Made by a program: the position numbers and the translations under genes
In this document: piece after piece, positions 1 to 64,000 of the stretch
Numbering within the stretch: the first letter of the stretch is position 1
Layout of the letters: each line of letters starts with the position of its first letter
Source of the DNA: Gemmatales bacterium
GTDB taxonomy: Bacteria > Planctomycetota > Planctomycetia > Gemmatales > HRBIN36
Reading direction: 5' to 3'
Assembly (NCBI GenBank): GCA_041640595.1
Contig: JBEPZY010000001.1
Coordinates: 416,001-480,000 of the forward strand
DNA length: 64,000 nt
Notes under the pieces: model-generated
Seen by the model: only the letters and a program-made list of their open reading frames with translations
The model's database searches: none
Told to the model about the DNA's origin: nothing

Positions 1-280
1 GCTACGGTGATTTGTTTAGTCCTGGCGAAATTTTTATCGGGCACTTGACGGCCCAATTGCGGGTGGTTTGAATAACGTTGTCGCCCGTTCCACCGAGAGG
101 CCAGCTGAACACCAACGGACTCAATCCCGGTTCGCCAGACTGAGCGATTCGGCTTGGGCGAAGAGCAGCCGCGCACGGATTTCGTCGGCACAACTCCGTT
201 CACCCTCAGTTTACTGGGTTGGCCTCTTTGTGGACGGTGCCCGCTAGGATCACTCGCCAAACAGCAACTGGAGGTGTCCC

Positions 281-1789
281 GTGACCACGGCGAATCCGAA
301 CTGGGTCGGGCACGAACTGGGTGGACGTTATAAGGTGCGTAAACTGCTGGCTAAAGGCGGTATGAGTCTGGTGTACCTTGCGTTTGACCCGAAGGTCGGA
401 AGAGAGGTGGCGATCAAGACTCCCAGACCCAACTTATTGTACAGCGACGAGTTTCGCAAACGCTTCGACCGTGAGATTCGTGCCTTGCAAGCTCTAACCC
501 ATCCGAACCTGGTGGACATCTTTGATCTGGGCGAGCATGAGGGGATGCCTTATGCAGTGCTTCGGTATCTACGTGGTGGAACGCTGCGACAGCGAATCAA
601 TTCGAACCAAGCCAATTCCAATTTGCCACTGCTGACCAGTCCGGATTCCGTTCTCGTCTGGCTGCCGGCGATTGCTGATGCTCTTGATTACCTGCACAAC
701 CATAACTACCTGCATCGAGACGTCAAACCTGAAAACATCCTTTTTGACCAGGATGATCACCCGTATCTGAGCGACTTCGGGACAATAAAAGTGCTGTATG
801 ATATGCAGCTTAGCTCTGAGCCAGATAGTTGTCTGACTGAACTCGGACAGGCGATCGGCACGCTGCCGTATATGCCGTATGAGGTGCTAACCAGGGGCCA
901 GTTGTCGAGGCAGGTTGACCAGTATGCACTGGCGGTAACTGTATATGAGGTGTTGTCGCGCAAATTGCCGTATCAAGGAAGAAATCCCGCCGAACTGGTT
1001 TTGCAGCAGCAGAACGGCCCGCCGGAACGACTGGATCGCTGCGCGGGGGTTGACCCATTAGTGGCGGATGTGGTCGAAAAAGCACTATCGCTTGACCCAG
1101 GACAACGCTTTGGGTCATGCCGGGACTTTGCGGCAGCTTATGCGAACGCCTTGAAATGTCGGGTATCGTTTGCGGATTTTTCGTCTCAGTCTCCTGGAAC
1201 CCGCAATAATGCGGAAGATCAACCACTTACCGTTATGGAACCGCCTCGGCCTGTTATTGCCCTACCATCTTCGCAGGAAAGACACACTCCGGTTTCGCCT
1301 GCAACACCTCAGTACATCAGGCTGACCGATACCTCTCCGGACAATCAGGAGCCGCCAAGTTCGGTACCACCTGCCGCTAATTTGCGTTCTACTAATTCCC
1401 CTCCTCCGCCTCCGGCAAGTAAATCAGCTGACGTTTACCCAACCGGTACTTGCTTGCCCGAAGCCACAGACAAATCGCGCTCGAGCAGTCCAGGTGCGCC
1501 GTTTTCATTGCCTGGTAATGTTGCGGGTATATCTAGCGGCCACGGTTCGCATCGTTCCTTGATTTGCCCGATATGTCACATGCGGTTTGAACCTCTTTCG
1601 GATAGCAGCTTCGTGCTGTGTCCATATTGCCGAGTGCCTGTGCTGGTGGGTTCCCAGCCTGCACGACCAATTCTTCTCCGCCGGGCACGAAGGCAGGACG
1701 CTCTTCTAATCACTTCTTTGCTGATTTTGAGCCTGTGTGGAATTGTTGGGTTGCTGATCCTGATGTTCTTGGTACTTAGGGTGTATTAG
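281..1789 (+). CDS. Hanks-type Ser/Thr protein kinase with Pro-rich linker, zinc ribbon and C-terminal TM helix
   Basis: VAIK, HRDVKPEN, DFG and GTLPYM motifs; CPIC..CPYC near the C-terminus; hydrophobic tail; GGAGG RBS before GTG. Confidence 0.93.
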   Translation: MTTANPNWVGHELGGRYKVRKLLAKGGMSLVYLAFDPKVGREVAIKTPRPNLLYSDEFRKRFDREIRALQALTHPNLVDIFDLGEHEGMPYAVLRYLRGGTLRQRINSNQANSNLPLLTSPDSVLVWLPAIADALDYLHNHNYLHRDVKPENILFDQDDHPYLSDFGTIKVLYDMQLSSEPDSCLTELGQAIGTLPYMPYEVLTRGQLSRQVDQYALAVTVYEVLSRKLPYQGRNPAELVLQQQNGPPERLDRCAGVDPLVADVVEKALSLDPGQRFGSCRDFAAAYANALKCRVSFADFSSQSPGTRNNAEDQPLTVMEPPRPVIALPSSQERHTPVSPATPQYIRLTDTSPDNQEPPSSVPPAANLRSTNSPPPPPASKSADVYPTGTCLPEATDKSRSSSPGAPFSLPGNVAGISSGHGSHRSLICPICHMRFEPLSDSSFVLCPYCRVPVLVGSQPARPILLRRARRQDALLITSLLILSLCGIVGLLILMFLVLRVY

Positions 1790-1859
1790 TCCGCGGTACG
1801 TTGGTGCGCTGCTTCAACTGGACTTGCGATTATTCTTGTATAATTTTTCCGATGCCCTC

Positions 1860-1887
1860 TTGCCACGGACATGAGCATTGCTAAAAT
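1860..1887 (+). promoter_or_regulatory. Candidate sigma70 promoter
   Basis: TTGCCA-N16-TAAAAT with TG just upstream of the -10 box. Confidence 0.4.
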
Positions 1888-1979
1888 CAACCGACGGAAA
1901 TCGCCGTATCGAATTAACCGAGAGGCACATGCAACTGCAAAGACCCACGAATAGAAACCGTGCGATTTGCTGGGCCTCA

Positions 1980-2126
1980 GGTTTCACCTGAGTTGCCGCT
2001 TGTTGAACGGCGTGCCCGTAGTTTAGTTGCTCAACGACCGCCCTGAAAGGTGTCCTAATCGGGCGTGGATTGCGCTTCTAGGCCGCCCCTTGAACGGGCG
2101 ACAGTAATCCGGCGGAACATGAATCC
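1980..2126. ncRNA. Candidate structured RNA (6S-like rod with central bubble)
   Basis: Nested pairings GGTTTCA/TGAATCC, GTTGCCGC/GCGGAAC, GCCCGT/ACGGGC, an unpaired centre and apical CGCCC/GGGCG. Confidence 0.35.
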
Positions 2127-2181
2127 AATTACTTTCTAGCTTGAAATCACAATCTCACCACAAGAAGAGGAGGACCTAGCA

Positions 2182-2781
2182 ATGATGCGATATGCTTTCG
2201 TGGCATTTCTGCTGACGGGATTGCTAACACTCGCCGAGGCTGGGCAATTCAACAAAAAGCTCAACATCGGCGACCCTTGTCCAACTTTCAAGGACTTGGA
2301 GGGCGTGGATGGAAAGAAGTATTCACTGGACGACTTCAAGGACAAAGATGTCCTGGTGATAGTGATCACCTGCAACCACTGCCCCATAGCGCAGGCTTAC
2401 GAAGATCGCATTATTCAGTTCACCAAGAAGTGGGCCAGCGGGCCGGATAGCAAAGTGGCTGTGGTGGCCATTAACGTCAATAATCTCGAGGCGGACAAGT
2501 TGCCGGCTATGAAAATCCGTGCCCGCGAAAAAGGCTTCAATTTCCCCTATTTGTACGATCCGTCGCAACAAATTGGCCGATCTCTCGGCGCAACGGTAAC
2601 ACCCGAATTCTTCGTCTTCAATAAAGCACGCAAGCTGGTGTACATGGGGGCTATGGACGATAGCAACAGTAACCCGAAAGTCAATTACCTGGAAGCCGCC
2701 GTCGAAGCTGCCTTGAAAGGTGGAACGCCGGCGGTTAAGGAGACTCGGGCTCGTGGCTGTACGGTGAAGTACGATAACTAG
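2182..2781 (+). CDS. Exported thioredoxin-like (AhpC/TSA family) protein
   Basis: Signal peptide, TCNHCP (CxxC), TPEFFVF, GAMDD and terminal GCTVK; GAGGAGG RBS. Confidence 0.9.
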   Translation: MMRYAFVAFLLTGLLTLAEAGQFNKKLNIGDPCPTFKDLEGVDGKKYSLDDFKDKDVLVIVITCNHCPIAQAYEDRIIQFTKKWASGPDSKVAVVAINVNNLEADKLPAMKIRAREKGFNFPYLYDPSQQIGRSLGATVTPEFFVFNKARKLVYMGAMDDSNSNPKVNYLEAAVEAALKGGTPAVKETRARGCTVKYDN

Positions 2782-2847
2782 CCGCCCGGGTTACTGCGAA
2801 ATAAGTCACCTGCCCAACTCTATACAAGCATGACGCTCTGTCGCCCC

Positions 2848-2879
2848 AGGGGCACATCACGAGTGCCCCTGTTTATTTT
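2848..2879 (+). terminator. Intrinsic terminator
   Basis: AGGGGCAC-7nt-GTGCCCCT stem followed by GTTTATTTT, between convergent genes. Confidence 0.65.
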
Positions 2880-3526
2880 GTACCCGCTTTTTGTGGACCG
2901 CTTACTGGTGGTGCCACAGGCTGCCAGATTTCGCCGTGGGTACGGCTCAGCCAGCTCCAGCAACGTTGCAAACTTTCTACAGGCAGACCGATCACATTGC
3001 TTACACTGCCTTCGAGCACGGTTAGGAATGGGTCGTTTTGTTCCTGGATTGCATAAGCACCTGATTTACCCTCCCATTGTCCGCTGTCGAGATAGTTCTC
3101 CAGCTCGGTGTCGGAAAGTTGTCGCATGAAAAGTCGGCTTTTCTCCTGCCACATGATTTGCCAGTTCTCGGGACAGAACCAGAGGCAGACGCCGGTCCAG
3201 AGTTCATGTTCCGTATTGCTGAGTCGGCGTAAAATCCGTCGGGCATCGTCGCGGTCGCGGGGTTTGCCGATAACTTCGCCGGCGTGCCAGCCGACAGAGT
3301 CCGCAGCCAGCACGACGCCGTAGCTGACGCGAGATGCTACCGCAGCTGCTTTCTGCCACGCCAGGTCGGCGACGAAGCGTCGGATATCCGTAACGTCGGT
3401 GCCGTCGGGTTCCTCAATGTTAGGCGGGATGACCTCGAATTGAAACCCTGCCCGCTCTAAAAGCTCCCGTCGAGCCGGGGAGCTGCTTGCCAGAATCAAG
3501 GGACGTGGCCACTGACCGCTTTGCAT
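2873..3526 (-). CDS. maf: Maf-family nucleotide pyrophosphatase
   Basis: LILASSSPARRELL, ADS, GKP, GKSGAYAIQ and SNVIGLP motifs. Confidence 0.93.
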   Translation of the reverse strand: MQSGQWPRPLILASSSPARRELLERAGFQFEVIPPNIEEPDGTDVTDIRRFVADLAWQKAAAVASRVSYGVVLAADSVGWHAGEVIGKPRDRDDARRILRRLSNTEHELWTGVCLWFCPENWQIMWQEKSRLFMRQLSDTELENYLDSGQWEGKSGAYAIQEQNDPFLTVLEGSVSNVIGLPVESLQRCWSWLSRTHGEIWQPVAPPVSGPQKAGTK

Positions 3527-3541
3527 GGGTTAGCCCCGTTA

Positions 3542-3790
3542 CTATGTTGGACAGTCGTGTGCGTTTGTGGGCATTATTGTTAGCCATACCGGCGTACGAC
3601 GCAAGGGTAGCAGCCAAACAAACCGTTTCATTACTGGAGAAAGCGTGGTCAATACTTTGTACAATCTGATGTGTCGAACAACTGCCCGCGGTAAGTGATG
3701 CTCGCCCAGGCAGCAGACAAAAGCGGCAATTCTCTGGCTTTTGCCGGATACTTCTTTCGCACTCATGGACGCTGAGCACTTCGGGAGCAA
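3542..3790 (-). CDS. Possible small hypothetical protein
   Basis: 82-aa ORF directly upstream of maf, no recognisable motif. Confidence 0.2.
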   Translation of the reverse strand: MLPKCSASMSAKEVSGKSQRIAAFVCCLGEHHLPRAVVRHIRLYKVLTTLSPVMKRFVWLLPLRRTPVWLTIMPTNAHDCPT

Positions 3791-3861
3791 ATCGCCACGA
3801 GCATTCGTCCCACTGGTACGGTCATCATTGCGGGGCTCGATCTCGATTACGGTTTCGGGCT

Positions 3862-6800
3862 ATGGAAGCTAACCAGGTCGACAGAAGGACAATTTGGCAA
3901 ACCCGCCTTCGGGCAATTGAACCAGCTGCGCTCCTCGTGGATGCTCTATTGTTGCGGCGAGTGGCGAGGACGGCCCAGGCGGTTTCCATGTTCTCCGGGC
4001 GCGTGCCCCACAGTACTGTGCTGGTTCTTTCCAGGGAGCGTTTGCTCGACCTGACCACCGAAGTTGAACTGGGGGTTCAAAACTCTGGCGAATTGCCGGA
4101 GCAGGTGGCTTTGCTGGCCTGGCCGGGAGATGAGTACGAAGAAAGCGTGGTCGCCCGCACAATCGCCGGACGGTTGCTACATGCGTGGACACATCTGCGT
4201 TGGCTATCGTTGCCCGGGCTGCCTCAATGTCTGCGTCAGCGATTGTGGCAGCTTGGTCAATCCGAATGGGAAGAAATCCTCGCCGTGGCCGCGCAGGATC
4301 GCTGGCTGGCGAGGCGTGTATCCGAGGAGGAGTTGGTCTATCGTGAATTCGTGGCATACTGGTGGGAGCTTCGTCTGGTCTATCCCGAGCGGTTACCGAT
4401 CTGGTTTCCGACATTGGCCCGTCAAATCGAACGAATTGATAACGTCGTGTCGCAGGATATAGATGGCCGGCCTTGGCGAGAACGTCTCTGCCTGGCCGGT
4501 CTGCTTCCGAACAGTCAGGACGAATCCCATTCCGGACATGCAGCAGTGGTTTCAGTCCAGCAAGAGTTGCAGGAGCCTCATTCTGCGTCGCGGCAGGAAA
4601 CCGTCCGCATGGATTTTGAGTTACCGGCGCAGACTGAGGATACTCTTCCAGCCTTAGCCGTTCCGGACGAACCGACCAACGGGGCCAGTCGGCACTGGAA
4701 CAAAATCGCACGGTTGGTGCAACGAGGCAATTTCGTGCGAGCCGCTCGTTTGTGCTGGCTTTACGCTCAGCAAGCGGAACCTGCAAACCGTACCTGGTGG
4801 CAGCAACAAGCACGATGCCTAATCGGCCAGCTTGCAGAGCAGCTTACTAACTCCCTGAGTTCAGACGGGAATGATGCAGAACATTTCGCCGCCATAAAAA
4901 ACGCCTGGCACGAAGCACTCTGGCCTTTGCTCGCTCCGGCGACTTCAGGATTGTTTACCCAGGAGGCAAGACTGCTTTACGATCTGCAGCGCGTTTGTGA
5001 AGATGCTCGGCGGGGACTTTATGTTGTGGATGTGGCTGGCTGGTTACGCACTTGGGGACAGCTCGCCTGGCGCAGGGAACAGCCGTTTTTGCAACAATTT
5101 CTAATCTTGCGACACTTGCGAGCTGCGCTTCGCCGTGTTCCGCTATGCTCGCTTTCGGAAGAGGCTCGCCAATCGCTAAGCTATCTGCTCGAATCCGCTG
5201 TTGAGCAACAAGAGAAACGTTTGCGCAATGCGGTTGCGATTCCGATTCGCCAGGTGCTTGAAGAAGTCGGACTGATCCCCCACAACCTGGCAGAGCAAAT
5301 CGAGCAGGAACGTGTCGTTCAAACTCTCGCTGACCGCATTGTGGAAACCGGACACCTGAACATCGGACAGCTACGCGATGCCATCTCCGCTAATCAACTA
5401 AAACTCCGGGACCTCCAGGGTCTCGGCGAGTGGTGGAATGGAGACCAACTGCTGGCCGCGGACAAGAAGTTATCACTAAGACTTGACGGAGTATATCGCC
5501 GGGGTGAAGTTTATTTGCGCTGGTTCCAGCGACTAAGTTCCATCTTTTTTGGCACTTGCCTTGGACGCTGGTTCAGCTTATTTGTTGCCTTACCTTTTGG
5601 CGGAGCTTACTTGGTTTTGGCAGGACTTGATCACATTCTTCTGCATCCCTTAGGGCACTGGTTGGGAGTGGAGATTAGCTTTTCGGGATTGTGGGGTATA
5701 ACGTTATTCGGTCTATTTCTGCTTGGCGTTATCAATTTTCCCCAATTTCGGGAGCACGTAAAACGGGTACTGCGAGGGATTGGTAGTGTCCTGCGCGTGT
5801 TATTCTGGGATATTCCGCGGTGGCTCATGAGCTGGCGGATTTTATGGTATCTGTGGCATTGGTCTGGCTTCGTTTTCTTCAGGAGATATTTGTTTTTGCC
5901 ACTCCTTCTGGGATTAGCCACTTACGGTTATTGTTCGACACTAAATACCAGTAGGTTCTGGTCAGTAACATCGGTAACGGTTGCGTCAGTTAGTGGGTTG
6001 GCGCTTACGGCAACACGCGAGGGCCGTATCCTTTTAGCGACACTTGCCGATTATTTCGCTTGGACCTTACGCTATCTGAGCATAGAATGGATAGTCCTGA
6101 GTTTCAACTGGATTGTGGAGTTATTCCGCAGCTTAGTTAACTCGCTTGAGCAGGTGCACTATCGTATGGATGAGTGGTTGCGCTACCGGGGAGGTCAAAA
6201 CAGGTTCCAGCTTGCAGTAAAAGCCGTGCTCTCCTTATTTTGGTCGGTTATTGCCTATATCCTGCGGTTCACGGTGTACCTGCTCATCGAGCCACAAATC
6301 AATCCCATTAAACACTTCCCGGTAGTTACAGTGTCGCACAAACTGTTACTGGCAACGATTCCGTTTTTCCGCGACGTAGTGCTCTTGATTACCGGTATGG
6401 AGCCTACACCTGCGAACCAGGCTAAAGCAGTGGCCCTGGTCACTTCGGTGATCTGGGCGATTCCTGGTATCTTCGGTTTTCTCGCTTGGGAGTTGAAAGA
6501 GAACTGGCGACTATATGTAGCCAACCGGGCCAAAAGATTATTACCCTTGCGTATAGGCAGTCACGGGGAAACTATCCCTCAGCTTTTGCGTCCCGGGGCC
6601 CATTTTGGTACACTTCGCAAACTATTTCGCCGCTGGCGACGCTGCTATTCTGATGCTGCTCAAGTCCCGCCATTACTAACAACACGGCGCATTGAAGATC
6701 AAATGCATCATATTGCCAGGGCCATTGAGTCCTTCTTTCACCGGAATTTCATCTTTTTGCTCAATCGCGTTCCTGCCTGGAGCGGTTCTCTTCCAGAGGT

Positions 6801-7599
6801 GGCTGAGGTGCGACTCGGTGTTAGCACCATTCAAGTAGTATTGCGTTGTGAGCACGTTTCCTCTAAGCAGAAAGAAGTTGAAACGGAGGACAATTCTGCT
6901 GTCGTTACTTTTAGTCTCCAGGGGGGCTGGATTGTTGCCCGCTGGGAGAAGTCTGGTTGGCTAGCCCAGTTAAGCTCTGAACAGACAGAAATCCTGTGTA
7001 AAGCTCTGGTCGGCTTATATCACTGGGGAGGCGTCGAGGTTGTTGCCGAACAACTCGATAATCTCGTAGCCTCTATAGAAAATCTTGCTCGAAATCGAGT
7101 GGCCATCCAAATAGTAGCCCAGGAAGCTAAAGTTGATGACTCTGCTATCACATCGTCAGCGCCGGCCTTTCAACCGAAATTAGCTGAGAGTGCAGACGAT
7201 CTAATCATCCTACCGACTGGCAAAAATACGCCCATTCAATCTAGAGTCGCGTATGTTGCAGAAGGAGAGAAAAATTTGTGCTTAGCCTGGTGGCTGGCCT
7301 GGCGGGGACTGCATCTGTATAACATGGCCAGTCCGGGGCAGGGGGTTTTTTACAGGTGGCAGGATCAAAATACGATTAAGCCAAAGAGAACCAATCGCTG
7401 GTTCGAGCCGGGACAGAGCGTCTGGCTCAGCCGGCTGCATTCAAGTGATCGGCCAGGGGAAAATAACGTCCCCTGGCCCGTGCTTAGCCCCCAGCATATC
7501 TGGTTCGCCGCATTTCCACTTTCATGGGATGAGTGGTCTGCCTGGTGGAGTAGGTACAATTGTCACGAGTCTCAGGAGCAACCCAATCCGTTCGGCTAA
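3862..7599 (+). CDS. Large hypothetical polytopic membrane protein
   Basis: 1245-aa ORF; helical N-terminal half, several central TM segments, IEPQINPIKHFPVVTVSHK block. Confidence 0.8.
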   Translation: MEANQVDRRTIWQTRLRAIEPAALLVDALLLRRVARTAQAVSMFSGRVPHSTVLVLSRERLLDLTTEVELGVQNSGELPEQVALLAWPGDEYEESVVARTIAGRLLHAWTHLRWLSLPGLPQCLRQRLWQLGQSEWEEILAVAAQDRWLARRVSEEELVYREFVAYWWELRLVYPERLPIWFPTLARQIERIDNVVSQDIDGRPWRERLCLAGLLPNSQDESHSGHAAVVSVQQELQEPHSASRQETVRMDFELPAQTEDTLPALAVPDEPTNGASRHWNKIARLVQRGNFVRAARLCWLYAQQAEPANRTWWQQQARCLIGQLAEQLTNSLSSDGNDAEHFAAIKNAWHEALWPLLAPATSGLFTQEARLLYDLQRVCEDARRGLYVVDVAGWLRTWGQLAWRREQPFLQQFLILRHLRAALRRVPLCSLSEEARQSLSYLLESAVEQQEKRLRNAVAIPIRQVLEEVGLIPHNLAEQIEQERVVQTLADRIVETGHLNIGQLRDAISANQLKLRDLQGLGEWWNGDQLLAADKKLSLRLDGVYRRGEVYLRWFQRLSSIFFGTCLGRWFSLFVALPFGGAYLVLAGLDHILLHPLGHWLGVEISFSGLWGITLFGLFLLGVINFPQFREHVKRVLRGIGSVLRVLFWDIPRWLMSWRILWYLWHWSGFVFFRRYLFLPLLLGLATYGYCSTLNTSRFWSVTSVTVASVSGLALTATREGRILLATLADYFAWTLRYLSIEWIVLSFNWIVELFRSLVNSLEQVHYRMDEWLRYRGGQNRFQLAVKAVLSLFWSVIAYILRFTVYLLIEPQINPIKHFPVVTVSHKLLLATIPFFRDVVLLITGMEPTPANQAKAVALVTSVIWAIPGIFGFLAWELKENWRLYVANRAKRLLPLRIGSHGETIPQLLRPGAHFGTLRKLFRRWRRCYSDAAQVPPLLTTRRIEDQMHHIARAIESFFHRNFIFLLNRVPAWSGSLPEVAEVRLGVSTIQVVLRCEHVSSKQKEVETEDNSAVVTFSLQGGWIVARWEKSGWLAQLSSEQTEILCKALVGLYHWGGVEVVAEQLDNLVASIENLARNRVAIQIVAQEAKVDDSAITSSAPAFQPKLAESADDLIILPTGKNTPIQSRVAYVAEGEKNLCLAWWLAWRGLHLYNMASPGQGVFYRWQDQNTIKPKRTNRWFEPGQSVWLSRLHSSDRPGENNVPWPVLSPQHIWFAAFPLSWDEWSAWWSRYNCHESQEQPNPFG

Positions 7600-7681
7600 T
7601 ACCTGTTTGACTTAGCCCACTGCATTGTGATGGCGATTAGTATGCTTTCAACTTGCCTCGAAATCTGTCGGATACCTATAA

Positions 7682-7945
7682 TCAAGCCGTGCGTTTGATG
7701 TAATGAATATAGACACGTTTCTGATTAGTATCAGTGGTTTCTTCTTGTTTCACGAGTTCGATGTTTTTTGCTGTCTGAGCCCACCCCTTGAAGTCGTTCA
7801 CAGAACCGGGATCAGTAGCGATGACCTTTAATGTCTGTCCAACTTGCAGTTGGTTTATCTCCTGACGAGCGCGAATGATGGGTATCGGGCATTGAGCACC
7901 CCGTACATCCAGTTCACGGTCAGCATGAATAGTGCTTTCTTGCAT
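7682..7945 (-). CDS. tusA: TusA-family sulfur carrier
   Basis: LDVRGAQCPIP and ATDPGS motifs; AGGAGG RBS. Confidence 0.92.
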   Translation of the reverse strand: MQESTIHADRELDVRGAQCPIPIIRARQEINQLQVGQTLKVIATDPGSVNDFKGWAQTAKNIELVKQEETTDTNQKRVYIHYIKRTA

Positions 7946-8005
7946 GGCATTCCTCCTTTTGTCTTCGTCTTGACTGATTTAGGTTCTGATAGTTAGTGAT
8001 TGCGA

Positions 8006-9190
8006 TCAAGTCTTGTAAGCTGTAGCCAGAGCGCAGACATTCTTACCAAGCTCAAGTTCTTCTATACGGTCTGCGTCGGCGGCCAGTAATCCCAGGTTGA
8101 CGCGCTTGATGTCAACATATTGAGGAGGAAACTGAGGCAGGCTGCTCAATATGTGGTTCCGGAATTCCGATTCCGTGTAGGTTCGCAAGTCAGCATTGGT
8201 TCGTTTCAGCTCACCCAAGGTCGCGGCAAAGAGACCGTCGGCACGAGCTTCCTGCGGCCTGCTATAGTGGCCAGGCAACACGATTGTATCATCAGGCAAG
8301 GTCAATAAGCGTGTATAGAGAGACTTGTAATGTAAAGGTGTCCAGGTTTCTGCCCGTCCCCCAAGGTCAGGCCGCGCTATACTTTGCAGGAAGATACTAT
8401 CGCCACTGAAAAGATAACGCCGATCCGAGCTTTCCAAGAAAAGGGCAGTGTTACCTAGGGTATGTCCCGGAATATGCAAAACCGTTAGTTTAGCACCATT
8501 CAGGTCAAACTGCATTCCATCCTTTAGCATCTCGTAAGCAAAGGTTGCTGGTAATACGTCCATAGGATGAATACCGTCATAGGGATGGAGATAATAGGGA
8601 GCGCTTGTGATCTGGGACAGCTTGACACCGCCGCTGACGTGATCCGCGTGGGCATGCGTATCAATGATGGCTGTTACCTTGAGGTTTTTCTGACCGATAA
8701 AGTCCAGGATTTTGTCGGTGTGTCTGGGTGGATCGATAACAACTGCTTGATCAAGACCAGGACCGTAGGCGATGATATGATGCAGACAACCTCGGGCCAC
8801 ACGGTCAAACTGGTAGATGTGGAGCCAGCTCGAGGACTCCGGAAGCTCCTGGACCTGATAATAACTTCCCCAGGCGAGCATTCCTCCTTCCAAATTAGCT
8901 GCTTGAAAACCGCGTGGACGCAGCACCTCGTTTACCACCCATGCAGAGGAACCACCCTTGGCGCAAACCGCGACGATTAGTCGATCCTTGGGTAAACCTT
9001 GAATCGCGTTGTCCGGGTCTTCAACAAAGCGGAAATAAGGCACATGCTTTACTTCCAGCGGATGTCGGCTCTCGATGCGCCATCGTTCGAATTCCTCTTG
9101 ATTGCGCACATCCAGCAGAACGAACGTATCGCCACGATCCAGCATGAGTTTTAATTCATGCGTCTTTACAGTTGCTTGTTGGGTGGGCAT
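8006..9190 (-). CDS. Rhodanese + MBL-fold hydrolase fusion (persulfide dioxygenase/YrkH-like)
   Basis: LDVR..CAKGGSS rhodanese, THAHADH, PGHT, SGD, RPDL, LPGH and terminal NVCA. Confidence 0.9.
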   Translation of the reverse strand: MPTQQATVKTHELKLMLDRGDTFVLLDVRNQEEFERWRIESRHPLEVKHVPYFRFVEDPDNAIQGLPKDRLIVAVCAKGGSSAWVVNEVLRPRGFQAANLEGGMLAWGSYYQVQELPESSSWLHIYQFDRVARGCLHHIIAYGPGLDQAVVIDPPRHTDKILDFIGQKNLKVTAIIDTHAHADHVSGGVKLSQITSAPYYLHPYDGIHPMDVLPATFAYEMLKDGMQFDLNGAKLTVLHIPGHTLGNTALFLESSDRRYLFSGDSIFLQSIARPDLGGRAETWTPLHYKSLYTRLLTLPDDTIVLPGHYSRPQEARADGLFAATLGELKRTNADLRTYTESEFRNHILSSLPQFPPQYVDIKRVNLGLLAADADRIEELELGKNVCALATAYKT

Positions 9191-9233
9191 GTCTTGACCT
9201 CCTTATGCTCTAATGCTTTAGCCTCCGGTGATA

Positions 9234-9836
9234 TCAGATAAATAGGGTTGCTTTACTCTTAGTGGCATCAGCCAGGAATGTTGCAACTCCGCCAGTTTCC
9301 AGACCTGGTTGGAGTTCTTCCGGCTTGATGCCCATAACATCCATGCTCATCTGACAAGCCACCATTCTGACGCCAAGATCGCGTGCAAAAGCGATGAGTT
9401 CGCTTAGTGAAGAAATATTCCGCTGGCGCATTTGTCGTTTGAGCAGGCGCAGGCCTAAACCAGCAAAGTTTAGGCGCGACAAGCTAAGCTCCTCAGCGCC
9501 AGCCGGTGTCAGCAAGGTAAATGCCTTTTCTAAAAGTCCTTTTCCGCGCAAGCGCCGATTCTGCCGTAACACTCCTAAGCCCCAGAAGGTGAAAAACATG
9601 CTGACTTGCAAGCCCATAGCGGCGGCGCCCGTGGCAATGACGAAGGCGGCCAAAACACGGTCATAGTCGCCGCTCATCACAACGATAGAAATTCGCGGCT
9701 CGGGCATATCGCGTTCGAGATTTTTCTGCCGTTGCTCCAATTCCAGCACCCGATTTTCTAAATCGTGAAGCCGCTGGTAAAGCTCCGTCGTTTCCTGAAG
9801 TGCCTCCTGCTCAGTCACGGTCACATGGTTACTCAT
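9234..9836 (-). CDS. DsrE/DsrF-like (DsrE2/YrkE-type) sulfur relay protein
   Basis: AFVIATGAAAMG, MFFTFWGL and ACQMSMDVMG; N-terminal coiled coil. Confidence 0.9.
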   Translation of the reverse strand: MSNHVTVTEQEALQETTELYQRLHDLENRVLELEQRQKNLERDMPEPRISIVVMSGDYDRVLAAFVIATGAAAMGLQVSMFFTFWGLGVLRQNRRLRGKGLLEKAFTLLTPAGAEELSLSRLNFAGLGLRLLKRQMRQRNISSLSELIAFARDLGVRMVACQMSMDVMGIKPEELQPGLETGGVATFLADATKSKATLFI

Positions 9837-9891
9837 GGCTATTTCCTCCTTTGAAAGTTAGAGGCCGCTTATGGCGATACCGATGGTAGGC

Positions 9892-10206
9892 TCATTCATC
9901 GGGATTCCACAACAAGCCGCCCAGCCACGCTCCGACTATCAACGTGGTGGTGGCTATATGTGGAATGACACACAGACCAGGAACTAGCGAGGCTTGCAGC
10001 CACAAAGTGGAAGAAGTCAGTACGCCAATGATCGCTCCGGCGAGACTGGCCAATGCCGACACCTGGATTACTTGTGAAAGGCTGCTTCGCCGATGCTGTT
10101 CTTCAAGTACCCGCTCCGCTTCTGCATAGGGCGTGTCTTTGCGCAGATAAAATCTGGTAGCTCGCTGACGGGGCATTGCTCGTTCAACTATTACTAGGGA
10201 GCTCAT
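9892..10206 (-). CDS. Small two-TM membrane protein, first gene of the sulfur cluster
   Basis: 104 aa, two hydrophobic helices, AGGAGG RBS. Confidence 0.65.
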   Translation of the reverse strand: MSSLVIVERAMPRQRATRFYLRKDTPYAEAERVLEEQHRRSSLSQVIQVSALASLAGAIIGVLTSSTLWLQASLVPGLCVIPHIATTTLIVGAWLGGLLWNPDE

Positions 10207-10359
10207 GGCCTATCCTCCTATTCGTTGAGAGTCTTTCCCTCGCAACTGAATAGACGCGCAAAACTGCAAGAGGTTACAAAGTTTTTTGTGCGACCTGTAA
10301 CACTAAGTTATTGCGAAAATCGAACGCATAAACCTACCTTCCCAGGTAACCAGCTCAAG

Positions 10360-10432
10360 TGGAGCCGACGGGACTCGAACCCGTAACCTCAGCATTGCGA
10401 ACGCTGCGCTCTCCCAATTGAGCTACGGCCCC
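10360..10432 (-). tRNA. tRNA-Ala (anticodon CGC)
   Basis: GGGGCCGTAGCTCAATTGGGAGAGCG..CAGCG-TTCGCAA-TGCTG..GGTTCGAGTCC..GGCTCCA; CCA not encoded. Confidence 0.97.
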
Positions 10433-10820
10433 ATTTCGCTATACCGATGGAAAAATTATAGCTGCTTGCAAGCCAGAAGTTACTCAAGCCGCAATTCTGC
10501 AGCTGCCTTGATGCCTTTTTGCTGGTTCTGGTCCAGGCTCATTGTGGCGTGCAAAGCTGGCCTGAGCGAATCGGCGAGAGCCTGGCAGATGGATTATAGC
10601 CCCACCGAAAATGGGGAGCAAGAAGTGCGTACCGGCCAAAATGAAATTTGTCCTGGCGAATTTGATCCGCGGTTCGTACCGGCCTTTGTGGTGGGCCAGT
10701 GTATGGCGGAGTTGCGACTCGATGGTGGAAATCTTTCGACATGTGGCGGCATCAACCAGGTTCGCTTGGGGTTGTTAAACCCCGGTGGCCCTAGAATCGT
10801 CCACAACCACCAGGCACCAA

Positions 10821-12431
10821 TTAAGCCTGGTCTTGGACGATTGGTAAACTCAGGCGCCGTTGGTACAAGGAGCGAGAACCGTTAGAAAAGCTGCTTTCGC
10901 GATCCTCGTAAGCGGGATTCGGTTGTTCAGCACTGTTGTCGTGTGCGCGGGAACCGAGCAACGTGATCGGCTCGAGCAGCATCCCCTGTTTGGTTTTCTC
11001 GCCGTTGTCAGCCAGCACTGGGCTGGAGAGTCTTCCAAAAAGCGTGTAGGGGCTGGCATCTTCAATGAAAACCTGAACGAATTCGCCAATGAGATTCTTT
11101 GGGCCGTCGAAGACCACAATATGATCGGTACCGGTCCGACCAGTAAGTTGCAGCCAGTCCGATGCCTGACCAGCATCGTGTCCAGTCTGGTTGGAAAGTT
11201 TGTAAGCCCACTTGCTGGGGCCTTCCACGAGGATTTCCACCGTCTGACCGATAAAGCGGCGGTGGTCAGCCAGGCTTACCTTGGCCTGGATGGCAAGCAA
11301 ATCGTTGTTGCGGCGGCGTTTGACTTCCTCGGGAACATCGTCCGGATAAAGCTCAAACGCTTTCGTACCGGGACGAGGGCTGTATTTGAAGATGTAACTG
11401 TTTTTGAAGCCGGCATGAGCCACCAAGTCACAGGTTCGCTGGAAAGATTCTTCTGTCTCTCCGCAAAAGCCGACGATGAAATCACTGCTGATAGCCACGC
11501 CGGGGATGGTTTCGCGGCAGCGGGCGAGCATATCGCGGTAAAAAGCGACCGTGTACATCCGTTTCATTCGGCGGAGAATAATGTCGCATCCGGACTGTGC
11601 GGGCACGTGCAGGTAGCGGCAAACTTTCGGGAGATCGCGTACCGCCTGCAACAGGTCATCGGTCATATCTCGCGGGAAGTTAGTGATGAATTTGATGCGG
11701 CGAATGCCAGGAATGTCGTGGAGCCGATAGAGCAAATCGGAAAGGCGCACCATTCGCCCGTCGCCAAAACGGTAGTGGTAACTGTTGACCGTCTGGCCCA
11801 CCAGGGTGACTTCTTTACAACCCTGGTCAGCCAGGAAGCGCACTTCTGCGACAATTTCATCGGGGTGTCGGCTCTGTTCCGGTCCGCGAACGCTGGGCAC
11901 GATACAGTAAGTGCAAAACTTATCACAGCCGAACTGGGTGCGGACATAGGCCTGGAACCGGTTCGTCCTCAGCTCTGGCTCGCGGAGTGGATCGTAGCTT
12001 TCGAAACTGCGTTCGACTTCGGGGCGATGAGCATCAGCGCGGCCCAAGCTGACAGCCAGTTGCGGCTGCCTGGTGCGTTCGACTTCTTCCAGGAGGTAAA
12101 GAAGTTTCCCCAGCTGGCCGGGCCCGCAAATGATGTCCACGTGGGGTGCCCGTTGGCGGATCAGCTCCTGATCCTTCTGAGCCATGCAACCTAACACGCC
12201 GATGATTTTGTGAGGATGGCGCTGCTTGTGTCGGCGTAACTGGCCTAGAGCGGAATAGATTTTGTCCTCGGCGTGCTGGCGAACACTGCAGGTGTTGAAC
12301 AAGATGACGTCGGCTTGTTTCGGGTCGGCAACCAGCTGGTAGCCGGCTTTGCGCAGAGTGGCAGCGACCAGCTCGCTATCGAGCACGTTCATCTGGCAGC
12401 CGACCGTCTCCAGAAACACCTTCTTGCTCAT
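10821..12431 (-). CDS. miaB: tRNA-2-methylthio-N6-dimethylallyladenosine synthase
   Basis: GCQMNVLDSE, NTCSVR, GCDKFCTYCIVP, DFIVGF, YSPRPGT and a TRAM domain. Confidence 0.96.
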   Translation of the reverse strand: MSKKVFLETVGCQMNVLDSELVAATLRKAGYQLVADPKQADVILFNTCSVRQHAEDKIYSALGQLRRHKQRHPHKIIGVLGCMAQKDQELIRQRAPHVDIICGPGQLGKLLYLLEEVERTRQPQLAVSLGRADAHRPEVERSFESYDPLREPELRTNRFQAYVRTQFGCDKFCTYCIVPSVRGPEQSRHPDEIVAEVRFLADQGCKEVTLVGQTVNSYHYRFGDGRMVRLSDLLYRLHDIPGIRRIKFITNFPRDMTDDLLQAVRDLPKVCRYLHVPAQSGCDIILRRMKRMYTVAFYRDMLARCRETIPGVAISSDFIVGFCGETEESFQRTCDLVAHAGFKNSYIFKYSPRPGTKAFELYPDDVPEEVKRRRNNDLLAIQAKVSLADHRRFIGQTVEILVEGPSKWAYKLSNQTGHDAGQASDWLQLTGRTGTDHIVVFDGPKNLIGEFVQVFIEDASPYTLFGRLSSPVLADNGEKTKQGMLLEPITLLGSRAHDNSAEQPNPAYEDRESSFSNGSRSLYQRRLSLPIVQDQA

Positions 12432-12677
12432 GGCAACACCATTATACCGGACAAGAGCAGGGAGAGGTTATTCACGTTGCCGCCAGGAACCACTGGTCTG
12501 GACAGAACGCTGCGGATTGGCTACATGGCCGACCACTCTGGCGACGCTCGCCCGGATGCAGGGATGACGGGCCGGCTGCTGAGCGTGGAAAACAGGTCCG
12601 AATACACCGGTAACGCTGCGGGGACGGAGTTTCACGCATCAGCGCCGAGGCCGGTTCGCACGAGTTGGGAATTTCCT

Positions 12678-12705
12678 GCATTTCCGCGGCGGCACTTGCC
12701 GATAA
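12678..12705 (+). promoter_or_regulatory. Candidate sigma28-type promoter upstream of fliA
   Basis: Exact GCCGATAA at 12698-12705 preceded by GCATTT; same arrangement at 35775-35801. Confidence 0.45.
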
Positions 12706-12943
12706 CAGCTGCGGGGAAAAATTCGCCTTGCCATAACGGGGGACTATCCGGGGTACAGGCGTGCTGGCGCTTTTCGAGCCGGTGAGTAGGGGAATGCGGC
12801 TGGGCGCGAGTGTGCGCCAAGCAGCATCTGCCTAGGGGAACAGGTGCTGCTCGCCGCTATGTCCACCGAGGCAGGACAGCGTCCGCCAAATTCTCCGGTC
12901 GAAGCGCTGGTTCGCCTGGGGGCTCGGGGTCAGGGAGGATGGA

Positions 12944-13720
12944 ATGGCCACCCAGGTTACGGAAGACATTCAGCAGCTTTGGCGCGAATACCGTGCTCAT
13001 CCCAGTATCGAACTTCGCAACCGGCTCATTGAGCATTATCTACCGCTGGTGCGGGTAAATGCCGAACGCATCTGGGCACGGTTACCGGATGGAGTTGACC
13101 TGGATGACCTGATTAGCGCAGGGATTTTCGGGTTGATGGATGCGATTGAATCGTTCGACCTGGAACGGGGCGTCAAATTTGAGACCTACTGTGTGCCACG
13201 CATTCGCGGGGCTATTCTCGATGAACTGCGAACCATGGATTGGGTACCACGCCTGGTGCGTTCCAAAGCGAGTAAGCTGGAAGAAGCCCGCAAAGAACTG
13301 GAAGCCAAGCTCGGCAGGCCACCCCGGGAAGAAGAGTTGGCCGAACATCTGGGGCTGAGCGAAGAGGAGACCCACGCCCTGGTTCAGGAAACCAATGCCG
13401 TCAGTCTGATTAGCCTGGATAAGAAATGGTACGAGACGGACAGTTACAAGGACGTCCGCGAGGTGGACATTCTGGAAGATAAAAAAGCTGAGGATCCCAC
13501 CCGCCGGCTCCACAACCAGGATTTGCTCAAGCTCATCACCCGGGGACTTAATCGCAATGAACGTTTGATTCTCATCCTGTACTACTTTGAAGAAATGACC
13601 ATGAAGGAAATCGGGCAGACGCTCGACCTGAGCGAAAGCCGCGTCAGTCAGATGCATTCCGCGATTATTGCCCGTTTGCAACAAATGTTGGCGGACCGTA
13701 AAACAGAACTGTCGAATTGA
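12944..13720 (+). CDS. fliA: FliA/WhiG-family sigma factor (sigma28)
   Basis: DDLISAGIFGL, FETYCVPRIRGAILDELR..DWVPR and MKEIG..LSESRVSQMH. Confidence 0.93.
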   Translation: MATQVTEDIQQLWREYRAHPSIELRNRLIEHYLPLVRVNAERIWARLPDGVDLDDLISAGIFGLMDAIESFDLERGVKFETYCVPRIRGAILDELRTMDWVPRLVRSKASKLEEARKELEAKLGRPPREEELAEHLGLSEEETHALVQETNAVSLISLDKKWYETDSYKDVREVDILEDKKAEDPTRRLHNQDLLKLITRGLNRNERLILILYYFEEMTMKEIGQTLDLSESRVSQMHSAIIARLQQMLADRKTELSN

Positions 13721-13733
13721 GGGCCTGAATTGC

Positions 13734-14255
13734 ATGCCTCGCTGGCCTTGCGGGATTAGTTGGGTTTGGTGGTGTACGCTTTTGGGATGCACAACGGCCG
13801 TCTTCAGTGCAGAGCCGACTTCCTGGCTTGGTCAGGCTCAACACTGCCCAGCGGTTCCCGACCAGATGCGTCCACCGGTGCGGTTGTTTACCCAGCTCCA
13901 GGAGCCGCCACAGGAAGCTGGTGTGTTCAGCCGACCATCACCGAGTTTCCATCCGGCGACGCAATCACCAGCAAGTTTCACGACCGCTCCACCGGCTCCA
14001 TCCATTAGCCTGGCCCCATTCTGTCCGCCCACGGTGAAACTGAAGGCATTCGTGCCACCTTGTGTGTCCACGTTCCAGATTCATACCCCACCAGCGACGT
14101 GGACGGTCATGCCACCACGGCCGGGCATTCGACTGTTGCAGGTATGCGATGCTCCTACTCATCACGGTGCGGCGATGCAGCGGGGAAACGTTACATTGGT
14201 TCACCAACCGCAGCCTCTGCCGCCGGTTCACATTCCACAATGTCTGCCCCGCTAA
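13734..14255 (+). CDS. Pro-rich exported hypothetical protein
   Basis: Signal-peptide-like start at ATG 13734, just after fliA. Confidence 0.5.
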   Translation: MPRWPCGISWVWWCTLLGCTTAVFSAEPTSWLGQAQHCPAVPDQMRPPVRLFTQLQEPPQEAGVFSRPSPSFHPATQSPASFTTAPPAPSISLAPFCPPTVKLKAFVPPCVSTFQIHTPPATWTVMPPRPGIRLLQVCDAPTHHGAAMQRGNVTLVHQPQPLPPVHIPQCLPR

Positions 14256-14332
14256 GGCGTTTATCGACTTTGTAACGGACGATAATACAGCTGTGGTGGC
14301 TCTAAATCAGGCAGTTACGTCAAGGGCATTGC

Positions 14333-14827
14333 TTATTCCGGCGGCAGGAAGGGCTCGCGACCATAACGGCGTCGAATGCGGTTGAGCATTTCAAGAATAC
14401 GTGGCTGGGCCAAGAACCGTTTTTCCAGGTAGCGTTTGCCAGGAAATTGCATCAGCATCAGACCAAGAATGATCGTCAGCAGTCCCTGACCTGGGACGCC
14501 CGGAAGGCTCAGGATCACACCAACAACCACCAGCAACAGCCCCAGCAAGTTTCGCACCAGGGCAATGACAATCCTGGTCGGGAAACTGCCTGCACTGGTA
14601 CCCGGCCGATTATGTTCGGGCGGGTCGCGGAAGTAATCCGCCGGCAGTTTTAGTACGACCCAGACCACCGTGGCCAGACTGACAACGAACGACACCGCAA
14701 ACACGCCCAGCCCGATAAGCACATCCCACCAGGAGCTTGGCAGAACATAGTCTGTCCAGTCGGCCGGCTGGACGTACCAAAGTTTGCCGGTCCTGCTGAC
14801 CTCAACCAGGAGCGGGTGGCTGCGCAT
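14333..14827 (-). CDS. PGPGW-like membrane protein
   Basis: LPADYF and LPGVPGQGLLTII..FPGK; three hydrophobic segments. Confidence 0.8.
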   Translation of the reverse strand: MRSHPLLVEVSRTGKLWYVQPADWTDYVLPSSWWDVLIGLGVFAVSFVVSLATVVWVVLKLPADYFRDPPEHNRPGTSAGSFPTRIVIALVRNLLGLLLVVVGVILSLPGVPGQGLLTIILGLMLMQFPGKRYLEKRFLAQPRILEMLNRIRRRYGREPFLPPE

Positions 14828-14927
14828 GGGCTCAGGACGTTTATGTTCTGTTGTCTCCGCCCTGTTCTGGGTGCCTTGCAGGTGCTATTGTAAAAGAAGC
14901 CTCAAAGACCCACAAAAGGAGCTGCTT

Positions 14928-15908
14928 ATGTCTGGCCCAGGTGCTTCGGAGAAAGTCCGTGTGAGCGGAATGGCTGAATACACCCGTCGTGAATGGCTGC
15001 AGCTAACCGGTACGGCGGTGCTGGCCGCTTCCGGAACCCTGGCTGGTGGAGGCACGGTTGGCTTACAGGCTATCGAACCCATTCAGCGGGTCGGAAAGCC
15101 TTATTTTCGGCTGAGTCTGGCCGGTTACAGTCTGCGGGACCACTTTAGTGGCAAGCGGCAGCCAGCGATTTCGCTGGAGGACTACGTGGACTTAGCAGCC
15201 CAGTGGGGCTTTGACGCGGTAGAGCCGACCGCTTATTACTTCAAAGACACGTCGCCTGCCTTTCTGGCGCGGTTGAAAGGGCGTTGTACCCGGCTTGGTC
15301 TGGACGTGAGCGGCGGAGCAGTGGGCAACAATTTTTGCGTGGCCGACCCCGCAGCTTTGAAAAAACAAATTGCCGATGTCAAGGCGTGGATCGAACGCTA
15401 TTCAGTCCTGGGTGGCAAGACGATTCGCATTTTTGCCGGGAGCGTCCCCAAAGGCGACACTGAGGAAAACGCCCGGCGGCGGTGTATCGAAGCGATCCAG
15501 GAATGCTGTGACCATGCCGCCCGCTATGGCATTTATCTGGCCCTGGAGAATCACGGGGGCATCACCAGCACACCCCAGCAAATGCTGGCTATTGTCCGGG
15601 AAGTCAAACACGAATATTTCGGCGTGAATCTGGACACCGGCAATTTTCACGGCGAAGACCCCTATCAGGAACTGGCCCAAATCGCGCCCTATGCCGTGGT
15701 TTGCCAGGTCAAAACCGAAATCACACGTACACAGAGTGGCAAACGGCAACCCCCTGAACCAGCCGACCTGCAGAAAATCCTTGGCATTCTTCGGGGCGTG
15801 GGATATCGCGGTTATATCTCCCTTGAATACGAGGCTGCTGAGGAACCGATGAAGGCGATTCCGCGCTATGCCCAGGAACTCCGCCGACTGATAACGGAGA
15901 AGGTGTGA
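14928..15908 (+). CDS. Tat-exported sugar-phosphate isomerase/epimerase (TIM barrel)
   Basis: TRREWL twin-Arg signal, LENHGG, NLDTGNF and ISLEYE; AAGGAG RBS before ATG 14928. Confidence 0.88.
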   Translation: MSGPGASEKVRVSGMAEYTRREWLQLTGTAVLAASGTLAGGGTVGLQAIEPIQRVGKPYFRLSLAGYSLRDHFSGKRQPAISLEDYVDLAAQWGFDAVEPTAYYFKDTSPAFLARLKGRCTRLGLDVSGGAVGNNFCVADPAALKKQIADVKAWIERYSVLGGKTIRIFAGSVPKGDTEENARRRCIEAIQECCDHAARYGIYLALENHGGITSTPQQMLAIVREVKHEYFGVNLDTGNFHGEDPYQELAQIAPYAVVCQVKTEITRTQSGKRQPPEPADLQKILGILRGVGYRGYISLEYEAAEEPMKAIPRYAQELRRLITEKV

Positions 15909-15968
15909 TCCTTTTGAGATATGCGATTCATCGTATTGCGCGGGTGAACGACCTTGTGCGACCACGCT

Positions 15969-17240
15969 TCAATTGTGGGGCTGCGCTGAGCGAGTCGGCT
16001 GACCGATAGCGCTGGTAACGTAATTTTCCAGCATGGCGAACTGACGGAAGAAGTCATGTTCCTGGACGCCCATAGGGTTTTTGAAGAAACAGGCAAGATG
16101 CCGCAGGATGCCCTTTTCGCCTCGACGTTGGGCTAGTAAGGCCAGGCGTGCGAGATCAATCACCAGCGGTGCCGCCAGAATTGAATCGCAACCTTGCCAG
16201 ACGAATTGCAAAATCATTTTCACCCCCAGAAAACCCTGGAAGTGAATGTGATCCCAGGCGGTTTTCCAGTCGTCAAGCGACTCGATGTACTCGATGCTGA
16301 CCAGGGTTTGGGGTTTATAGCCAAGGATGTGGGCCAGCACCTGATCTTTGGTGCGAATCTTCGACTCCTTATTCCGTGGGTCGTTGAGCACCAGACCGTC
16401 GCGGTTGCCGAAAATGTTGTGCCCAACCCAGCTGAGTACGCGTAGATGACGGTGGGCAAACATCGGCGCCAGGACGGTCTTGAGTAAGGTTTCGCCGGTT
16501 TTACCATCCTGACCGGCAACAGCTGCTCCCTGTTGTTCGGCAAATTGAATGGCCGCCGGGAAGCTCGCGCCGAGCGACGGGGTGAAATTGACGTAGGGCC
16601 AGCCCAATTCAATGGTGGCTAAAGCATAAATGCTGCTGGCTGGGAGCAACACATCGGTACGGCGTTCCGCCAGACGTTCAGCTAACCGTGGCCAGCTCTG
16701 GTGGACTTCCGTTGTCGAAAATGGCGGTTCGGTCGAGGCTACATTCACCACCACCACCTGATCAAGTTGGTGGGTCTGACGGAAGTTCTGCAAATCCTGT
16801 TGCACGCGCTGGATGGCCTGACGTGGCGTTTCATGGCGAGGCAAATTGGGGAGATCAGCAAGCGCCGCAATCGTTTCCCCCACATGCAGCAAGGTTCCCG
16901 GACGAATGTTAGCCGACCATGCTTCCAAATCTTCGCGGCAGCCGGTCAGCCATTCGCTGGAAAAAATCCCCGCCCGCTGATGTAGCTCCAGGGCCGTTTG
17001 CTGCCAGGTAGTTTGCCGGATGTCGTGTCCGCCCAGGACGAACGCTTCCGGCGCGTCCAGGTCCAGCTCGCGGAATAACGGTAAGGCAGTAACCAGGCCG
17101 GTGGCGTCTATCAAACCGCGTCGCCAGGCAGATAGGCCAACCGCTACGGTAGTGCCGACTCCGCCCAGAGCACCGATGAGCCATAAGCCCACTCGCCGTC
17201 GCGAGGTACTTATCTGATGAGCAGACCGCTGCGCTGACAT
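15969..17240 (-). CDS. ino1: myo-Inositol-1-phosphate synthase
   Basis: GALGGVG, NVASTE, NFTPS, DGKTGET, GNRDG and GCDSILAAPL; start moved to ATG 17240 behind AGGAAAGG. Confidence 0.92.
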   Translation of the reverse strand: MSAQRSAHQISTSRRRVGLWLIGALGGVGTTVAVGLSAWRRGLIDATGLVTALPLFRELDLDAPEAFVLGGHDIRQTTWQQTALELHQRAGIFSSEWLTGCREDLEAWSANIRPGTLLHVGETIAALADLPNLPRHETPRQAIQRVQQDLQNFRQTHQLDQVVVVNVASTEPPFSTTEVHQSWPRLAERLAERRTDVLLPASSIYALATIELGWPYVNFTPSLGASFPAAIQFAEQQGAAVAGQDGKTGETLLKTVLAPMFAHRHLRVLSWVGHNIFGNRDGLVLNDPRNKESKIRTKDQVLAHILGYKPQTLVSIEYIESLDDWKTAWDHIHFQGFLGVKMILQFVWQGCDSILAAPLVIDLARLALLAQRRGEKGILRHLACFFKNPMGVQEHDFFRQFAMLENYVTSAIGQPTRSAQPHN

Positions 17241-17432
17241 TACCTTTCCTTTCCTGTTGCATATTGGGGTGAACTCTGTATTTATCCTACCAGCAGGCTG
17301 ATTTGACAACGGTGGCAATTTGTCGGTGCAATTGGCCGGCTTGTAAATTGCTACCCGAAAACACGGACCGGCGCGCCTGTCGCAAAGGCTCCCCAAAAAT
17401 ACAGACGATTGGCCAACCGCAGATAAACCGCT

Positions 17433-18278
17433 ATGCCACGCCCGATTATCACGCTGACCACCGACTTCGGGGAGGATTCCGCCTACGCCGCCGCGCTCAA
17501 AGGAAGCATACTGAGCGTTTGTCCCGAAGCCCAATTGATAGACCTGAGCCATAGTATCCCACCGCAAGACGTGGTGCATGCCGCCTTTTTTCTGAGCGAA
17601 GCTGTGCCCTGGTTCCCCGCGGGGACGATTCACGTGGTCGTGGTGGATCCTGGTGTGGGTACAAGTCGTCGGTTGCTCTATGTGGAATGGCCCGAAGAGA
17701 GCGGCGAACTTCAACCCGCCATCGCAATGCAGCGGTTGCTGGCACCGGACAACGGCGTGTGTACGTTGCTCTGGCGGCGTCGGCCAGCGTTACGCATCTT
17801 GGAAATTAGCAACTCGCGTTATTTCCGCCCGGTCGTTAGCAGCACGTTCCATGGCCGGGACATTTTTGCTCCTGTGGCTGGGCATTTGGCCAACGGCCTC
17901 GATCCAATCGAACTGGGCAACGCCGTCACGGACCCGGCTCAGCTCCCCTTTCCGCAACCACAACGAGAAGGCGACCGGGTGCGATGTGAAGTGGTGTTCG
18001 TGGATCATTTCGGCAATCTATTGACCAACATGCACCGCGATGATTGGCCCGGCCTTGCGATTGTCGAGGTTGAGGTACTCGGTATCCGACCGCGTTGGGT
18101 TCGCACCTACGGCGAGGCCTCGCCGGGTGAAGTCGTGGCTTTATGGTCGAGTGGCGGCTGGCTGGAAATTGCCGTGGTGCAGGGCCATGCGGCCCATCGG
18201 CTCAACCTTGGACGCGGTGTACCGGTGCTGGTAACACTTGCCCCAACCGCAGGCTCCAGGGATGCCGAATCGTCCTGA
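17433..18278 (+). CDS. SAM hydroxide adenosyltransferase family (DUF62)
   Basis: ITLTTDFG, VVDPGVG, APDNG, TFHGRDIF and DHFGN. Confidence 0.92.
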   Translation: MPRPIITLTTDFGEDSAYAAALKGSILSVCPEAQLIDLSHSIPPQDVVHAAFFLSEAVPWFPAGTIHVVVVDPGVGTSRRLLYVEWPEESGELQPAIAMQRLLAPDNGVCTLLWRRRPALRILEISNSRYFRPVVSSTFHGRDIFAPVAGHLANGLDPIELGNAVTDPAQLPFPQPQREGDRVRCEVVFVDHFGNLLTNMHRDDWPGLAIVEVEVLGIRPRWVRTYGEASPGEVVALWSSGGWLEIAVVQGHAAHRLNLGRGVPVLVTLAPTAGSRDAESS

Positions 18279-18406
18279 CGCCTTCACTTTGACTTTCGGC
18301 ACACGAAAGCGCATTTCGACGACTCGGGAATACTGAATCACAATGAGGCCTCCCAATAACAGCGCTCCGGCGGGCCTGACGGTCTGCTTTCCCAGGAGGT
18401 TCGCGA

Positions 18407-19735
18407 ATGTCTGAGCAGTATCAGCCACAATCCACGTTTCGCTGGCGTGTTGCTGCCATGACTTTGCTGGTGCTGCTCAATCTGTTCAATTACATTGACC
18501 GCTACGTGGTGGCAGCCGTCGAAGCGGAAATCGCCAGTACGTTTTTTCCACCCGACCAACCGCAGGAGTTTGTGAAGACTCGCATGGGTTTGCTGATGCC
18601 GGCTTTCATGGTTTCGTATATGGTCGTGGCTCCGGTGTTTGGCTGGCTGGGAGATCGCGTATCTCGATGGTGGTTGATAGCACTGGGAGCACTACTCTGG
18701 ACACTGGCCAGTGGCGGTTCCGGTTGGGCCTGGTCGTATGCCTCTTTGTTTGTCACTCGTTGCCTGGTAGGCGTAGGCGAAGGGGCCTACGGGCCGGTAG
18801 CGCCAACGGTGATTGCAGATCTATATCCGACAGCTCAGCGCGGACGAGCTTTGTCGCTTTTTTATGCCGCTATTCCTGTGGGAAGTGCACTGGGCTACCT
18901 GTTAGGCGGGACTATGCTCTGGTTGACTGGCAACTGGCGGTGGGCCTTTTATACTGTTGTTCCTCCAGGTCTAGTGTTGACGCTTTTGTGTCTGTTGATG
19001 CCTGAAACGCGGCGGGGCCAGGCTGACCGCTTCACGGGTGGCGATACCGACGCCGAAGCCGCGACAATTCGGAAAATACACTGGCGAGACTATCTGGTTC
19101 TTGCGCGAATTCCCTCTTACGTGCTCTGCACGCTGGGGATGACCGCGATGACTTTCGCCGTGGGCGGCATTGCCTTCTGGATGCCACGCTATTTAGCCCT
19201 GGAGCGACAGGCCGCTTCGCTCGACGAGGTCAACATAATTTTCGGCGCCATCATCGCTGCCAGCGGACTATTAGCCACTCTTGCAGGCGGCTGGCTGGGC
19301 GATGTTGCTCAGCGTTATTTCCGCGGTGCATACTTTGGTGTATCGGCTGGCGGAATGTTTTTAGCCTTGCCCCTCTTCCTCGCTTCGTTGTGGTTGCCGT
19401 TCCCGTCAGCCTGGGCTTTTTTGGCGGGCAGCTGCTTTTTCCTGTTCCTGAACACCGGCCCCACCAATGCGGTGCTGGCTAACGTAACCCACCCGGCCAT
19501 CCGAGCTTCTGCTTTCGCTATCAACATTTTTATCATTCACGCCCTCGGCGATGTGCTTTCCCCCGCCGTCATCGGATACGTAGCCGACCTTGCGAATTTG
19601 CAGGTCGGGTTTTTGCTGGTAGCTGGTTTCATCGGTCTGAGCGGCTTGGTGTGGCTGATTGGGGCCAGGTTTCTCGACGCGGATACCCGTTTGGCACTGA
19701 CGCGCTTTCAGTCCGTGATCGAGTGCAAATCGTGA
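18407..19735 (+). CDS. Spinster-like MFS transporter
   Basis: NLFNYIDR, GWLGDR..R and GVGEG; about 12 TM helices. Confidence 0.9.
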   Translation: MSEQYQPQSTFRWRVAAMTLLVLLNLFNYIDRYVVAAVEAEIASTFFPPDQPQEFVKTRMGLLMPAFMVSYMVVAPVFGWLGDRVSRWWLIALGALLWTLASGGSGWAWSYASLFVTRCLVGVGEGAYGPVAPTVIADLYPTAQRGRALSLFYAAIPVGSALGYLLGGTMLWLTGNWRWAFYTVVPPGLVLTLLCLLMPETRRGQADRFTGGDTDAEAATIRKIHWRDYLVLARIPSYVLCTLGMTAMTFAVGGIAFWMPRYLALERQAASLDEVNIIFGAIIAASGLLATLAGGWLGDVAQRYFRGAYFGVSAGGMFLALPLFLASLWLPFPSAWAFLAGSCFFLFLNTGPTNAVLANVTHPAIRASAFAINIFIIHALGDVLSPAVIGYVADLANLQVGFLLVAGFIGLSGLVWLIGARFLDADTRLALTRFQSVIECKS

Positions 19736-20124
19736 TGGCAAACCCGTGTTCGGTCGGCTTTGCCTGGACATGCCGTCGAGGTGCCTACGGCATCATTCCG
19801 CAATCCATACTGATTGGGACAACACTCGGTAGTTAGGTTGGGCCGAGTGATTCCGCCAGTATTTCAGGATTCGTGCTGCATTCATTCTGCTCCTCGTGTA
19901 ATAAACAGCACCGCTTGCCTAAAGCGCACTTTCGGACTAAGCTGCGATTGGGGCCGGACTTCAGACCGCTGGGCTGGCCATAAGCCGAAACTGGCTGGTG
20001 TATAATTTGTAAAGAAACGGTGTGCCGGCCCTAGCGCTAGCCAGGAAGAACGAGTCGGCCAGGTCGCCATCACGGTGTTCATTATTCGGCACCTCGTGTC
20101 GAGCGCCTAGGCGAGAATCGAACG

Positions 20125-20934
20125 ATGTCTTTTGCATTGTCTATTGGCCAGAAGTCAGATATTGGCAACTACCGCGAGAATAACGAAGACCGTGTTCTCG
20201 TTTCGCAGGTGCAGGAAAACGGTCGCTGTCAGTTATTGGCCTGTCTGGTGGCGGACGGCATGGGAGGTCAGCTGGCAGGTGAGAAAGCCAGCGAAATGGC
20301 CACGGATTTAATCTGGCAGGAACTTCAAAAGGGTTATGGCCAGGTGCAGAATGTTGAGCAAGTCAAGCAGCTTATCCGCCAGGCAGCGGTTCGCGCCAAC
20401 GAAGAGATCATGGAGCTCGGGCAGTTTCACCGCGAATACAGCAACATGGGCACCACCATTGTGTTGGCGGTCTGGTTACCACCGCTACGGGACGATTGTC
20501 TGTTCATAAGCTGGCTGGGCGATAGCCGTGCCTACCTTGTACGCGATCGCAAAATCGAATGCCTGACGGTTGACCATTCCATCGCTCAGGCGCTGGTCGA
20601 AGCCGGGGTCTTATCAGCCGAAGAAGCTCGCGTTCATCGCTTTCGCAACCGGTTGTGGAAATACCTCGGCACGAAGGAAGTAGCAGACGGGCCCGACGTC
20701 AAAGTCGTGTATTTGCGGCCAGGTGACCGCTTCCTACTGTGCACGGACGGCCTGACCGGGGTGGTCGAGGACGAAAAACTCGCCGAGGTTATTGCCGCCA
20801 ACACAGACCCGCAAAAAGCTGCCGAAGACCTGGTTAAACTGGCCCTCGATTGCGACAGCAAGGACAACGTTTCTTGCGTCCTGATTTACGTAGAAGAAGC
20901 GCCGGCCCCGGTAGCCTACATCCTCGGCAACTGA
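20125..20934 (+). CDS. PP2C-type Ser/Thr phosphatase
   Basis: RENNED, VADGMGG, MGTT, GDSRAY, LCTDGL and DNVS. Confidence 0.95.
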   Translation: MSFALSIGQKSDIGNYRENNEDRVLVSQVQENGRCQLLACLVADGMGGQLAGEKASEMATDLIWQELQKGYGQVQNVEQVKQLIRQAAVRANEEIMELGQFHREYSNMGTTIVLAVWLPPLRDDCLFISWLGDSRAYLVRDRKIECLTVDHSIAQALVEAGVLSAEEARVHRFRNRLWKYLGTKEVADGPDVKVVYLRPGDRFLLCTDGLTGVVEDEKLAEVIAANTDPQKAAEDLVKLALDCDSKDNVSCVLIYVEEAPAPVAYILGN

Positions 20935-21246
20935 CTTGGCTTGCGCAGTATCAGTAAACTTTCTATGTTACAAGAATCTTATCAGACCCCTTGCAACCTC
21001 CCTATTTTCCAATAAACCGAGTTTAGCCGGATTAACCGATTGGCCGAAGTTTTCCAAAGGGCGCAGCGTGCGTATTTAGAGTGTAGCTGAACATGGGCAG
21101 TCCAGAAGCGATCGGCCGCGTTCTTGACGCTGCCCGGCCGGTCCTCCAAAGCATTCGGTCTGCTGCATCTCCCCGACCTTGCTGAGCACAGCGCGAAATT
21201 GGCGCTTGGGTCTTCAGGACTCGCATCTATCAAAGGAGGTCCGCAC

Positions 21247-21948
21247 ATGTCTGCTCTTAGGAACGCTTTTCTGCGCGTAGAACGGCTGGAAGACCGTGAC
21301 TTGCCCGCAGGCACGGTCACAGCGGCTTTTGCCGCAGGCACCCTTACCCTGACCGGGGATGCGCAAGCCAACAACCTGGAAGTGCGCATCGACAACGGCA
21401 ACGTTACGCTCAAAGGTAAAGGTACGACCATCGCCGGCGGAACTAGCTTCGCTGGCGTCAATGACATTGTCATTAATCTTGGCGACGGCAACGACCGCGT
21501 AACCGTTCGCGGACGCACCTTGGCCGGCAACCTCACTATCGATCTCGGCAACGGCAACGATCATGCTCAGCTCAAGAAGCTTTCGGTTACCGGCAATGTG
21601 TCGGTCACTGGCGGCGCTGGAAATGACCACGTGAAAATCGAAGATCACGTTTTCGTCGGCGGCAACGTTACCGTTACGACCAACGACGGCAACGACCACG
21701 TGGGCATCGAAGAGCTCCACGTAACCGGCACTACCAGCGTGGACACCGGGCTGGGCAACGACAAAGTCGAAATTGAAGAAAGTCAATTCAGCGGTGCCGC
21801 CACGATTCTACTGGGCGACGGCAATGACCGTATCAAGCTGGAAGATGTCAGCTTCGCCGTGGCCAGCACTGTGGATGGCGGTAACGGCACGGACAAGCTC
21901 AAACGAGAAGACGTGTCCGGCCCTGTCAATTACCTTAACTTCCCGTAA
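21247..21948 (+). CDS. Extracellular beta-helix repeat protein with planctomycete LEDR N-terminal motif
   Basis: LRVERLEDR; seven G(N/T)D repeats about 22 aa apart; AAAGGAGG RBS before ATG 21247. Confidence 0.85.
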   Translation: MSALRNAFLRVERLEDRDLPAGTVTAAFAAGTLTLTGDAQANNLEVRIDNGNVTLKGKGTTIAGGTSFAGVNDIVINLGDGNDRVTVRGRTLAGNLTIDLGNGNDHAQLKKLSVTGNVSVTGGAGNDHVKIEDHVFVGGNVTVTTNDGNDHVGIEELHVTGTTSVDTGLGNDKVEIEESQFSGAATILLGDGNDRIKLEDVSFAVASTVDGGNGTDKLKREDVSGPVNYLNFP

Positions 21949-22016
21949 CCCGCTATAGGCGGCCGGCTTCCGAAACGACCACTACCATGGGCTGTGGCGC
22001 CAGTGCGGGGATGCGC

Positions 22017-22544
22017 TTAGCTGCTTGATGTACCCCCTTGGCGCCTCAGCCAAAGCTGCTGGATCTTTTCTTGCAAAGCCAGGATCGTGCTCAGTGAACG
22101 CGCGTAAAGTCGTAGCGCTCGTGTGCCCGCGCTGCATAGCTGCTGCGACAAATTCGCCAACCATTCTCCTAATGGCATAACTTCTTCGTCGGGCTCTAAA
22201 GGCACCAGACCTTTTGGCAACAGCACTTCGCTGACGCGCGGCTGGCCGCTCAGGCCGACCAATTTTGGCACGCGCGTGTGGCACATATCGAGATAAACCG
22301 GCTCTAAGTCATGACGAATGCGTGTAAATAACTCGACCACCGAACCACCGTGCGCCCGTACGAAGTCCGGGTCCGCTTTCATCACTTCCTCGACCACTTC
22401 AATCATAGCTGCCCACTGCCTGAGTCCTCCCGCCCATTGCTCTACGCGGCGCATCCAGCGATAATAGTCGAGCAAGCTATCCTGAGCCTGGCGACTCAGT
22501 TGCCCTGCCATCGCATAATGGTACTGGAACGTTAGCTTGTCCAC
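22017..22544 (-). CDS. Hypothetical helical protein downstream of Lon-CARF
   Basis: 175-aa ORF, co-oriented, 48 bp after the Lon-CARF stop. Confidence 0.65.
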   Translation of the reverse strand: MDKLTFQYHYAMAGQLSRQAQDSLLDYYRWMRRVEQWAGGLRQWAAMIEVVEEVMKADPDFVRAHGGSVVELFTRIRHDLEPVYLDMCHTRVPKLVGLSGQPRVSEVLLPKGLVPLEPDEEVMPLGEWLANLSQQLCSAGTRALRLYARSLSTILALQEKIQQLWLRRQGGTSSS

Positions 22545-22592
22545 CTGCTTCAGCGACTAAGTGCCTATGTTTTTCAAACCCATCTCTCGTTA

Positions 22593-23972
22593 CTAGGGAC
22601 GTCGCTGGTTATAAAGTATCCATTGTTCTGTAAAGGGCACGACCATCTGCCTCTTGCGTTCGTGCCGCAAGTACAGGAGTCGGTGTTCCGGCTGCGCCAC
22701 TCGCAGCGCCAGAGTCAGGGTCATTTCCTTAGTGCCTGGCGTGAGATCAAGCCCGACCAACTCGGCAGGCACACCCTGGACAAACGTGTGGACTTCCCGT
22801 TCTAACTCTCGCAACAATTCATCCGTGCTTTTATAAATCTTCCAGATAACCTCGCAGGGCCTTTGTGCCGATGCTCGCATCTCTTCTAGTTCGCGCATTG
22901 CAGCTCGCTTATCACTGGTTGCCAGTACCAGGCATCGGCTTGCTCCGATGCTTTCAATGGCGATGTGAACTAACTCCGGATTATCGCTTAATATGGTAAC
23001 CAGGTGGGAAATGGTCCCATTCTTTTCCTGCCATTGCTGCCGGAGCCGTTCGATAACTCGGGGGAGTAATTGCTGGCGATAGTATTGCTTAGCACGATCG
23101 GTATTCCGACTATAGAGCCGCTCGTAATAGGCTTGCAAGTATTTTATCGGACCGTCTGGCGGAGGCGGCACTTCCAGTTCTAATAAGCACGGGCGCAATG
23201 CTTCCACCGGATCAGATTTGCCCTGCGGCAAGCCTTGAATGGTAAGCAGCGATTGCTCCGGCAACAATTGCCTGGCGTATTCGATTTGACTTTCGGGTAC
23301 AAAGAAAATCTTAACGCCACTCTGTGGCAAACTGGCCGCTCGGAGTTTTTCTTCGAGACAACCGACTGCATCTATACCGCTGCCGTCGTTCCATTCGGCG
23401 GTGATCCATACGTCATGTCGTAGGGAAGGTGCATTGTTTTCCTGAGTCTGGCGTATCTGTTCCGCAGCAATTAGGCTCGCACATAACCAACCCCAACCGG
23501 AACTCGGCGATAACTGTAATTCGGCAGCGAGTGCATGCAGAAAGTCTTGGTCGCTGATGCGCACCGCCAGTTGCAATCCCCATCGCGAAAAATCCGAATT
23601 GTTCCTGAAATCATCGGACGGAACGTGAACGAGTTTTTGACGGATATTTTCTGCGAGTTGTCGCACACGGTCGGGCAACCGCGAGTCGTCGGCCTTTCCC
23701 CAGGCCCACTGCAGAGGTAGCAGGAATGCTTCCCGAAGCGTGGGAAACTGACGGGTATCAGTCAAAGCGTACAAAATGGCACAACCGTTAGGGCGGGGTT
23801 CTAAACTCCAGCGCGCGGACCTTACTAAGTCACCACTCGCTTTTGCTAACACCTCCGGGCGCAACCACCAGTAAGCTAGGTCTCCCAATCGGTGAGTTAG
23901 CCACAGGCATTCGTGTTGCGTCAACTCATCAGGAGGCTTCCTGAGCCGATGGAGAATCAGTTCCTGACTCAT
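22593..23972 (-). CDS. Lon-type (S16-like Ser-Lys) protease fused to a C-terminal CARF domain
   Basis: PSSG (S157/S158)..DVWITAE..IDAVGCLEEKLRAA (K209)..GVKIFFVP; then HLVTILSDNPE..CLVLATS..LDLTPGTKEMT..LLYL; GGAGG RBS. Confidence 0.82.
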   Translation of the reverse strand: MSQELILHRLRKPPDELTQHECLWLTHRLGDLAYWWLRPEVLAKASGDLVRSARWSLEPRPNGCAILYALTDTRQFPTLREAFLLPLQWAWGKADDSRLPDRVRQLAENIRQKLVHVPSDDFRNNSDFSRWGLQLAVRISDQDFLHALAAELQLSPSSGWGWLCASLIAAEQIRQTQENNAPSLRHDVWITAEWNDGSGIDAVGCLEEKLRAASLPQSGVKIFFVPESQIEYARQLLPEQSLLTIQGLPQGKSDPVEALRPCLLELEVPPPPDGPIKYLQAYYERLYSRNTDRAKQYYRQQLLPRVIERLRQQWQEKNGTISHLVTILSDNPELVHIAIESIGASRCLVLATSDKRAAMRELEEMRASAQRPCEVIWKIYKSTDELLRELEREVHTFVQGVPAELVGLDLTPGTKEMTLTLALRVAQPEHRLLYLRHERKRQMVVPFTEQWILYNQRRP

Positions 23973-25095
23973 GGTGCAATGCCTCCACTAAGTCGGGTGG
24001 AATTGATTGTAAATCTGCCTCCCAGACCTCGCGCGAACTGCCCACAGCCAAACAAGGGGGCTTACCAGATTCGAGCGCCTGCAAGAGACCATCGCTCGGA
24101 AACCAGGCTTTGCCCTCGGCGCTGATCTTGCTTTCTAAGTCGGCTAACCAAACCGGTTGATTGCTTAAGCCCAGCGCCGGTTCGCCTGCTCTGGTCATAA
24201 ATACTATTTCAATTTGTTCCGGCCTTTTATCCTGAACGAGCACGCAATGGGCCTCGTACTGGCGATCGGGCGAAACCCAGCGAATGATAACTGGTTGCCC
24301 CGCTGGCGCAGCAGCTACCCGGGCGCGCAACGTCATCAGCAAGAGTAGTTTCAGAGCCGCTAATTGGCGCTCCTCCTTATCGGTAACTGCCCGGGCTACT
24401 GCTTGCCAGATTCCAGCCGACGGCATCCGCTTCAGCGCTTCCTGCATGGATACCTGCGCTACTTCCGACAGTAACCCGCTCAGCCACCACGGCATCAGCC
24501 CCTGATGATCCTGGGTCAAAAGAATTCGCCAGTTTTCAATCAACGGGAGGTGCGCCACGGTGCTGAGGATTTCTAAGTTTTCAGATTGCTGCAATGCCGT
24601 GTCCAACTGCTCTACTTTTTCGGTTAATGCCTGCAACGAGCTATCGTATTCCTGCCACGAAATTTCCTGGTCACCATACGCCTCTAACAAGGCCTCATCC
24701 ACGGCAATATAAGCGGCGTGAATGTCCATCCGATCCAGGAGTAAACGAACGCACAACTCATCGCGCTCTATGGGTTCATCGGTGCTGTCCCAATCATGTG
24801 CGAGGGTTTGGGCACGTTTGGCAGCATCGTCAATTAAGGCATGCAGGGCGGTCATTGCCGCCTTAGCTATAGGTAAGGGCAGGGCGCCGTCCTCATCGCC
24901 CAGGTCCGCGCCGAACAACCGGCAATAACCTAGCGCAATGGCCGCTCGTAACGCCGATGCTTGATGTGCCGGCGTCAGCGGAACCCCGGCCAGTATTTCA
25001 TGGAGTTCCTGCTGCGCCAGGATTTCGTTCAGCTCCTGAACGTAGATAGCCAGCACATCATTATTGCGAGCGAAAATTTCCGTGGTCATAATCAT
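23929..25095 (-). CDS. Hypothetical 388-aa protein (helical N-domain, beta-rich C-domain); candidate protease substrate or anti-sigma
   Basis: Start placed at ATG 25095 or 25089 behind AAGGGA; overlaps the Lon-CARF start. Confidence 0.75.
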   Translation of the reverse strand: MIMTTEIFARNNDVLAIYVQELNEILAQQELHEILAGVPLTPAHQASALRAAIALGYCRLFGADLGDEDGALPLPIAKAAMTALHALIDDAAKRAQTLAHDWDSTDEPIERDELCVRLLLDRMDIHAAYIAVDEALLEAYGDQEISWQEYDSSLQALTEKVEQLDTALQQSENLEILSTVAHLPLIENWRILLTQDHQGLMPWWLSGLLSEVAQVSMQEALKRMPSAGIWQAVARAVTDKEERQLAALKLLLLMTLRARVAAAPAGQPVIIRWVSPDRQYEAHCVLVQDKRPEQIEIVFMTRAGEPALGLSNQPVWLADLESKISAEGKAWFPSDGLLQALESGKPPCLAVGSSREVWEADLQSIPPDLVEALHHESGTDSPSAQEAS

Positions 25096-25126
25096 GTCCC
25101 TTACTAATTGCGTAATTTTGGCGACA

Positions 25127-25867
25127 TTACTTCGTCGTGGTCGAATGTTTGCCGTTTTCCGAATCTTCCAACGGGTCGGGCAACGTCCATCGCCGTTGCC
25201 TGAGTTTAATACGCGGCCGCCTGGTCGTCGGTGACAACATTTCCGCGGCTGGCCATTCGGGCAGCGCGCCCCGCCACACTGGAAGAGGAGCACTCGTGTC
25301 GAAGCCCCAGTTCTCCGGTTGCACGAAGCGGATTTTTTCATCCGTCGGCATAAAAAAGCGCCTGGCTCCACCTTGTTCCCTAATGGGAGCGTAACGCCAA
25401 ATATAGGTGTGAGCAACATGACGCCACCGACGATGCGGCGGGTGAAGATTAGGGCGGTCGGGATAATAGCAGGTTACCAGATGTGCCCGGCTATCGTCGT
25501 ATTTGGACTTGAGCACGAAAATGGCCCCAGTAGGCAGAATAGCTATCCAGGCATGACGGCTTAATCCAATCCGTTGCAGTAATACCAACGGACGATTCAG
25601 CGATTCGCGCAGTGCCCCACCGAATAACTGCTCCAGTCGCCCCAGGGTCTCATCGTTTAAGTCTGACTCGCCGTGGTACCATTGGACTAAGCGGTCGCAA
25701 AGCTCCTGCGTCAGCCATTCGGCCCACGGTCCATCGCATCGAGAGATGTGGCGCTGAACAATATGGGCCAGGCATTGCTGCAATAGGATCACCGTACAGC
25801 GCTTGCCGCGTGGGGCATCTGGATCACGGGGATCAGGTAGCTTGTCCCATATCAGGAAGATCGCCAT
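25127..25867 (-). CDS. Hypothetical 246-aa protein with BECR/RelE-like motifs
   Basis: HIVQRH near the N-terminus and beta-rich ..HLVTCYY; GGGAG RBS; overlaps the sigma stop. Confidence 0.65.
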   Translation of the reverse strand: MAIFLIWDKLPDPRDPDAPRGKRCTVILLQQCLAHIVQRHISRCDGPWAEWLTQELCDRLVQWYHGESDLNDETLGRLEQLFGGALRESLNRPLVLLQRIGLSRHAWIAILPTGAIFVLKSKYDDSRAHLVTCYYPDRPNLHPPHRRWRHVAHTYIWRYAPIREQGGARRFFMPTDEKIRFVQPENWGFDTSAPLPVWRGALPEWPAAEMLSPTTRRPRIKLRQRRWTLPDPLEDSENGKHSTTTK

Positions 25868-26639
25868 GACCGTGCTCCCTAGCCAGTTCGCGAATGCAGC
25901 GGAGTTTCATTAGCCATTCGAGACGCCGTTTCCATATCACACATAAATGATTCTCGGTCAGCCCGGTCACCTCGGCTAACACTTTGAGGCGCTCTTGCTT
26001 ATTGTCTAAGCTTAACATTGCAGCTGGTGGAAACGGCCAGGGCCACCCCACTTCTAAAACCCATTGCTTCCACGTGTTTTCCGGTATCTTACACCATAAG
26101 CCGGAAAGCACCAGCATAATGATGCGATCGCGCAGAGGTCGCCAACTGGACACCCGGCTCAAGTCCTCCTCACAAAAGGGAAGTTGGAATAGCGACAACG
26201 CCTTGGGCATAACTGCCACCGACTCACCGCCAAGCCATTCGAGAACGTCAAGGCCCTCGTTCTGGACTCTTTCAGTAACTTGCTGGGATAATCTCAGGTT
26301 GCTTAATGCGGTTGGCCGTCGGCGCTGTTGATCATGAAGAAAGTTGCGGGCGACACGCTTCGCCCAGCCCACAAATCGGCCTCTGTGAGGATCGAATCTT
26401 CCTTGTAATAGTTTCAATATGACGTGTTGTGCCGCATCCTCTGCTAAAGATTCATCGTTGAGATTCATAACCGTCGCAGCCAACTGTCGCCGCGCTATAA
26501 TTGCTACAATCCCTGTCAGTCGCTCGATTGCTTGAGCTCGCAACGTTTCGGGTTGGGTGTTATCAAGGATTAGTGCGACTAACGCTTCCGGGTCAGCATT
26601 TACCAGATCATCAGGGGACGGTGCTTGCGATTCCGGCAT
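25833..26639 (-). CDS. Atypical ECF-like sigma70 factor
   Basis: Region 2 AEDAAQHVILKL..FDPHRGRFVGWAKRVARN..D; region-4-like LAEVTGLTENHL; GGGGAG RBS. Confidence 0.8.
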   Translation of the reverse strand: MPESQAPSPDDLVNADPEALVALILDNTQPETLRAQAIERLTGIVAIIARRQLAATVMNLNDESLAEDAAQHVILKLLQGRFDPHRGRFVGWAKRVARNFLHDQQRRRPTALSNLRLSQQVTERVQNEGLDVLEWLGGESVAVMPKALSLFQLPFCEEDLSRVSSWRPLRDRIIMLVLSGLWCKIPENTWKQWVLEVGWPWPFPPAAMLSLDNKQERLKVLAEVTGLTENHLCVIWKRRLEWLMKLRCIRELAREHGHGDLPDMGQAT

Positions 26640-26879
26640 AAATCAACTCCCCGTGGTGTGAAAGCCACCAGATGCAATTGTTGCCTTAGGTACCGATATT
26701 CCGGATCGCCGTTCGCCCAAGCGGCAAAGCCGTTAGCAGGAGAAACAAGTTCCGCTATCCAATGAAAAAGCGCATCATTGGCTTCGCTATGGACTCGGCA
26801 TGTCGTTGGCAGCCAATGCTTCCGGCCACCCATTGCATGTCGCCGACCACTTATTTGATCGCAGATGCGATAGCGCTGG

Positions 26880-27809
26880 TTAGGCAGCGTATTTTTTCCG
26901 CATGGTATCTATAAAGCGCTTGCAGTCGGCGGTGACCGTCCAGGCGTCCGGCCAGAAGCATAGATCTATGCACCACCAATCCGAGGGAATATTAGCACGC
27001 AGAAGGGCGGGGATTACCTCGTCCCAATTAATCAAGCCCTTGCCGAACGGTGCATGGGTGCTGGTTTCGTCGTTGCCTTGCTCATCTTTGTGACAGGTGC
27101 CGTCGGAATCTATTAGGTGAAGGTGTGTGATCTTTCCCTTGAGTTTTTCGATTAGTTCCAGCACACCGCCTTTAAGGGTTTCCTTTTCACCGGGCTGGCG
27201 TGCTCCAACAACGCTGACCATATAAGCGTGGCTGGTGTCGAACAATACGCCGAAATTCGGATTGCCAAGGCTTCGCACCTCGTCCACTATCGAGACGATT
27301 TCCGAGGGCTTATTGAAAGCGAAGCCAGGCTCAAACTCCCAGGCGACGCGCATGCCCCGATCGGCAGCAATCTTGGCGCATTTATCCCATGCCTTGACGA
27401 TGCGTTCACGGCCGAGGCGTGGATCGAGACCGGTTTTTTGAAAGATATCCGGGGGCTCTAGAGTATCTACGCGAATCAGGTCAATGCCTAAATCTTCTGC
27501 GAACAGCACATTGCGGGCAAATTCGGCTATGTAAGGTCCGCTGTCAGGAACACTGATCACTTTGTGCATCCAGAGGTTGGCGGCCAGCCCGGAAAACTCC
27601 AGTCCATGATCCTGCACTTCCTTGCGCAATGCATGCCGCTTTTTCTGCGTATCGTATTGATCGGGATTAGGGTGCGGCGGAAAACCTCCCAATTCTACGC
27701 CATCAAAACCCATATCTTGCAATTTGTGTAAGACTGTGTGGAAATCAACGGGGTTTGTCTTATAGGGACCAAGCACGTAAGCCCAGCTGCCAATCGAGAT
27801 TTTCTTCAT
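26880..27809 (-). CDS. Sugar-phosphate isomerase/epimerase (TIM barrel)
   Basis: GFDGVEL, WEFEPGF, LFDTSH and HLHLIDSDG. Confidence 0.88.
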   Translation of the reverse strand: MKKISIGSWAYVLGPYKTNPVDFHTVLHKLQDMGFDGVELGGFPPHPNPDQYDTQKKRHALRKEVQDHGLEFSGLAANLWMHKVISVPDSGPYIAEFARNVLFAEDLGIDLIRVDTLEPPDIFQKTGLDPRLGRERIVKAWDKCAKIAADRGMRVAWEFEPGFAFNKPSEIVSIVDEVRSLGNPNFGVLFDTSHAYMVSVVGARQPGEKETLKGGVLELIEKLKGKITHLHLIDSDGTCHKDEQGNDETSTHAPFGKGLINWDEVIPALLRANIPSDWWCIDLCFWPDAWTVTADCKRFIDTMRKKYAA

Positions 27810-27909
27810 GCGTCGCCTCCTTTGAGTTCATCACCTGTTGTGGTGCAGATCATTACCCATGTCGAGCATCAATCCGGTCTTTATTTCAGTCTCATGCACC
27901 AAGTTTTGA

Positions 27910-29238
27910 CTATCTGGCAAGTCGCTTATGATCGCCGACATTGGGAGCATCAGGATTTGTGTCGGGGCCGAAATAGCGCAAGGTCACCAGGGGTTCCGTG
28001 CCGGTATTTTCAAAGACGACACCAGCGCGTGCGGCATCGTAGGTAACAAAGACTTCGTCGGCGGTGAGTTCACCGAAGCGGATCATAGCCGGGGTTTCAA
28101 GCTCTAAGGTGCCGATACGTCCTCGACCTTGCACGGTGATCAAGCCATAGGCTCCGTTATCGCGGATGGTAACACGAACACCGGGTTGAATAGTTAGTTC
28201 TTTGGCAGTGAAAAGCTCCTGCCCATCTACGCGACCGTAAACGACCCAGCGATCTATATATCCTTCGCTAGCCGTGTCGGCGACGGGGATGGGTTCTAAG
28301 TAATGATGGTCTTTAAAATAGGGATCAACGTTCGCTTCCCAATCCAGCTGCTCGACTAAATAATCTAAGTCCTGGTGCTTATCGGGCGGCACGTCCTTGA
28401 CAAGTAAGTCCCAGGGGACATAGCGTCCTTCGACCATGGATTGATACATGGCAAAAACGTCGGAGCCCCATTGCGGTTCGTAAGTAACAAGCGAGCCCGG
28501 CGCATGCAGGATACAGGGAGGAACAAGCCAGCCGGTGCCGGGTTGCAAGCGGTAGGCTTTGCTGTAATTCAAAATGCCGTTGTCGCCTTCGTTCCAGCGT
28601 TCTAAGCATCGGCGGATGTCTTCCTTAGTGGTTCCTGGCTCTAAGCCAAAGAAGGTGTAGGGGAAATTATTGCCGATGCTATTCAATTGCGGCGGAAAAT
28701 AATAAGCTTCGGGTTTACCCTGCTGGCCGACGAGTGCGGCTTGCTCATTGTTCTGGTGCATATGATGCGGAATCGGGCCGAGGTTATCGAAAAATTTGCT
28801 GTAAACTGGCCAGCGATGATACTTGTCCCACATCGGCTTGCCGATAAACAAGGGGCCTTCGAGTTCGATAGCTTCTTTCAAGGTAACGAATTTGCGGCCT
28901 TGATAAACGATGTAACTAAGTCCTTCGTCCCAGGGTGCGCCTTCGTTGGCGGCGGGGGTGGTGGAAGCGAACCAGCGTTCGTCTATTCCGCCACGGTGTG
29001 CTCCCAGGGCGTAATAATCGTTGGGATGAAGTTTGAGACGCTTGCCGGGCATCAAGAAAGAGCGAGGCACCCAGGTCGGAGCCAATCGAACAATACCGTT
29101 GCCGGCCTCAACAATTTCCCGAATTTGCTGAGAGGTAACCGCGGGCCGGCGAACGTTGTCCATCAGTCGAGGTGATGAGGCTTTTCGAGAACGGGCAGGT
29201 TTCTTGCGAGCAGCAGTGCGAGTAGTTTTGCGTGCCAT
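27910..29238 (-). CDS. Cupin-fold, mannose-6-phosphate-isomerase-like protein
   Basis: ERW, KFFD..PHHMH, GKPEAYY and LHAPG..EPQ..SD. Confidence 0.75.
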   Translation of the reverse strand: MARKTTRTAARKKPARSRKASSPRLMDNVRRPAVTSQQIREIVEAGNGIVRLAPTWVPRSFLMPGKRLKLHPNDYYALGAHRGGIDERWFASTTPAANEGAPWDEGLSYIVYQGRKFVTLKEAIELEGPLFIGKPMWDKYHRWPVYSKFFDNLGPIPHHMHQNNEQAALVGQQGKPEAYYFPPQLNSIGNNFPYTFFGLEPGTTKEDIRRCLERWNEGDNGILNYSKAYRLQPGTGWLVPPCILHAPGSLVTYEPQWGSDVFAMYQSMVEGRYVPWDLLVKDVPPDKHQDLDYLVEQLDWEANVDPYFKDHHYLEPIPVADTASEGYIDRWVVYGRVDGQELFTAKELTIQPGVRVTIRDNGAYGLITVQGRGRIGTLELETPAMIRFGELTADEVFVTYDAARAGVVFENTGTEPLVTLRYFGPDTNPDAPNVGDHKRLAR

Positions 29239-29407
29239 GGGATGTATCTCCGTGGTTGCGGGTACACAAAGCCGGGACAAAATCCCCCGGATTATGGTCG
29301 CATTATAGCAAAACTACCAGAGCTGAAACAAGGCGGAAATGGCTGTAAATTACCCGGCGGCTAACGGTGAGACTGCGAAAGTTATCTCGATGGACATCGG
29401 TCCAGAT

Positions 29408-31171
29408 TCAGGTAGAACGGGCATCCTGACGCAACTGGCGACGAAGAACCTTACCCAGGAAGTTTTTGGGCAGCTGACGGACGACCTGAAACTTACGGGG
29501 ACGCTTGTGTTTGGCGAGATGCTCCTGGCAGAAGCTATCGAGTTGCTGCAGGTCGAGGCCATCGCGGGGAACGACATAGGCGACCACAATTTCACCTCGC
29601 ATGGGGTCGGGTTCACCGACTACCGCAGCTTCGGCAACGTGTGGGTATCTTAGCAGCACCTCCTCCACTTCCGCTGGATAGACCAGGAAGCCGCTGGTCT
29701 TGATGATATCCCGCTTGCGATCCACGATGGTGAAATAACCGTCGGCATCGCAGCGAGCGAGGTCGCCGGTGTAAAGCCAGCCGTTGCGGAGTGCCAGGGC
29801 GGTTTCGTCGGGATTCCGCCAGTAGCCGAGCATCACCTGCGGACCGCGAACCACTAATTCCCCTACCTCGCCGATAGGCATTTCTCGGTCACCGCTGATG
29901 GGATCAACAATGCGGGCATCTGTATCGGGAAGCGGAACCCCGATGGTGCCGGGGCGGATATGTTCCGGTAGCAGCGGATTAGCATGAGTAACAGGGCCGG
30001 CCTCAGTCAAGCCGTAGCCTTCGATGATCCCCTGGGCACCGTATTGGGCGAATTCGTCGCGTACTGCCGGGTCTAAAGCGGCGGCTCCGGAGATTACTGT
30101 ACGCAGGCAGCTCAGGTTGGGACGAGGTCGGTTGCTCGGCCAATTGCGGAGCACTCGATTGAGTGCTGCGAGCATGGCGGGCACGGCAGGGAAAATGGTC
30201 GGCCGCCAGCGTTCGATTATCTGCAACGTAGCGAACGTTTGAAACCTGGGGTGCAAATGGATCGTCGCTCGCATGGCCATACCGGCCAGTGCACAGACGG
30301 TCAGACCATAAGCGTGAAAGAAAGGTAACACGCCGAGGATACGTTCCTCGCCGTCGCGCGCCAGACTCCAGGCCCGCAGTTGCCAGGCATTGCAAAGCAG
30401 GTTGCGGTGTGAGAGCATGACGATTTTCGGTGAGCCGGTAGTGCCACCGGTGGGCGCCAGTACGGCGACTTCTTCAAGTGCAACGGACTGGCCAACACTA
30501 TTTCGGGGGGCGTATTCGAGTAGGTTGCTGAATGGCCGAACCGGACCACGAGAGACAAAGTGGAAATGTCCCTGCTTGCGCAACCGTTCGAAGCGATACA
30601 GCACGCTTTTCAGTATCGGCAGGCGCTCGGCAAGGGAAACTACAAAGACGTGCTCCAGGAGCTGATTTTGTAAAGCCGTAGCCAGGTTGGGCAGCAGAAG
30701 ATCGAGAGTGATGACGTGGCGGCAATCGGTCAGCCGCAATAAACGTTCAATCTCTTCCGGCACCAGCAAAGGACTGAGCTGGACAATCCGACCGCCGGTT
30801 GCCCATACCGCAAAAAGGGCCACCAGATATTCCGGTAAATTCGGCAGCAAAATACCGACTGCTGTGCCCTGTTTTACGCCGCAGTGTTCAAGTCCGTGAG
30901 CGGCCCGGCAAACCTGTTCGTAAACCTGGCGGTAGCTGACCCGCTGCTCGAAAAGGGTGCAGGCAAGGTGGTCTGGAAGCTGAATGGCTGCCTGGGCCAG
31001 CAGGCGTGGCAATGGTTGATCCGGGTAAGTCAGCGAAGCAGGAACGCCCGGAGGATAAAACCGTAACCAGGGCCGCGCAGCCTCAAGGCTTGCGTCAACA
31101 GTGCCGTTATTGAAACTAGCTGGCTGATGGGTCATGCAGACCGGCTCCACGGAGTTTGTGATACCACTCAA
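29408..31171 (-). CDS. Long-chain fatty acid-CoA ligase (AMP-binding)
   Basis: TGGTTGSPK, EGYGLTE, YTGDL, DRKRD and GKVLRR. Confidence 0.92.
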   Translation of the reverse strand: MSGITNSVEPVCMTHQPASFNNGTVDASLEAARPWLRFYPPGVPASLTYPDQPLPRLLAQAAIQLPDHLACTLFEQRVSYRQVYEQVCRAAHGLEHCGVKQGTAVGILLPNLPEYLVALFAVWATGGRIVQLSPLLVPEEIERLLRLTDCRHVITLDLLLPNLATALQNQLLEHVFVVSLAERLPILKSVLYRFERLRKQGHFHFVSRGPVRPFSNLLEYAPRNSVGQSVALEEVAVLAPTGGTTGSPKIVMLSHRNLLCNAWQLRAWSLARDGEERILGVLPFFHAYGLTVCALAGMAMRATIHLHPRFQTFATLQIIERWRPTIFPAVPAMLAALNRVLRNWPSNRPRPNLSCLRTVISGAAALDPAVRDEFAQYGAQGIIEGYGLTEAGPVTHANPLLPEHIRPGTIGVPLPDTDARIVDPISGDREMPIGEVGELVVRGPQVMLGYWRNPDETALALRNGWLYTGDLARCDADGYFTIVDRKRDIIKTSGFLVYPAEVEEVLLRYPHVAEAAVVGEPDPMRGEIVVAYVVPRDGLDLQQLDSFCQEHLAKHKRPRKFQVVRQLPKNFLGKVLRRQLRQDARST

Positions 31172-31205
31172 TTTTACGTGATTTCTGGTGAAGCCGGGCG
31201 ATTAT

Positions 31206-33278
31206 TCACTTCCCCGCGACAACATGGGGCGGAGTGCCGCGAGCGTAAATCTGATACGATCGGCCGGCGTGTTTGGCCTGACCAACAATGGCCAGGGGCA
31301 GGGGGCCGGTCGGCAGGTTATTCGGTAGCTTCAGGGTGATTTTCGCTTCCTTCTGGCCGCGAGGAATCTTGGCACTGGCAGGCGCGGCGAGAATTACAGG
31401 CTGATTCGGGGCTGGCGGTGGAGCGACCGCGAAAATTTGCACTTCGTCCTCAAATCCTGCTTGCCGATCTACCTGGACTATCGCCTCCAAACCGGTTTGG
31501 CCCCGCGGCAATTTCTCGGCACCGTACTTGACGTGAAGCAGAAACGGCGGGGGGTCAGTTATGCTTACTGCCAGCGAAGTCAACAGGTGCCTGGGAGGAA
31601 ATGGAGTGTTGCCGAACAGCGTACTGAGAGGTTCGCTCATGGTGACAGGCACGGTGATTTCGGCGGATTCCGTTTTGCCCTGGGCCAGCAATTCAAGTGA
31701 CCAGGCGTTTGGCTGGGAGTTGGCGGGTGCGCTCAGCAACAGCAGTCCGACGTTTTGCTCACCGGTCAGAATGGTTTCCCCCTGAACCTGCTGGGGAGAT
31801 ACCGCCTTGACCTGCACAGGACCAGCGTATCCAGAGCGCGAGACGCGCACAAAGCAAACTCCGACACCGCCAGCGGGAATGTCCACCCGGTCCTGCAACA
31901 CTTCCACGCGAAATGTCGGTTCGGCGGGTTTGATGACGATGCGGTAAGTTTCTTCCGGCCCGCCAGCATAATGCAAATGTTCCACCAGTAGAACCAACTC
32001 CGTATCAGCGCTTGCGGTGTACTCGATTCGTGGCGGATCCTGCATGGGATTGGAGTTGGCCAGCTGTTTCCCCTGCGTGTCCTGCAGAACCAGATATACG
32101 ACGGCAGGCGAACCGTACTCCCAACTTTGTGCTTCGATTTCGATACGCTGACCCTTTTTGGCAGCGAAGCGGTAATAGTCGCGGTCTCCAGCTTTTTCTA
32201 ACCGACCGTGGACTGCCGTGGGAAAGGGCAACCGAGCGGCTTTTTCTGGTGTATCGTTTGGCTCCTGTTCAAGCAACTCGTCCATGTCGGAGAACCCAAC
32301 CGGAACAGGCCAGCCAGGCGGCGAACCCGGACGTTGTGGTGTCACCAGCACCGCGATCGAGGAAAGTTGTTTCGGCACATCTGGCGAGGCAGGCAAAACG
32401 CCATCTGTCAACGGTCCGGCAAAACTCACTTTGGCCTGGCTGCCTCGCCTGATCACGAACGGATACGCCGAGGTTACACAGGGAAAATCGCCGACCCGCA
32501 GCCGATAGACGTAATTGCCACCGCCCTGGTAGCGGACATCTCGCAATTGCAGGATATATTCGCCGCTTTCCTTAGCGGTGTAGATGATTCGTGCATCACG
32601 ACCCAGCCCGGGAGCGTCGTCGCAATAGGCTAGCTGGCGACCGTTAGCATCATGCAAGACCAGCACCGGATCAATTGGCGAGCCCATTCGCCTGCCCACT
32701 ACTTCGAAACAAATGCGCTGTCCCGCTTGCAGCGCCAGCTGGTAGTAATGGCTGCTCTCGGCCTCCAATCGTCCGGAAACCACACACGGAACGGGAATTT
32801 TCTGAGCCTGGGCAGGAGTGCGATGGTCGGTTGCCGCGCGAATTTCCGGCAACTCATCCACGCAAAACGGTACGGGATTCGACATCCCTCGTCGTGTGGT
32901 CAGACGAAACAGGTGCACTCCGAGTGGCACTTCTTTGGGAATTTGCAAGCGTACCAGCGCCCGATTCGCGGGTTCCTTTTTGTCCGGAACGATGGTCGCC
33001 TGCACGGGAACCGTAGCGAGTAGCCCAAGTGCGTCGGCGAGTTCTCGCCCCTGCACTTCTACCTCGACGGTGGTGCCCCGTTGACCTCCGGGTGGGAACA
33101 GGTTTGCCACCGCTGGTGCTTGCGGCGATGGGCCAGGCAATGTTCCCGGCTTTTGCTGAGCAAGCGCGACCAGGCTTGCCAGCAGGACGACCGCTGACAG
33201 AACGGCAATTGCCCTTGGAGATAAACCAGACCACCAGAGCGTTGCAAAGCGCCTCAGCCCTGCAAGTAAACGAAGCAT
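31206..33278 (-). CDS. Planctomycete PPC-domain (pre-peptidase C-terminal) exported protein
   Basis: FPPGGQRGTTVEV, SPIDPVL, YRLRVGDFP and EQEPNDTP; start uncertain. Confidence 0.82.
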   Translation of the reverse strand: MLRLLAGLRRFATLWWSGLSPRAIAVLSAVVLLASLVALAQQKPGTLPGPSPQAPAVANLFPPGGQRGTTVEVEVQGRELADALGLLATVPVQATIVPDKKEPANRALVRLQIPKEVPLGVHLFRLTTRRGMSNPVPFCVDELPEIRAATDHRTPAQAQKIPVPCVVSGRLEAESSHYYQLALQAGQRICFEVVGRRMGSPIDPVLVLHDANGRQLAYCDDAPGLGRDARIIYTAKESGEYILQLRDVRYQGGGNYVYRLRVGDFPCVTSAYPFVIRRGSQAKVSFAGPLTDGVLPASPDVPKQLSSIAVLVTPQRPGSPPGWPVPVGFSDMDELLEQEPNDTPEKAARLPFPTAVHGRLEKAGDRDYYRFAAKKGQRIEIEAQSWEYGSPAVVYLVLQDTQGKQLANSNPMQDPPRIEYTASADTELVLLVEHLHYAGGPEETYRIVIKPAEPTFRVEVLQDRVDIPAGGVGVCFVRVSRSGYAGPVQVKAVSPQQVQGETILTGEQNVGLLLLSAPANSQPNAWSLELLAQGKTESAEITVPVTMSEPLSTLFGNTPFPPRHLLTSLAVSITDPPPFLLHVKYGAEKLPRGQTGLEAIVQVDRQAGFEDEVQIFAVAPPPAPNQPVILAAPASAKIPRGQKEAKITLKLPNNLPTGPLPLAIVGQAKHAGRSYQIYARGTPPHVVAGK

Positions 33279-33715
33279 AAACAGACTCAGGCAGCGCGAA
33301 TGGCACGAAATGATCCGCGACTTGTCGGAATTTGCCAATCCCTGTTTGGTCTTGCACATGGTTAGCATGACGGCAACCCTTACTGAGGCAGGGCGGAAAT
33401 TCGGCGAGCTAGTCAGGATTCATCACTTGGTGGGAAATTCGCTACTACCTCTGGAGCTTCTTAGGTATGGAGACCAAAAGCGGCAAGGTGAAAACGAAAA
33501 CCTTGGAAAGGTCGCTGCTTCGTTTTTATCGTGGCGAGGTTCGCAATGTCAGGCGTAGCACCAGGGCAAATGGTGTCATGAGGAGTGTGAAGTACCTCGT
33601 GTGGATACTTGTCGCCGAGCCTGCAGGTTCATATTTTGCCGCTTAGAAACTGACCCGCCGCTGGATGACGCTGCCGGTAACGGCAGAGCTTCCCACCAAA
33701 AGAAGGAGTGTTGCG

Positions 33716-35179
33716 ATGACGCGTGTCCGACTGTGTGTGGTATGTGGTATCCTGGCGACCCTGCTGGCAGCGTGGCTATTGCTACGTCTGACCAGCGCCA
33801 CTCAGGCTCAGACTAAATCTGCCGGTAAACAGGTGAGTTTCCTGAACGACGTGGCCCCGATTTTGAAGGAAAATTGTTTCGCCTGCCATGATCCGAAAGT
33901 CCGCAAAGGTCGGCTGGACATGACGACTTTCGAAGGCCTGCTGGCAGGCGGTGACCGAGGCCCATCCGTTGTCGCTGGCAAACCCGAGGAAAGTCCACTG
34001 TATTTGCTCATCAGCGGCCAGAAAGAGCCGCACATGCCGCCCAGAGAAACTGGTGGCAGTCTGACGAAAGACCAGATCACCACCATCGAGCTCTGGATTC
34101 GACAGGGAGCCAAGTTCGATGGTCCATCGCCGAAAGCCAATTTGCTGGTCGAACTCCGCAAGCGCTGGAATCCACCAGTGCCGCCAACTCAATACCGCTT
34201 CCCGGCAGTTATCCGCGCTATGACGTTCACGCCCGATGGCAAGCAGTTGGTAGTCGGTGGCTATTTCGAACTGCTCGTCTGGGATGTGGAAAACGGGCAA
34301 CTGGTCAAGCGCATTCGCACGCGTGCCGAACGTGCTAACGCTATGGCGTTCTTGTCCGACGGTAAAACCCTTGCCGTTGCCGGAGGTCGGCCAGGCCAGG
34401 AAGGCGATGTTCGGATTTATAACTTCGCTGCCAGCCCGACGCGGCAGGACGCTGGGATTGCTTATTTGGATGGCGTTGATCCGAAAGCTGGGGTACTGCT
34501 GCGGGAGTTGGTGCAAACCGACGATGAAGTCCTCGCCTTGGCGGTGAGTAAAGACGGGAAACGTCTTGCCGCTGGTGGGTGTGACCGTTTGATCCGCGTC
34601 TGGGAAACTGAAAAGTGGTCACTCGAGCAGACCATCGAAAACCACGCCGATTGGGTGCTCGATTTATGCTTCTCCCCTGACGGCAAATATTTGCTATCCG
34701 CTAGCCGCGATAAGACCGCTAAAGTCTGGGATCTGTCAGCCAAGGAACCGGTCGCCACGTTCCCGGGCCATCAGGAGTACGTCACTGGCGTAACTGTGCA
34801 TCCGAATGGCAAAATGGGCATCAGTTGCGGTCGGGACAGGCAAATCCGGATGTGGAATCTGGCCAGCGACGCCAAGCAAATTCGCACCGCCGGGGGACAC
34901 AGCGACTTTGTCGAGAAGGTACGTTTTCATCCGACAAAACCCCTGATCGTTTCGTGCTCGCTGGACAAGACAGTGCGGTTGTGGAATCCGGATAACGGGG
35001 CGCAAATCCGCTCTCTCGAGGGTCATACCGACGCTGTTTTCGCCATTGCCATTAGCCCTGACGGCAACCGTATCGCCAGCGGTGCCTGGAACGGTGAGGT
35101 ACGCATCTGGAACGTGGATGACGGCAAGCTCGTCAAAAGCTTCATCGCCTCACCCATCGTGGCCACCGCTGGCAAATAG
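33716..35179 (+). CDS. Planctomycete cytochrome-c domain + WD40 repeat protein
   Basis: VSF..DVAPILKENCFACH..MPP..WI.QGA, then multiple GH..WD-like repeats; AAGGAG RBS. Confidence 0.9.
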   Translation: MTRVRLCVVCGILATLLAAWLLLRLTSATQAQTKSAGKQVSFLNDVAPILKENCFACHDPKVRKGRLDMTTFEGLLAGGDRGPSVVAGKPEESPLYLLISGQKEPHMPPRETGGSLTKDQITTIELWIRQGAKFDGPSPKANLLVELRKRWNPPVPPTQYRFPAVIRAMTFTPDGKQLVVGGYFELLVWDVENGQLVKRIRTRAERANAMAFLSDGKTLAVAGGRPGQEGDVRIYNFAASPTRQDAGIAYLDGVDPKAGVLLRELVQTDDEVLALAVSKDGKRLAAGGCDRLIRVWETEKWSLEQTIENHADWVLDLCFSPDGKYLLSASRDKTAKVWDLSAKEPVATFPGHQEYVTGVTVHPNGKMGISCGRDRQIRMWNLASDAKQIRTAGGHSDFVEKVRFHPTKPLIVSCSLDKTVRLWNPDNGAQIRSLEGHTDAVFAIAISPDGNRIASGAWNGEVRIWNVDDGKLVKSFIASPIVATAGK

Positions 35180-35182
35180 CCT

Positions 35183-35566
35183 TTATTCGAGGCGGATTAC
35201 CAGCATGTTGGTTTGCTGCGGCAGGATTTGGCACTCTAGTCCAGAGCGGTCTGGATCGCAATACTTATCCGGCCAGCCGCGAGCGTCCGGACAAATTACG
35301 CTGATACGGTACCATCCCGGCGGAATTCCCTCGCGGCCTTCCCACTCGACAGAAAAGCGACCGTCGGGCTGAAGTTTCGCCACAGCCAGAACGTGCTGAC
35401 TATGCCGCTGTGGATCGCTGACGAAAGCCACCACCCCTGTTTGTAGCGGTTGACCGCGGTAGAGAACGGTACCGTGCACGGGAACCGTCTCGGCAGGGCG
35501 TGCACAGCCGCCTGTCGCTAGCAATACCGCCACTGCCAGACATTCCAACCAATTCCAGCGACGCAT
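35183..35566 (-). CDS. Small lipoprotein (carboxypeptidase-regulatory-like fold)
   Basis: Lipobox-like TGGC, VHGTVLYRGQPL, DGRF, PPGWYRI and PDKY..SGL. Confidence 0.82.
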   Translation of the reverse strand: MRRWNWLECLAVAVLLATGGCARPAETVPVHGTVLYRGQPLQTGVVAFVSDPQRHSQHVLAVAKLQPDGRFSVEWEGREGIPPGWYRISVICPDARGWPDKYCDPDRSGLECQILPQQTNMLVIRLE

Positions 35567-35774
35567 GTTGGGGTAGCGAAATATCCAGGAATAGACAGCA
35601 AACCGCCAATTTGTTTCCGTGCTAAATGGCGCAGGCAGTTGCTGGGCGATTCGTTCTACGCAGACCGATTCGCCGATGGTCGCGCATCGGTGACTATCGG
35701 CACGACATGCTTCCGCAATTGAATTGGCTAAGTGGCGTCGAGGCTGGTTCCGTCGCAGCGAAGTTACTGAACTC

Positions 35775-35801
35775 GCATTTACGGCAGGGTTCGTGCCGAT
35801 A
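35775..35801 (+). promoter_or_regulatory. Candidate sigma28-type promoter upstream of the ArnT-like gene
   Basis: GCATTT-N13-TGCCGATA, same spacing as upstream of fliA. Confidence 0.35.
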
Positions 35802-35840
35802 TAATCGCTGGCTCATTTATCCGCTGCAAAAAGGGCGGTT

Positions 35841-37817
35841 ATGGCCGGCTCGGTGATGGAATGCGGAACTGATTGGCGACCCTCATCCACGATCCCGCGA
35901 TCTCGATCGGGGACGCGCCATCGTTTTGCGAATGTCGCCACGGTAGTGGAACTGGCTTGCATCACGGTGTTAGCCGTATCTGGTTATCTGCTGGGAGCAG
36001 GGCAATACGATTTGTTGACCGACGACGAAATTCGCTACGCGGAAGCAGGTCGGCAGATGCTGCGCACCGGAGATTGGATAGTGCCTGTTTACAATGGCGA
36101 GCCACGTTACCAGAAACCGCTGCTGGTGTACTGGCTGCAGGCCATTAGTCAGGGGTTGTTTGGCAACCATGCCCTGGCCGCTCGGATACCTTCTGCGCTG
36201 GCAGCAGTGATAACGCTGCTGAGCACCTGGAGCATTGCCCGAACTGTCTGGGATGCCAGCACGGCACGGTGGACGGTGCTCGTGCTTGGTACCATGGTGG
36301 AGTTTGTATTGCTGGCGCGGATGGTGTTGATTGACATGCTGCTGGTGGCTTGCCTGCAGGCAAGCGTGGCGGCGATGCTATCGGCCTGGCACGCCAAATC
36401 CGTTCTGGCTCGCTCTTTTCGCTATCAGTGGGCTGGTCTGGCACTGGGATTGGCCGTTTGTGCCAAAGGGCCGCTCGCGGTGCTGTTGTTTGTCCTGTTT
36501 GCCCTGCCGCTAGTTATGGTCATGCGCGGGATGCGACGGCGAGGCGGCGATTCGTGTGGTGAGCCGCGTCAAAGTGCACGACTGGACGAACGCTCGCTTT
36601 TGTCAGGAAAGTGTGTGGTGAATTCTCCGATGGTGTCCGCGATAAGCGGGGATAATCCCGCCCGGTTCCCTCACCACGGCTGCTTCTGGGATCGGCGCGA
36701 GTTGCTGTTGTTGCTCCCGGCTGGACTGATTGCGTTGCTGGTGGGTCTGGGGAGTTACCTTCTTCCGCACTGGCGTACCGGTGGCGAATTCACCTGGCAG
36801 TTCCTCTTCGCTGAGAACTGGCAGCGTTTCACCAGCGTCATCAATGAACATCCGCAGCCGATCTGGTTTTACCTGGCCCTGGTGGTGCCGTTGTCGTTTC
36901 CCTGGACGGGTGCCATTCCTTTTGCACTGTGCCATGCCTGGCAGGGCGAGCGACATAACAGCTGCGAAGCGACCGGCGATGGGGCCGCCAAGTGCGGCTT
37001 AGGTGCAGCATGGAGTCGGGCTGCGCTGATACACATCGGACTGGTCTTCGCTTTTTTCACGTTCAGCCGGACGAAAGTGTGGACATATACGTTTCCGGCC
37101 ATGCCATCGCTGGCATTACTGATCGCCCGCTGGCTGGTTTGCCAGCTGCGTGTTCAGCCGCAACAATTACGCCGTTATTTGAACCTGGCATTGGGAGTCG
37201 GGGTGCTGGTATGTGCAAGTGCAGCCATCGTCGTTACTGCCTGGCCGGACAGACGATTACCGGAAGAGGTTCAGGACGAGGCTTTCCTGTTTGCCGTGCG
37301 CAGCTGGGCATGGTTCCTGGTGGGGATACTTTCGCTGTGCTGGTGGCTGAGTCGTGTTGCGTGTTCGGTACGGCTAGCGCTGGCCACTCTGGTGCTGGGA
37401 ACCGTTGCGTGGTACTCGGTCGCAGTCTATTACGTTCTTCCCACCGCGGACCGCATGTGGAACGAGCCGGTTCGTCTCGTGGCAGGATTGTGGCAACATT
37501 GTCCGGAGGCGGAGGTTTTCACGTACCATGTGCACGAATTGGGGCTGAATTTCCATGCTCGACGCGATCTGGTGCATCACTGGCGCAATGAAGCCCTGCC
37601 GGACCTGTACGAACGACTTCGCCATCCGCGACCAGCGATCGTTCTGGTAGATACCAAACTACTGCATCACCTGCGTGGTTTGCCAACGCACGTTTGGGAT
37701 AGAAACAGGCGTTTTGTGGTACTGGCAAACTTTGAAAGGCCCTCATTTCCGCAAATTCAAGCAGACCAGTTCGCGGTCATTGCGCACGAAGAGCCGACCG
37801 TTCGACACAGCCGGTAA
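35841..37817 (+). CDS. ArnT/GT83-family glycosyltransferase
   Basis: DEIRYAE..M..GDW..KPLLVYW, ARIPSA, KGP, HPQPIWFY and K..Y.FP. Confidence 0.88.
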   Translation: MAGSVMECGTDWRPSSTIPRSRSGTRHRFANVATVVELACITVLAVSGYLLGAGQYDLLTDDEIRYAEAGRQMLRTGDWIVPVYNGEPRYQKPLLVYWLQAISQGLFGNHALAARIPSALAAVITLLSTWSIARTVWDASTARWTVLVLGTMVEFVLLARMVLIDMLLVACLQASVAAMLSAWHAKSVLARSFRYQWAGLALGLAVCAKGPLAVLLFVLFALPLVMVMRGMRRRGGDSCGEPRQSARLDERSLLSGKCVVNSPMVSAISGDNPARFPHHGCFWDRRELLLLLPAGLIALLVGLGSYLLPHWRTGGEFTWQFLFAENWQRFTSVINEHPQPIWFYLALVVPLSFPWTGAIPFALCHAWQGERHNSCEATGDGAAKCGLGAAWSRAALIHIGLVFAFFTFSRTKVWTYTFPAMPSLALLIARWLVCQLRVQPQQLRRYLNLALGVGVLVCASAAIVVTAWPDRRLPEEVQDEAFLFAVRSWAWFLVGILSLCWWLSRVACSVRLALATLVLGTVAWYSVAVYYVLPTADRMWNEPVRLVAGLWQHCPEAEVFTYHVHELGLNFHARRDLVHHWRNEALPDLYERLRHPRPAIVLVDTKLLHHLRGLPTHVWDRNRRFVVLANFERPSFPQIQADQFAVIAHEEPTVRHSR

Positions 37818-39320
37818 CGCCCAGGTACTATGCGAGTCGGGAAAGACACGGAATCGGCCACGAATGGCAAACCCGGTTTCGCCCGGCTCGACCAGCACCA
37901 GTTCTCCCTTTTCGGTGAACACAATCAGCCGACCATCAGTGTAGAGCAGGCAGCCTTTGTCTATTTCACGCCTGGTTTCCCAGATCAATTCGCCGGTGCG
38001 GAAATTGAGACAGGTAAGTCGCGCTGGTGAATATCCGTTGAAGCCATACAGTCGGTCGCCGACCAGCACCGAGGTGGCGATGTGATTCTGAAATTTCCTG
38101 GTCTGATAGACGGCATCTGCCTGCCATTTACCGTCGTTTCCCCGGCTAATTTCCAGAAGCACACTCCCGCGACCGTAGTCGGTGCTGACGAACACATAGT
38201 TACCGGCCACAATGGGCGTGGCGATATTGCAGTCGTAATCAGTTGTCCAGGGGTAACTCCAGAGTAACTCACCAGTTGTCAGTTCCAGGCCTGCGATCCG
38301 AGCAGCGGTCAGGACGACTACCTGGCGAATTTGCGGTGCGACAGGCATGTTAGCCAGCACCGGCGAACTGTAGGCGGGTTTGTCTTTCAGGGCTTTCCAC
38401 TTGAGTTCGCCAGTAATTCGGTCGAAAGCAAGGACGCAACCTTCGGCGTTACCGACGATGACGATCACCAGATTATCCACGACCAGTGGCGATCCGCTCA
38501 GTCCCCACCACGTCGAGGGCAGTTGCGGTGGAAATTCCTGGAACAAGTGTTTATGCCAGACCACCGGCAAGGCACCGTTTTTCGGTTCCGCTTCGCAACA
38601 AACCAGATCGCCATCCGCACCGAGAGCATAGATGTGCCGACCAGCGATTGCCGGGGTTCCCCGCGGCCCGTAGTCGCCGCCCCAGCGCGTGTCAATGTCG
38701 CGGTAGGCCACGGGCCAGCGATATTCGCCGAGCATTTTGCCGTCGGTCACATCGAAGCAGACGAGGCGTTCGTCCGGTTTGCGGTAGTCCATGACAAATA
38801 CCCGACCGCTGGCAACGACCGGCGAGGAGTAACCGCCACCGACGGGGGTACGCCAGAGGACAGGCAGACCGGTTTCCGGCCATTGGTCGAGTAAGCCGGT
38901 CTCACGCACAATACCATCGCGATGCGGGCCACGCCAGCCGGGCCAATCCAGACTTACGGGATTTCCTTCCACCGCGCTATCGGCTGGCCGGTGTGTCGCC
39001 TGGTCTGGTTGCGGTAGCGGCTGCTGGAGCAGGCGTTCGATGCGTTGTACATCGCGCTTTTCCGGTTGGCCAGGATTTTGGCCTATCTGGAAAAGCTCCT
39101 GCCAGCCTTCGGGATGAAGAACGATCAAGATGATAGCGAAGATTACCAGCGTATCCCCTAACCCCATCAGGACGACCCAACGCCAGCGCCTGGCCCGCAA
39201 CTGATGTGCTTCGGATTCGGGAACGTCGAGCCTCATGCTTTCCAACATGCGCATCAGACCCCAGACACTCAGCGACAATCCAACTACAATCAGCAGCACC
39301 TGTGTCCATAACATGGTCAT
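37743..39320 (-). CDS. Membrane-anchored PQQ-like/BamB beta-propeller protein
   Basis: Two N-terminal TM helices, DWPGWRGP.RDG, GGYSSPVV and repeated W-turn blades. Confidence 0.88.
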   Translation of the reverse strand: MTMLWTQVLLIVVGLSLSVWGLMRMLESMRLDVPESEAHQLRARRWRWVVLMGLGDTLVIFAIILIVLHPEGWQELFQIGQNPGQPEKRDVQRIERLLQQPLPQPDQATHRPADSAVEGNPVSLDWPGWRGPHRDGIVRETGLLDQWPETGLPVLWRTPVGGGYSSPVVASGRVFVMDYRKPDERLVCFDVTDGKMLGEYRWPVAYRDIDTRWGGDYGPRGTPAIAGRHIYALGADGDLVCCEAEPKNGALPVVWHKHLFQEFPPQLPSTWWGLSGSPLVVDNLVIVIVGNAEGCVLAFDRITGELKWKALKDKPAYSSPVLANMPVAPQIRQVVVLTAARIAGLELTTGELLWSYPWTTDYDCNIATPIVAGNYVFVSTDYGRGSVLLEISRGNDGKWQADAVYQTRKFQNHIATSVLVGDRLYGFNGYSPARLTCLNFRTGELIWETRREIDKGCLLYTDGRLIVFTEKGELVLVEPGETGFAIRGRFRVFPDSHSTWALPAVSNGRLFVRNDRELVCLNLRK

Positions 39321-39542
39321 GGATGAGTCCCGGAGTTTTCCGCTTTGTTACAGGGTCAGTCGGTATTCCAGAGCAAGTTCAGTCCACGCACTTGTCGGCG
39401 CGAATAATCGGCGTGTTCGAGCCGGTGAGTTAGTCGGAGAATTTGGTTCACGGTAACCAGGTCGGGGTGGCGGAAGACCGCATCGCGTATTGTGGGCCTA
39501 CCCCTGCCGGTTGCTCGGCGTCGGACCGTATTCGGTTACGAT

Positions 39543-39628
39543 TGGCGCCGGGGGGACTCGAACCCCCACCCGCCTTGCGGCGGAGCGGATTTTAAGTCCG
39601 CTGTGTCTGCCACTTCCACCACGGCGCC
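39543..39628 (-). tRNA. tRNA-Leu (anticodon TAA)
   Basis: GGCGCCG acceptor, GCGGA-CTTAAAA-TCCGC anticodon arm, long variable arm, GGTTCGAGTCC. Confidence 0.96.
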
Positions 39629-40041
39629 TCTGTGGACGCCAGTAATTGTACGGCGCCGGTGAGCTTGGCGAATAATCGGGAGAAACTTCCGCTGATGCCC
39701 TCCTGACCTCGCACGCAGCCAACACAGCGACGTTGCTGGCGAACAATCGGGACGAAATTCCTCTGATCCCGCAACCAATTGGGAGGCCTTAACGTGATAG
39801 CCCGTCGAACTGCAGAGCGGCACAACCGGGAATCAGTGCTGAGATCACGAGAAACACAGCAAGATGATCGGCGGTGCGGCGCTTGCCCAGCGGCATGGAA
39901 TGTCAAAATGCACCGTACCATTACGCTGGGCTCACTCCCAGGGTTTCACTTGGCGGACGGGCCGGACAGTTCGCTGTCAGAATGCGTTGTAATACCCGGT
40001 TAGGGAGCTCGCGTGTTGCGTCTGTTTACCCACCGCCCGAC

Positions 40042-40992
40042 TCAGAGCGAAACAGCATGCCAGCCCGTCACTGACTTATGGACCGCCTGGGCGACTTGAG
40101 CCGGATGGCTGACGAAGGCCAGATGTCCCGCACCGGGGATGCGTACATGCTGAACTTGCGCAATTCGCTGTTCCATTTCTCGTAAGCCGGCGCCGGTCGG
40201 CAGAATATCCAGTTCGCCAGTGATCAACAGGGTCGGCGAGCGAATCGCCGGCAAGGATGGCCGTAAGTTGACCTCTGCAGCCAGACGGAACCGGTGAGCC
40301 ATGACACTCTGGTCGGTCGTCCAGCATTGCCGGGTTACGAATTCAAACAGCGCCGGATCATCGCAGCGCTTGCCGAAAAACAGGTTGAAAAACTGATTGA
40401 CGAAGGGGCTATCGGTAGGAAGCGGAAACTCGCGAAGCACAATGTCGGCAATGCGGCGTAACAGACTTGGGGCAAAGGTTACATCCACGCCTTGAGCGAT
40501 CACCGCGGAAAGACGGTGAGGAAACCTGGCCGCGAACCGCAAGGCGATAAGACCGCCGAAAGATACGCCCATGATCACCGGCCGTTCCAGGCACAGCAAA
40601 TCTACAAACTCGGCCAGGTCATCCACCAGGTCTTCCAGAGTAAATCTTCGCCTGAGAGCAAACGGGTCGTTCTCGCCACGCAGCTGGTAGGCTATGACCG
40701 AGAAGTCGCGGGCCAGGCGTGCGGCGAGCGGACTGACGAGTCCCACACCCCCTGCCAGACCTGGAATGAGCACAAGAGGTTGCCCGTCTCCCCAACATAA
40801 ATACTCGGCCGTGTAATCTCGAAGAACCGCAACGCCGGTTTCCGGAACAGAACACCTCGACCTTGGTAACGTCAGCAGATCCCAGCTAATGCTTGAAGCC
40901 AGCACAGTTGCACCTCCTTGCTGCCTCTTCCCCTGGCCAGACAGCATCGCGTTGCTGCCGGCTGGTGAAGCTCTTAGTAGTGCAGTTTCCAT
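40042..40992 (-). CDS. Alpha/beta hydrolase
   Basis: LIPGLAG, nucleophile elbow GVSFGG, GELD and GAGH. Confidence 0.9.
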   Translation of the reverse strand: METALLRASPAGSNAMLSGQGKRQQGGATVLASSISWDLLTLPRSRCSVPETGVAVLRDYTAEYLCWGDGQPLVLIPGLAGGVGLVSPLAARLARDFSVIAYQLRGENDPFALRRRFTLEDLVDDLAEFVDLLCLERPVIMGVSFGGLIALRFAARFPHRLSAVIAQGVDVTFAPSLLRRIADIVLREFPLPTDSPFVNQFFNLFFGKRCDDPALFEFVTRQCWTTDQSVMAHRFRLAAEVNLRPSLPAIRSPTLLITGELDILPTGAGLREMEQRIAQVQHVRIPGAGHLAFVSHPAQVAQAVHKSVTGWHAVSL

Positions 40993-41362
40993 GCCCGACG
41001 GGCCGAAAATAACGCCCGAAAACGCGGATTTATCGCCTTTAGAGGCAAGGAGTCATCGCTGGCTGTCAAGCCACGTAGTTTTTGACCAATGATATAAAAA
41101 ATCTAGCTGTTGCCTGGGAACTTTCGAGCCGCTTTGAACTGAAGTTGCGCGACGTATCTGTGAACTACTACCGGCCAAACGCGGGTGACGAAGATATGGC
41201 GCCTTGTTACATCGGCGCCAGGTGCCGAATTTTCGACACCCAGGCAGCACCAGCCTGGCAAAATGAAAACGACCCTGGAAAATCGCGTATCCATATTAGC
41301 GGACGTGGAAGACGCACTCTAATCAGGCAGGTAAAAATGCGGAAAATAATCGGGGGCTTTAC

Positions 41363-43174
41363 CTAAGCGTGGATGATGAGGCGAACACTCTCGGGCAGGT
41401 ATTGACCCACTTCCTGAATAACATCGCCCTTCATGGCTTTCCATAGCGGACCGCGCTGGCTGGCACCGAGAATCAAGACGTCGGCTCCGTGTATGACGGC
41501 TGTTTCAGCGATCATCGCCGCCACGTTATCGCTGGCTGTATAGACGGGACGCCAGGGTACACCGGCTTCTCGTGCCAATTGGTCCACTTCCGCGAACAGC
41601 TTACTGGCTTCCTGATCGCTGCGAGGGTCCAGCAGTTCTTCGTCCGGCCCCATGGGTAAAATCGCCAGTTGACGTACAAACAGGACACGCAACTCTGCCT
41701 GGCGGCTCTTGGCTTCCTCAACCGCAAACTGCAACAGTCGGGGATTGCCTCCTCGTGCGGCAACCATGACGATACCTTTCGGCTCGTAGGCGTGCTTTGC
41801 TTCCGCCGCAGCTTCAGCAGTTTCCGACCCGGACTCGCCTTCGGTCGGGGCAGGGGTGAGGGCTTTCCGCAGCGGAGCAGGCAAGCGACTTATACTGTCG
41901 GCCAGCTCAGCCCGATGCCGCACCAGCCAGCGTGCACCCAGACCGGCTCCCAGAACCACCAGGGCGAAAATCAATGCGTGGACTTTGGTTACGGCAATGG
42001 TGAGCCAGACCACGAGCATGAGCGCGGCCAGCAATGCCAGCCCCAATCGCTCCCAGCTCGCCAAGTCGTTACGGCGAGCGGTAGCGGTGGCTCCCAGGTT
42101 GATGGTAATCGCTCCAACCACGCCAATGGCGTACAGGTCGGCGAGCTTGGCTACGTCGGGAAACAAGAGCAACACCGTCAGCGGCACGCCGGTCGCCAAA
42201 AGCAGGGGCAGCAATGGTACGCCATAACCGTTTAGCTGCAACATATTTTTGGGCAACTCACCGTCTCGCGCCATCATAAACTGGATACTGACCAGGCCGG
42301 ATAAGGCAGTGTTGACCGCCGATAATAGCAGTAGTGCAAAAACAATGGAAGAAACAGCGGCAAAGCGTGGGCCGACGTAGTACTCGGCAAGGGCACGCAA
42401 CATGTCATCGCGATGCGCTGTGTATTGTGCATCTACGTTGCCATCGCCCAGAAAAACTGCGGGTACCGCCAGCATGGCCAACGTAAGCAGCAGGTTCAGG
42501 GTAACAATCTCCGCCAGCACTGGGTAAATGGCCAATTTGGAAGTGCGTTCGACCGGGCGAACCATGATACCGGTCATGTTGGCGACAGCTTCGACGCCGG
42601 ACACCGCCAGGATGATAGAGACAAACTGTCGCCACATCTGCCAGGCATCGCCGCTTGGTCGCTCAATGTGTGCCTGGGGGAGCGAGGGGACGGCAAACGA
42701 GGCAATGACAATTGTCATGGCTACCGTAAGCACGGCGATAACCAGTGCCCCGGTTCCGGATTTGCGCGGCCCGAAGAAGTTGAACATACCGATAGCGGCA
42801 ATACTAACAGCCGCCCACCATTCCGGATGCGGCACATTGAGATAATGGAAAGCGTCGAGAGCCGATATTGATGCCGTGATGATGTAGTCAGCGCATAACA
42901 GTAAACCGCCCACCACGGCAAGCATTTGTGAGCGTTCCCGGGCCGAAGAATAGACTCCACCACCGTCCGGATGCAGCCGACAAATCACAGAATAGGCCCA
43001 GCCTAGCAACACCAGAAGAGCCGACATCGCCAGCATGAACCACAGCGAGGCGTGATGAGTGTAATAGAAGCACAATCCCAGCACGTACAACCGGCTGGTG
43101 CCCCAGTCGCCGAACAGCATGGGGCCAGCATGATACCAGTGGAGTTCCCGAGGCCGGCGCGGTCGCGGAACCAT
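41363..43174 (-). CDS. APC-superfamily transporter (KimA/YdaO-like) with C-terminal USP domain
   Basis: GDWGTSRLY, GGGVY, SGVEAVAN and LYAIGV; USP-like LILGASQR..GDV; AAAGAGG RBS before ATG 43174. Confidence 0.85.
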   Translation of the reverse strand: MVPRPRRPRELHWYHAGPMLFGDWGTSRLYVLGLCFYYTHHASLWFMLAMSALLVLLGWAYSVICRLHPDGGGVYSSARERSQMLAVVGGLLLCADYIITASISALDAFHYLNVPHPEWWAAVSIAAIGMFNFFGPRKSGTGALVIAVLTVAMTIVIASFAVPSLPQAHIERPSGDAWQMWRQFVSIILAVSGVEAVANMTGIMVRPVERTSKLAIYPVLAEIVTLNLLLTLAMLAVPAVFLGDGNVDAQYTAHRDDMLRALAEYYVGPRFAAVSSIVFALLLLSAVNTALSGLVSIQFMMARDGELPKNMLQLNGYGVPLLPLLLATGVPLTVLLLFPDVAKLADLYAIGVVGAITINLGATATARRNDLASWERLGLALLAALMLVVWLTIAVTKVHALIFALVVLGAGLGARWLVRHRAELADSISRLPAPLRKALTPAPTEGESGSETAEAAAEAKHAYEPKGIVMVAARGGNPRLLQFAVEEAKSRQAELRVLFVRQLAILPMGPDEELLDPRSDQEASKLFAEVDQLAREAGVPWRPVYTASDNVAAMIAETAVIHGADVLILGASQRGPLWKAMKGDVIQEVGQYLPESVRLIIHA

Positions 43175-43188
43175 GACAGTAACCTCTT

Positions 43189-43392
43189 TTAGTTGGCAGC
43201 TGGTAAAAACATCACGGAAAAAGTCGGGTACGGCCGTCGGCCTAACCGCAACCACGCAAGGCCAGGAACGATCCTGCCGCCCAGCTGTTCCTCGGCGGGT
43301 AGCAGAAACCCGAAGAGACTCCCGTCGTCAGCCGGGTCAATTCCCCGGCCGGATAGACTACGCCTGCACAAGCCAGAGCAAGAATCGGCCAT
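43189..43392 (-). CDS. Candidate 67-aa leader ORF between riboswitch and transporter
   Basis: GAGGA RBS 6 nt before ATG; its TAA abuts the transporter RBS. Confidence 0.45.
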   Translation of the reverse strand: MADSCSGLCRRSLSGRGIDPADDGSLFGFLLPAEEQLGGRIVPGLAWLRLGRRPYPTFSVMFLPAAN

Positions 43393-43404
43393 AGAAATTC
43401 CTCG

Positions 43405-43578
43405 CGGACGCTTACGGGGTTAGCTGACGGGTTCGGGGCCGAGGTTACCCCTACCGGCCCGGATGACGGTTCCGCATCGTAACTGGCAGTCGTTATTTCT
43501 TGACCGCCAGGCGAGCCGGATTCACCCCAGTCTTTGGGTCCCCCGTTCCAACCGTGTCGCGGTCGGATTCAGCGACGT
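43405..43578 (-). promoter_or_regulatory. c-di-AMP (ydaO/yuaA) riboswitch
   Basis: Minus strand reads CGCTGAATCC..GGGGGACC..GGGGTGAATCC..GGTAGGG..CCCGAACCCGTCAGCTAACCCCGTAAGCG. Confidence 0.93.
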
Positions 43579-43603
43579 TTGATATTCCATTTTACGGTAA
43601 GCC

Positions 43604-43631
43604 GTTATATCCCTACGCCTCCTCCCGTCAA
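43604..43631 (-). promoter_or_regulatory. sigma70 promoter for the riboswitch transcript
   Basis: TTGACG-N16-TATAAC about 25 nt upstream of the aptamer. Confidence 0.6.
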
Positions 43632-43698
43632 GAGAACCCGGTGCACCTTCTATCCGAACTTATGTAGCAACCAGCGCATACGCTCCGCATGGTGAGTG

Positions 43699-45759
43699 TC
43701 AACCAGCCTGCGGACAACCGTCGATTACCAGTCGGCACGGTGGCAGTGCTTCCAGAAAACGCCGGCCATACGGTTTGGTGAGGATGCGTGGGTCGAGGAT
43801 CACGACCCGGCCTGTGTCGGTTTTGGTGCGAATCAGTCGGCCGAAACCTTGCTTCAACTTGATGACGGCCAGAGGCACCTGATACTCAAAAAACGGGTTT
43901 CGACCTGCTTCCCGGAGCGCATCAATTCTGGCTTCGACTAGTGGTCGGTCGGGGACGGCAAAGGGCAGGCGGGTGATGATCACCGTTTGCAGCGCCTCGC
44001 CCGGCACATCTACGCCTTGCCAGAAACTGTCCACGCCGAACAGTACAGCGTTGCCTGCTTCTCGAAACCGCTGCACCATCTGTTGCCTGGACAAATTTTC
44101 TCCCTGGCACAAAAACGGATAACCACGTTCCTGGAACCATGAACGTAACTGATCAGCCAGGCGTTGCATTTGCTCGGTATTGGTGAATAAGACAAAGGTC
44201 CGGCCACCGCTATCGGAAACATACTGGCGAATGTAACGTTTGAGCATTTCTTCCTGTTGCTGCGGTTCCGCGGCCGGGTCGGGAATCATGCGAAACAGAT
44301 GCAGCTCTGCCTGGCGACGGTAGTCGAAGGGGCTGCCGAGTTGTAGCGTCTGTACGGAAAGCGAGCCGTTTGTTGATGGGCCGGACGTTTCCGCGAGGCC
44401 GAGACGATCGGCGAAGAAAGCAAAACCAGAATTGCCCGGCCCGGTGCTCAGCGTGGCACTGGTAAGAATAACGCTCGGAATGCGGTCGAAGACGTGTTCA
44501 CGCAAAGCTGGTCCGACATGAATGGGTGCCGATGCCAGGACGATGCGTGGCTGAGCCCGACCGAAGCTGCGCTCCAGCCAGTAAACCTGGTTTTCGAGAC
44601 GCTGATCGAGCCAGCCGGTTATCAAATCCGCAAAACTTTCGCATCGCCGGGCTGCTGCCTGGAGTTCGATTCGCAATTCGTCAGTGCTTACCTCACCAGC
44701 CACTTTCTGGATGCGGTGGGCCAGCGCGTGTAATTCCACGCTGAGATGGGCGGGAATCGGGATTGGCTCACGAACTCGAAATGTATCGGCAAATGCAGCC
44801 TGAGTGGACACATTCCGGCGACCATTGTCGCTGCGAGAGGACGGTTGCCAGGTAGCCAGCTGGCCGAAAAATTCCTCCGCAGCCCGGCGAACAATGGCGA
44901 CCTGATCGCGGCTTTCTTCATCTCCCAGAGCAGTCAGCAAGCCTCGCCCCGATTTCGGCGAGAATAAGCGGTTGAGAAGGAAATTGACTTGCGTGTTGGA
45001 CAGGCTGATACCGAAATGCTCCGCCGCGACATCCTCCAGTGTGTGGGCTTCGTCGAAAATGACCGCTTCGTACTCGGGTAGCAAAGCAGCACCATCGCTG
45101 GCCAGCCGCAACGCCAGATCAGCGAAAAACAGGGCGTGATTGACGACCAGAATCTGTGCCTTACGTGCCAGTTGCCGCGACCGGAAGAAAAAGCAACCGT
45201 CGTAATAAGGACACCGTCGCCCCAGGCAATTATCCGAATCACTGGCGACCTGATCCCAGACGCTTTGTAAAGGCTGGAAATCCAGGTCGCTCAGGGTGCC
45301 ATCGTCCGTTTCATTCGCCCAGTTCACCAGCCGTGCCATCTGGGCCAGCTCTTCCTGGCGTTCGAACAATTGAGCGGCGCGAGGAGCAGCCACAGCCAGA
45401 CGTCGCCGGCTGAGGTAATTGCTTCGCCCCTTGAGCAGCACTGCCGTGAAAGGTTCCGGCAAGGCCCGACGCAACAGCGGCAAATCCTTGTGCACCAACT
45501 GCTCCTGCAGACTAATCGTGTAGGTGGAAATGACGATGCGAGTGTCGCTATGTTCCTGAGCAAAAAAGATAGCTGGCACCAGGTAGGCAAAGCTCTTACC
45601 GACCCCAGTTCCTGCTTCGACCATCAAATGCCGGCGAGATGCGAGCGCAGCCGCAACTGCTCGAGCCATTTCCAGCTGCTGCGGCCGGTTTTCATATTGC
45701 CCCAAACAGCGTGAGATATAACCACCCGGCCCTAAAGCCTGTTCCACTCGGTTTTCCAT
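43699..45759 (-). CDS. dinG: DinG/YoaA-family helicase
   Basis: RPQQ, EAGTGVGKS, Fe-S Cys cluster, DEAH, TSATL, FWQGVD and QGFGRLIR. Confidence 0.92.
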   Translation of the reverse strand: MENRVEQALGPGGYISRCLGQYENRPQQLEMARAVAAALASRRHLMVEAGTGVGKSFAYLVPAIFFAQEHSDTRIVISTYTISLQEQLVHKDLPLLRRALPEPFTAVLLKGRSNYLSRRRLAVAAPRAAQLFERQEELAQMARLVNWANETDDGTLSDLDFQPLQSVWDQVASDSDNCLGRRCPYYDGCFFFRSRQLARKAQILVVNHALFFADLALRLASDGAALLPEYEAVIFDEAHTLEDVAAEHFGISLSNTQVNFLLNRLFSPKSGRGLLTALGDEESRDQVAIVRRAAEEFFGQLATWQPSSRSDNGRRNVSTQAAFADTFRVREPIPIPAHLSVELHALAHRIQKVAGEVSTDELRIELQAAARRCESFADLITGWLDQRLENQVYWLERSFGRAQPRIVLASAPIHVGPALREHVFDRIPSVILTSATLSTGPGNSGFAFFADRLGLAETSGPSTNGSLSVQTLQLGSPFDYRRQAELHLFRMIPDPAAEPQQQEEMLKRYIRQYVSDSGGRTFVLFTNTEQMQRLADQLRSWFQERGYPFLCQGENLSRQQMVQRFREAGNAVLFGVDSFWQGVDVPGEALQTVIITRLPFAVPDRPLVEARIDALREAGRNPFFEYQVPLAVIKLKQGFGRLIRTKTDTGRVVILDPRILTKPYGRRFLEALPPCRLVIDGCPQAG

Positions 45760-45975
45760 ACCGTTATTTTGCCAATTTCTCCTGTCGCCGACCAACCCGG
45801 TACTGCATCTGCGATAATCTTAGCGGCCAACCCGTGCCCTGGTGCAAAAAATTCGGTATGCGTTGCATCGGGCTTATCACGCTTCGATTGCTACGATGCG
45901 CCCGACGCACCAGCGAAGCCCTGACAAGACCTGTCTGTCAGGGTTGCCGAGCGGTTATATCAGGGACGACGAAAC

Positions 45976-47394
45976 TTATTTTGCGCCGGTGTGCCGAATG
46001 CAATACACAACAGCACCGGTGCGAATGACCAAGGCTCCATCCACAACTGCGGCACCATACTGCACCGGGTCGGGAAAATCTAAACCGCCCGGCCCCTTAC
46101 GCGGTGTGCCTTGACCAGGTGCGGGTTTTGACTGTGCGGCGTGATGATCGTCCTTGACTTTTGCGACAGGCGACTGATTTTCCCACAGCTGGTTCTCAGC
46201 CAGCACTTCCAATTTTCGCCCGGCCCGCAGCACTGTCGTTAGCCCATCCTTGCCGAAGAAGTAAACGCGGTCACCGATGCCCATGGGGGTTGCCCAGCAG
46301 GATTGTTTCAGACGCGTAGTGTATAGTTCTTCACCTGTGGCTAAGTCATAAGCAAACAGTCCACCGACCTTGTTAGTCCAGTAGGCGACTCCCTGGTGCA
46401 CACATGGAGATGCAAAAGAGGCCAGAGCTTTCACCCGCCAGACCACTCGCGGTTGCCAGTCTGAGTCCTGGCAGGTAACTTCTAAGCAAAAGTTAGAACG
46501 CCGGGCTTCCTCCTGGTACTGGTCATTATGCCCTGGTGTAGCCGCTATAAGCATTTTTCCCGGAGCAAAGCATACGGGCGTCGGAACAACGTTCCCGCCC
46601 ACGTCCTTGACACTCCAGAGCAGTTTGCCTGTCTGGCAATCGTAAGCATCCACGCTGCCATTCGAACTGATTACCACCTGGGCTTTACCATTCGCCACGA
46701 AGATTGCGGGGGAAGACCAGCTCTGCCGGCTTGGCCGATCCACTTTCCATGCCGTTTTTCCCGTGGCTTTGTCTATAGCTAACAAATAAGAAGGTCCGGA
46801 ATGTTCTACTAGCACATAGATTTTATCCAGCCACTGCGCGGGACTGGCGCCTAAACCAAATGGTGCTATAAAGGCGCCATATTCCTTGACCAGGTCTCTC
46901 TCCCAGACCTTCTTGCCCGCGTGATCCAGGGCCACTAAGTTCCCAGTCTCAAAAAACGCATAAATGCGTTCGTCATCCACCACTGGAGTGGGCGCTGCCC
47001 GACTGTGATAATAGCTACTTTCAGCAGTCATCGCGGGAGGAATTGTTGCATCCCACACCACACTCCCATCACTGAGACGCAGCGCAGTTACATGGCATTT
47101 ATCCCGTATAGTTCCTTCCAAAGAGGTAACGTAAACCTTATCTCCCCAGATAACCGGCGATGATTGGCCCTGTCCCGGAAGTTTCGATTTCCAGGCGATA
47201 TTTTCTTTCGGCGACCAGCGTATAGGAATGCTATCGGGGTCCTTGATCGGCGTAGCTCCCGCACCTAAAAAAGCCGGCCAGCACGGCACAGCCTTGGGCT
47301 GCGATGCAGGTGTGGTAAGTATGCCTTTCAATAAGGTCGCCACTAACAAACCCGCGATGCAGCTGCACTTCGACAAAGGCTTGATCCTTAGCAT
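45976..47394 (-). CDS. PQQ-like/BamB beta-propeller protein
   Basis: WPAFLG, WSP.ENIAW..PGQGQSSP, APTP and SWSSP. Confidence 0.88.
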   Translation of the reverse strand: MLRIKPLSKCSCIAGLLVATLLKGILTTPASQPKAVPCWPAFLGAGATPIKDPDSIPIRWSPKENIAWKSKLPGQGQSSPVIWGDKVYVTSLEGTIRDKCHVTALRLSDGSVVWDATIPPAMTAESSYYHSRAAPTPVVDDERIYAFFETGNLVALDHAGKKVWERDLVKEYGAFIAPFGLGASPAQWLDKIYVLVEHSGPSYLLAIDKATGKTAWKVDRPSRQSWSSPAIFVANGKAQVVISSNGSVDAYDCQTGKLLWSVKDVGGNVVPTPVCFAPGKMLIAATPGHNDQYQEEARRSNFCLEVTCQDSDWQPRVVWRVKALASFASPCVHQGVAYWTNKVGGLFAYDLATGEELYTTRLKQSCWATPMGIGDRVYFFGKDGLTTVLRAGRKLEVLAENQLWENQSPVAKVKDDHHAAQSKPAPGQGTPRKGPGGLDFPDPVQYGAAVVDGALVIRTGAVVYCIRHTGAK

Positions 47395-47497
47395 AGCATT
47401 CTCCTAAGGTGTAAGGGGTTCCCGCGATCTATTCTCCTCGTGGGCAACTTTACGCTGGGCCAGTTCCCTTCTCTATGATATAGCCCCAAGCAAAAGT

Positions 47498-48493
47498 TTA
47501 TTGCTCGATAGAAACGATTTCTCCGCCTGCACGGGTGGAGATAGCGCGCCAAACTGTGATATCTACGCTGTTGCGCACGAAGCGGATGGCACCGTCTCCC
47601 AATAAGAGATTCACGCCGCCGGGATGATTGGAGCGGGCTGTGCTAAGCGACTTATTGTTCCAGCCGTTTCCACAGTCCCAGTTTACTGAATTCGGTGTGT
47701 AAAAATGGTTGTAAAGAGTGCTGCCATAATGGCCATCTATCCACTTAGCACCTCGCTGTCCATTCCAAGTGCCGCCGCTGGCCGACTCGCATTGAGCAGG
47801 TGTCGGGTCAGAGCCACTAGGCACCACGAAGCGGTGTCGCTTAGGATTAGCGTTGCTGGCACTGGCAGGGGTATTCCCGTCTCCAAGCAAGGATTCACTC
47901 AGCAAAGCCGTGTTTGAACTGCCATCGAAAATGTCGCTGACCCGCATTGGCTGATCGGTAAACACACCATCTCCTAAACTAACATTACCAAAGCCCACAG
48001 CACCGCTGCCAACACAGGCAACGTAATTCGTCGGGCCATAAGGTTGGTTAGGCACGCGAGGTCGTATTCCATCGCTGGGACAAACGAAGAGACTTATCAC
48101 GGCCTTCGAAGGACAATTGGGATTAGAGTTATCATTGGGATTAGTACCGGTGCCAAAAAAATCAAGGGGTGGTTGGCTAAAGTCCACTAGGTTATGTAGA
48201 TTATCTTGCTCAACATAAGGCAGCAACCGAGCTAATGGCGAGAAAACCATCGGAAAAGGCTGCCTTGCGGGAGGAAATTGATCCAGAGCGGCATGATGGT
48301 TGTGCAGGGCAATGCCTAACTGGCGCAGGTTGCTTGCACAGCGCATGCGATTGGCTGCTTCGCGTACCCGCTGAATCGCCGGGAGCAGCAGGGCCATGAG
48401 CAGGCCGATAATGGCGATCACCACCAATAGCTCAACCAGCGTAAAGCCGCGGGTTCCCCTTTTTATTGCAGTTAGCCGTTTCGTTTCTTGCAT
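47498..48493 (-). CDS. DUF1559 prepilin-type protein
   Basis: [38 protein letters not shown] and SNHPGGVN...DG; GGAGG RBS. Confidence 0.95.
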
Positions 48494-48679
48494 ATTATTC
48501 CCTCCTAATGAAAGACCGGTGTTGTCTAAGCAAATGGCGCATGGTTGAAGTGGTCTCCTAAATCCCTCAAAGACACCAGTTACAGGGAGCATAGCTATAG
48601 CGGCAGCGTTGCGAAAGTAGCTATGCCAAGCTGGCAACAGCTTCAGGCTCTATGTTCGTCCGCTTACCCAACCAAATGC

Positions 48680-49348
48680 TTAGACGCGAGGCGGAGGGGC
48701 TGCTGGACAAAGATCGCATTGCGGTTTCAGGAGTAACTCTGAGCAAACGTATGGTTGTTCGTCTAAGTTCAATCCGGCAAGCTTAGCTGGTCCGTTAGCG
48801 GGCAGACTTAGTATGGGACTGGTTAACTCGTCTCCTTCGCCTTGACAACGTTTTCGCAACTGAGGATGCACCCATTTGCAGTCTTTGGAAGCGAATGACT
48901 CCGTTTTCTCATTGTTGCAAACGTGATCGCGCCGAACATCTTCACGACAGCATTCCGGGCACCTGTGTTCATTGTCTTGGGCACAGGAGTTTGCCTCACA
49001 GCATGGCTCAGCCAACGTATTGGAGCCGCACGATTGGGAATCAAGGATAGGACTTAGTCCCTGTATCATTGGCGGATTATATTGTTTTGCCCAAGCGATT
49101 CGTTCGGCAAGACTTAGGCAGCAGCAGTTATGCCAGCAATCTTCCGCATTCTTACAACCGCAAGGTCGGTACATGCAGGGGAATGGCACACGTAAATCCT
49201 TATGCCAACCAACGCGCGAAATAAACGCCGGCAGCCCGAATAGGGATAACATGTGCCCTATCAGGGTTGCTAGGAGTATGCTGTTGCGAATTACCTGCTG
49301 TAGTCCTCTGCGCCTTATCATTTTTGGCAGGATATTAGCAAGAGTCAT
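48680..49348 (-). CDS. Cys-rich exported or membrane-anchored protein ending CxxC-PAAPPPRV
   Basis: N-terminal hydrophobic helix, PFPC...CGC....CW..CCC, many further Cys residues. Confidence 0.75.
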   Translation of the reverse strand: MTLANILPKMIRRRGLQQVIRNSILLATLIGHMLSLFGLPAFISRVGWHKDLRVPFPCMYRPCGCKNAEDCWHNCCCLSLAERIAWAKQYNPPMIQGLSPILDSQSCGSNTLAEPCCEANSCAQDNEHRCPECCREDVRRDHVCNNEKTESFASKDCKWVHPQLRKRCQGEGDELTSPILSLPANGPAKLAGLNLDEQPYVCSELLLKPQCDLCPAAPPPRV

Positions 49349-49814
49349 ACCGTTATCACGTATTATTACCGAAACCGCACGGACGTCTAGATGGTTCTAG
49401 GTACTCGTAGCCAGTTCGGTATCGTCTTTGGCAGCCCGCAATAGTGCGGAAAGGTTGTCTGCGCAGTTGGGAGTTATTCCGGCGTAGGTTTGTCCCGCAC
49501 GGCCAGTTGAGGCGAAAACCAAAGCGGGCGAGCGTGAGGCAAGGCCGAAAGTTGAAGCAGTCCTGTATGGATGAACGACTGCGAGAATGAACGTCCGCCG
49601 AGCGCAGTGCTAAGTCGGTCAGGCTCGGGGGTTGGTGAGAGGGGCCTTTACCAAACGTCGCGGGTTGGTCCGTTCGTCAGTGCGTTGACCTCAGAGGTTG
49701 GTGGACAGTGGCCGGGCCGGTCATTAGCATATTAGGGGGGTCTATAAGTCCAAAGGTGGGCTAAAGATAACGATCACCGCAATTGCCTGTCGGGCGCAAG
49801 TTGGGAGGCTGGCC

Positions 49815-51413
49815 ATGAGCGAAAGAGCATCAGTTTCCCAGCAACCACCGGCACAAATTGTGTCGTCAGCGGGTAGTGCGAATTTAGGTGGGAATGCGAC
49901 AGTCGCATCCTCGGGTTGTGGATGCGGTCGGAAGGTAGCCCGTCTAACTGTGTGGCTGCTCGTTTTGTTGGCGGTGACGGTCATTTATTTTTCCCTGCGC
50001 TGGTACTACGTTTCCGCAGCAGGAGTGCAAATTTTGACGGAAGCCTTGACCGAGACCGAGCGACAGTTTCCCGGCTGGGACTGGGAATGCTTACGGCGTA
50101 ATCGGGATTTCGCGCCCAAGGACGACCAGGGATGTACGCTTCTGGAGTCGTTGTATCAGGAATTGACGGCTCGAGGATTTTCGGATGCGTTTTCGGTGTT
50201 CCATCAAGTCGGAGGCATTTACTGGCCACACGATTGGCGGAGGGAGTTGGACTTGAACCTACCGGAAATGCGTAGCACGCGGGGAATTCGCAAGCTGCGG
50301 AGCAATTGGCCGGAATTGCGTGACCGAATTCTGGAATTTCGCCGGGTTCCTCCAGGCGGTCGGATGGATGTATATCCGCTCAGCATCGTGGAGATTCCCA
50401 ATCACCATCGGGCGCTGGACATGCTGGTTCCCCTGACGACCAACTTGGCTTTGATGGAGATAGAAGACGGCCGCGCTGAACAAGCCCTGGATTATGTGGA
50501 CGCGTTTCTCGGCATGGCCAATGCTGTGCGCGACGAACCTACAGTTCTGGCATTTTGCCGCTGTGCCCAATTAGAGTTGTCAGCGGTGCGATTGCTGGAG
50601 TGGGTGTTGAGCAGGGGCGAGGTTTCCGACAAACGGCTCGGTGAAATTCAGGAGCGGCTCCTGGCGGCGTTGCCACAACGGTCGTTAGAGCGAGTTATTC
50701 GTGGCGAGCGTGCAAGGACGGATGTCGCGTTGAGTCGGTTCGGTATCCCTGAGTATCGGCGGGAATTTATGCGGCAGGTCAGGCAGACCTGTGCACCGTC
50801 GCGGCAATATTTTCTCGACGAACCTCTGGAACACATCCAGCAAACGGTGTTTGCTTTGCGGTTTCACTATCACGCCCATACCTGGCTTCCTTACACCCGT
50901 GCTCAGGCGCTTCGCTATTTCAACGAAGCCTACCAGATTGCACAACTACCGCCGCAGCAGTTTGACATGGAGGTTACAAGGTTTCTGTCTCGCTGGGAGG
51001 GCCGTTCGATACGCGGGTGGTGCGATTCTATGTGGCTGGCTGCGCTTGGTGGCAGCGGACCGGAACAGCCGATGCGAACGCTGGTCCGCATGCTGGATGA
51101 ACGGGATGGCGGTCTGAGTGCGGCTATCCTGGCGGTTGGCCTGGAGCGATACCGACTCCGGCACGGTCATTGGCCGGCCCGTTTCCAGTATCTTCCGGAA
51201 AACTGGCTGCCGAACCTGGCGCGATTCGACGCGAAGCGGGATTTTCGCTTACATTCCCTGTCAGACGGGTTGGTGGTGCAGGTACGCCGCCGGGAAAACT
51301 CGTTTCGTGGCTGGTCGTGGCCAGCACCAGAATGCAAAGAGTTTGCTTCCGACCCGGCTAGCTTTATCCTGTTCGAAACGGCGGATCGGCTGTACGTCCG
51401 GCAACGAGACTGA
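49815..51413 (+). CDS. Membrane-anchored hypothetical helical protein
   Basis: 532 aa, one TM helix, C-terminal LERYRLRHGHWP; GGAGG RBS. Confidence 0.78.
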   Translation: MSERASVSQQPPAQIVSSAGSANLGGNATVASSGCGCGRKVARLTVWLLVLLAVTVIYFSLRWYYVSAAGVQILTEALTETERQFPGWDWECLRRNRDFAPKDDQGCTLLESLYQELTARGFSDAFSVFHQVGGIYWPHDWRRELDLNLPEMRSTRGIRKLRSNWPELRDRILEFRRVPPGGRMDVYPLSIVEIPNHHRALDMLVPLTTNLALMEIEDGRAEQALDYVDAFLGMANAVRDEPTVLAFCRCAQLELSAVRLLEWVLSRGEVSDKRLGEIQERLLAALPQRSLERVIRGERARTDVALSRFGIPEYRREFMRQVRQTCAPSRQYFLDEPLEHIQQTVFALRFHYHAHTWLPYTRAQALRYFNEAYQIAQLPPQQFDMEVTRFLSRWEGRSIRGWCDSMWLAALGGSGPEQPMRTLVRMLDERDGGLSAAILAVGLERYRLRHGHWPARFQYLPENWLPNLARFDAKRDFRLHSLSDGLVVQVRRRENSFRGWSWPAPECKEFASDPASFILFETADRLYVRQRD

Positions 51414-51499
51414 TAGGCTGACTGTCACTGTGGACATGTGGGCTGGGGACGGTGCGCGGCCTGCTTACGTCCGGCAACGAAACTCATACGCTGACTGTC
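51393..51499 (+). repeat. 34-bp imperfect direct repeat pair
   Basis: 51393-51426 and 51466-51499, 31/34 identical, 39-bp spacer. Confidence 0.85.
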
Positions 51500-51542
51500 G
51501 CGGCTATTGAAACCTAGGCCGGTCAGACAAGGGTATGTTTCT

Positions 51543-52157
51543 ATGGATATGTCAGCCAGCGAAGGATGGCGGAGTGAACAGGAACTGGTGAAGGCGTGCC
51601 TGGCCGGGGACGTCCGAGCTACCCATCGGCTAGTAGCGACATTTCACCGTGAGGTGTATGCCCTGTGCTTGCGGCTTCTGGGGCATACCCACGACGCCGA
51701 GGATGTAACTCAAGAAGTATTTTTGCGGATTTTCCGTAGCTTGCGCTCCTGGGACAGGAAACGGCCTTTACGCCCCTGGATACTGGCAATTGCGGTCAAT
51801 CGCTGTCGCACCTGGTTGCGCAAGCGGCCTCGCAATAACGCTTTGCCGGACGAACTAAGTACCGGCCAGGGCGGCGGTGAAACTGATACCGCCTGGGAAT
51901 TGCAGGAAACTTTGAGCCAGGCACTTGCTTCCTTGCGGGAAGAGTATCGCACTGTTTTCGTGCTCTACCACGACCGACACCTGGCTTACGAAGAAATCGC
52001 GGAGGTGGTAGGCCGACCGGTCGGCACAGTCAAGACCTGGCTGCATCGTGCTCGATTGGAAATTCTGGCTTATCTGCGACGACGGGGATGGGACCATGAA
52101 ATTCGCACAGCCCTGTCGGGTTTGCCTGAACTGGATGCAAACCCTGCTGGATCGTGA
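51543..52157 (+). CDS. ECF sigma factor
   Basis: DAEDVTQEVFL, WILAIAVN and YEEIAEVVGRPVGTVKTWLHRAR. Confidence 0.93.
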   Translation: MDMSASEGWRSEQELVKACLAGDVRATHRLVATFHREVYALCLRLLGHTHDAEDVTQEVFLRIFRSLRSWDRKRPLRPWILAIAVNRCRTWLRKRPRNNALPDELSTGQGGGETDTAWELQETLSQALASLREEYRTVFVLYHDRHLAYEEIAEVVGRPVGTVKTWLHRARLEILAYLRRRGWDHEIRTALSGLPELDANPAGS

Positions 52158-52821
52158 ATCCTGGAAAGAACCGCCGAGCCGCATTGCCCGACATCTGGAA
52201 AATTGCCAGGGTTGTCGAAACCAGTGGGCCGCGGTGCAGGCTTTGCTTCTGGGCTTACGTTATTGGCCCGTACCGGAGCCTGCTACTCCGGTCGCGCGGA
52301 TCGTTGAGCAAATCCTGTGCGATCGGCGGGAACGTGAATCGGCATGGCAGCGGGGCATTCTGGCGGCCAGTTTGCTGATTGCGGCGTCAGTATGGTTCTT
52401 TCTGATGACCTGCCCGGAGCCCGGGCCGATCTCAGGCCGCCTGGCAAGAACTTCGGCACAGTCGCTGGAAATGCCGACCGGCCAGCAGATGGCATCGCTT
52501 AGCCCCTTGTCCCTGACTGATTCGATGGCGCAGACATCACCTCCTGTTGCATCCGCGGACGAAATCGCGGCCGGCCAGTATTCAGTGCGTGAATTTGCCT
52601 ACTGGTTCTTACCCGAGGAGTATCGAGAGACTGCGGAAGCCGTTCTTGGAAGGTTATCTTCCGGATTAGCCATGTCGGAAGCGGAGAGCGGCGAGAACGG
52701 TTTGTTTCCAACTTTTCCAAGACTGGATCAGGTCTGGGAGCCTGTCTGGGACGCCGGTGTAAACAGTTGGCGCTTGTTCCGCAATGTAATTCCGCCGCTG
52801 CTCGATCAACCAAACTCCTGA
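52096..52821 (+). CDS. Zinc-binding (HxxxCxxC) membrane anti-sigma factor
   Basis: HLENCQGC followed by one TM helix; overlaps the sigma 3' end. Confidence 0.85.
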   Translation: MKFAQPCRVCLNWMQTLLDRESWKEPPSRIARHLENCQGCRNQWAAVQALLLGLRYWPVPEPATPVARIVEQILCDRRERESAWQRGILAASLLIAASVWFFLMTCPEPGPISGRLARTSAQSLEMPTGQQMASLSPLSLTDSMAQTSPPVASADEIAAGQYSVREFAYWFLPEEYRETAEAVLGRLSSGLAMSEAESGENGLFPTFPRLDQVWEPVWDAGVNSWRLFRNVIPPLLDQPNS

Positions 52822-52862
52822 GGTGCGAAATTGCTGCTGGCGTAAGCGTTAGCAAAATACCT

Positions 52863-55800
52863 TCATGCCGCCTGTGCCTGGACGGCGGAATTCTTCGCCA
52901 ATCGGGCTAACAGGGAGGCGATGCGCTGGGTGCTTTGCCCATCCAGCCAACCCCATTCTGAGCTGCGCTGGCCGGTCGGCGGAACGTGTTGACCGGGCGA
53001 TAATCGTCGCGCCAGGTTGGCCAGAGCATGCTCAAAGTCGCGGCGAGTTTGGACCGTATGCACGTTCGGTTCGCCGCGGAAGTAGTAATAACCAAAGCGG
53101 TACAGATCGTAGTCCACGACAGGTAAACCGCAAGCCAGAGCCCAGCGAATCACGGACGATACGCAGGCCACCAGAGCATCCGCCAGGGGCATAAGCTCAT
53201 ACGTAGGCCGATCGGAATAGCGAACGTTGCTACGTTCCAGTTGCCGTAACTTCGCGGGCGATATGCTCGGATGAGCCACGAGAATCGTTTGGCAATCGGT
53301 CAACGCAGCCAGCGTATCGGCCCAGTAAATGAGGATTTCCTCGAAGGAACTAAAATCGGTGACGAGACGGCGGTTGTGGAGCTGATTGGAAGGGAGTGCC
53401 GCCAGGATTAGCGGGCGGTGTGGTTCGAGGTGCAGTTCGCGGCATAGTTCCTCTCGTTTTCGGTGCCAGTAGGCCAAACCGTCCTGCAGAGCGTCATCGC
53501 ACCAGGAACCAGTCAGGTGTAACCAATGCTCTGGCACGCCCTGACTCCGGTAATGACGAAGCATCCAGGGACTCTCGACCGCTAAAGCGGCCGCGAAACC
53601 ACTATGGAAAGTCCAGGGGTCATCCGGCGCACACCCCAGAATCTCCAGAGCTGCCGCTTCGAAGACCGGCGCACGCACCAGTTCCCGTGTTCCGGAAAGT
53701 CGCCACTGCGGGAAGCGTTCGCAAAAACGTCGGGCCGACGGCGTGGTGGCATCGTAAAGCGGAATCACAGAAACTGCCGCTTCGAACTCTTCACGTGACG
53801 CCAGGCACCAGGGCACAATAGCTGTAGAGATGCGATACTCCAAAGCCGTGCGAGAATAAATCGTCGTGTATTTGGACACGTTTTCCTGACCGAGGACGAG
53901 TACTGCGGGCTGAAGCTGGTCGAGTACCCGGCGGAAAAACGCTTGTTCCCGCCGCAACATGTGCACATGCCCATCCAGTTCTGGCAAGTTCAGGGAACGG
54001 CACCAATCAAGTAGCTCTCGCTGCTGGGGAGCTAACGGAGACAATTCGATTTTCCCGGTGGACTGGTTATCGAAGAGAAATTGCTGCGGGTAAGCCTCCA
54101 GGACACGCGGGCCGGCCCAGACCGGCAGTTGCCATTGCCGACACCGCAGGACATGTTTGGTCAATTGCGGATAAGGCTCCGTGAAGTAAATGACCGGTTG
54201 CCATTCTCCCTGCTGCATCAGTCGCCTTGCCAGGTGCGCCAGTGCCGTGAACTCTGCCACCTCACCGACAATTGCCAGCATCCGTTTGCCTGCCTCTGGC
54301 TGAACATGGAGCGAGGAAGAAGATACGGCTATCGGGCCGACCGGAGCAGTGCCTGCAAGTCCGTTTTCACCCCCGTTAGATTCTGAGACCTTGCCCGAAA
54401 CAGTCCCAGCAGGTGTGAAGGATTTGCCTGTCTCTTGGACATCAGGTTCAGCAGGAACAACGCTCAGCGGGACAGTAAGGCCATGAGAAGCCCGCACGGC
54501 GGAAAATGGCTGACGGTCAGCTTGAAGGTCGGCGTCCAGACCGGAAAGAGCAGTAGCGGCAAAGCGTCGCAACCAGCCGACTATTTTCGGGTCGGTCACT
54601 GGGACTTCCAGGGAAAAAGTGCGCGGAACGGCGCGAATCGTGTAGTTTTGCCAGACGCGACGAATTTCCGCCAGGAATGCCGCCTTGACCGCGGCTGGCA
54701 ATTCCGCAAGACTACCGCAGCCGCCACAGGTTTCGAATGTCTGACCCAGCAATTCTCGCCGCACACGGGCCACGATCGGATTGACGTAAAGCTGACGCCA
54801 ATCGTCCTCGGCGTGGCCCAGTTCCAGGCTGGCCGAAAAATCCTGGCAGCATAATACCCGCTTGCCATCAAATGCGATGGTCAATTTTTCAAACGGATCC
54901 GAACAAGTCGGCAGGATGGCGGGCTCAAACCACCAGTAATCCTCGGCCAGACTCGGTTCGGGAACAGCACGGTGCCTGCCTTCCAGCACGCCAGCCGTCG
55001 GATACATCGGATGGAAGGAAATTTCATCGAAGAATTCGCCCCAGAGTAACGCGTACTGCTCGACGTCGGTCTTGCGAGTGAGCAGGCAATTGAGCACGTA
55101 GCGCTGACCGGCAGGACGACATGCCGCATATTCCCGCACGTTGCCGTAAACACGATCAAAACGCAGCGGATACCGGTAACGCTCATAGCTCACGCGATCC
55201 CAGCCCTCGATGGATACCTGTACGACATCGGCAAGTATCAGACCTCTCCTGCGCTGGTGCATCATCGAACCGTTGGTTGAGCACACCACTGTGTAGCCCA
55301 AATCTTTGGCCAGAGCTACGAAATCGTCGAAGCGTGGATGCAGTGTCGGCTCACCCGTCGAATACAGATAGAGCGTGCTGATGCCGGAAGCCCGGCCTCT
55401 TTCGAGGATGCGGCGAAAGAGGTCGAATTCCATGAAGCCCTTAGTGCGTTCAGCCGGCATGGCCACCCGCGGACAAAACGGACAGCGGGCATTACAACTG
55501 CCGACGATGTCCACGGTCAGCGAGCGGAAGTGATTTGCGGCAGCCAGGTCGTGCCAGGGATGCTGTGCCCACAATACCACTGCCTGGGCGAAGGCTTGCC
55601 AATCCCCCAGTCGCATTTTCGCGTGAGCGTGGCTTTGCCAGGCCTGACGGAGTTGTCCGGCAATGCGTTGAGCCCGCCTGGACAATTCGCCTTGGGATTC
55701 CAGGATTGCGGCTCGTTCCGGTGAAACCCATCGCAGGTACTGTTCAAGGTCCTGCTCCGAGCAAGTCGGGTCGTGTCGCAGAGGCGGCGTTTGCCAGTCA

Positions 55801-56498
55801 ATCTGCACGGCTCGTTGTCGCGCTTCCTCAAAAAGGGCCCGGCGACGATCGGGATTGGCCTTTTCCATGTCCGACCAGCTACGCTGTTGGTCATCCACCC
55901 AGTGAAGGACATTTTCCAGATGGGCTTGCAGAATGCCTCGCCGCCGTGCTTCCGCATAGCCTTCGGGTGCCGCCAGGCGTACCGCTTGTTCCAGCATTTC
56001 CAGCCAAGCTGCCGAATCTTTGGGGATCGAGGGTACGCTCGGCAAAGTAACAGGTGCAGCCGGCGTTGTCAGCGAAACCGTACCGATTTCTTTGGCCAGT
56101 TCCAGTTCGAGCAGACGACGCGCTTTTCTCCAGGAAACTCCATGCTGACGCAATTCCCTGTACCGCCGGCCGGCTCGTTCCAGCAACCGCTGCAAGTGCC
56201 GGTCGAGCAAATTGTCTTCCATCAGCCGAGCATAGGTCTCAGGAGAGGAGCGTTGGAGCCAGATGTTCAGGTCCTTCTTCCACTGCCGGGTTGACCAGCT
56301 CAGGTGCTCGGTTGCCCGGAGCAAACGCCAGAGCCGACGGCACAATCCCAGCAACCGCCGGCTCCACTGGCCCAACCGGATGCTGTTTTCCGTGGATTTG
56401 GTATGCATGGGTCTTAGTCCGCAGATTCGCTCGGAAGGCTTTGTCTGAAAATGTCCATTTGTGCAGGCGGGTGCTGCTAAAGCCCCTAGCAAAATCAT
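52863..56498 (-). CDS. Radical SAM/SPASM-like domain fused to a GT-B-like glycan-biosynthesis domain
   Basis: CNARCPFC, TGEPTLHP, STNG, C..PF..CC..CGGC; C-terminal AHP..ADALV..SSV..ALACGLPVV; start may be near 56408. Confidence 0.82.
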   Translation of the reverse strand: MILLGALAAPACTNGHFQTKPSERICGLRPMHTKSTENSIRLGQWSRRLLGLCRRLWRLLRATEHLSWSTRQWKKDLNIWLQRSSPETYARLMEDNLLDRHLQRLLERAGRRYRELRQHGVSWRKARRLLELELAKEIGTVSLTTPAAPVTLPSVPSIPKDSAAWLEMLEQAVRLAAPEGYAEARRRGILQAHLENVLHWVDDQQRSWSDMEKANPDRRRALFEEARQRAVQIDWQTPPLRHDPTCSEQDLEQYLRWVSPERAAILESQGELSRRAQRIAGQLRQAWQSHAHAKMRLGDWQAFAQAVVLWAQHPWHDLAAANHFRSLTVDIVGSCNARCPFCPRVAMPAERTKGFMEFDLFRRILERGRASGISTLYLYSTGEPTLHPRFDDFVALAKDLGYTVVCSTNGSMMHQRRRGLILADVVQVSIEGWDRVSYERYRYPLRFDRVYGNVREYAACRPAGQRYVLNCLLTRKTDVEQYALLWGEFFDEISFHPMYPTAGVLEGRHRAVPEPSLAEDYWWFEPAILPTCSDPFEKLTIAFDGKRVLCCQDFSASLELGHAEDDWRQLYVNPIVARVRRELLGQTFETCGGCGSLAELPAAVKAAFLAEIRRVWQNYTIRAVPRTFSLEVPVTDPKIVGWLRRFAATALSGLDADLQADRQPFSAVRASHGLTVPLSVVPAEPDVQETGKSFTPAGTVSGKVSESNGGENGLAGTAPVGPIAVSSSSLHVQPEAGKRMLAIVGEVAEFTALAHLARRLMQQGEWQPVIYFTEPYPQLTKHVLRCRQWQLPVWAGPRVLEAYPQQFLFDNQSTGKIELSPLAPQQRELLDWCRSLNLPELDGHVHMLRREQAFFRRVLDQLQPAVLVLGQENVSKYTTIYSRTALEYRISTAIVPWCLASREEFEAAVSVIPLYDATTPSARRFCERFPQWRLSGTRELVRAPVFEAAALEILGCAPDDPWTFHSGFAAALAVESPWMLRHYRSQGVPEHWLHLTGSWCDDALQDGLAYWHRKREELCRELHLEPHRPLILAALPSNQLHNRRLVTDFSSFEEILIYWADTLAALTDCQTILVAHPSISPAKLRQLERSNVRYSDRPTYELMPLADALVACVSSVIRWALACGLPVVDYDLYRFGYYYFRGEPNVHTVQTRRDFEHALANLARRLSPGQHVPPTGQRSSEWGWLDGQSTQRIASLLARLAKNSAVQAQAA

Positions 56499-56730
56499 TG
56501 CTGGTCCAGGTCTGGCATCGCAGGTCTCCGAGCAGTGCTGGATGCCGGGTCTGGTTAGCCCGGACGAAATGTTTGATGGTCCCGGATGGTTTCTGCAGTA
56601 ACTCCTGAGTTGCAGGGTCAGCTAGCATAGATGAACCGGTTGGTGCTGGTCAATAGCAAACCGGACGAACAAAAGCCAAATGGAGTGCGGATCGCAAAGC
56701 CAATTCTTACGAAGCACCGGCCACGTAGTG

Positions 56731-58137
56731 TCAGGCTTCTCCAACATGCGTGGACTGCAACGTTGCGCTGAAATGGACGGGATACGGCTGCGGGGTTGGC
56801 TCCAGGTCTCGCAAATGGGCTGGTAAGCACGATAATTGTGAATGGCAGTGTTGCTGTATGGATTGCAGATCGGGCAGCGGTTGCAGCAAACGGCCCTGCT
56901 GCATGATGGGCACCAGCAACGGTTCGCCCGGCAATTTTTCCTCATGGCGACCTACCCAGTCTTCCAGGAACATGCCGGAACTATCGCGGCGACGGTACAC
57001 TTGCTTGGCGTAGGGGAAGGTCTGCTTTTGAGGCGAAGTTTTCAGGGTCCCGACCACGCCTCGGGGAGTGTGCAATTCCACCAGTTTGTAAACGGTATTG
57101 AGCGAAGGCTCATCGCGACTGGTGACCAGTTCCGTGCCCACGCCGAACATGTCAATCGGTGCCCCGGACGAAACCAGTTCGTGAATCCGATACTCGTTCA
57201 GGTCACCGCTGGCGATAATGCGGACGTCCTGCCGACCCGCCTCATCGAGCAAACGCCGGCTCTCACGACTCAAGGTCAGCAAGTCGCCGCTGTCTAAGCG
57301 GATGGCCCGCATGGGAACGCTGGCTTGCAAAGCGTGGCGAACTCCCTGCAACGTATCGTAGGTGTCCACCAGTAAGGTACCGACTTCGGGGAAAACTTGC
57401 CCGAAAGCTCGGAAAGCCTCGATCTCACCTGGAAATGCCATGATCCAGGAATGCGCCTGCGTGCCCACGGCGGGAATGTTCAACAGTCGAGCCGCTTCTG
57501 TGTTGCTCGTGCCTGAACAACCGGCGAGGAAAGCGGCACGGGCAGCCAGTAAGCCAGCCTGGGGGCCATGCGCTCGCCGTGAACCGAAATCCACCACGCT
57601 GCGACCTTGAGCAGCAAGCACCACCCGGGCAGCTTTGCTGGCGATCAGGGTCTGGAATGTGAGCGTTGTCATCAGGTATGTTTCCACGATCTGTGCTTGT
57701 GCGAGCGGAGCGGTTATGCGGAGCAACGGTTCACCCGCAAAAACTACCGTACCTTCAGGCACAGCCCAAACTTCCCCGCAAAAGCGAAACTCGCGCAAGC
57801 TGTCGAACCAGCTGGCCGGAACATGGCAAAACGCCGGGTACTGCCGCAGGTACTCGATCTGGGCCTCGGAAAAACTCAAATGCTGCAAGAAGTGAACGGC
57901 TTGCTCCAAACCGGCCGCTACGAGGAAATTCCGTCGCGGAGGTAATCGGCGAACCCATAGTTCAAAAGTGGCCGGCCAGTCGGCCATGCCGTGCACGTAA
58001 TAGCCGGCCGCCATCGTCAACTCATACAGGTCGGTCAACAGACCCAGCTCATCTTCGCGTGGCAACAAACCCTGGGGTTGGTGATTCTCACTCATGGGTG
58101 TCGAGACGCCAGACGGTTCTTCTAGCCGGTATGCCAT
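56731..58137 (-). CDS. pncB: Nicotinate phosphoribosyltransferase
   Basis: LLTDLYELTM, DFGSRR, GTQAHSW, LVDTYDT, IRLDSGD and VYKLV; start may be 58095. Confidence 0.95.
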   Translation of the reverse strand: MAYRLEEPSGVSTPMSENHQPQGLLPREDELGLLTDLYELTMAAGYYVHGMADWPATFELWVRRLPPRRNFLVAAGLEQAVHFLQHLSFSEAQIEYLRQYPAFCHVPASWFDSLREFRFCGEVWAVPEGTVVFAGEPLLRITAPLAQAQIVETYLMTTLTFQTLIASKAARVVLAAQGRSVVDFGSRRAHGPQAGLLAARAAFLAGCSGTSNTEAARLLNIPAVGTQAHSWIMAFPGEIEAFRAFGQVFPEVGTLLVDTYDTLQGVRHALQASVPMRAIRLDSGDLLTLSRESRRLLDEAGRQDVRIIASGDLNEYRIHELVSSGAPIDMFGVGTELVTSRDEPSLNTVYKLVELHTPRGVVGTLKTSPQKQTFPYAKQVYRRRDSSGMFLEDWVGRHEEKLPGEPLLVPIMQQGRLLQPLPDLQSIQQHCHSQLSCLPAHLRDLEPTPQPYPVHFSATLQSTHVGEA

Positions 58138-58183
58138 TCGTTTCCATGCACGCGAGCAACCGACAATAACATTCTCGGCCGAT

Positions 58184-58275
58184 TCGACTGATCGGGTAGG
58201 GGGCCCAGGTAGGCACTGCCTACCAGGCGCGTCGTCAGTGCACCCGCTGGCTCGACTGGTCGGGTAGAAGGCCCA
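58184..58275. repeat. 24-bp direct repeat pair with internal 17-bp palindrome
   Basis: TCGACTG(A/G)TCGGGTAG(GG/AA)GGCCCA at 58184 and 58252; GGTAGGCA-C-TGCCTACC at 58208-58224. Confidence 0.8.
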
Positions 58276-58418
58276 CCTTCGATTACTGGGCGACGATCAG
58301 GGGGAATCGATTCCGGCGGCGGTAGAAATAGACGCTGCCATCATGTTAGTGGCCAGACGCTGGGCGACGCAGAACGGTCAGAAAAATCCGAGCGTTGCCT
58401 TGTGGACGAAGGCGGGCT

Positions 58419-59198
58419 TTATTTAGGCGAGACGAGAATCGGGCCCGATTCTGCTGCCGGTGGCGGAACTGGTGGCCGGACTGCTTTTGTCGGTGGCTGC
58501 AAAGTAGCGGGTGGTGCGTTGGTAGGAGCCAGCAACGGGGCTGTTTTGACGCTGACATCGCCGCCTGGTTGGACACGGGGCGGTGGAGCTACTTCCAATT
58601 GTGAAGGGGGCGGAACAGGAAATAGCAGTGGCGATTCTGCTGACGATGGGCTATTGTTCGTGCCGGCCGGGGAAGATGGTGCAGTGGAGACCGGCATTGG
58701 ACGAGGATTGCCTGGCAGTGAGGCTGGTTGCGTTGTGGTCGGTACGCTACCCGGGGTGGAAGATGCCTGGTGAGGTTTGGCGAGAGCGGGTGAGGCTTGC
58801 TTGGGGACACGATAACCGAGGCGTGCCCAGCGTGCTGCCACCCGCACCGACCAGCTGTCGTCGTGTTTGATGGCTCGATCGAGTGCTTCTGCCGCCTCCA
58901 CCGAGGGTGGTTGCAATTTGCCGAGGCTGGAGGCGGCTGCCTTTCGCACGCTGGCCGAGCCATCTTTTTGCAAAGCCTCCACCAGGGCCATAATCGCTTC
59001 CGGATACTGAGCAGCATCTGCGTCGGCCAGAGCTTCTGCCGCCTGGGCACGTTTGCCTGCGTCCGGATGGTTCAGTACAGTCTGCACCCATTCGGCCACC
59101 TGATTAGCAGACGGCTTGCTTTTCTTCGGGAAAATCCCTGCCTGCAGCGGACATAGCAACGACAGGGCTATTGCCATGGCCACGATGATCCGAAGCAT
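58419..59198 (-). CDS. Exported HEAT-repeat protein with Pro-rich tail
   Basis: Signal peptide, D...RAQAAEAL and D.SASVRKAAASSLG repeats; GGAGGAG RBS. Confidence 0.85.
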   Translation of the reverse strand: MLRIIVAMAIALSLLCPLQAGIFPKKSKPSANQVAEWVQTVLNHPDAGKRAQAAEALADADAAQYPEAIMALVEALQKDGSASVRKAAASSLGKLQPPSVEAAEALDRAIKHDDSWSVRVAARWARLGYRVPKQASPALAKPHQASSTPGSVPTTTQPASLPGNPRPMPVSTAPSSPAGTNNSPSSAESPLLFPVPPPSQLEVAPPPRVQPGGDVSVKTAPLLAPTNAPPATLQPPTKAVRPPVPPPAAESGPILVSPK

Positions 59199-59365
59199 GG
59201 TTCTCCTCCAGCCGTTCCCGGCAGTCGTGTCTAATCGTGTTCTCTATTGGGCCGCGCCCGACCGTTAGCTGTCGGACATTTGCGTTATTCGTCTGCCCGC
59301 ATCAAATTCCGCAATAAAATCATCCTGCGAACTTCGCGTTCGCTACAACCTCTTCGGCGTGGCAA

Positions 59366-60361
59366 GTGCATTGCGATTCCTTGAGCGAATCAGAAAACCG
59401 AGCGTATTTTGCGCCGCTTATGCTCCCGTCAATCTTCAGCATCGCCGGATGGCTGGGATTGCTGTCATCCCTTATTTCCTTGTGGCGAAACTGGCGAAAC
59501 TCAGCATTGCGGTATGTCTTCCTGTGGGCCTTTTTAGCTGCCATTGTGAATGTCACGACCGCCCTGGTCGGAATGTTTGCGTTAGTACCGTTGCCTGGGC
59601 GATATCTGGCGTTACTTTTCGCGTTGACCGTGCCGGTTGCCGTGCTTGGTGCCCGCGAACCGGGGACGACGGCGTGGAATTTCGTGGTCGTCGGCTTTCT
59701 CGCTGTTGGACTTTTGCCAGTTTTGCAACAACCGTGGCACTCAGCAGAATGGCGACTCGATGGGCTTTACTCGACCCTGATGGCCACAATTCTGGTGGGC
59801 GGCTGGCTGAATTATCTGCCGACTCGTTCGGGCATCGCAGCCAGTGCACTGGCCTGGGCACTTGGCTGGCAGCTGGCAGCGCTTTGTGTCATCGAGCCAC
59901 GCCCACAACTGTTAACGCTCGCCGATGGTTGCACCTCAATAGGCGTGCTGTTGGCCGCCCTGATGACACTCCTTCAACTGAGGCTTGCCAGAAAACCTGG
60001 GTCTGCCGACATCGTTCCGTTACCGGACGGGATCGGGAGTCTATCCTTCGACAAACAACCAGACGCAATTCCGGCGGTGCAGCGATTCAACTCCACTTGG
60101 CGTGGCCTGCGCGATGGATGGGGTCTGGTCTGGGCCTGGCGTATCCGTGAACTGGTTGAAAGCTCGGCTCGCCATGCGCAGTTGCCGGGCGAATTTCGCT
60201 GGTCCGGGTTACATCTGGAGCTACCCACCAAAGCTGCGATGATCGGACAGCCAAACGCTGGCCAAGCGACCACGGTAAGCCCGATGAATGCGGACGCCAT
60301 CGCCGAGCAATGGTACCGTCTGTTGCAAGCGGTTGCTCGCCGATTTGCCCCGCCGGTTTAG
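59366..60361 (+). CDS. Hypothetical multi-TM membrane protein
   Basis: About 7 hydrophobic segments; LGAREP, NYLPTR and RDGWGLVW; start may be 59420. Confidence 0.78.
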   Translation: MHCDSLSESENRAYFAPLMLPSIFSIAGWLGLLSSLISLWRNWRNSALRYVFLWAFLAAIVNVTTALVGMFALVPLPGRYLALLFALTVPVAVLGAREPGTTAWNFVVVGFLAVGLLPVLQQPWHSAEWRLDGLYSTLMATILVGGWLNYLPTRSGIAASALAWALGWQLAALCVIEPRPQLLTLADGCTSIGVLLAALMTLLQLRLARKPGSADIVPLPDGIGSLSFDKQPDAIPAVQRFNSTWRGLRDGWGLVWAWRIRELVESSARHAQLPGEFRWSGLHLELPTKAAMIGQPNAGQATTVSPMNADAIAEQWYRLLQAVARRFAPPV

Positions 60362-60467
60362 TCCGCCCAGCGCGAAAGTCAGCGATAGACCAGGTTTTCA
60401 GCCGCAATTAGCTCAGGGGGTCGTGTTTGGTCACCACGTGAAAACAGCGGTTATGTTCGAGCCCAAA

Positions 60468-63359
60468 TCATTTCGGGCGGTATGTAATCCATAACGGGGA
60501 TGCCCAGGCCAGGTTGCCGTCGCTTTGTTCTATGCGGACGTAATAGTAGTGGGTCTTGCCTGGTTCCGCCTGCATATCGGTGTAGTGAAGCCGAAGCTCT
60601 CGCTGGTTGGGTTTGGCGGAATAGACGTAGCGGTTATCGCGGATGATGTGCACCTGGGCGATGTTGGCAGTGCCGTAGGCGTAAATGTCCAGCGTGGGCC
60701 GATCGCTGCTCTCGAAAATGTCCCCCATCAGATGTTCTCCGCTGCGGACGATGAGCAGGATGTTATCGGTAGCGGCGTAGCAGTGGCGCTGCCGGAAGGC
60801 ATCCAGGATACCCTGGCGAGTCTTCTGCTCGACAAAGCAAATACCGTAGCTCATGTGCGTGCTGATGTGGTCGCTGGAGCTCTGGAAGCCCAGGCGATAA
60901 CCCTTTTCGAAAGCGTTCCAGACAAACCCGGCTGGACGGAATCCACCGATCTGCGTCTCGGCAGTCGGGGAACGTGGTGCGCCAGGATGCTCATAATTGT
61001 GCCGATAGCCCTGGTAGATTTCGACGACAGGTTCGGCCCAGGGGTCATTGTCGCGCCAGTCCGTACCCATATCGGTAGCGCTGGTGTGGGAAGCACACAG
61101 CCCGCCAAAATGTTTGAGGTATGCGTAAAGCAATTTGGTATCGGGCGTACCGGTCTCCGGGTCACCGGCCAGGTTGCCCCGAGGCAACGGGCGAATACCG
61201 CGGCGGGGCAGTATCACATTGCGGTGGCCGTTCGGGTAGACACAGCTTCGTTCGTAGGAGTGAACCGAGACAAAATGTGGCGGCAGATAGAACAAGTCGG
61301 TAGTTTTCTGAATCCGCCACCACATGTATTCGTGATGAAAACCGTTGTCGTGGTCACCGTTGCCCATCCAGTCAAGGTGTCCAGCGTCCAGAGCATACCG
61401 CCAGGCATCTTCCAATGACCCATCGCCATCGCGGTGAGCGGAATACTCCGTATGGCGATGGAATTCGCCACGGTAAAGGGATAATGTGCGACCTTGCATC
61501 TGCAGTGTGAACTCGCGCAACTGCTTGACGGCTTCCAACTCGCGTTTATCCTGGTCGGTGAGCTGCGAGCTGGGCTTGTCAGTGTCGGCTACCAGCTGAG
61601 CCGGATGCACACCGCTGCCAGGTTGGAGCAGGCCCGCAAACAAGTCAGCCTGGTCACGATTCAGCGTTCGCAAACGGTTGTCGCCGGCATACACGGTCAA
61701 AACGCCCTCGCTGTAAGGCACCACGGCCGGGCGATTATCCATAAGAAAGGCTGAACCAGCAAGGCGGCGCAGCGGCGACCATCGCTTGCCGTCGAAGCGC
61801 GTGGCATAAGTTTCCCACACCTCGCCCGCACCTCCTGGTAAGGGATGCATGCGGAAAAAGAGCCAAACGCCATCGCTTTTATCCACCGCCAGGCGTGGCA
61901 GGCTACGATTGCGAACCGCCGCGGTCTTGAAAAAGGCTTGCAAGTCCGCTGCTGGTCGCCAGAGTTTGCCCTCGGCCAGACACTTAAGCTCAACTGTGCG
62001 TTGACGGTAAAGCGGGGCTCCAGGATTTCCCGGCAAGGGAATACGCTGGAACTGGTCCGTGGAATAATCCTTGCCCCAGAGTTCATCGCCATGTTCGTAA
62101 GCGATCCAGATTCTGTCGTGTGAATCTACGGCCAACGCAGGCCGCGCCTCAAAAGCCGGTGTGGCCGCCACGTCTATCACCTGCCCGATCCGCTGGCCGG
62201 TTTTGGCATCGAGTATGGCCAGGCGCACATCGTAATTGCCTCGCTCATAGGTATCCCAGGCGATACAAACACGCCCGCGCGAATCAGCGGCGATACTGGG
62301 GCTCCAATCGTTGGCAAGGCTTTCTGAAACATTGATCGGCTGACCACGTGGCTGGCCGTTTTCCAGTACCGTCGCGACGATATCGAACTGACCATCACGC
62401 CAGCTCTGCCAGGCTAACCACACGCGTCCTTCGGAATCAGTAGTCGCCACCACGTCAAAATCGCTTCCGGCAGCCTGGGTGAGTCGTTGAATCGGCGACC
62501 AGGTATTGTCCTTTGGTGAGTAAAAGCGATAGTAAATGTCCCAGTTGGCCTGACGTTGTTCGGCCCAGGCGACGCAGACCTGACCGCGACCATCCACGGC
62601 TACCGTCGGCCGCCGGACATCTACCGGATCCTCGCTTACCGGCATGCCAGGCGACCAGGTTTGCCCATCGAACTTCGCCAGGCGAATGAGGTCGCCGTTT
62701 CCCCTGGGCTCGAGTTCTTCGAAATTGCCCGCGAGAATGCGCTCTAAAACGTATGGGCGACCCGGTAAGTACTCGACGTAAGCCAGCCACACTGTACCAT
62801 CCGGTCCGCGGGCCAGTGCTGGGTAATCGTCTTCGGTCTGGCGACCGGTTAGCCGCACTCCACCTTCCTGCCGCTGCACCGCCACTCGACCATCCAGCAA
62901 CTCCAGGCTTTTTTCTGCGGAAAGGTCGCCTAAACGAAACTGGAACTCGCCCTGTTCGGTTTTAACGCGGATAGTAGCGGTGGCGGGGGCGTCCACTAAG
63001 AGCTGGAGTTGCGGCGATTGTACGCCTTGCTTTTTCATTTTCTTATCAAGAGCACTTCGAGCGATGAAACGATGGCCCTGGACTTTGGCTTGCGCACCTC
63101 CAAAGGCTACTCGCAAGTCAAGCAGTTTTCCTTCGCTCAGCTGGACTTCGCCATCCCAGCGAGTTGGCTCTTTGTCGCGCAGACCGAGCGTGATCTGTAT
63201 TGCCGTCACGCTGGCGGGCATGGCTACGGATGCCGGCTGCGGTCGAGCAGGACGTGCTAACTGGCTTGAGGCGGACGATTGCCACCAGTGCACCATAATT
63301 GCCAGCAAGCACATTCCTCCGGCCACGGCCAGGATCAGCGCGAGCGATCTGCGGTTCAT
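60468..63359 (-). CDS. Exported beta-propeller + PHP-like (DUF3604/CehA-like) metallohydrolase
   Basis: Repeated D..G.VW.AW blades; HRHTEYS, DHD, GHRNV, SH and SSDH; terminal AWASPLW. Confidence 0.8.
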   Translation of the reverse strand: MNRRSLALILAVAGGMCLLAIMVHWWQSSASSQLARPARPQPASVAMPASVTAIQITLGLRDKEPTRWDGEVQLSEGKLLDLRVAFGGAQAKVQGHRFIARSALDKKMKKQGVQSPQLQLLVDAPATATIRVKTEQGEFQFRLGDLSAEKSLELLDGRVAVQRQEGGVRLTGRQTEDDYPALARGPDGTVWLAYVEYLPGRPYVLERILAGNFEELEPRGNGDLIRLAKFDGQTWSPGMPVSEDPVDVRRPTVAVDGRGQVCVAWAEQRQANWDIYYRFYSPKDNTWSPIQRLTQAAGSDFDVVATTDSEGRVWLAWQSWRDGQFDIVATVLENGQPRGQPINVSESLANDWSPSIAADSRGRVCIAWDTYERGNYDVRLAILDAKTGQRIGQVIDVAATPAFEARPALAVDSHDRIWIAYEHGDELWGKDYSTDQFQRIPLPGNPGAPLYRQRTVELKCLAEGKLWRPAADLQAFFKTAAVRNRSLPRLAVDKSDGVWLFFRMHPLPGGAGEVWETYATRFDGKRWSPLRRLAGSAFLMDNRPAVVPYSEGVLTVYAGDNRLRTLNRDQADLFAGLLQPGSGVHPAQLVADTDKPSSQLTDQDKRELEAVKQLREFTLQMQGRTLSLYRGEFHRHTEYSAHRDGDGSLEDAWRYALDAGHLDWMGNGDHDNGFHHEYMWWRIQKTTDLFYLPPHFVSVHSYERSCVYPNGHRNVILPRRGIRPLPRGNLAGDPETGTPDTKLLYAYLKHFGGLCASHTSATDMGTDWRDNDPWAEPVVEIYQGYRHNYEHPGAPRSPTAETQIGGFRPAGFVWNAFEKGYRLGFQSSSDHISTHMSYGICFVEQKTRQGILDAFRQRHCYAATDNILLIVRSGEHLMGDIFESSDRPTLDIYAYGTANIAQVHIIRDNRYVYSAKPNQRELRLHYTDMQAEPGKTHYYYVRIEQSDGNLAWASPLWITYRPK

Positions 63360-63883
63360 GGGGACTCCTCCATTTCGGAAGTGGGCGGGTGAGTAAAAGC
63401 TGCCGGTGCCGTTACCGCTACCCCGAGCGGTGCCTCGCTGATGTGCGTACCAGGAGCAATCGGCGACTTTTCGGGTGGCAAATAGCTAATTCGTGCAATC
63501 AACCACGAGTTTCCCTGCTGGAAGAGATCGTACTGCACGGGATAAATCCAGCCATCGCGGTGCACTTCGTGAACAAGCACCTGAGCCGAGCCAGGCTGCG
63601 TCTGCGTGCGCACGATGAGCCAGCTAATAGTTTGCGCCAACCGCGACTGCTGCTGGGCAACAATCTGATCCTGCTGCGAACGCAGCTCTTGCGAAAGCAG
63701 AGTACGCAGGTTTTGCAAATCGTTCCGCGAAACGGCTTCACGGAAAGCCGACAGACAATCCTGGGGAGTATTCGGCGCCGTAGGGGCAACGTTACCGGGC
63801 TGCCCACGCCAGAGCACCAGCCCCAGTAACAAGCCCGTCACGCCTACCGCCAGCAATAATCTGGCTCGCCGATCCCGAAGCAT
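63356..63883 (-). CDS. Small membrane-anchored NTF2-like hypothetical protein
   Basis: One TM helix, TPQDCL..F, terminal WLI strand; ATGA overlap with the next gene. Confidence 0.7.
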   Translation of the reverse strand: MLRDRRARLLLAVGVTGLLLGLVLWRGQPGNVAPTAPNTPQDCLSAFREAVSRNDLQNLRTLLSQELRSQQDQIVAQQQSRLAQTISWLIVRTQTQPGSAQVLVHEVHRDGWIYPVQYDLFQQGNSWLIARISYLPPEKSPIAPGTHISEAPLGVAVTAPAAFTHPPTSEMEESP

Positions 63884-64000
63884 CGCGCGTTCTCCGTCGC
63901 GGTTAGAGTAGCAACTGGCTCGGCCACCATCCAGGGCATCGTTGTGTAGGGTTGGGCATCTCGGAGGGAGATGAAGGTTATTGATTCGAGCCTTGCTCAG

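Follow-up and report, generated by a model that had tools for sequence, protein, structure and literature searches.

A Lon-CARF protease, an ECF-like sigma factor and a candidate anti-sigma partner in a conserved cassette of a Gemmatales bacterium: a probable CalpL-like switch built from other parts

To our knowledge, no CRISPR-linked Lon protease other than CalpL has a known mechanism as yet. CRISPR-triggered proteases that cut a sigma-tied partner are also found in Craspase-Csx30-Csx31-RpoE (type III-E) and in SAVED-CHAT systems, whose output arm comprises several proteins, including an extra small one. The protease is caspase-like (CHAT) there, and either the RNA-bound effector activates it directly or cA3 does so through SAVED. 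A further point of comparison is the RseA/sigma-E pair, where envelope stress leads DegS and RseP to cut the membrane protein RseA. According to the consulted part of 10.1101/2024.05.08.593097, the cut RseA exposes a C-terminal VAA for ClpXP, and CCaCalpL cuts CalpT in LAA|A, exposing an LAA degron. As for fusions of CARF and Lon domains, the 2022 review PMC9704534 discusses them as bioinformatic predictions and speculates that their targets might be essential host proteins, or that they might be promiscuous in what they cut; a sigma factor, a 388-aa partner or an alanine motif is not mentioned in the consulted part of this review. CalpL is the only Lon effector in a 2025 classification table of components of the cyclic-oligoadenylate pathways (the relevant part of PMC12669027).

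The locus described here lies in a 64-kb stretch of a Gemmatales bacterium genome (C1:416001-480000), referred to as the window, and all positions are counted from its first letter. An earlier note on this DNA had reported five co-oriented, overlapping or closely spaced minus-strand genes between ordinary neighbors, and we found all of them as described. They encode an ECF-like sigma factor of 268 aa, the analogue of CalpS (25833..26639), a 246-aa protein (25127..25867), a 388-aa protein, the candidate anti-sigma factor and protease substrate (23929..25095), a 459-aa Lon-CARF protease (22593..23972) and a 175-aa product (22017..22544). The sigma and 246-aa genes overlap by 35 nt and the 388-aa and Lon-CARF genes by 44 nt, while gaps of 31 nt and 48 nt separate the 246-aa gene from the 388-aa gene and the Lon-CARF gene from the 175-aa ORF, respectively. 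The length of the 388-aa protein is counted from an inner ATG; the longest ORF reaches position 25419 and overlaps the 246-aa gene in another frame. A GGGGAG sequence is present 9-10 nt 5' of the sigma ATG, and the 240-bp intergenic region upstream of the sigma gene (26640..26879, minus strand) is, judged solely by its position, the likely promoter region of the operon. Scanning this region for the sigma-70 consensus gave no match, and the counts across the whole region were at chance level. The flanking genes are ordinary indeed, as their orthologues in the related stretch L028 match Pfam families of AMP-binding enzymes, xylose-isomerase-like TIM barrels, PP2C phosphatases and MFS transporters.

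The last of the five genes had been regarded as an extra, toxin-like component, and this idea had to be abandoned. Aligned to L028, the window runs collinearly at 87% identity, save for 1,714 bp (L028 9408-11123) that it lacks, with the deletion junction at about 22550-22553; one RNA-library contig carries 1,712 extra letters at 22552/22553. The L028 counterpart is a 744-aa ORF with a Peptidase_M48 match at residues 122-381, and the 175-aa ORF corresponds to the last 175 residues of that protein, the HExxH metalloprotease domain not being included. What a 1.7-kb deletion has left here is the 3' end of an M48 membrane-peptidase gene, and this remnant is present in close relatives only. What stands of the proposed five-gene operon is thus a conserved unit of four genes (sigma, 246-aa, 388-aa and Lon-CARF), with the 175-aa ORF outside it.

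Judging from sequence comparisons, four of the five ORFs are more than chance reading frames: they recur in order, at about 30% identity, in unrelated contigs, and their dN/dS values versus an 80% relative range from 0.10 to 0.62. Combined tblastn and HMM searches showed that the order sigma, 246-aa, 388-aa, Lon-CARF is kept in L020, L030, L031/L039 and L042 at 25-37% identity and rearranged in L045, and that the sigma, 388-aa and Lon-CARF genes occur without the 246-aa gene in L033 (twice), L035, L040 and L041. Sigma homologues come first in the cassette in 17 stretches (HMM), to which L046 is added by a Pfam match. Of the 33 stretches having upstream sequence, 30 have a gene of the 388-aa family next to Lon-CARF (HMM); a 31st case is L022, where a further member of this family was recognized beside Lon-CARF by hhalign (probability 87%). 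In one database protein of 853 aa, the two parts are joined into a single chain (hhalign 99.9%). The neighborhood survey that the earlier note had called for shows, therefore, that the sigma, 388-aa and Lon-CARF genes co-occur across many lineages. The 246-aa gene is located between the sigma and 388-aa genes in 12 of 41 stretches. Its product had no match in Pfam, NCBIfam, PADLOC, PHROGs or PDB sequences, and the alignment of its family contains invariant Trp, Gly and Pro residues; its dN/dS is 0.22. Only one branch of the cassettes has this protein, which we regard as accessory.

A cassette lying alone next to a truncated gene could also be a decaying remnant, no longer functional in this lineage. 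The 1.7-kb loss from the adjacent M48 gene fits such a scenario, as does the state of the sigma gene in the 80% relative (L026/L028), where it has a premature stop and no ATG. The dN/dS values of sigma (0.62) and Lon-CARF (0.41) are raised as well, as compared to 0.03-0.04 for the flanking genes. However, none of the four ORFs is broken in the window or in its 94-99% relatives, the catalytic and ligand-site residues described below are retained, and the 388-aa gene is strongly constrained (dN/dS 0.10). Moreover, contigs of the operon are present in hot-spring RNA libraries of four studies, which does not prove transcription. Taken together, we consider decay very unlikely.

The assignment of the 459-aa protein as a Lon protease fused to CARF, made in the earlier note, was borne out, and the CARF domain is a single one. 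The protein matches the PADLOC model PDLC01981 (CARF_m2--CARF_LON) with E 1.7e-106 and 355 bits, residues 3-455 aligning to positions 3-407 of 408, and it thus belongs to the same family. A profile built from 17 Lon-CARF homologues and run against PDB sequences found the CARF domain of TtCsm6 (E 2.1e-5) and Lon proteolytic domains (E 7.3e-4 for 1z0e). The AF2 model (pLDDT 89.6, pTM 0.85), searched with Foldseek, gave TtCsm6 and LonA as best matches, with E about 1e-8 to 1e-7. According to the model and its VIA superpositions, the Lon domain spans approximately residues 39-269 (23166-23858, minus strand) and the CARF domain residues 273-459 (22596-23156, minus strand). Residues 39-269 superimpose on Yersinia Lon (6on2_A) with Z 16.4 and rmsd 3.0 A over 180 residues, and residues 275-459 on TtCsm6 with cA4 with Z 17.4 and rmsd 2.6 A over 175 residues. 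There is no SAVED domain in the protein, as no Pfam SAVED match was obtained, the PADLOC matches are CARF families, and the C-terminal 187 residues make up one CARF domain. The family is large, comprising 459 clusters at 50% identity (E<=1e-30).

The candidate catalytic pair consists of Ser158 (23499-23501) and Lys209 (23346-23348; the pair within 23346..23501, minus strand), both invariant in an alignment of the family and in 33 of 33 Lon-CARF sequences. In the AF2 model, Ser158 directly precedes helix 160-175 and Lys209 lies within helix 206-214; the two residues were equated with the Lon dyad by motif context and helix positions. The ligand site of the CARF domain is marked by Ser329 (motif I) and Asp409-x-Thr411-x-Gly413-x-Lys415 (motif II; 22728..22988 for both motifs, minus strand), residues conserved in 31-33 of the 33 sequences. 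In the consulted part of PMC10897365, motif I is defined as Ser/Thr after strand 1 and motif II as T-x-G-x-K after strand 4, and the K137A substitution in TtCsm6 abolished cA4 binding. Motif II of Lon-CARF aligns with T133/G135/K137 of TtCsm6. The motifs also suggest that Lon-CARF may degrade its own activator. In CalpL the sensor is SAVED, with its two fused CARF-like halves, whereas in Lon-CARF it is a single TtCsm6-like CARF domain. We would thus expect Lon-CARF to act as a dimer, and not by filament stacking of the CalpL type.

The sigma factor matches Pfam Sigma70_r2 with E 2e-8 and 34.4 bits (cut-off 24), which places region 2 at about residues 55-108 (26316-26477). With the whole-protein ECF model TIGR02937 it reaches 33.3 bits, the cut-off being 42.9, and no Pfam match was obtained for region 4. 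Its C-terminal residues 198-240 (25920-26048) form a divergent HTH-like block that is conserved in the alignment of the sigma family.

The 388-aa protein is composed, in its AF2 model (pLDDT 81.3, pTM 0.57), of a helical N-domain (residues 10-225; 24421-25068), a disordered linker (residues 227-268; 24292-24417) and a beta domain (residues 269-361; 24013-24291), all encoded on the minus strand. Fold searches with this model returned only generic three-helix bundles, with Z up to 9.4, and no Pfam or PDB sequence match to known anti-sigma families (ZAS or class I anti-sigma domains) was found. It may act as an anti-sigma factor while standing outside the families known so far. CalpT is built of MazF-like and DUF2080 domains, whereas this partner combines a helical bundle with a beta domain; the CalpT domains were absent from the 388-aa and 246-aa proteins and their relatives (Pfam, and PDB chains with none at E below 0.7). 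As expected in the earlier note, the candidate substrate looks different, with no similarity to CalpT detectable by Pfam, PDB sequences or fold search. We regard the 388-aa protein as a likely substrate, analogous to CalpT in function and not its homologue. The linker contains Val260-Ala-Ala-Ala263 (codons at 24307..24318, minus strand), a candidate cleavage site and future C-degron, which falls in the model segment 260-264 with pLDDT<50. A [VILMT]-A-A motif is found 13-19 residues ahead of the invariant Trp273 in 14 of 14 members of the family, and the motif of the window would leave exactly the VAA reported for RseA (10.1101/2024.05.08.593097, consulted in part).

Modeling the operon partners as a complex, as had been proposed before, points to binding between the sigma factor and the 388-aa protein. 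With sigma as the scored partner, the ipSAE was 0.87, 0.88 and 0.87, as compared to 0.45 for the best of 3 controls, and it fell to 0.00 once the 388-aa chain was swapped out while the 246-aa chain stayed. The mark applied to ipSAE is reached by 116 of 157 solved complexes and by 2 of 215 mismatched pairs, figures that serve as a rough guide only for three chains and our own alignments, and the score is the model's own confidence. The runs shared at least 82% of contacts, with a partner pLDDT of at least 77. On the sigma side, the predicted contacts involve residues 44-60, 87-122 and 198-240, and on the side of the 388-aa protein residues 99-240. Since solved structures include many sigma/anti-sigma complexes, the predictor could have learned a general way of clasping from them. 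The 388-aa protein is thus predicted to clasp the sigma factor.

One may ask whether the 388-aa protein, or its fragment, is instead an effector, such as a toxin, released by Lon-CARF, with the sigma factor only controlling expression of the operon. The genome has a second Lon-CARF/388-like pair, on contig C5, with no sigma gene beside it, and the same is true of L021 and L057, so such a pair can exist without a dedicated sigma factor. The overlap of the Lon-CARF and 388-aa genes and their single fusion are also in line with this scenario, and the earliest model of CalpT was that of a released toxin (10.1101/2021.12.06.471393, consulted in part). On the other hand, the predicted binding is lost when the 388-aa chain is replaced, the sigma gene comes first in the cassette in most lineages with enough upstream sequence, and Pfam and fold searches revealed no resemblance of either domain of the 388-aa protein to a known toxin or enzyme. 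An effector role is therefore, in our opinion, unlikely, and we continue with the 388-aa protein as a candidate anti-sigma factor.

No cas gene was found around the cassette of the window. The earlier statement that Cas10, CD-NTase and arrays are missing from these 64 kb agrees with our searches: no Cas10 match was obtained in C1:416001-480000, no array was found there by repeat scan, and no SMODS was detected in the whole genome (95.5% complete). The claim that no CRISPR is nearby holds within the window and not beyond it, as the same contig carries, 60 kb from the cassette, a cas1 gene together with an array of at least 247 repeats. Altogether, the genome carries arrays of at least 247 and at least 190 repeats, two cas1 genes and three Cas10 genes (Csm1, 621 bits; Cmr2, 286 bits; and a third one), found by the genome-wide search that had been advised, all with GGDD and all on other contigs. 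The suggestion that the signal comes in trans is therefore plausible. Among 11 scanned neighborhoods of relatives, Cas10 lies within 2 kb of Lon-CARF in four (L033, L035, L042 and L046). Two more cases with type III genes are L021, where Lon-CARF is accompanied by RAMP genes, and L022, with a Csm6-HEPN gene. In a sample of the phylum, 4 of 401 genomes contain Lon-CARF and 3 of those 4 have a Cas10 match, the background being 76 of 401; these are small numbers, and the remaining genome (G082, 75% complete) had no Cas10 match.

The cassette might also be a CRISPR-independent proteolysis switch, in which CARF senses another nucleotide or metabolite and a stress-response sigma/anti-sigma cassette is near cas genes only sometimes. 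Six of the 11 neighborhoods (L020, L028, L030, L031, L040 and L045) have no cas gene within 8 kb, just as the window cassette, so the CRISPR link rests on the remaining neighborhoods and on the Cas10 genes elsewhere in the genome. Some CARF clades are typically not CRISPR-associated (Supplementary Table 2 of PMC12669027, consulted in part). However, the four neighborhoods with Cas10 and the two with other type III genes are far above chance placement, the CARF motifs agree with those of TtCsm6, which binds cA4, and the genome retains its three GGDD Cas10 genes. We thus find a CRISPR-independent role quite unlikely.

The reading that we favor, and consider probable, is that the four genes form a cyclic-oligoadenylate-responsive protease switch of type III CRISPR immunity, similar to CalpL-CalpT-CalpS and built from other parts. 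In this scheme, the helical N-domain of the 388-aa protein would clasp the dedicated sigma factor and hold it inactive. When foreign RNA is met by one of the three type III complexes, its Cas10 would make cyclic oligoadenylate, most likely cA4, which would be bound by the CARF domain of Lon-CARF, probably as a dimer. The Lon domain, with Ser158/Lys209, might then cut the disordered linker at Val260-Ala-Ala|Ala263, and the N-fragment, now ending in VAA (a ClpXP-type degron), would be degraded, so that sigma is freed and transcription redirected. The domain folds, the catalytic and ligand motifs, cassette conservation, type III adjacency in relatives and Cas10 in trans were all obtained by computation. 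The ligand, the cut site, the degron and the output we infer by analogy. As compared to the cascade first proposed, a CalpL-like one with a CARF sensor, the Lon-CARF protease, the sigma factor, a partner other than CalpT and type III neighbors in relatives remain, and the toxin-like gene and the five-gene module do not.

The likeness to the CalpL system (Rouillon et al., Smalakyte et al.) lies in an ATPase-less Lon with a Ser-Lys pair and a C-terminal sensor of cyclic oligoadenylate (whose binding is presumed here), a dedicated ECF-like sigma factor, a soluble partner with an alanine-rich motif in a disordered linker, and relatives embedded in type III loci. The differences, besides those of sensor and partner, are the extra 246-aa protein in one branch and, here, the location of the cassette apart from all cas genes. 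The Craspase and SAVED-CHAT systems use a caspase-like (CHAT) protease, whereas Lon is used here, and no sequence match to their partners was found for the 388-aa and 246-aa proteins. Unlike RseA, all proteins of the cassette appear to be soluble, and a nucleotide sensor is part of the protease. As to whether the combination is undescribed, CARF-Lon fusions had already been predicted (PADLOC; PMC9704534, consulted in part), whereas their sigma/anti-sigma wiring was not found in print, in the literature compared apart from the original CARF census (Makarova et al. 2020).

We would give an even chance to the idea that the CARF-Lon family is an uncharacterised second pathway, assembled independently, that leads from cyclic oligoadenylate to transcription by way of proteolysis, with a new anti-sigma family and a private sigma factor, only the cut-site and degron logic in common with CalpT, and the 246-aa protein as a wholly new component. 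If this is true, type III immunity has arrived at least twice at the path from alarm nucleotide through protease and anti-sigma cleavage to sigma release, with different sensors and unrelated substrates, and transcriptional reprogramming would be a more general output of CRISPR signaling than one example suggests. By analogy, the family might offer a compact, soluble, ligand-gated, site-specific protease with a short cut motif, which could serve as a tool. Here the module is present twice (the second pair lacking sigma) and is not tied to any single CRISPR locus of the genome, and therefore it may integrate signals of three type III systems; an orphan cassette with three Cas10 genes elsewhere would be a natural case for studying the reach of cyclic-oligoadenylate effectors in trans.

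The operon lies at C1:438017-442639 in a genome (G000) of 4.45 Mb, assembled in 42 contigs with a completeness of 95.5%. The ORF listing bears out the five co-oriented minus-strand genes described in the earlier note, namely those for the sigma factor (25833-26639, 268 aa), a 246-aa protein (25127-25867), a 388-aa protein (23929-25095, counted from an inner ATG), the Lon-CARF protein (22593-23972, 459 aa) and a 175-aa product (22017-22544). The sigma gene overlaps the 246-aa gene by 35 nt, and the 388-aa gene overlaps the Lon-CARF gene by 44 nt. Read at its longest, the third ORF would give 496 aa (to 25419) and overlap the 246-aa gene in a different frame; this reading was rejected, as it finds no support in relatives, where the frame does not open until just before the inner ATG. 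Promoter and terminator scans gave chance-level counts (5 for an expected 3.9; 8 for an expected 5.3), and an Rfam search of positions 20000-28000 gave no match. Next to the operon, the plus strand (21124-21948) carries a 274-aa ORF built of repeated GNDxV/GNDHV units, which long antisense ORFs overlap.

The 459-aa protein has no Pfam match; it matches the PADLOC model PDLC01981 (CARF_m2--CARF_LON) from end to end (E 1.7e-106). That its folds are indeed those of Lon and CARF, as had been proposed, follows from several agreeing lines of evidence. A profile built from an alignment of 17 homologues retrieved, among PDB sequences, the CARF domain of TtCsm6 (E 2.1e-5) and the proteolytic domains of archaeal and bacterial Lon (E 7.3e-4 and weaker). 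AlphaFold models the 459-aa protein confidently (pLDDT 89.6, pTM 0.85), the top Foldseek matches of this model are TtCsm6 and LonA, and VIA-align superimposes residues 275-459 on cA4-bound TtCsm6 (Z 17.4, rmsd 2.6 A, 175 residues) and residues 39-269 on Yersinia Lon (Z 16.4, rmsd 3.0 A, 180 residues). Ser158, Lys209 and a D-L-T-x-G block are invariant in the alignment, and both catalytic residues are present in 33/33 sequences once 16 homologues from fetched loci are added, while the CARF residues Ser329, Asp409, Thr411, Gly413 and Lys415 are found in 31-33 of these 33. In the profile search, the T-x-G-x-K block aligns with T133/G135/K137 of TtCsm6; according to the accessible text of PMC10897365, the K137A substitution abolishes cA4 binding by TtCsm6, and Crn1-type ring nucleases have these CARF motifs as well. 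We infer that cA4 is the most likely ligand. CalpL, the SAVED-Lon protease of the known CalpL-CalpT-CalpS relay, was absent among the 42 PDB sequences retrieved by the profile at E<=10 and from the rows shown by Foldseek or VIA, and the Lon domains may still be distantly related.

The family is much larger than word-index searches implied, as these returned only 16, 9 and 5 proteins, and a single-protein scan of genome contigs gave one weak match (L016). Of 1.84 billion representatives, an exhaustive profile search retrieved 1,015 at E<=0.001, falling to 674 at E<=1e-10 and to 459 at E<=1e-30; the 150 best are nearly all full-length (440-490 aa). Those members that we looked up are annotated as 'hypothetical protein' in their source records. 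Within the phylum, 4/401 sampled genomes have a match, and G000 itself encodes a paralogue on contig C5 with 31% identity.

Conservation of the gene neighbourhood was assessed by running HMMs of four families over the stop-to-stop ORFs of 41 stretches bearing a Lon-CARF gene: the window, the C5 paralogue, three phylum genomes and 36 metagenome loci, the last including several duplicates of one another. The earlier note had made its reading depend on co-occurrence of the genes in other genomes, and a 388-family gene indeed adjoins Lon-CARF in 30/41 stretches. In 8 of the remaining 11 nothing upstream is visible because the contig starts at the Lon-CARF gene, and in L022 the upstream 429-aa ORF is itself a 388-family match (hhalign 87%, E 3.9e-6), alanine motif (described below) included; the duplicates L051/L052, a partial match, are the only stretches in which no 388-family gene was found. 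According to the HMM, the first gene of the cassette is a sigma gene in 17 stretches, as it is in L046 according to Pfam; no sigma gene was found, despite the presence of upstream sequence, at the C5 paralogue, in L021 and in L057/L058. The 246-aa family occurs in 12 stretches (about 8 lineages), invariably between the sigma and 388-aa genes. The C5 locus (L003 7468-10324; about 101.5-104.3 kb of C5) is a second 388-like/Lon-CARF pair with catalytic and CARF residues intact, and no sigma, 246-aa or cas gene was seen among the neighbouring ORFs read. In one database protein of 853 aa (P0054), a 388-family part (residues 4-364; hhalign 99.9%) is joined to Lon-CARF (392-834). This may be a natural fusion; alternatively, since the protein comes from a single 4.2-kb metagenome contig, it may be an artefact of an indel where the two genes usually overlap.

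The 388-aa protein itself belongs to no family found in Pfam, PADLOC, NCBIfam or PDB sequences; ESM Atlas gave no usable match and Foldseek none at E<=0.001. A wide VIA search returned spectrin-like three-helix bundles, which we set aside as a common arrangement with nothing specific to it. In the model (pLDDT 81.3, pTM 0.57), a disordered linker (residues 227-268) connects a helical N-domain (10-225) to a beta domain (269-361). In the complex prediction, the sigma factor was scored as the partner of the 246-aa and 388-aa chains, giving ipSAE values of 0.87, 0.88 and 0.87; the best of three controls reached 0.45, and replacing the 388-aa chain while leaving the 246-aa chain in place gave 0.00. 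The mark used for such scores was reached by 116/157 solved complexes and 2/215 mismatched pairs, a benchmark that is only a rough guide for our own alignments and three chains. Contact agreement between runs was at least 82% and partner pLDDT at least 77. The complex modelling that the earlier note had proposed predicts binding between the 388-aa protein and sigma: sigma residues 44-60, 87-122, 133-183 and 198-240 contact residues 99-240 of the 388-aa chain. In the 246-aa protein, no more than nine residues are in contact with sigma. On this prediction, the 388-aa protein would look like an anti-sigma factor clasping sigma regions 2 and 4.

The sequence Val260-Ala-Ala-Ala263 lies inside a linker segment with pLDDT below 50, and a [VILMT]-Ala-Ala motif occurs 13-19 residues ahead of the invariant Trp273 in 14/14 aligned family members, which, a close relative apart, share a mere 17-36% identity. 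The accessible part of 10.1101/2024.05.08.593097 states that CCaCalpL cuts CalpT at LAA|A, exposing an LAA degron which cellular proteases require to free CalpS, and that RseA exposes VAA likewise. By analogy, the 388-aa protein would be cut within its alanine motif, as CalpT is, leaving an N-fragment that ends in VAA.

The 246-aa protein has no match in Pfam, NCBIfam, PADLOC, PHROGs or a PDB profile search, and hhalign gives no match between its family and the 388-aa family. ESM Atlas scores reached only 0.79-0.88; a minority of the cluster members carried PBECR nuclease families, and we regard this link as a lead rather than a finding. As for the 175-aa ORF, the suggestion that it is an extra toxin-like fifth gene has to be abandoned. 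It is confined to relatives with at least 81% identity. The window is collinear with L028, a locus whose Lon-CARF is 80% identical, at 87% nucleotide identity, save for one deletion: 1,714 bp of L028 (9408-11123) are missing from the window at 22550/22553. The L028 counterpart encodes 744 aa, with hydrophobic segments close to the N-terminus, a Peptidase_M48 match and an HEFGH motif; no more than the final 175 codons of this ORF survive in the window. The undeleted form, with 1,712 extra letters at 22552/22553, is present on one contig of a hot-spring RNA library. It follows that the 175-aa ORF is the remnant of an M48 membrane-peptidase gene; it lies outside the module and is no toxin.

Comparison with L028 (NG86) also gave a measure of constraint. 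dN/dS and dS were 0.10 and 0.15 for the 388-aa gene, 0.22 and 0.43 for the 246-aa gene, 0.41 and 0.29 for Lon-CARF, and 0.62 and 0.31 for sigma, against 0.03-0.04 and 1.25-1.64 (dS being saturated) for two flanking genes (20125-20934; 26880-27809). The silent-site divergence of the cassette (0.15-0.43) is thus far below that of the flanks, which suggests that the cassette was swapped between lineages more recently than its surroundings. Its proteins evolve faster than the flank proteins, and fast protein evolution is common in defence genes. In L028 (5308-6132; the same in L026) the sigma gene is interrupted by a TGG-to-stop change within the conserved 'KQW' block and lacks an ATG at the position of the orthologous start, and the other three cassette genes are intact. 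The raised sigma dN/dS fits these lesions, and the gene looks like a pseudogene inside an otherwise retained cassette. Contigs spanning the entire operon at 90-99% identity come from hot-spring metatranscriptome libraries of four studies; as these are assembled contigs, they attest to presence only, not to transcription, strand or level.

The link to CRISPR was studied by searching the ORFs of 11/41 stretches, picked for long flanks, against Pfam. Cas10 stands immediately downstream of Lon-CARF in 4/11 (L033, L035, L042, L046), and all four Cas10 proteins have GGDD. In L033, two tandem diverged sigma/388-like/Lon-CARF cassettes are flanked by cas6 and a complete cmr1-6 operon. Besides Cas10, a Cas_APE2256 CARF gene is present in L035, and Card1 and Csx16-like genes are present in L046. 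A Cas3-like helicase is encoded in L057, and Pfam found no cas gene within 8 kb in L020, L028, L030, L031, L040 and L045. Beyond these 11 stretches, L021 carries a pair of RAMP genes and L022 a gene with a Csm6-HEPN match. It needs to be added that in L033 (1347-16479; duplicate L034) the first sigma ORF (370-423 aa) has its C-terminal conserved block twice.

The genome search for cas10 called for in the earlier note revealed three such genes in G000, each with GGDD and all on other contigs: a Csm1 accompanied by Csm2 and Csm3 on C23, a short contig, one with Cmr1-6 beside type I genes on C8, and an HD-Cas10 with RAMPs on C3. The statement that no CRISPR lies nearby has to be corrected, as it holds for the window only: 60 kb separate the operon from the end of an array (C1:359749-377911) with at least 247 repeats. 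Another, of at least 190 repeats, is on C8, and both have a cas1 gene alongside. More CARF/SAVED genes, matching Cas_APE2256, SAVED and CARF_Card1, are scattered over four contigs other than those holding Cas10 (C7:75474-75875, C6:78404-78760, C1:13619-13978, C20:2809-3117), and G000 therefore keeps signalling effectors apart from effector complexes in general. A Cas10 palm match was found in 3/4 Lon-CARF genomes of the phylum sample, the background being 76/401; it was not found in G082, which is 75% complete. In G330, a complete genome of the same class, the four-gene cassette is likewise an orphan (C1 about 198.9-203.1 kb), 58 kb from a Cas10 gene (C1 about 260.8 kb).

With regard to known systems, 'Lon-CARF' was the first name of CalpL, whose sensor was later found to be SAVED4, as the available portion of 10.1101/2021.12.06.471393 relates. 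True CARF-Lon fusions have been predicted bioinformatically; the accessible text of PMC9704534 mentions them and speculates that they act promiscuously or kill the host. In the 2025 CRISPR classification (PMC12669027), the available part of Supplementary Table 2 has CalpL (SAVED+Lon) as the sole Lon effector, and the table states that its coverage is limited to major CARF clades. Our literature searches found neither a sigma/anti-sigma wiring of CARF-Lon proteins nor experiments on these proteins, though the CARF census of Makarova 2020 and the neighbourhood study of Shmakov 2018 may comment on the subject. The CARF-Lon protein family is thus already catalogued, through the PADLOC model and published predictions. 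The core of the earlier reading, a parallel CalpL-like module with a CARF sensor, holds, and we consider the proposed relay mechanism as a whole reasonably probable. The cassette would be a CARF-sensor analogue of CalpL-CalpT-CalpS, differing from it in that the 388-aa protein, a newly recognised anti-sigma candidate, is unrelated to CalpT. Here it is orphaned from cas genes, in a genome whose three Cas10 proteins are, judging from their motifs, putatively cyclase-competent.

Follow-up and report, generated by a model that had tools for sequence, protein, structure and literature searches.

A predicted Lon-type protease with a CARF sensor and its conserved gene cluster in a Gemmatales bacterium: a probable protease-to-sigma relay for CRISPR alarm signals

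Within a 64,000-nucleotide stretch of a Gemmatales bacterium genome (GCA_041640595.1, contig JBEPZY010000001.1, positions 416,001–480,000 of the forward strand; hereafter the window), we find the gene of a predicted Lon-type Ser-Lys protease that lacks an AAA+ module and carries a C-terminal CARF domain. The gene, which we call Lon-CARF, is the last of a conserved cluster that begins with a gene for a protein resembling region 2 of sigma-70 and continues with two partner genes, X and Y (Table 1). We consider it likely, at a probability of roughly 60%, that Lon-CARF is a cyclic-oligoadenylate-activated protease that works like the CalpL/CalpT/CalpS system, with CARF as its sensor and with unrelated partners. 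Because the conserved cluster includes a sigma-factor-like protein, Lon-CARF probably responds to a CRISPR alarm signal by altering gene expression. What we show directly are the folds, the conservation of catalytic and CARF residues, the family, the gene neighbourhood, a natural fusion of Y to the protease and the GGDD-bearing type III systems of the host; which ligand is sensed, activation through oligomers, the role of Y as substrate, its cleavage site and the release of sigma are inferred.

Table 1. Positions in the window of the Lon-CARF gene, its predicted domains and motifs, and neighbouring genes
Feature	Position	Strand	Remarks
Lon-CARF gene (P0001)	22593..23972	-	459 aa, ATG start, TAG stop; from ORF list and translation
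Lon-type proteolytic domain, residues ~39-269	23166..23858	-	VIA-align, Foldseek, HMM alignment
Candidate dyad, S158	23499-23501	-	within SPSSG
Candidate dyad, K209	23346-23348	-	within VGCLEEKLRAA
Helical linker and CARF domain, residues 275-459	22596..23150	-	VIA-align, PDB profile
CARF beta1 loop VTILSDNPE, residues 325-333	22974-23000	-	
CARF motif DLTPGTK, residues 409-415	22728-22748	-	
Partner Y, 388 aa	23929..25095	-	true start is M109 of a 496-aa ORF
Partner X, 246 aa	25127..25867	-	no known family; 35-nt overlap with sigma-like gene
Sigma-70 region-2-like (ECF-like) protein, 268 aa	25833..26639	-	first cluster gene
Remnant ORF, 175 aa	22017..22544	-	C-terminal part (~172-174 aa) only of an M48-peptidase-domain protein

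By sequence, Lon-CARF is a full-length member of the CARF_m2 or CARF-Lon family: its residues 3–455 match positions 3–407 of the 408 in the PADLOC model 'CARF_m2--CARF_LON' (PDLC01981; E 1.7e-106, 355 bits), a match that, on sequence and model alike, lies far beyond chance. The same model is matched by the genome's own second copy (L018) and by relatives at two other loci (L009 and L016), and the family comprises at least 459 representative clusters (50% identity) at E ≤ 1e-30. Our protein is no different from the rest of the family in domain order or in its conserved serine, lysine and CARF motifs. The PADLOC CARF models reportedly go back to the CARF/SAVED classification that Makarova et al. 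published in 2020. In the literature that we searched, outside which that classification lies, we found no experiments, biochemical data or description of partner genes for CARF-Lon. A 2022 review, in the part of its text available to us, names CARF-Lon fusions as untested bioinformatic predictions (PMC9704534). Since the fusion is thus already catalogued and predicted, it is not new and is no discovery in itself; the conserved partner genes, which were absent from the original prediction made for this DNA, are more informative.

The Lon-CARF reading frame is unbroken from 22593 to 23972 on the minus strand, a strand that the original prediction left unstated, and stops occur throughout the plus-strand frame. 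A codon-by-codon check confirmed every motif quoted in the original prediction (SPSSG, VGCLEEKLRAA, VTILSDNPE and DLTPGTK), and sequence profiles and folds uphold its central claim of an AAA+-less Lon-type Ser-Lys protease fused to CARF. The structure comparison that it had proposed, with Lon and with the CARF domain of Csm6, matched both folds in an AF2 model (pLDDT 89.6), in which residues 1–38 are short helices only; an AAA+ module was found neither with Pfam (E ≤ 0.01) nor with NCBIfam. For the Lon fold, VIA-align gives Z 16.4 (rmsd 3.0 over 180 aligned residues) against Lon 6on2_A, with many other Lon entries matching at Z 14–16, and Foldseek places the model on the Lon fold at E 6.9e-8. 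Apart from the fold, the similarity becomes visible only with a family profile: one built from 17 homologues reached a LonB proteolytic domain in the PDB at E 7.3e-4, and such a profile was needed because the Lon segment alone, in a single-sequence PDB search, gave only a chance match (E 1.4). Pfam models, Lon_C included, returned no match to Lon-CARF at E ≤ 0.01.

S158 and K209 are the candidate Ser-Lys dyad of the predicted protease. HMM alignment puts S158 on the serine of DSAS and K209 on the lysine of QKIEAA in Archaeoglobus fulgidus Lon (1z0e), which we take to be that enzyme's catalytic residues, and each is present in all but one of the 159 family sequences. The second serine that had been offered as a candidate, S157, falls away, being a serine in only 15 of the 159. 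An insertion of about eight residues, also predicted, appears as a Ser-to-Lys spacing of 51 residues here against 43 in the aligned A. fulgidus chain. Among many further Lon-core positions conserved around the dyad are W189, A213, F224 and P226.

The sensor, too, is identified by fold. Its closest comparison in VIA-align is with T. thermophilus Csm6 bound to cA4 (8jh1_B; Z 17.4, rmsd 2.6, 175 residues, 22% identity), a second is with the CARF domain of Can2 (Z 14.2), and Foldseek matches the model to the Csm6 CARF domain at E 1.6e-8; judging by entry titles, the nearest CARF structures among the matches listed show Csm6 in complex with cA4 or A2>p. The 17-homologue profile reaches the Csm6 CARF domain (5fsh) at E 2.1e-5, and 12 further CARF models match Lon-CARF in PADLOC, where no SAVED model does so at E ≤ 0.1. 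Both sequence features cited for a CARF domain, the beta1 loop and the D-x-T-x-G-x-K motif, align with Csm6 and are conserved in the 159 sequences: DLTPGTKEM falls on DLTSGTKAM of Csm6 in the HMM alignment, D409 is kept in 155, T411 in 142, G413 in 154, K415 in 137 and S329 in 149, and K415 corresponds to the position mutated in PDB 8jbc, whose entry title gives 'K137A'. The sensor does lie C-terminal to the protease, as the original prediction had it; that this order is an oddity does not hold for the class, because CalpL likewise carries its SAVED sensor C-terminal to Lon, according to the available part of the CalpL literature. The original prediction also proposed activation by ligand through a dimer or oligomer; CARF dimers and CalpL filaments offer analogies that make this plausible.

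In profile searches of 15 loci, Y adjoins Lon-CARF in 14, the sigma-like gene is a neighbour in 10 and X in 6. The gene for Y overlaps the start of Lon-CARF by 44 nt, and its own start is taken at M109 because five homologues with 95–99% identity are called as 388 aa. In its AF2 model (pLDDT 80.6), Y has a helical domain at the N-terminus and a beta domain at the C-terminus, with an Ala-rich linker of low confidence around A261; pLDDT falls below 50 at residues 232–239 and 259–265. A single protein of 853 aa (P0041) joins a Y homologue to Lon-CARF (BLASTP 1e-25). A predicted complex of Lon-CARF with Y scored ipSAE 0.54 (0.53–0.56 in three runs; 0.00 for the best of three controls), with a partner pLDDT of at least 75 and contact agreement of at least 57%. 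Of 157 solved complexes, 116 attain the mark so reached, as do 2 of 215 mismatched pairs, but only 18 of the solved complexes, together with both mismatches, have scores of 0.60 or below. In the tool's own verdict, the models lend weak support to binding of Lon-CARF to Y.

Neither partner could be placed in a known family. Foldseek found no match to the Y model at E ≤ 0.001, and a wide VIA search returned spectrin-like three-helix bundles at Z ≤ 9.6, under the tool's concern level for helical proteins; because these matches are of a generic helical-bundle kind, we give Y no fold family, a statement that concerns its helical part above all, as the fold searches barely probed the C-terminal beta domain. 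X, which occupies the same position in the 6 loci by tblastn and profile matches, has no match in Pfam, NCBIfam, PADLOC or the PDB, and all eight of its homologues are unnamed or 'hypothetical'. Neither partner, nor the sigma-like protein, found a significant match in PDB sequence searches, and an ESM Atlas feature search yielded no usable match for Y and sub-threshold ones (≤ 0.88) for X. PDB sequence and ESM Atlas searches, and for Y the fold searches as well, revealed no resemblance of either partner to CalpT or an anti-sigma factor.

The sigma-like protein matches Pfam Sigma70_r2 at E 2e-8 (34.4 bits against a cut-off of 24), and a profile of seven homologues finds the ECF sigma factor RpoE (2q1z) in the PDB at E 4.7e-4, over region 2 only; region 4 was detected neither by Pfam nor by the profile. 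Sigma70_r2 exceeds the Pfam cut-off in the window and at four other loci (L008, L010, L011 and L017), and wherever the gene is recognisable it runs in the same direction as the rest of the cluster and lies close against it. It was not recognised at L009, at L012 or at the genome's own second copy (L018). With hhalign, the unrecognised upstream ORFs of L009, L012, L016, L017 and L018 give only weak hints of sigma region 2 (E ~1e-3 to 8e-5), and the X profile found nothing in them.

From these elements we propose the following course of events. Lon-CARF would be a soluble, ATPase-less Ser-Lys protease acting through S158 and K209, with its C-terminal CARF domain sensing a cyclic oligoadenylate that the type III-A and/or III-B complexes of the genome would supply in trans; cA4 is the likeliest candidate. 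At rest, the protease would be bound to Y. It would be switched on by ligand at the CARF domain, where the bound state probably spans a dimer or a higher oligomer, and would then cut Y; a plausible site is the conserved linker around A261, which is disordered and rich in Ala. Cleavage of Y may then free the sigma-like protein and so redirect transcription.

A functional precedent is the type III CRISPR system of CalpL (a SAVED-Lon protease), CalpT (an anti-sigma factor) and CalpS (an ECF-like sigma factor), in which the signal switches the protease on and cleavage of a partner releases the sigma factor; the same logic is to be expected here. The two systems share an AAA-less Lon domain with a C-terminal cyclic-nucleotide sensor, and in both the protease is encoded alongside small partners and a protein of sigma type. 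They differ in the sensor itself, a SAVED pseudo-dimer in CalpL and a single CARF domain here, so that formation of the site would probably require a homodimer of Lon-CARF. They differ also ahead of the Lon fold, where CalpL has a six-helix bundle and Lon-CARF some 40–55 residues of short helices; in their partners, one for CalpL and two here, neither detectably related to CalpT; and in location, the Lon-CARF locus in the window lying far from cas genes, unlike the CalpL system. No CalpL entry is named among the 38 PDB profile matches of Lon-CARF at E ≤ 1 or present among the best 50 VIA matches listed, which is still compatible with fold similarity in the Lon part. With T. thermophilus Csm6 (5fsh, 8jh1 and 8jbb), Lon-CARF shares the CARF domain, its N-terminal helical extension and D-L-T-x-G-T-K, whereas the effector of Csm6 is a C-terminal HEPN RNase and that of Lon-CARF a Lon protease N-terminal to the sensor. 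With LonA and LonB (MEROPS S16), it shares the proteolytic fold and the positions of the Ser-Lys dyad, but it has neither the AAA+ module nor the LonA N-domain, and its Ser-to-Lys spacing is eight residues longer; unlike canonical Lon, it probably cuts a specific partner instead of degrading processively.

How firmly the cluster is tied to type III CRISPR bears on whether the signal is a CRISPR signal at all. The host genome holds a Cmr1–Cmr6 locus and a Csm1–Csm3 locus, and both of its Cas10 proteins (Cmr2 and Csm1) carry GGDD and are on that ground predicted to be cyclase-competent; these two clear Cas10 genes lie on contigs other than that of Lon-CARF. An alternative would make Lon-CARF no CRISPR accessory but part of a stand-alone Planctomycetota stress circuit of protease and sigma factor, its CARF domain sensing another ligand, such as 2',3'-cyclic phosphate RNA ends or a non-CRISPR nucleotide. 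Its appeal lies in the setting: the 64-kb window contains no cas genes and no CRISPR array, and no notable direct repeat near Lon-CARF, and the locus keeps its chromosomal synteny with two close relatives (L005 and L007), which have the TIM-barrel and other flanking genes in common with it, with a G+C content like that of its flanks and hence no island signal. Strong Cas10 matches (E ≤ 1e-25) are moreover absent from the three closest relatives (L005, L006 and L007) and from all four other genomes of a phylum sample that match the Lon-CARF profile, of which matches two are without the CARF part and two come from genomes only 75–79% complete. Against it, genes for a RAMP protein and for Cas10 stand directly downstream of Lon-CARF at one locus (L009), the nearest CARF structures among the matches listed are of cA4-binding Csm6, and strong Cas10 matches were obtained for 9 of the 13 genomes with a relative as against 25 of 300 sampled phylum genomes, counts that are indicative only because the genomes are related and often incomplete. 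The remaining 4 of the 13, the three closest included, have weak Cas10-palm matches only (26–67 bits), which could be GGDEF proteins, since the model also matched E. coli at a loose threshold. On this evidence we hold the non-CRISPR reading to be quite unlikely.

The output is a separate question. The same sensor and protease might instead cleave Y or X to a toxic fragment, or attack host proteins broadly, and so bring about dormancy or abortive infection, with the sigma-like protein only regulating the operon. The 2022 review voices the same speculation for CARF-Lon (PMC9704534), and it would fit with Y alone among the partners being universal (14 of 15 loci, as against 10 for the sigma-like gene), with the lack of any recognisable function in X and Y and with the faint nuclease-type PBECR leads, at 0.80–0.81 and thus under the usable level, that the feature search gave for X. 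The sigma-like gene is, however, co-directional with its neighbours, tightly packed and overlaps X by 35 nt; fold searches revealed no toxin or nuclease fold in Y; and the characterised Lon relative, CalpL, works through an anti-sigma/sigma pair. We judge a toxic output unlikely. We hold it very unlikely that the Lon-like domain is catalytically inactive and serves as a scaffold, with the protein working only as a cyclic oligoadenylate binder or ring nuclease (a signal sponge), or as an adaptor. According to an entry title, T. thermophilus Csm6, the nearest CARF homologue, was crystallised with A2>p, which arises from cA4 by cleavage, and even Lon_C among the Pfam models missed the domain at E ≤ 0.01; yet the near-invariance of S158 and K209 (158 of 159 each) and of many flanking Lon-core positions would be hard to explain without catalysis.

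If the protease-to-sigma relay is correct, CARF-Lon would be a second such relay, built independently, with CARF in place of SAVED and with other partners; in the literature that we consulted, CalpL is the Lon-type case in which a CRISPR signal is relayed to a sigma factor by proteolysis and not by a nuclease. At stake are the questions whether protease-to-sigma signalling is a general output of type III CRISPR, how a Lon protease would be activated by a CARF dimer, which is symmetric, and whether accessory effectors can act far from cas genes, where locus-based surveys miss them. A ligand-gated, sequence-specific protease might also serve as a tool. More tentatively, and with considerable doubt, we suggest that the four genes could constitute a distinct, undescribed alarm-to-transcription system, in which a Lon protease gated by a CARF dimer is pre-bound to a Y of new fold, cuts it at the Ala-rich linker and releases a minimal sigma-like factor, all in trans and hundreds of kilobases from the CRISPR loci.

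Around the cluster, promoter and terminator scans of positions 21800–27000 found 5 and 8 sites, no excess over the 3.9 and 5.3 expected from shuffled sequence, and alignment with L005 and L007 revealed no conserved motif upstream of the sigma-like gene. Directly after Lon-CARF, these two closest relatives encode a protein of 729–741 aa with a Pfam Peptidase_M48 domain (E 4e-11); in tblastn only residues 556–740 of these proteins match the window, at 22035–22586, where the remnant ORF lies.

The 459-aa Lon-CARF protein joins a Ser-Lys protease domain of Lon fold to a CARF domain like that of Csm6. The original prediction of a Lon-type protease lacking an AAA+ module and joined to a C-terminal CARF domain is supported by a full-length PADLOC match, by profile matches to the PDB and by matches of the predicted fold. 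Translation of the plus strand across the gene gives stops throughout, and other overlapping frames in the ORF list hold only ORFs of 60–65 aa. Every motif quoted in that prediction is present: SPSSG (S157, S158), DVWITAE, VGCLEEKLRAA (K209) and GVKIFFVP in the protease, and VTILSDNPE (residues 325–333) and DLTPGTK (residues 409–415) in the CARF domain.

Pfam returned no family at E ≤ 0.01, and NCBIfam gave a weak CARF match (TIGR02710, E 0.0028, far under its cut-off). PADLOC model PDLC01981 ('CARF_m2--CARF_LON') matches the whole protein (E 1.7e-106, residues 3–455 against positions 3–407 of 408), and 12 further, weaker PADLOC CARF models match its C-terminal third. A profile of Lon-CARF and 16 homologues matched the Thermus thermophilus Csm6 CARF domain (5fsh, E 2.1e-5, profile positions 278–436) and the Archaeoglobus fulgidus Lon proteolytic domain (1z0e, E 7.3e-4, positions 147–237). 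In these alignments, S158 pairs with the Lon serine in GDSAS and K209 with the Lon lysine in TQKIEAA; DLTPGTKEM aligns with DLTSGTKAM of Csm6, so that K415 corresponds to the residue replaced by alanine in the entry titled K137A (8jbc). The Ser-to-Lys spacing is 51 residues versus 43 in the A. fulgidus chain, so the predicted insertion of about 8 residues is right.

A confident AlphaFold2 model (17-row alignment, mean pLDDT 89.6, pTM 0.85), the check that had been suggested, recovered both folds. Foldseek ranked Csm6 (E 1.6e-8) and Lon proteases (E 6.9e-8 and weaker) best; in VIA-align, residues 275–459 best matched Csm6 with cA4 (8jh1_B, Z 17.4, rmsd 2.6, 175 aligned) and residues 39–269 best matched Lon 6on2_A (Z 16.4, rmsd 3.0, 180 aligned), with Z 14–16 for dozens more Lon entries. 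The AAA+ module is absent from the protein, and about 40–55 residues of short helices precede the Lon fold.

By its sequence, Lon-CARF almost certainly belongs to the catalogued CARF_m2/CARF-Lon family, and the fusion is not new: such fusions are in PADLOC and, according to a 2022 review (PMC9704534) that only speculates about their function, are 'bioinformatically predicted'. A full-text literature search turned up neither experiments on a true CARF-Lon protein nor an account of the partners discussed below; the 2020 classification or its supplements may say more. Within this family, so far a predicted one, Lon-CARF is an ordinary member. In a profile search run exhaustively over 1.84 billion representatives, 1015 proteins passed E ≤ 1e-3, 674 passed E ≤ 1e-10 and 459 passed E ≤ 1e-30; the 150 best matches listed are mostly about 440–490 aa long, apart from some shorter fragments and a single longer fusion.

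Lon-CARF is the last of four co-directional, tightly packed genes of a conserved cluster, preceded by those for a protein resembling sigma-70 region 2 (the sigma-like protein) and for two partners, X and Y. We place the start of Y at M109 because relatives match only from there on and five homologues of 95–99% identity are called as 388 aa. Profile searches of 15 loci (the window, 13 from other genomes and a second copy in the window's own genome) found Y in 14, the exception (L006) being a locus whose contig extends no more than about 105 nt upstream, the sigma-like gene in 10, with contig ends cutting off L006 and L013, and X in six. Similar-sized ORFs without recognisable relation to X occupy its position in L009, L016 and L017, and L015 differs in order, with Lon-CARF first. 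For the first ORF of the cluster, Sigma70_r2 scores above the Pfam cut-off in L008, L010, L011 and L017 and just under it in L016. A profile of seven sigma-like proteins matched the ECF sigma factor RpoE (2q1z, E 4.7e-4) in region 2 only, and region 4 was not detected in this search of the PDB. The broken module genes of L006, L007 and L011 could be sequencing errors or decay.

Coordinates of the features discussed (window positions unless a contig of the same genome or a locus is named; L005–L017, loci of relatives in other genomes; L018, second-copy locus)
Feature	Location	Strand	Remarks
Lon-CARF, 459 aa	22593-23972	-	uninterrupted ORF, ATG start, TAG stop; start overlaps end of Y by 44 nt
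Y, 388 aa	23929-25095	-	start is M109 of ORF listed as 496 aa
X, 246 aa	25127-25867	-	overlaps sigma-like gene by 35 nt
Sigma-like protein, 268 aa	25833-26639	-	Pfam Sigma70_r2 E 2e-8, 34.4 bits against cut-off of 24
C-terminal part of M48 protein, about 172-174 aa	22017-22586	-	abuts Lon-CARF stop
GxGNDxV-repeat ORF, 274 aa	21124-21948	+	DNA repeat spacing about 66 nt
WD40 protein	33665-35179	+	N-terminal PSCyt1 domain
Second Lon-CARF copy	contig 5, 103010-104320 (L018:9011-10324)	+	29% identity; PADLOC CARF_m2--CARF_LON E 1.5e-114
Cas_APE2256-type CARF protein, 395-aa ORF	contig 7, 75474-75875		E 1.4e-33
SAVED-domain ORF	contig 6, 78404-78760		E 5.5e-10
Type III-B locus	contig 8		Cmr1, Cas10/Cmr2, Cmr3, Cmr4, Cmr5, Cmr6
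Type III-A fragment	contig 23		Cas10/Csm1, Csm2, Csm3
RAMP gene and short Cas10 gene	L009:9340-11432		directly downstream of Lon-CARF; Cas10 524 aa, palm2 E 1.1e-26, plus Csm1_B
Sigma-like gene	L007:1375-2106		internal stop
Lon-CARF	L006:106-1470		split in two; contig coverage about 2.6x
Y	L011:6792-7909		split in two
Peptidase_M48 proteins, 729-741 aa	L005:9433-11658; L007:5417-7606		after Lon-CARF

Y is a likely binding partner of Lon-CARF, given their conserved adjacency, a Y-protease fusion and complex prediction. In the 853-aa protein P0041, residues 12–374 align with Y (BLASTP E 1e-25) and residues 392–834 are Lon-CARF; the fusion may be natural or may stem from a sequencing frameshift, which the overlap of the two genes makes possible. 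Predicted complexes reached ipSAE values of 0.53, 0.56 and 0.54 while each of the three controls scored 0.00 (partner pLDDT at least 75, contact agreement between runs at least 57%), which the tool calls 'weak support': 116 of 157 solved complexes attain its mark, as do 2 of 215 mismatched pairs, and scores up to 0.60 hold only 18 of those solved complexes and both mismatches. In the model of Y (pLDDT 80.6), the N-terminal domain is helical and extends to about residue 256, the C-terminal domain (269–361) is rich in beta structure, and confidence is low at segments 232–239 and 259–265. The model gave no informative structural match in Foldseek (best E-value 0.039) and spectrin-like bundles only in the VIA wide search (Z ≤ 9.6), and neither X nor Y obtained an assignment from Pfam, NCBIfam, PADLOC, PDB sequences or the Atlas. 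Segment 259–265 holds a conserved R-x-A-A-A-P-A, whose A261 does not vary among 11 sequences. The CalpL authors argued, in a 2021 preprint, that only small side chains fit its P1 pocket; purely by analogy, this linker might be the cleavage site in Y.

The closest working analogue is CalpL-CalpT-CalpS, the SAVED-Lon protease, anti-sigma factor and ECF-like sigma factor of a type III CRISPR system; CalpL is also the protein that earlier CRISPR surveys called 'Lon-CARF', before its sensor proved to be SAVED. Lon-CARF differs in having one CARF domain as sensor, a short N-terminal part and two partners not detectably related to CalpT, and in the window it sits away from cas genes.

The 64-kb window holds no cas gene or CRISPR array. 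Cyclase-competent type III systems are present in its genome (95% complete, 42 contigs), at two loci with GGDD in both Cas10 proteins. Lon-CARF is not the genome's only candidate cyclic-nucleotide sensor, given a Cas_APE2256-type CARF protein and a SAVED-domain ORF. The second Lon-CARF copy lies downstream of a Y-like 456-aa ORF, and profile search recognised no sigma-like or X gene there. Csx1-/Csm6-type HEPN gave no match in this genome, which is uninformative since the Csm6 model was silent in every control genome. Among sampled loci, only L009 is physically linked to type III cas genes. Cas10 palm matches were counted at E ≤ 1e-25, where the E. coli control is silent, because the model's loose threshold also matches in E. 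coli. At this cut-off, Cas10 occurs in 9 of 13 genomes with a Lon-CARF relative and in 25 of 300 genomes sampled from the phylum. Against a link to type III, the genomes of the three closest relatives (L005, L006, L007) have only weak palm matches, and the Lon-CARF profile matched four of the 300, none with strong Cas10; two of these matches break off short of the CARF domain, and completeness is 75–79% in two of the four genomes. All of these counts are indicative rather than statistical because the genomes are related and incomplete.

We envision a chain, to which we assign a probability of roughly 60%, in which cyclic oligoadenylate binds the CARF domain, ligand bound across a CARF dimer or oligomer switches the protease on, the protease cuts Y, and cleavage frees the sigma-like protein. 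Activation by cyclic oligoadenylate is its more probable part, and cA4 is the favoured ligand, since the CARF structures nearest to this one contain cA4 or A2>p; release of the sigma-like protein is tentative, at somewhat less than even odds. An output that is toxic rather than transcriptional is unlikely, and we consider a ligand from outside CRISPR less likely again, with Cas10 in most relatives' genomes and cas linkage at a single locus.

That Lon-CARF is a dead protease or a cyclic oligoadenylate sponge is very improbable, as S158 and K209 are each conserved in 158 of 159 sequences (Lon-CARF, 16 near homologues and 142 representatives). The same counts narrow down the proposed dyad, which had offered S157 or S158 with K209: S157 occurs in 15 of 159, leaving S158 as the candidate nucleophile. 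CARF positions are conserved as well (S329 in 149, D409 in 155, T411 in 142, G413 in 154 and K415 in 137). CARF-Lon proteins form a fairly large predicted effector family. The partners conserved alongside them suggest that type III CRISPR signalling has a second protease-to-sigma output, assembled independently of the first.

Beyond the module, the two closest relatives encode a Peptidase_M48 protein after Lon-CARF, of which the window retains just the C-terminal part; a deletion of about 1.7 kb appears to have removed the peptidase domain. The ORF of repeated GxGNDxV units, which has no family match in Pfam or NCBIfam, has conserved counterparts downstream of the module in the same two relatives. 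In keeping with a Planctomycetota (Gemmatales-like) genome, the window elsewhere encodes a WD40 beta-propeller protein whose N-terminal part is a Planctomycete cytochrome C domain.
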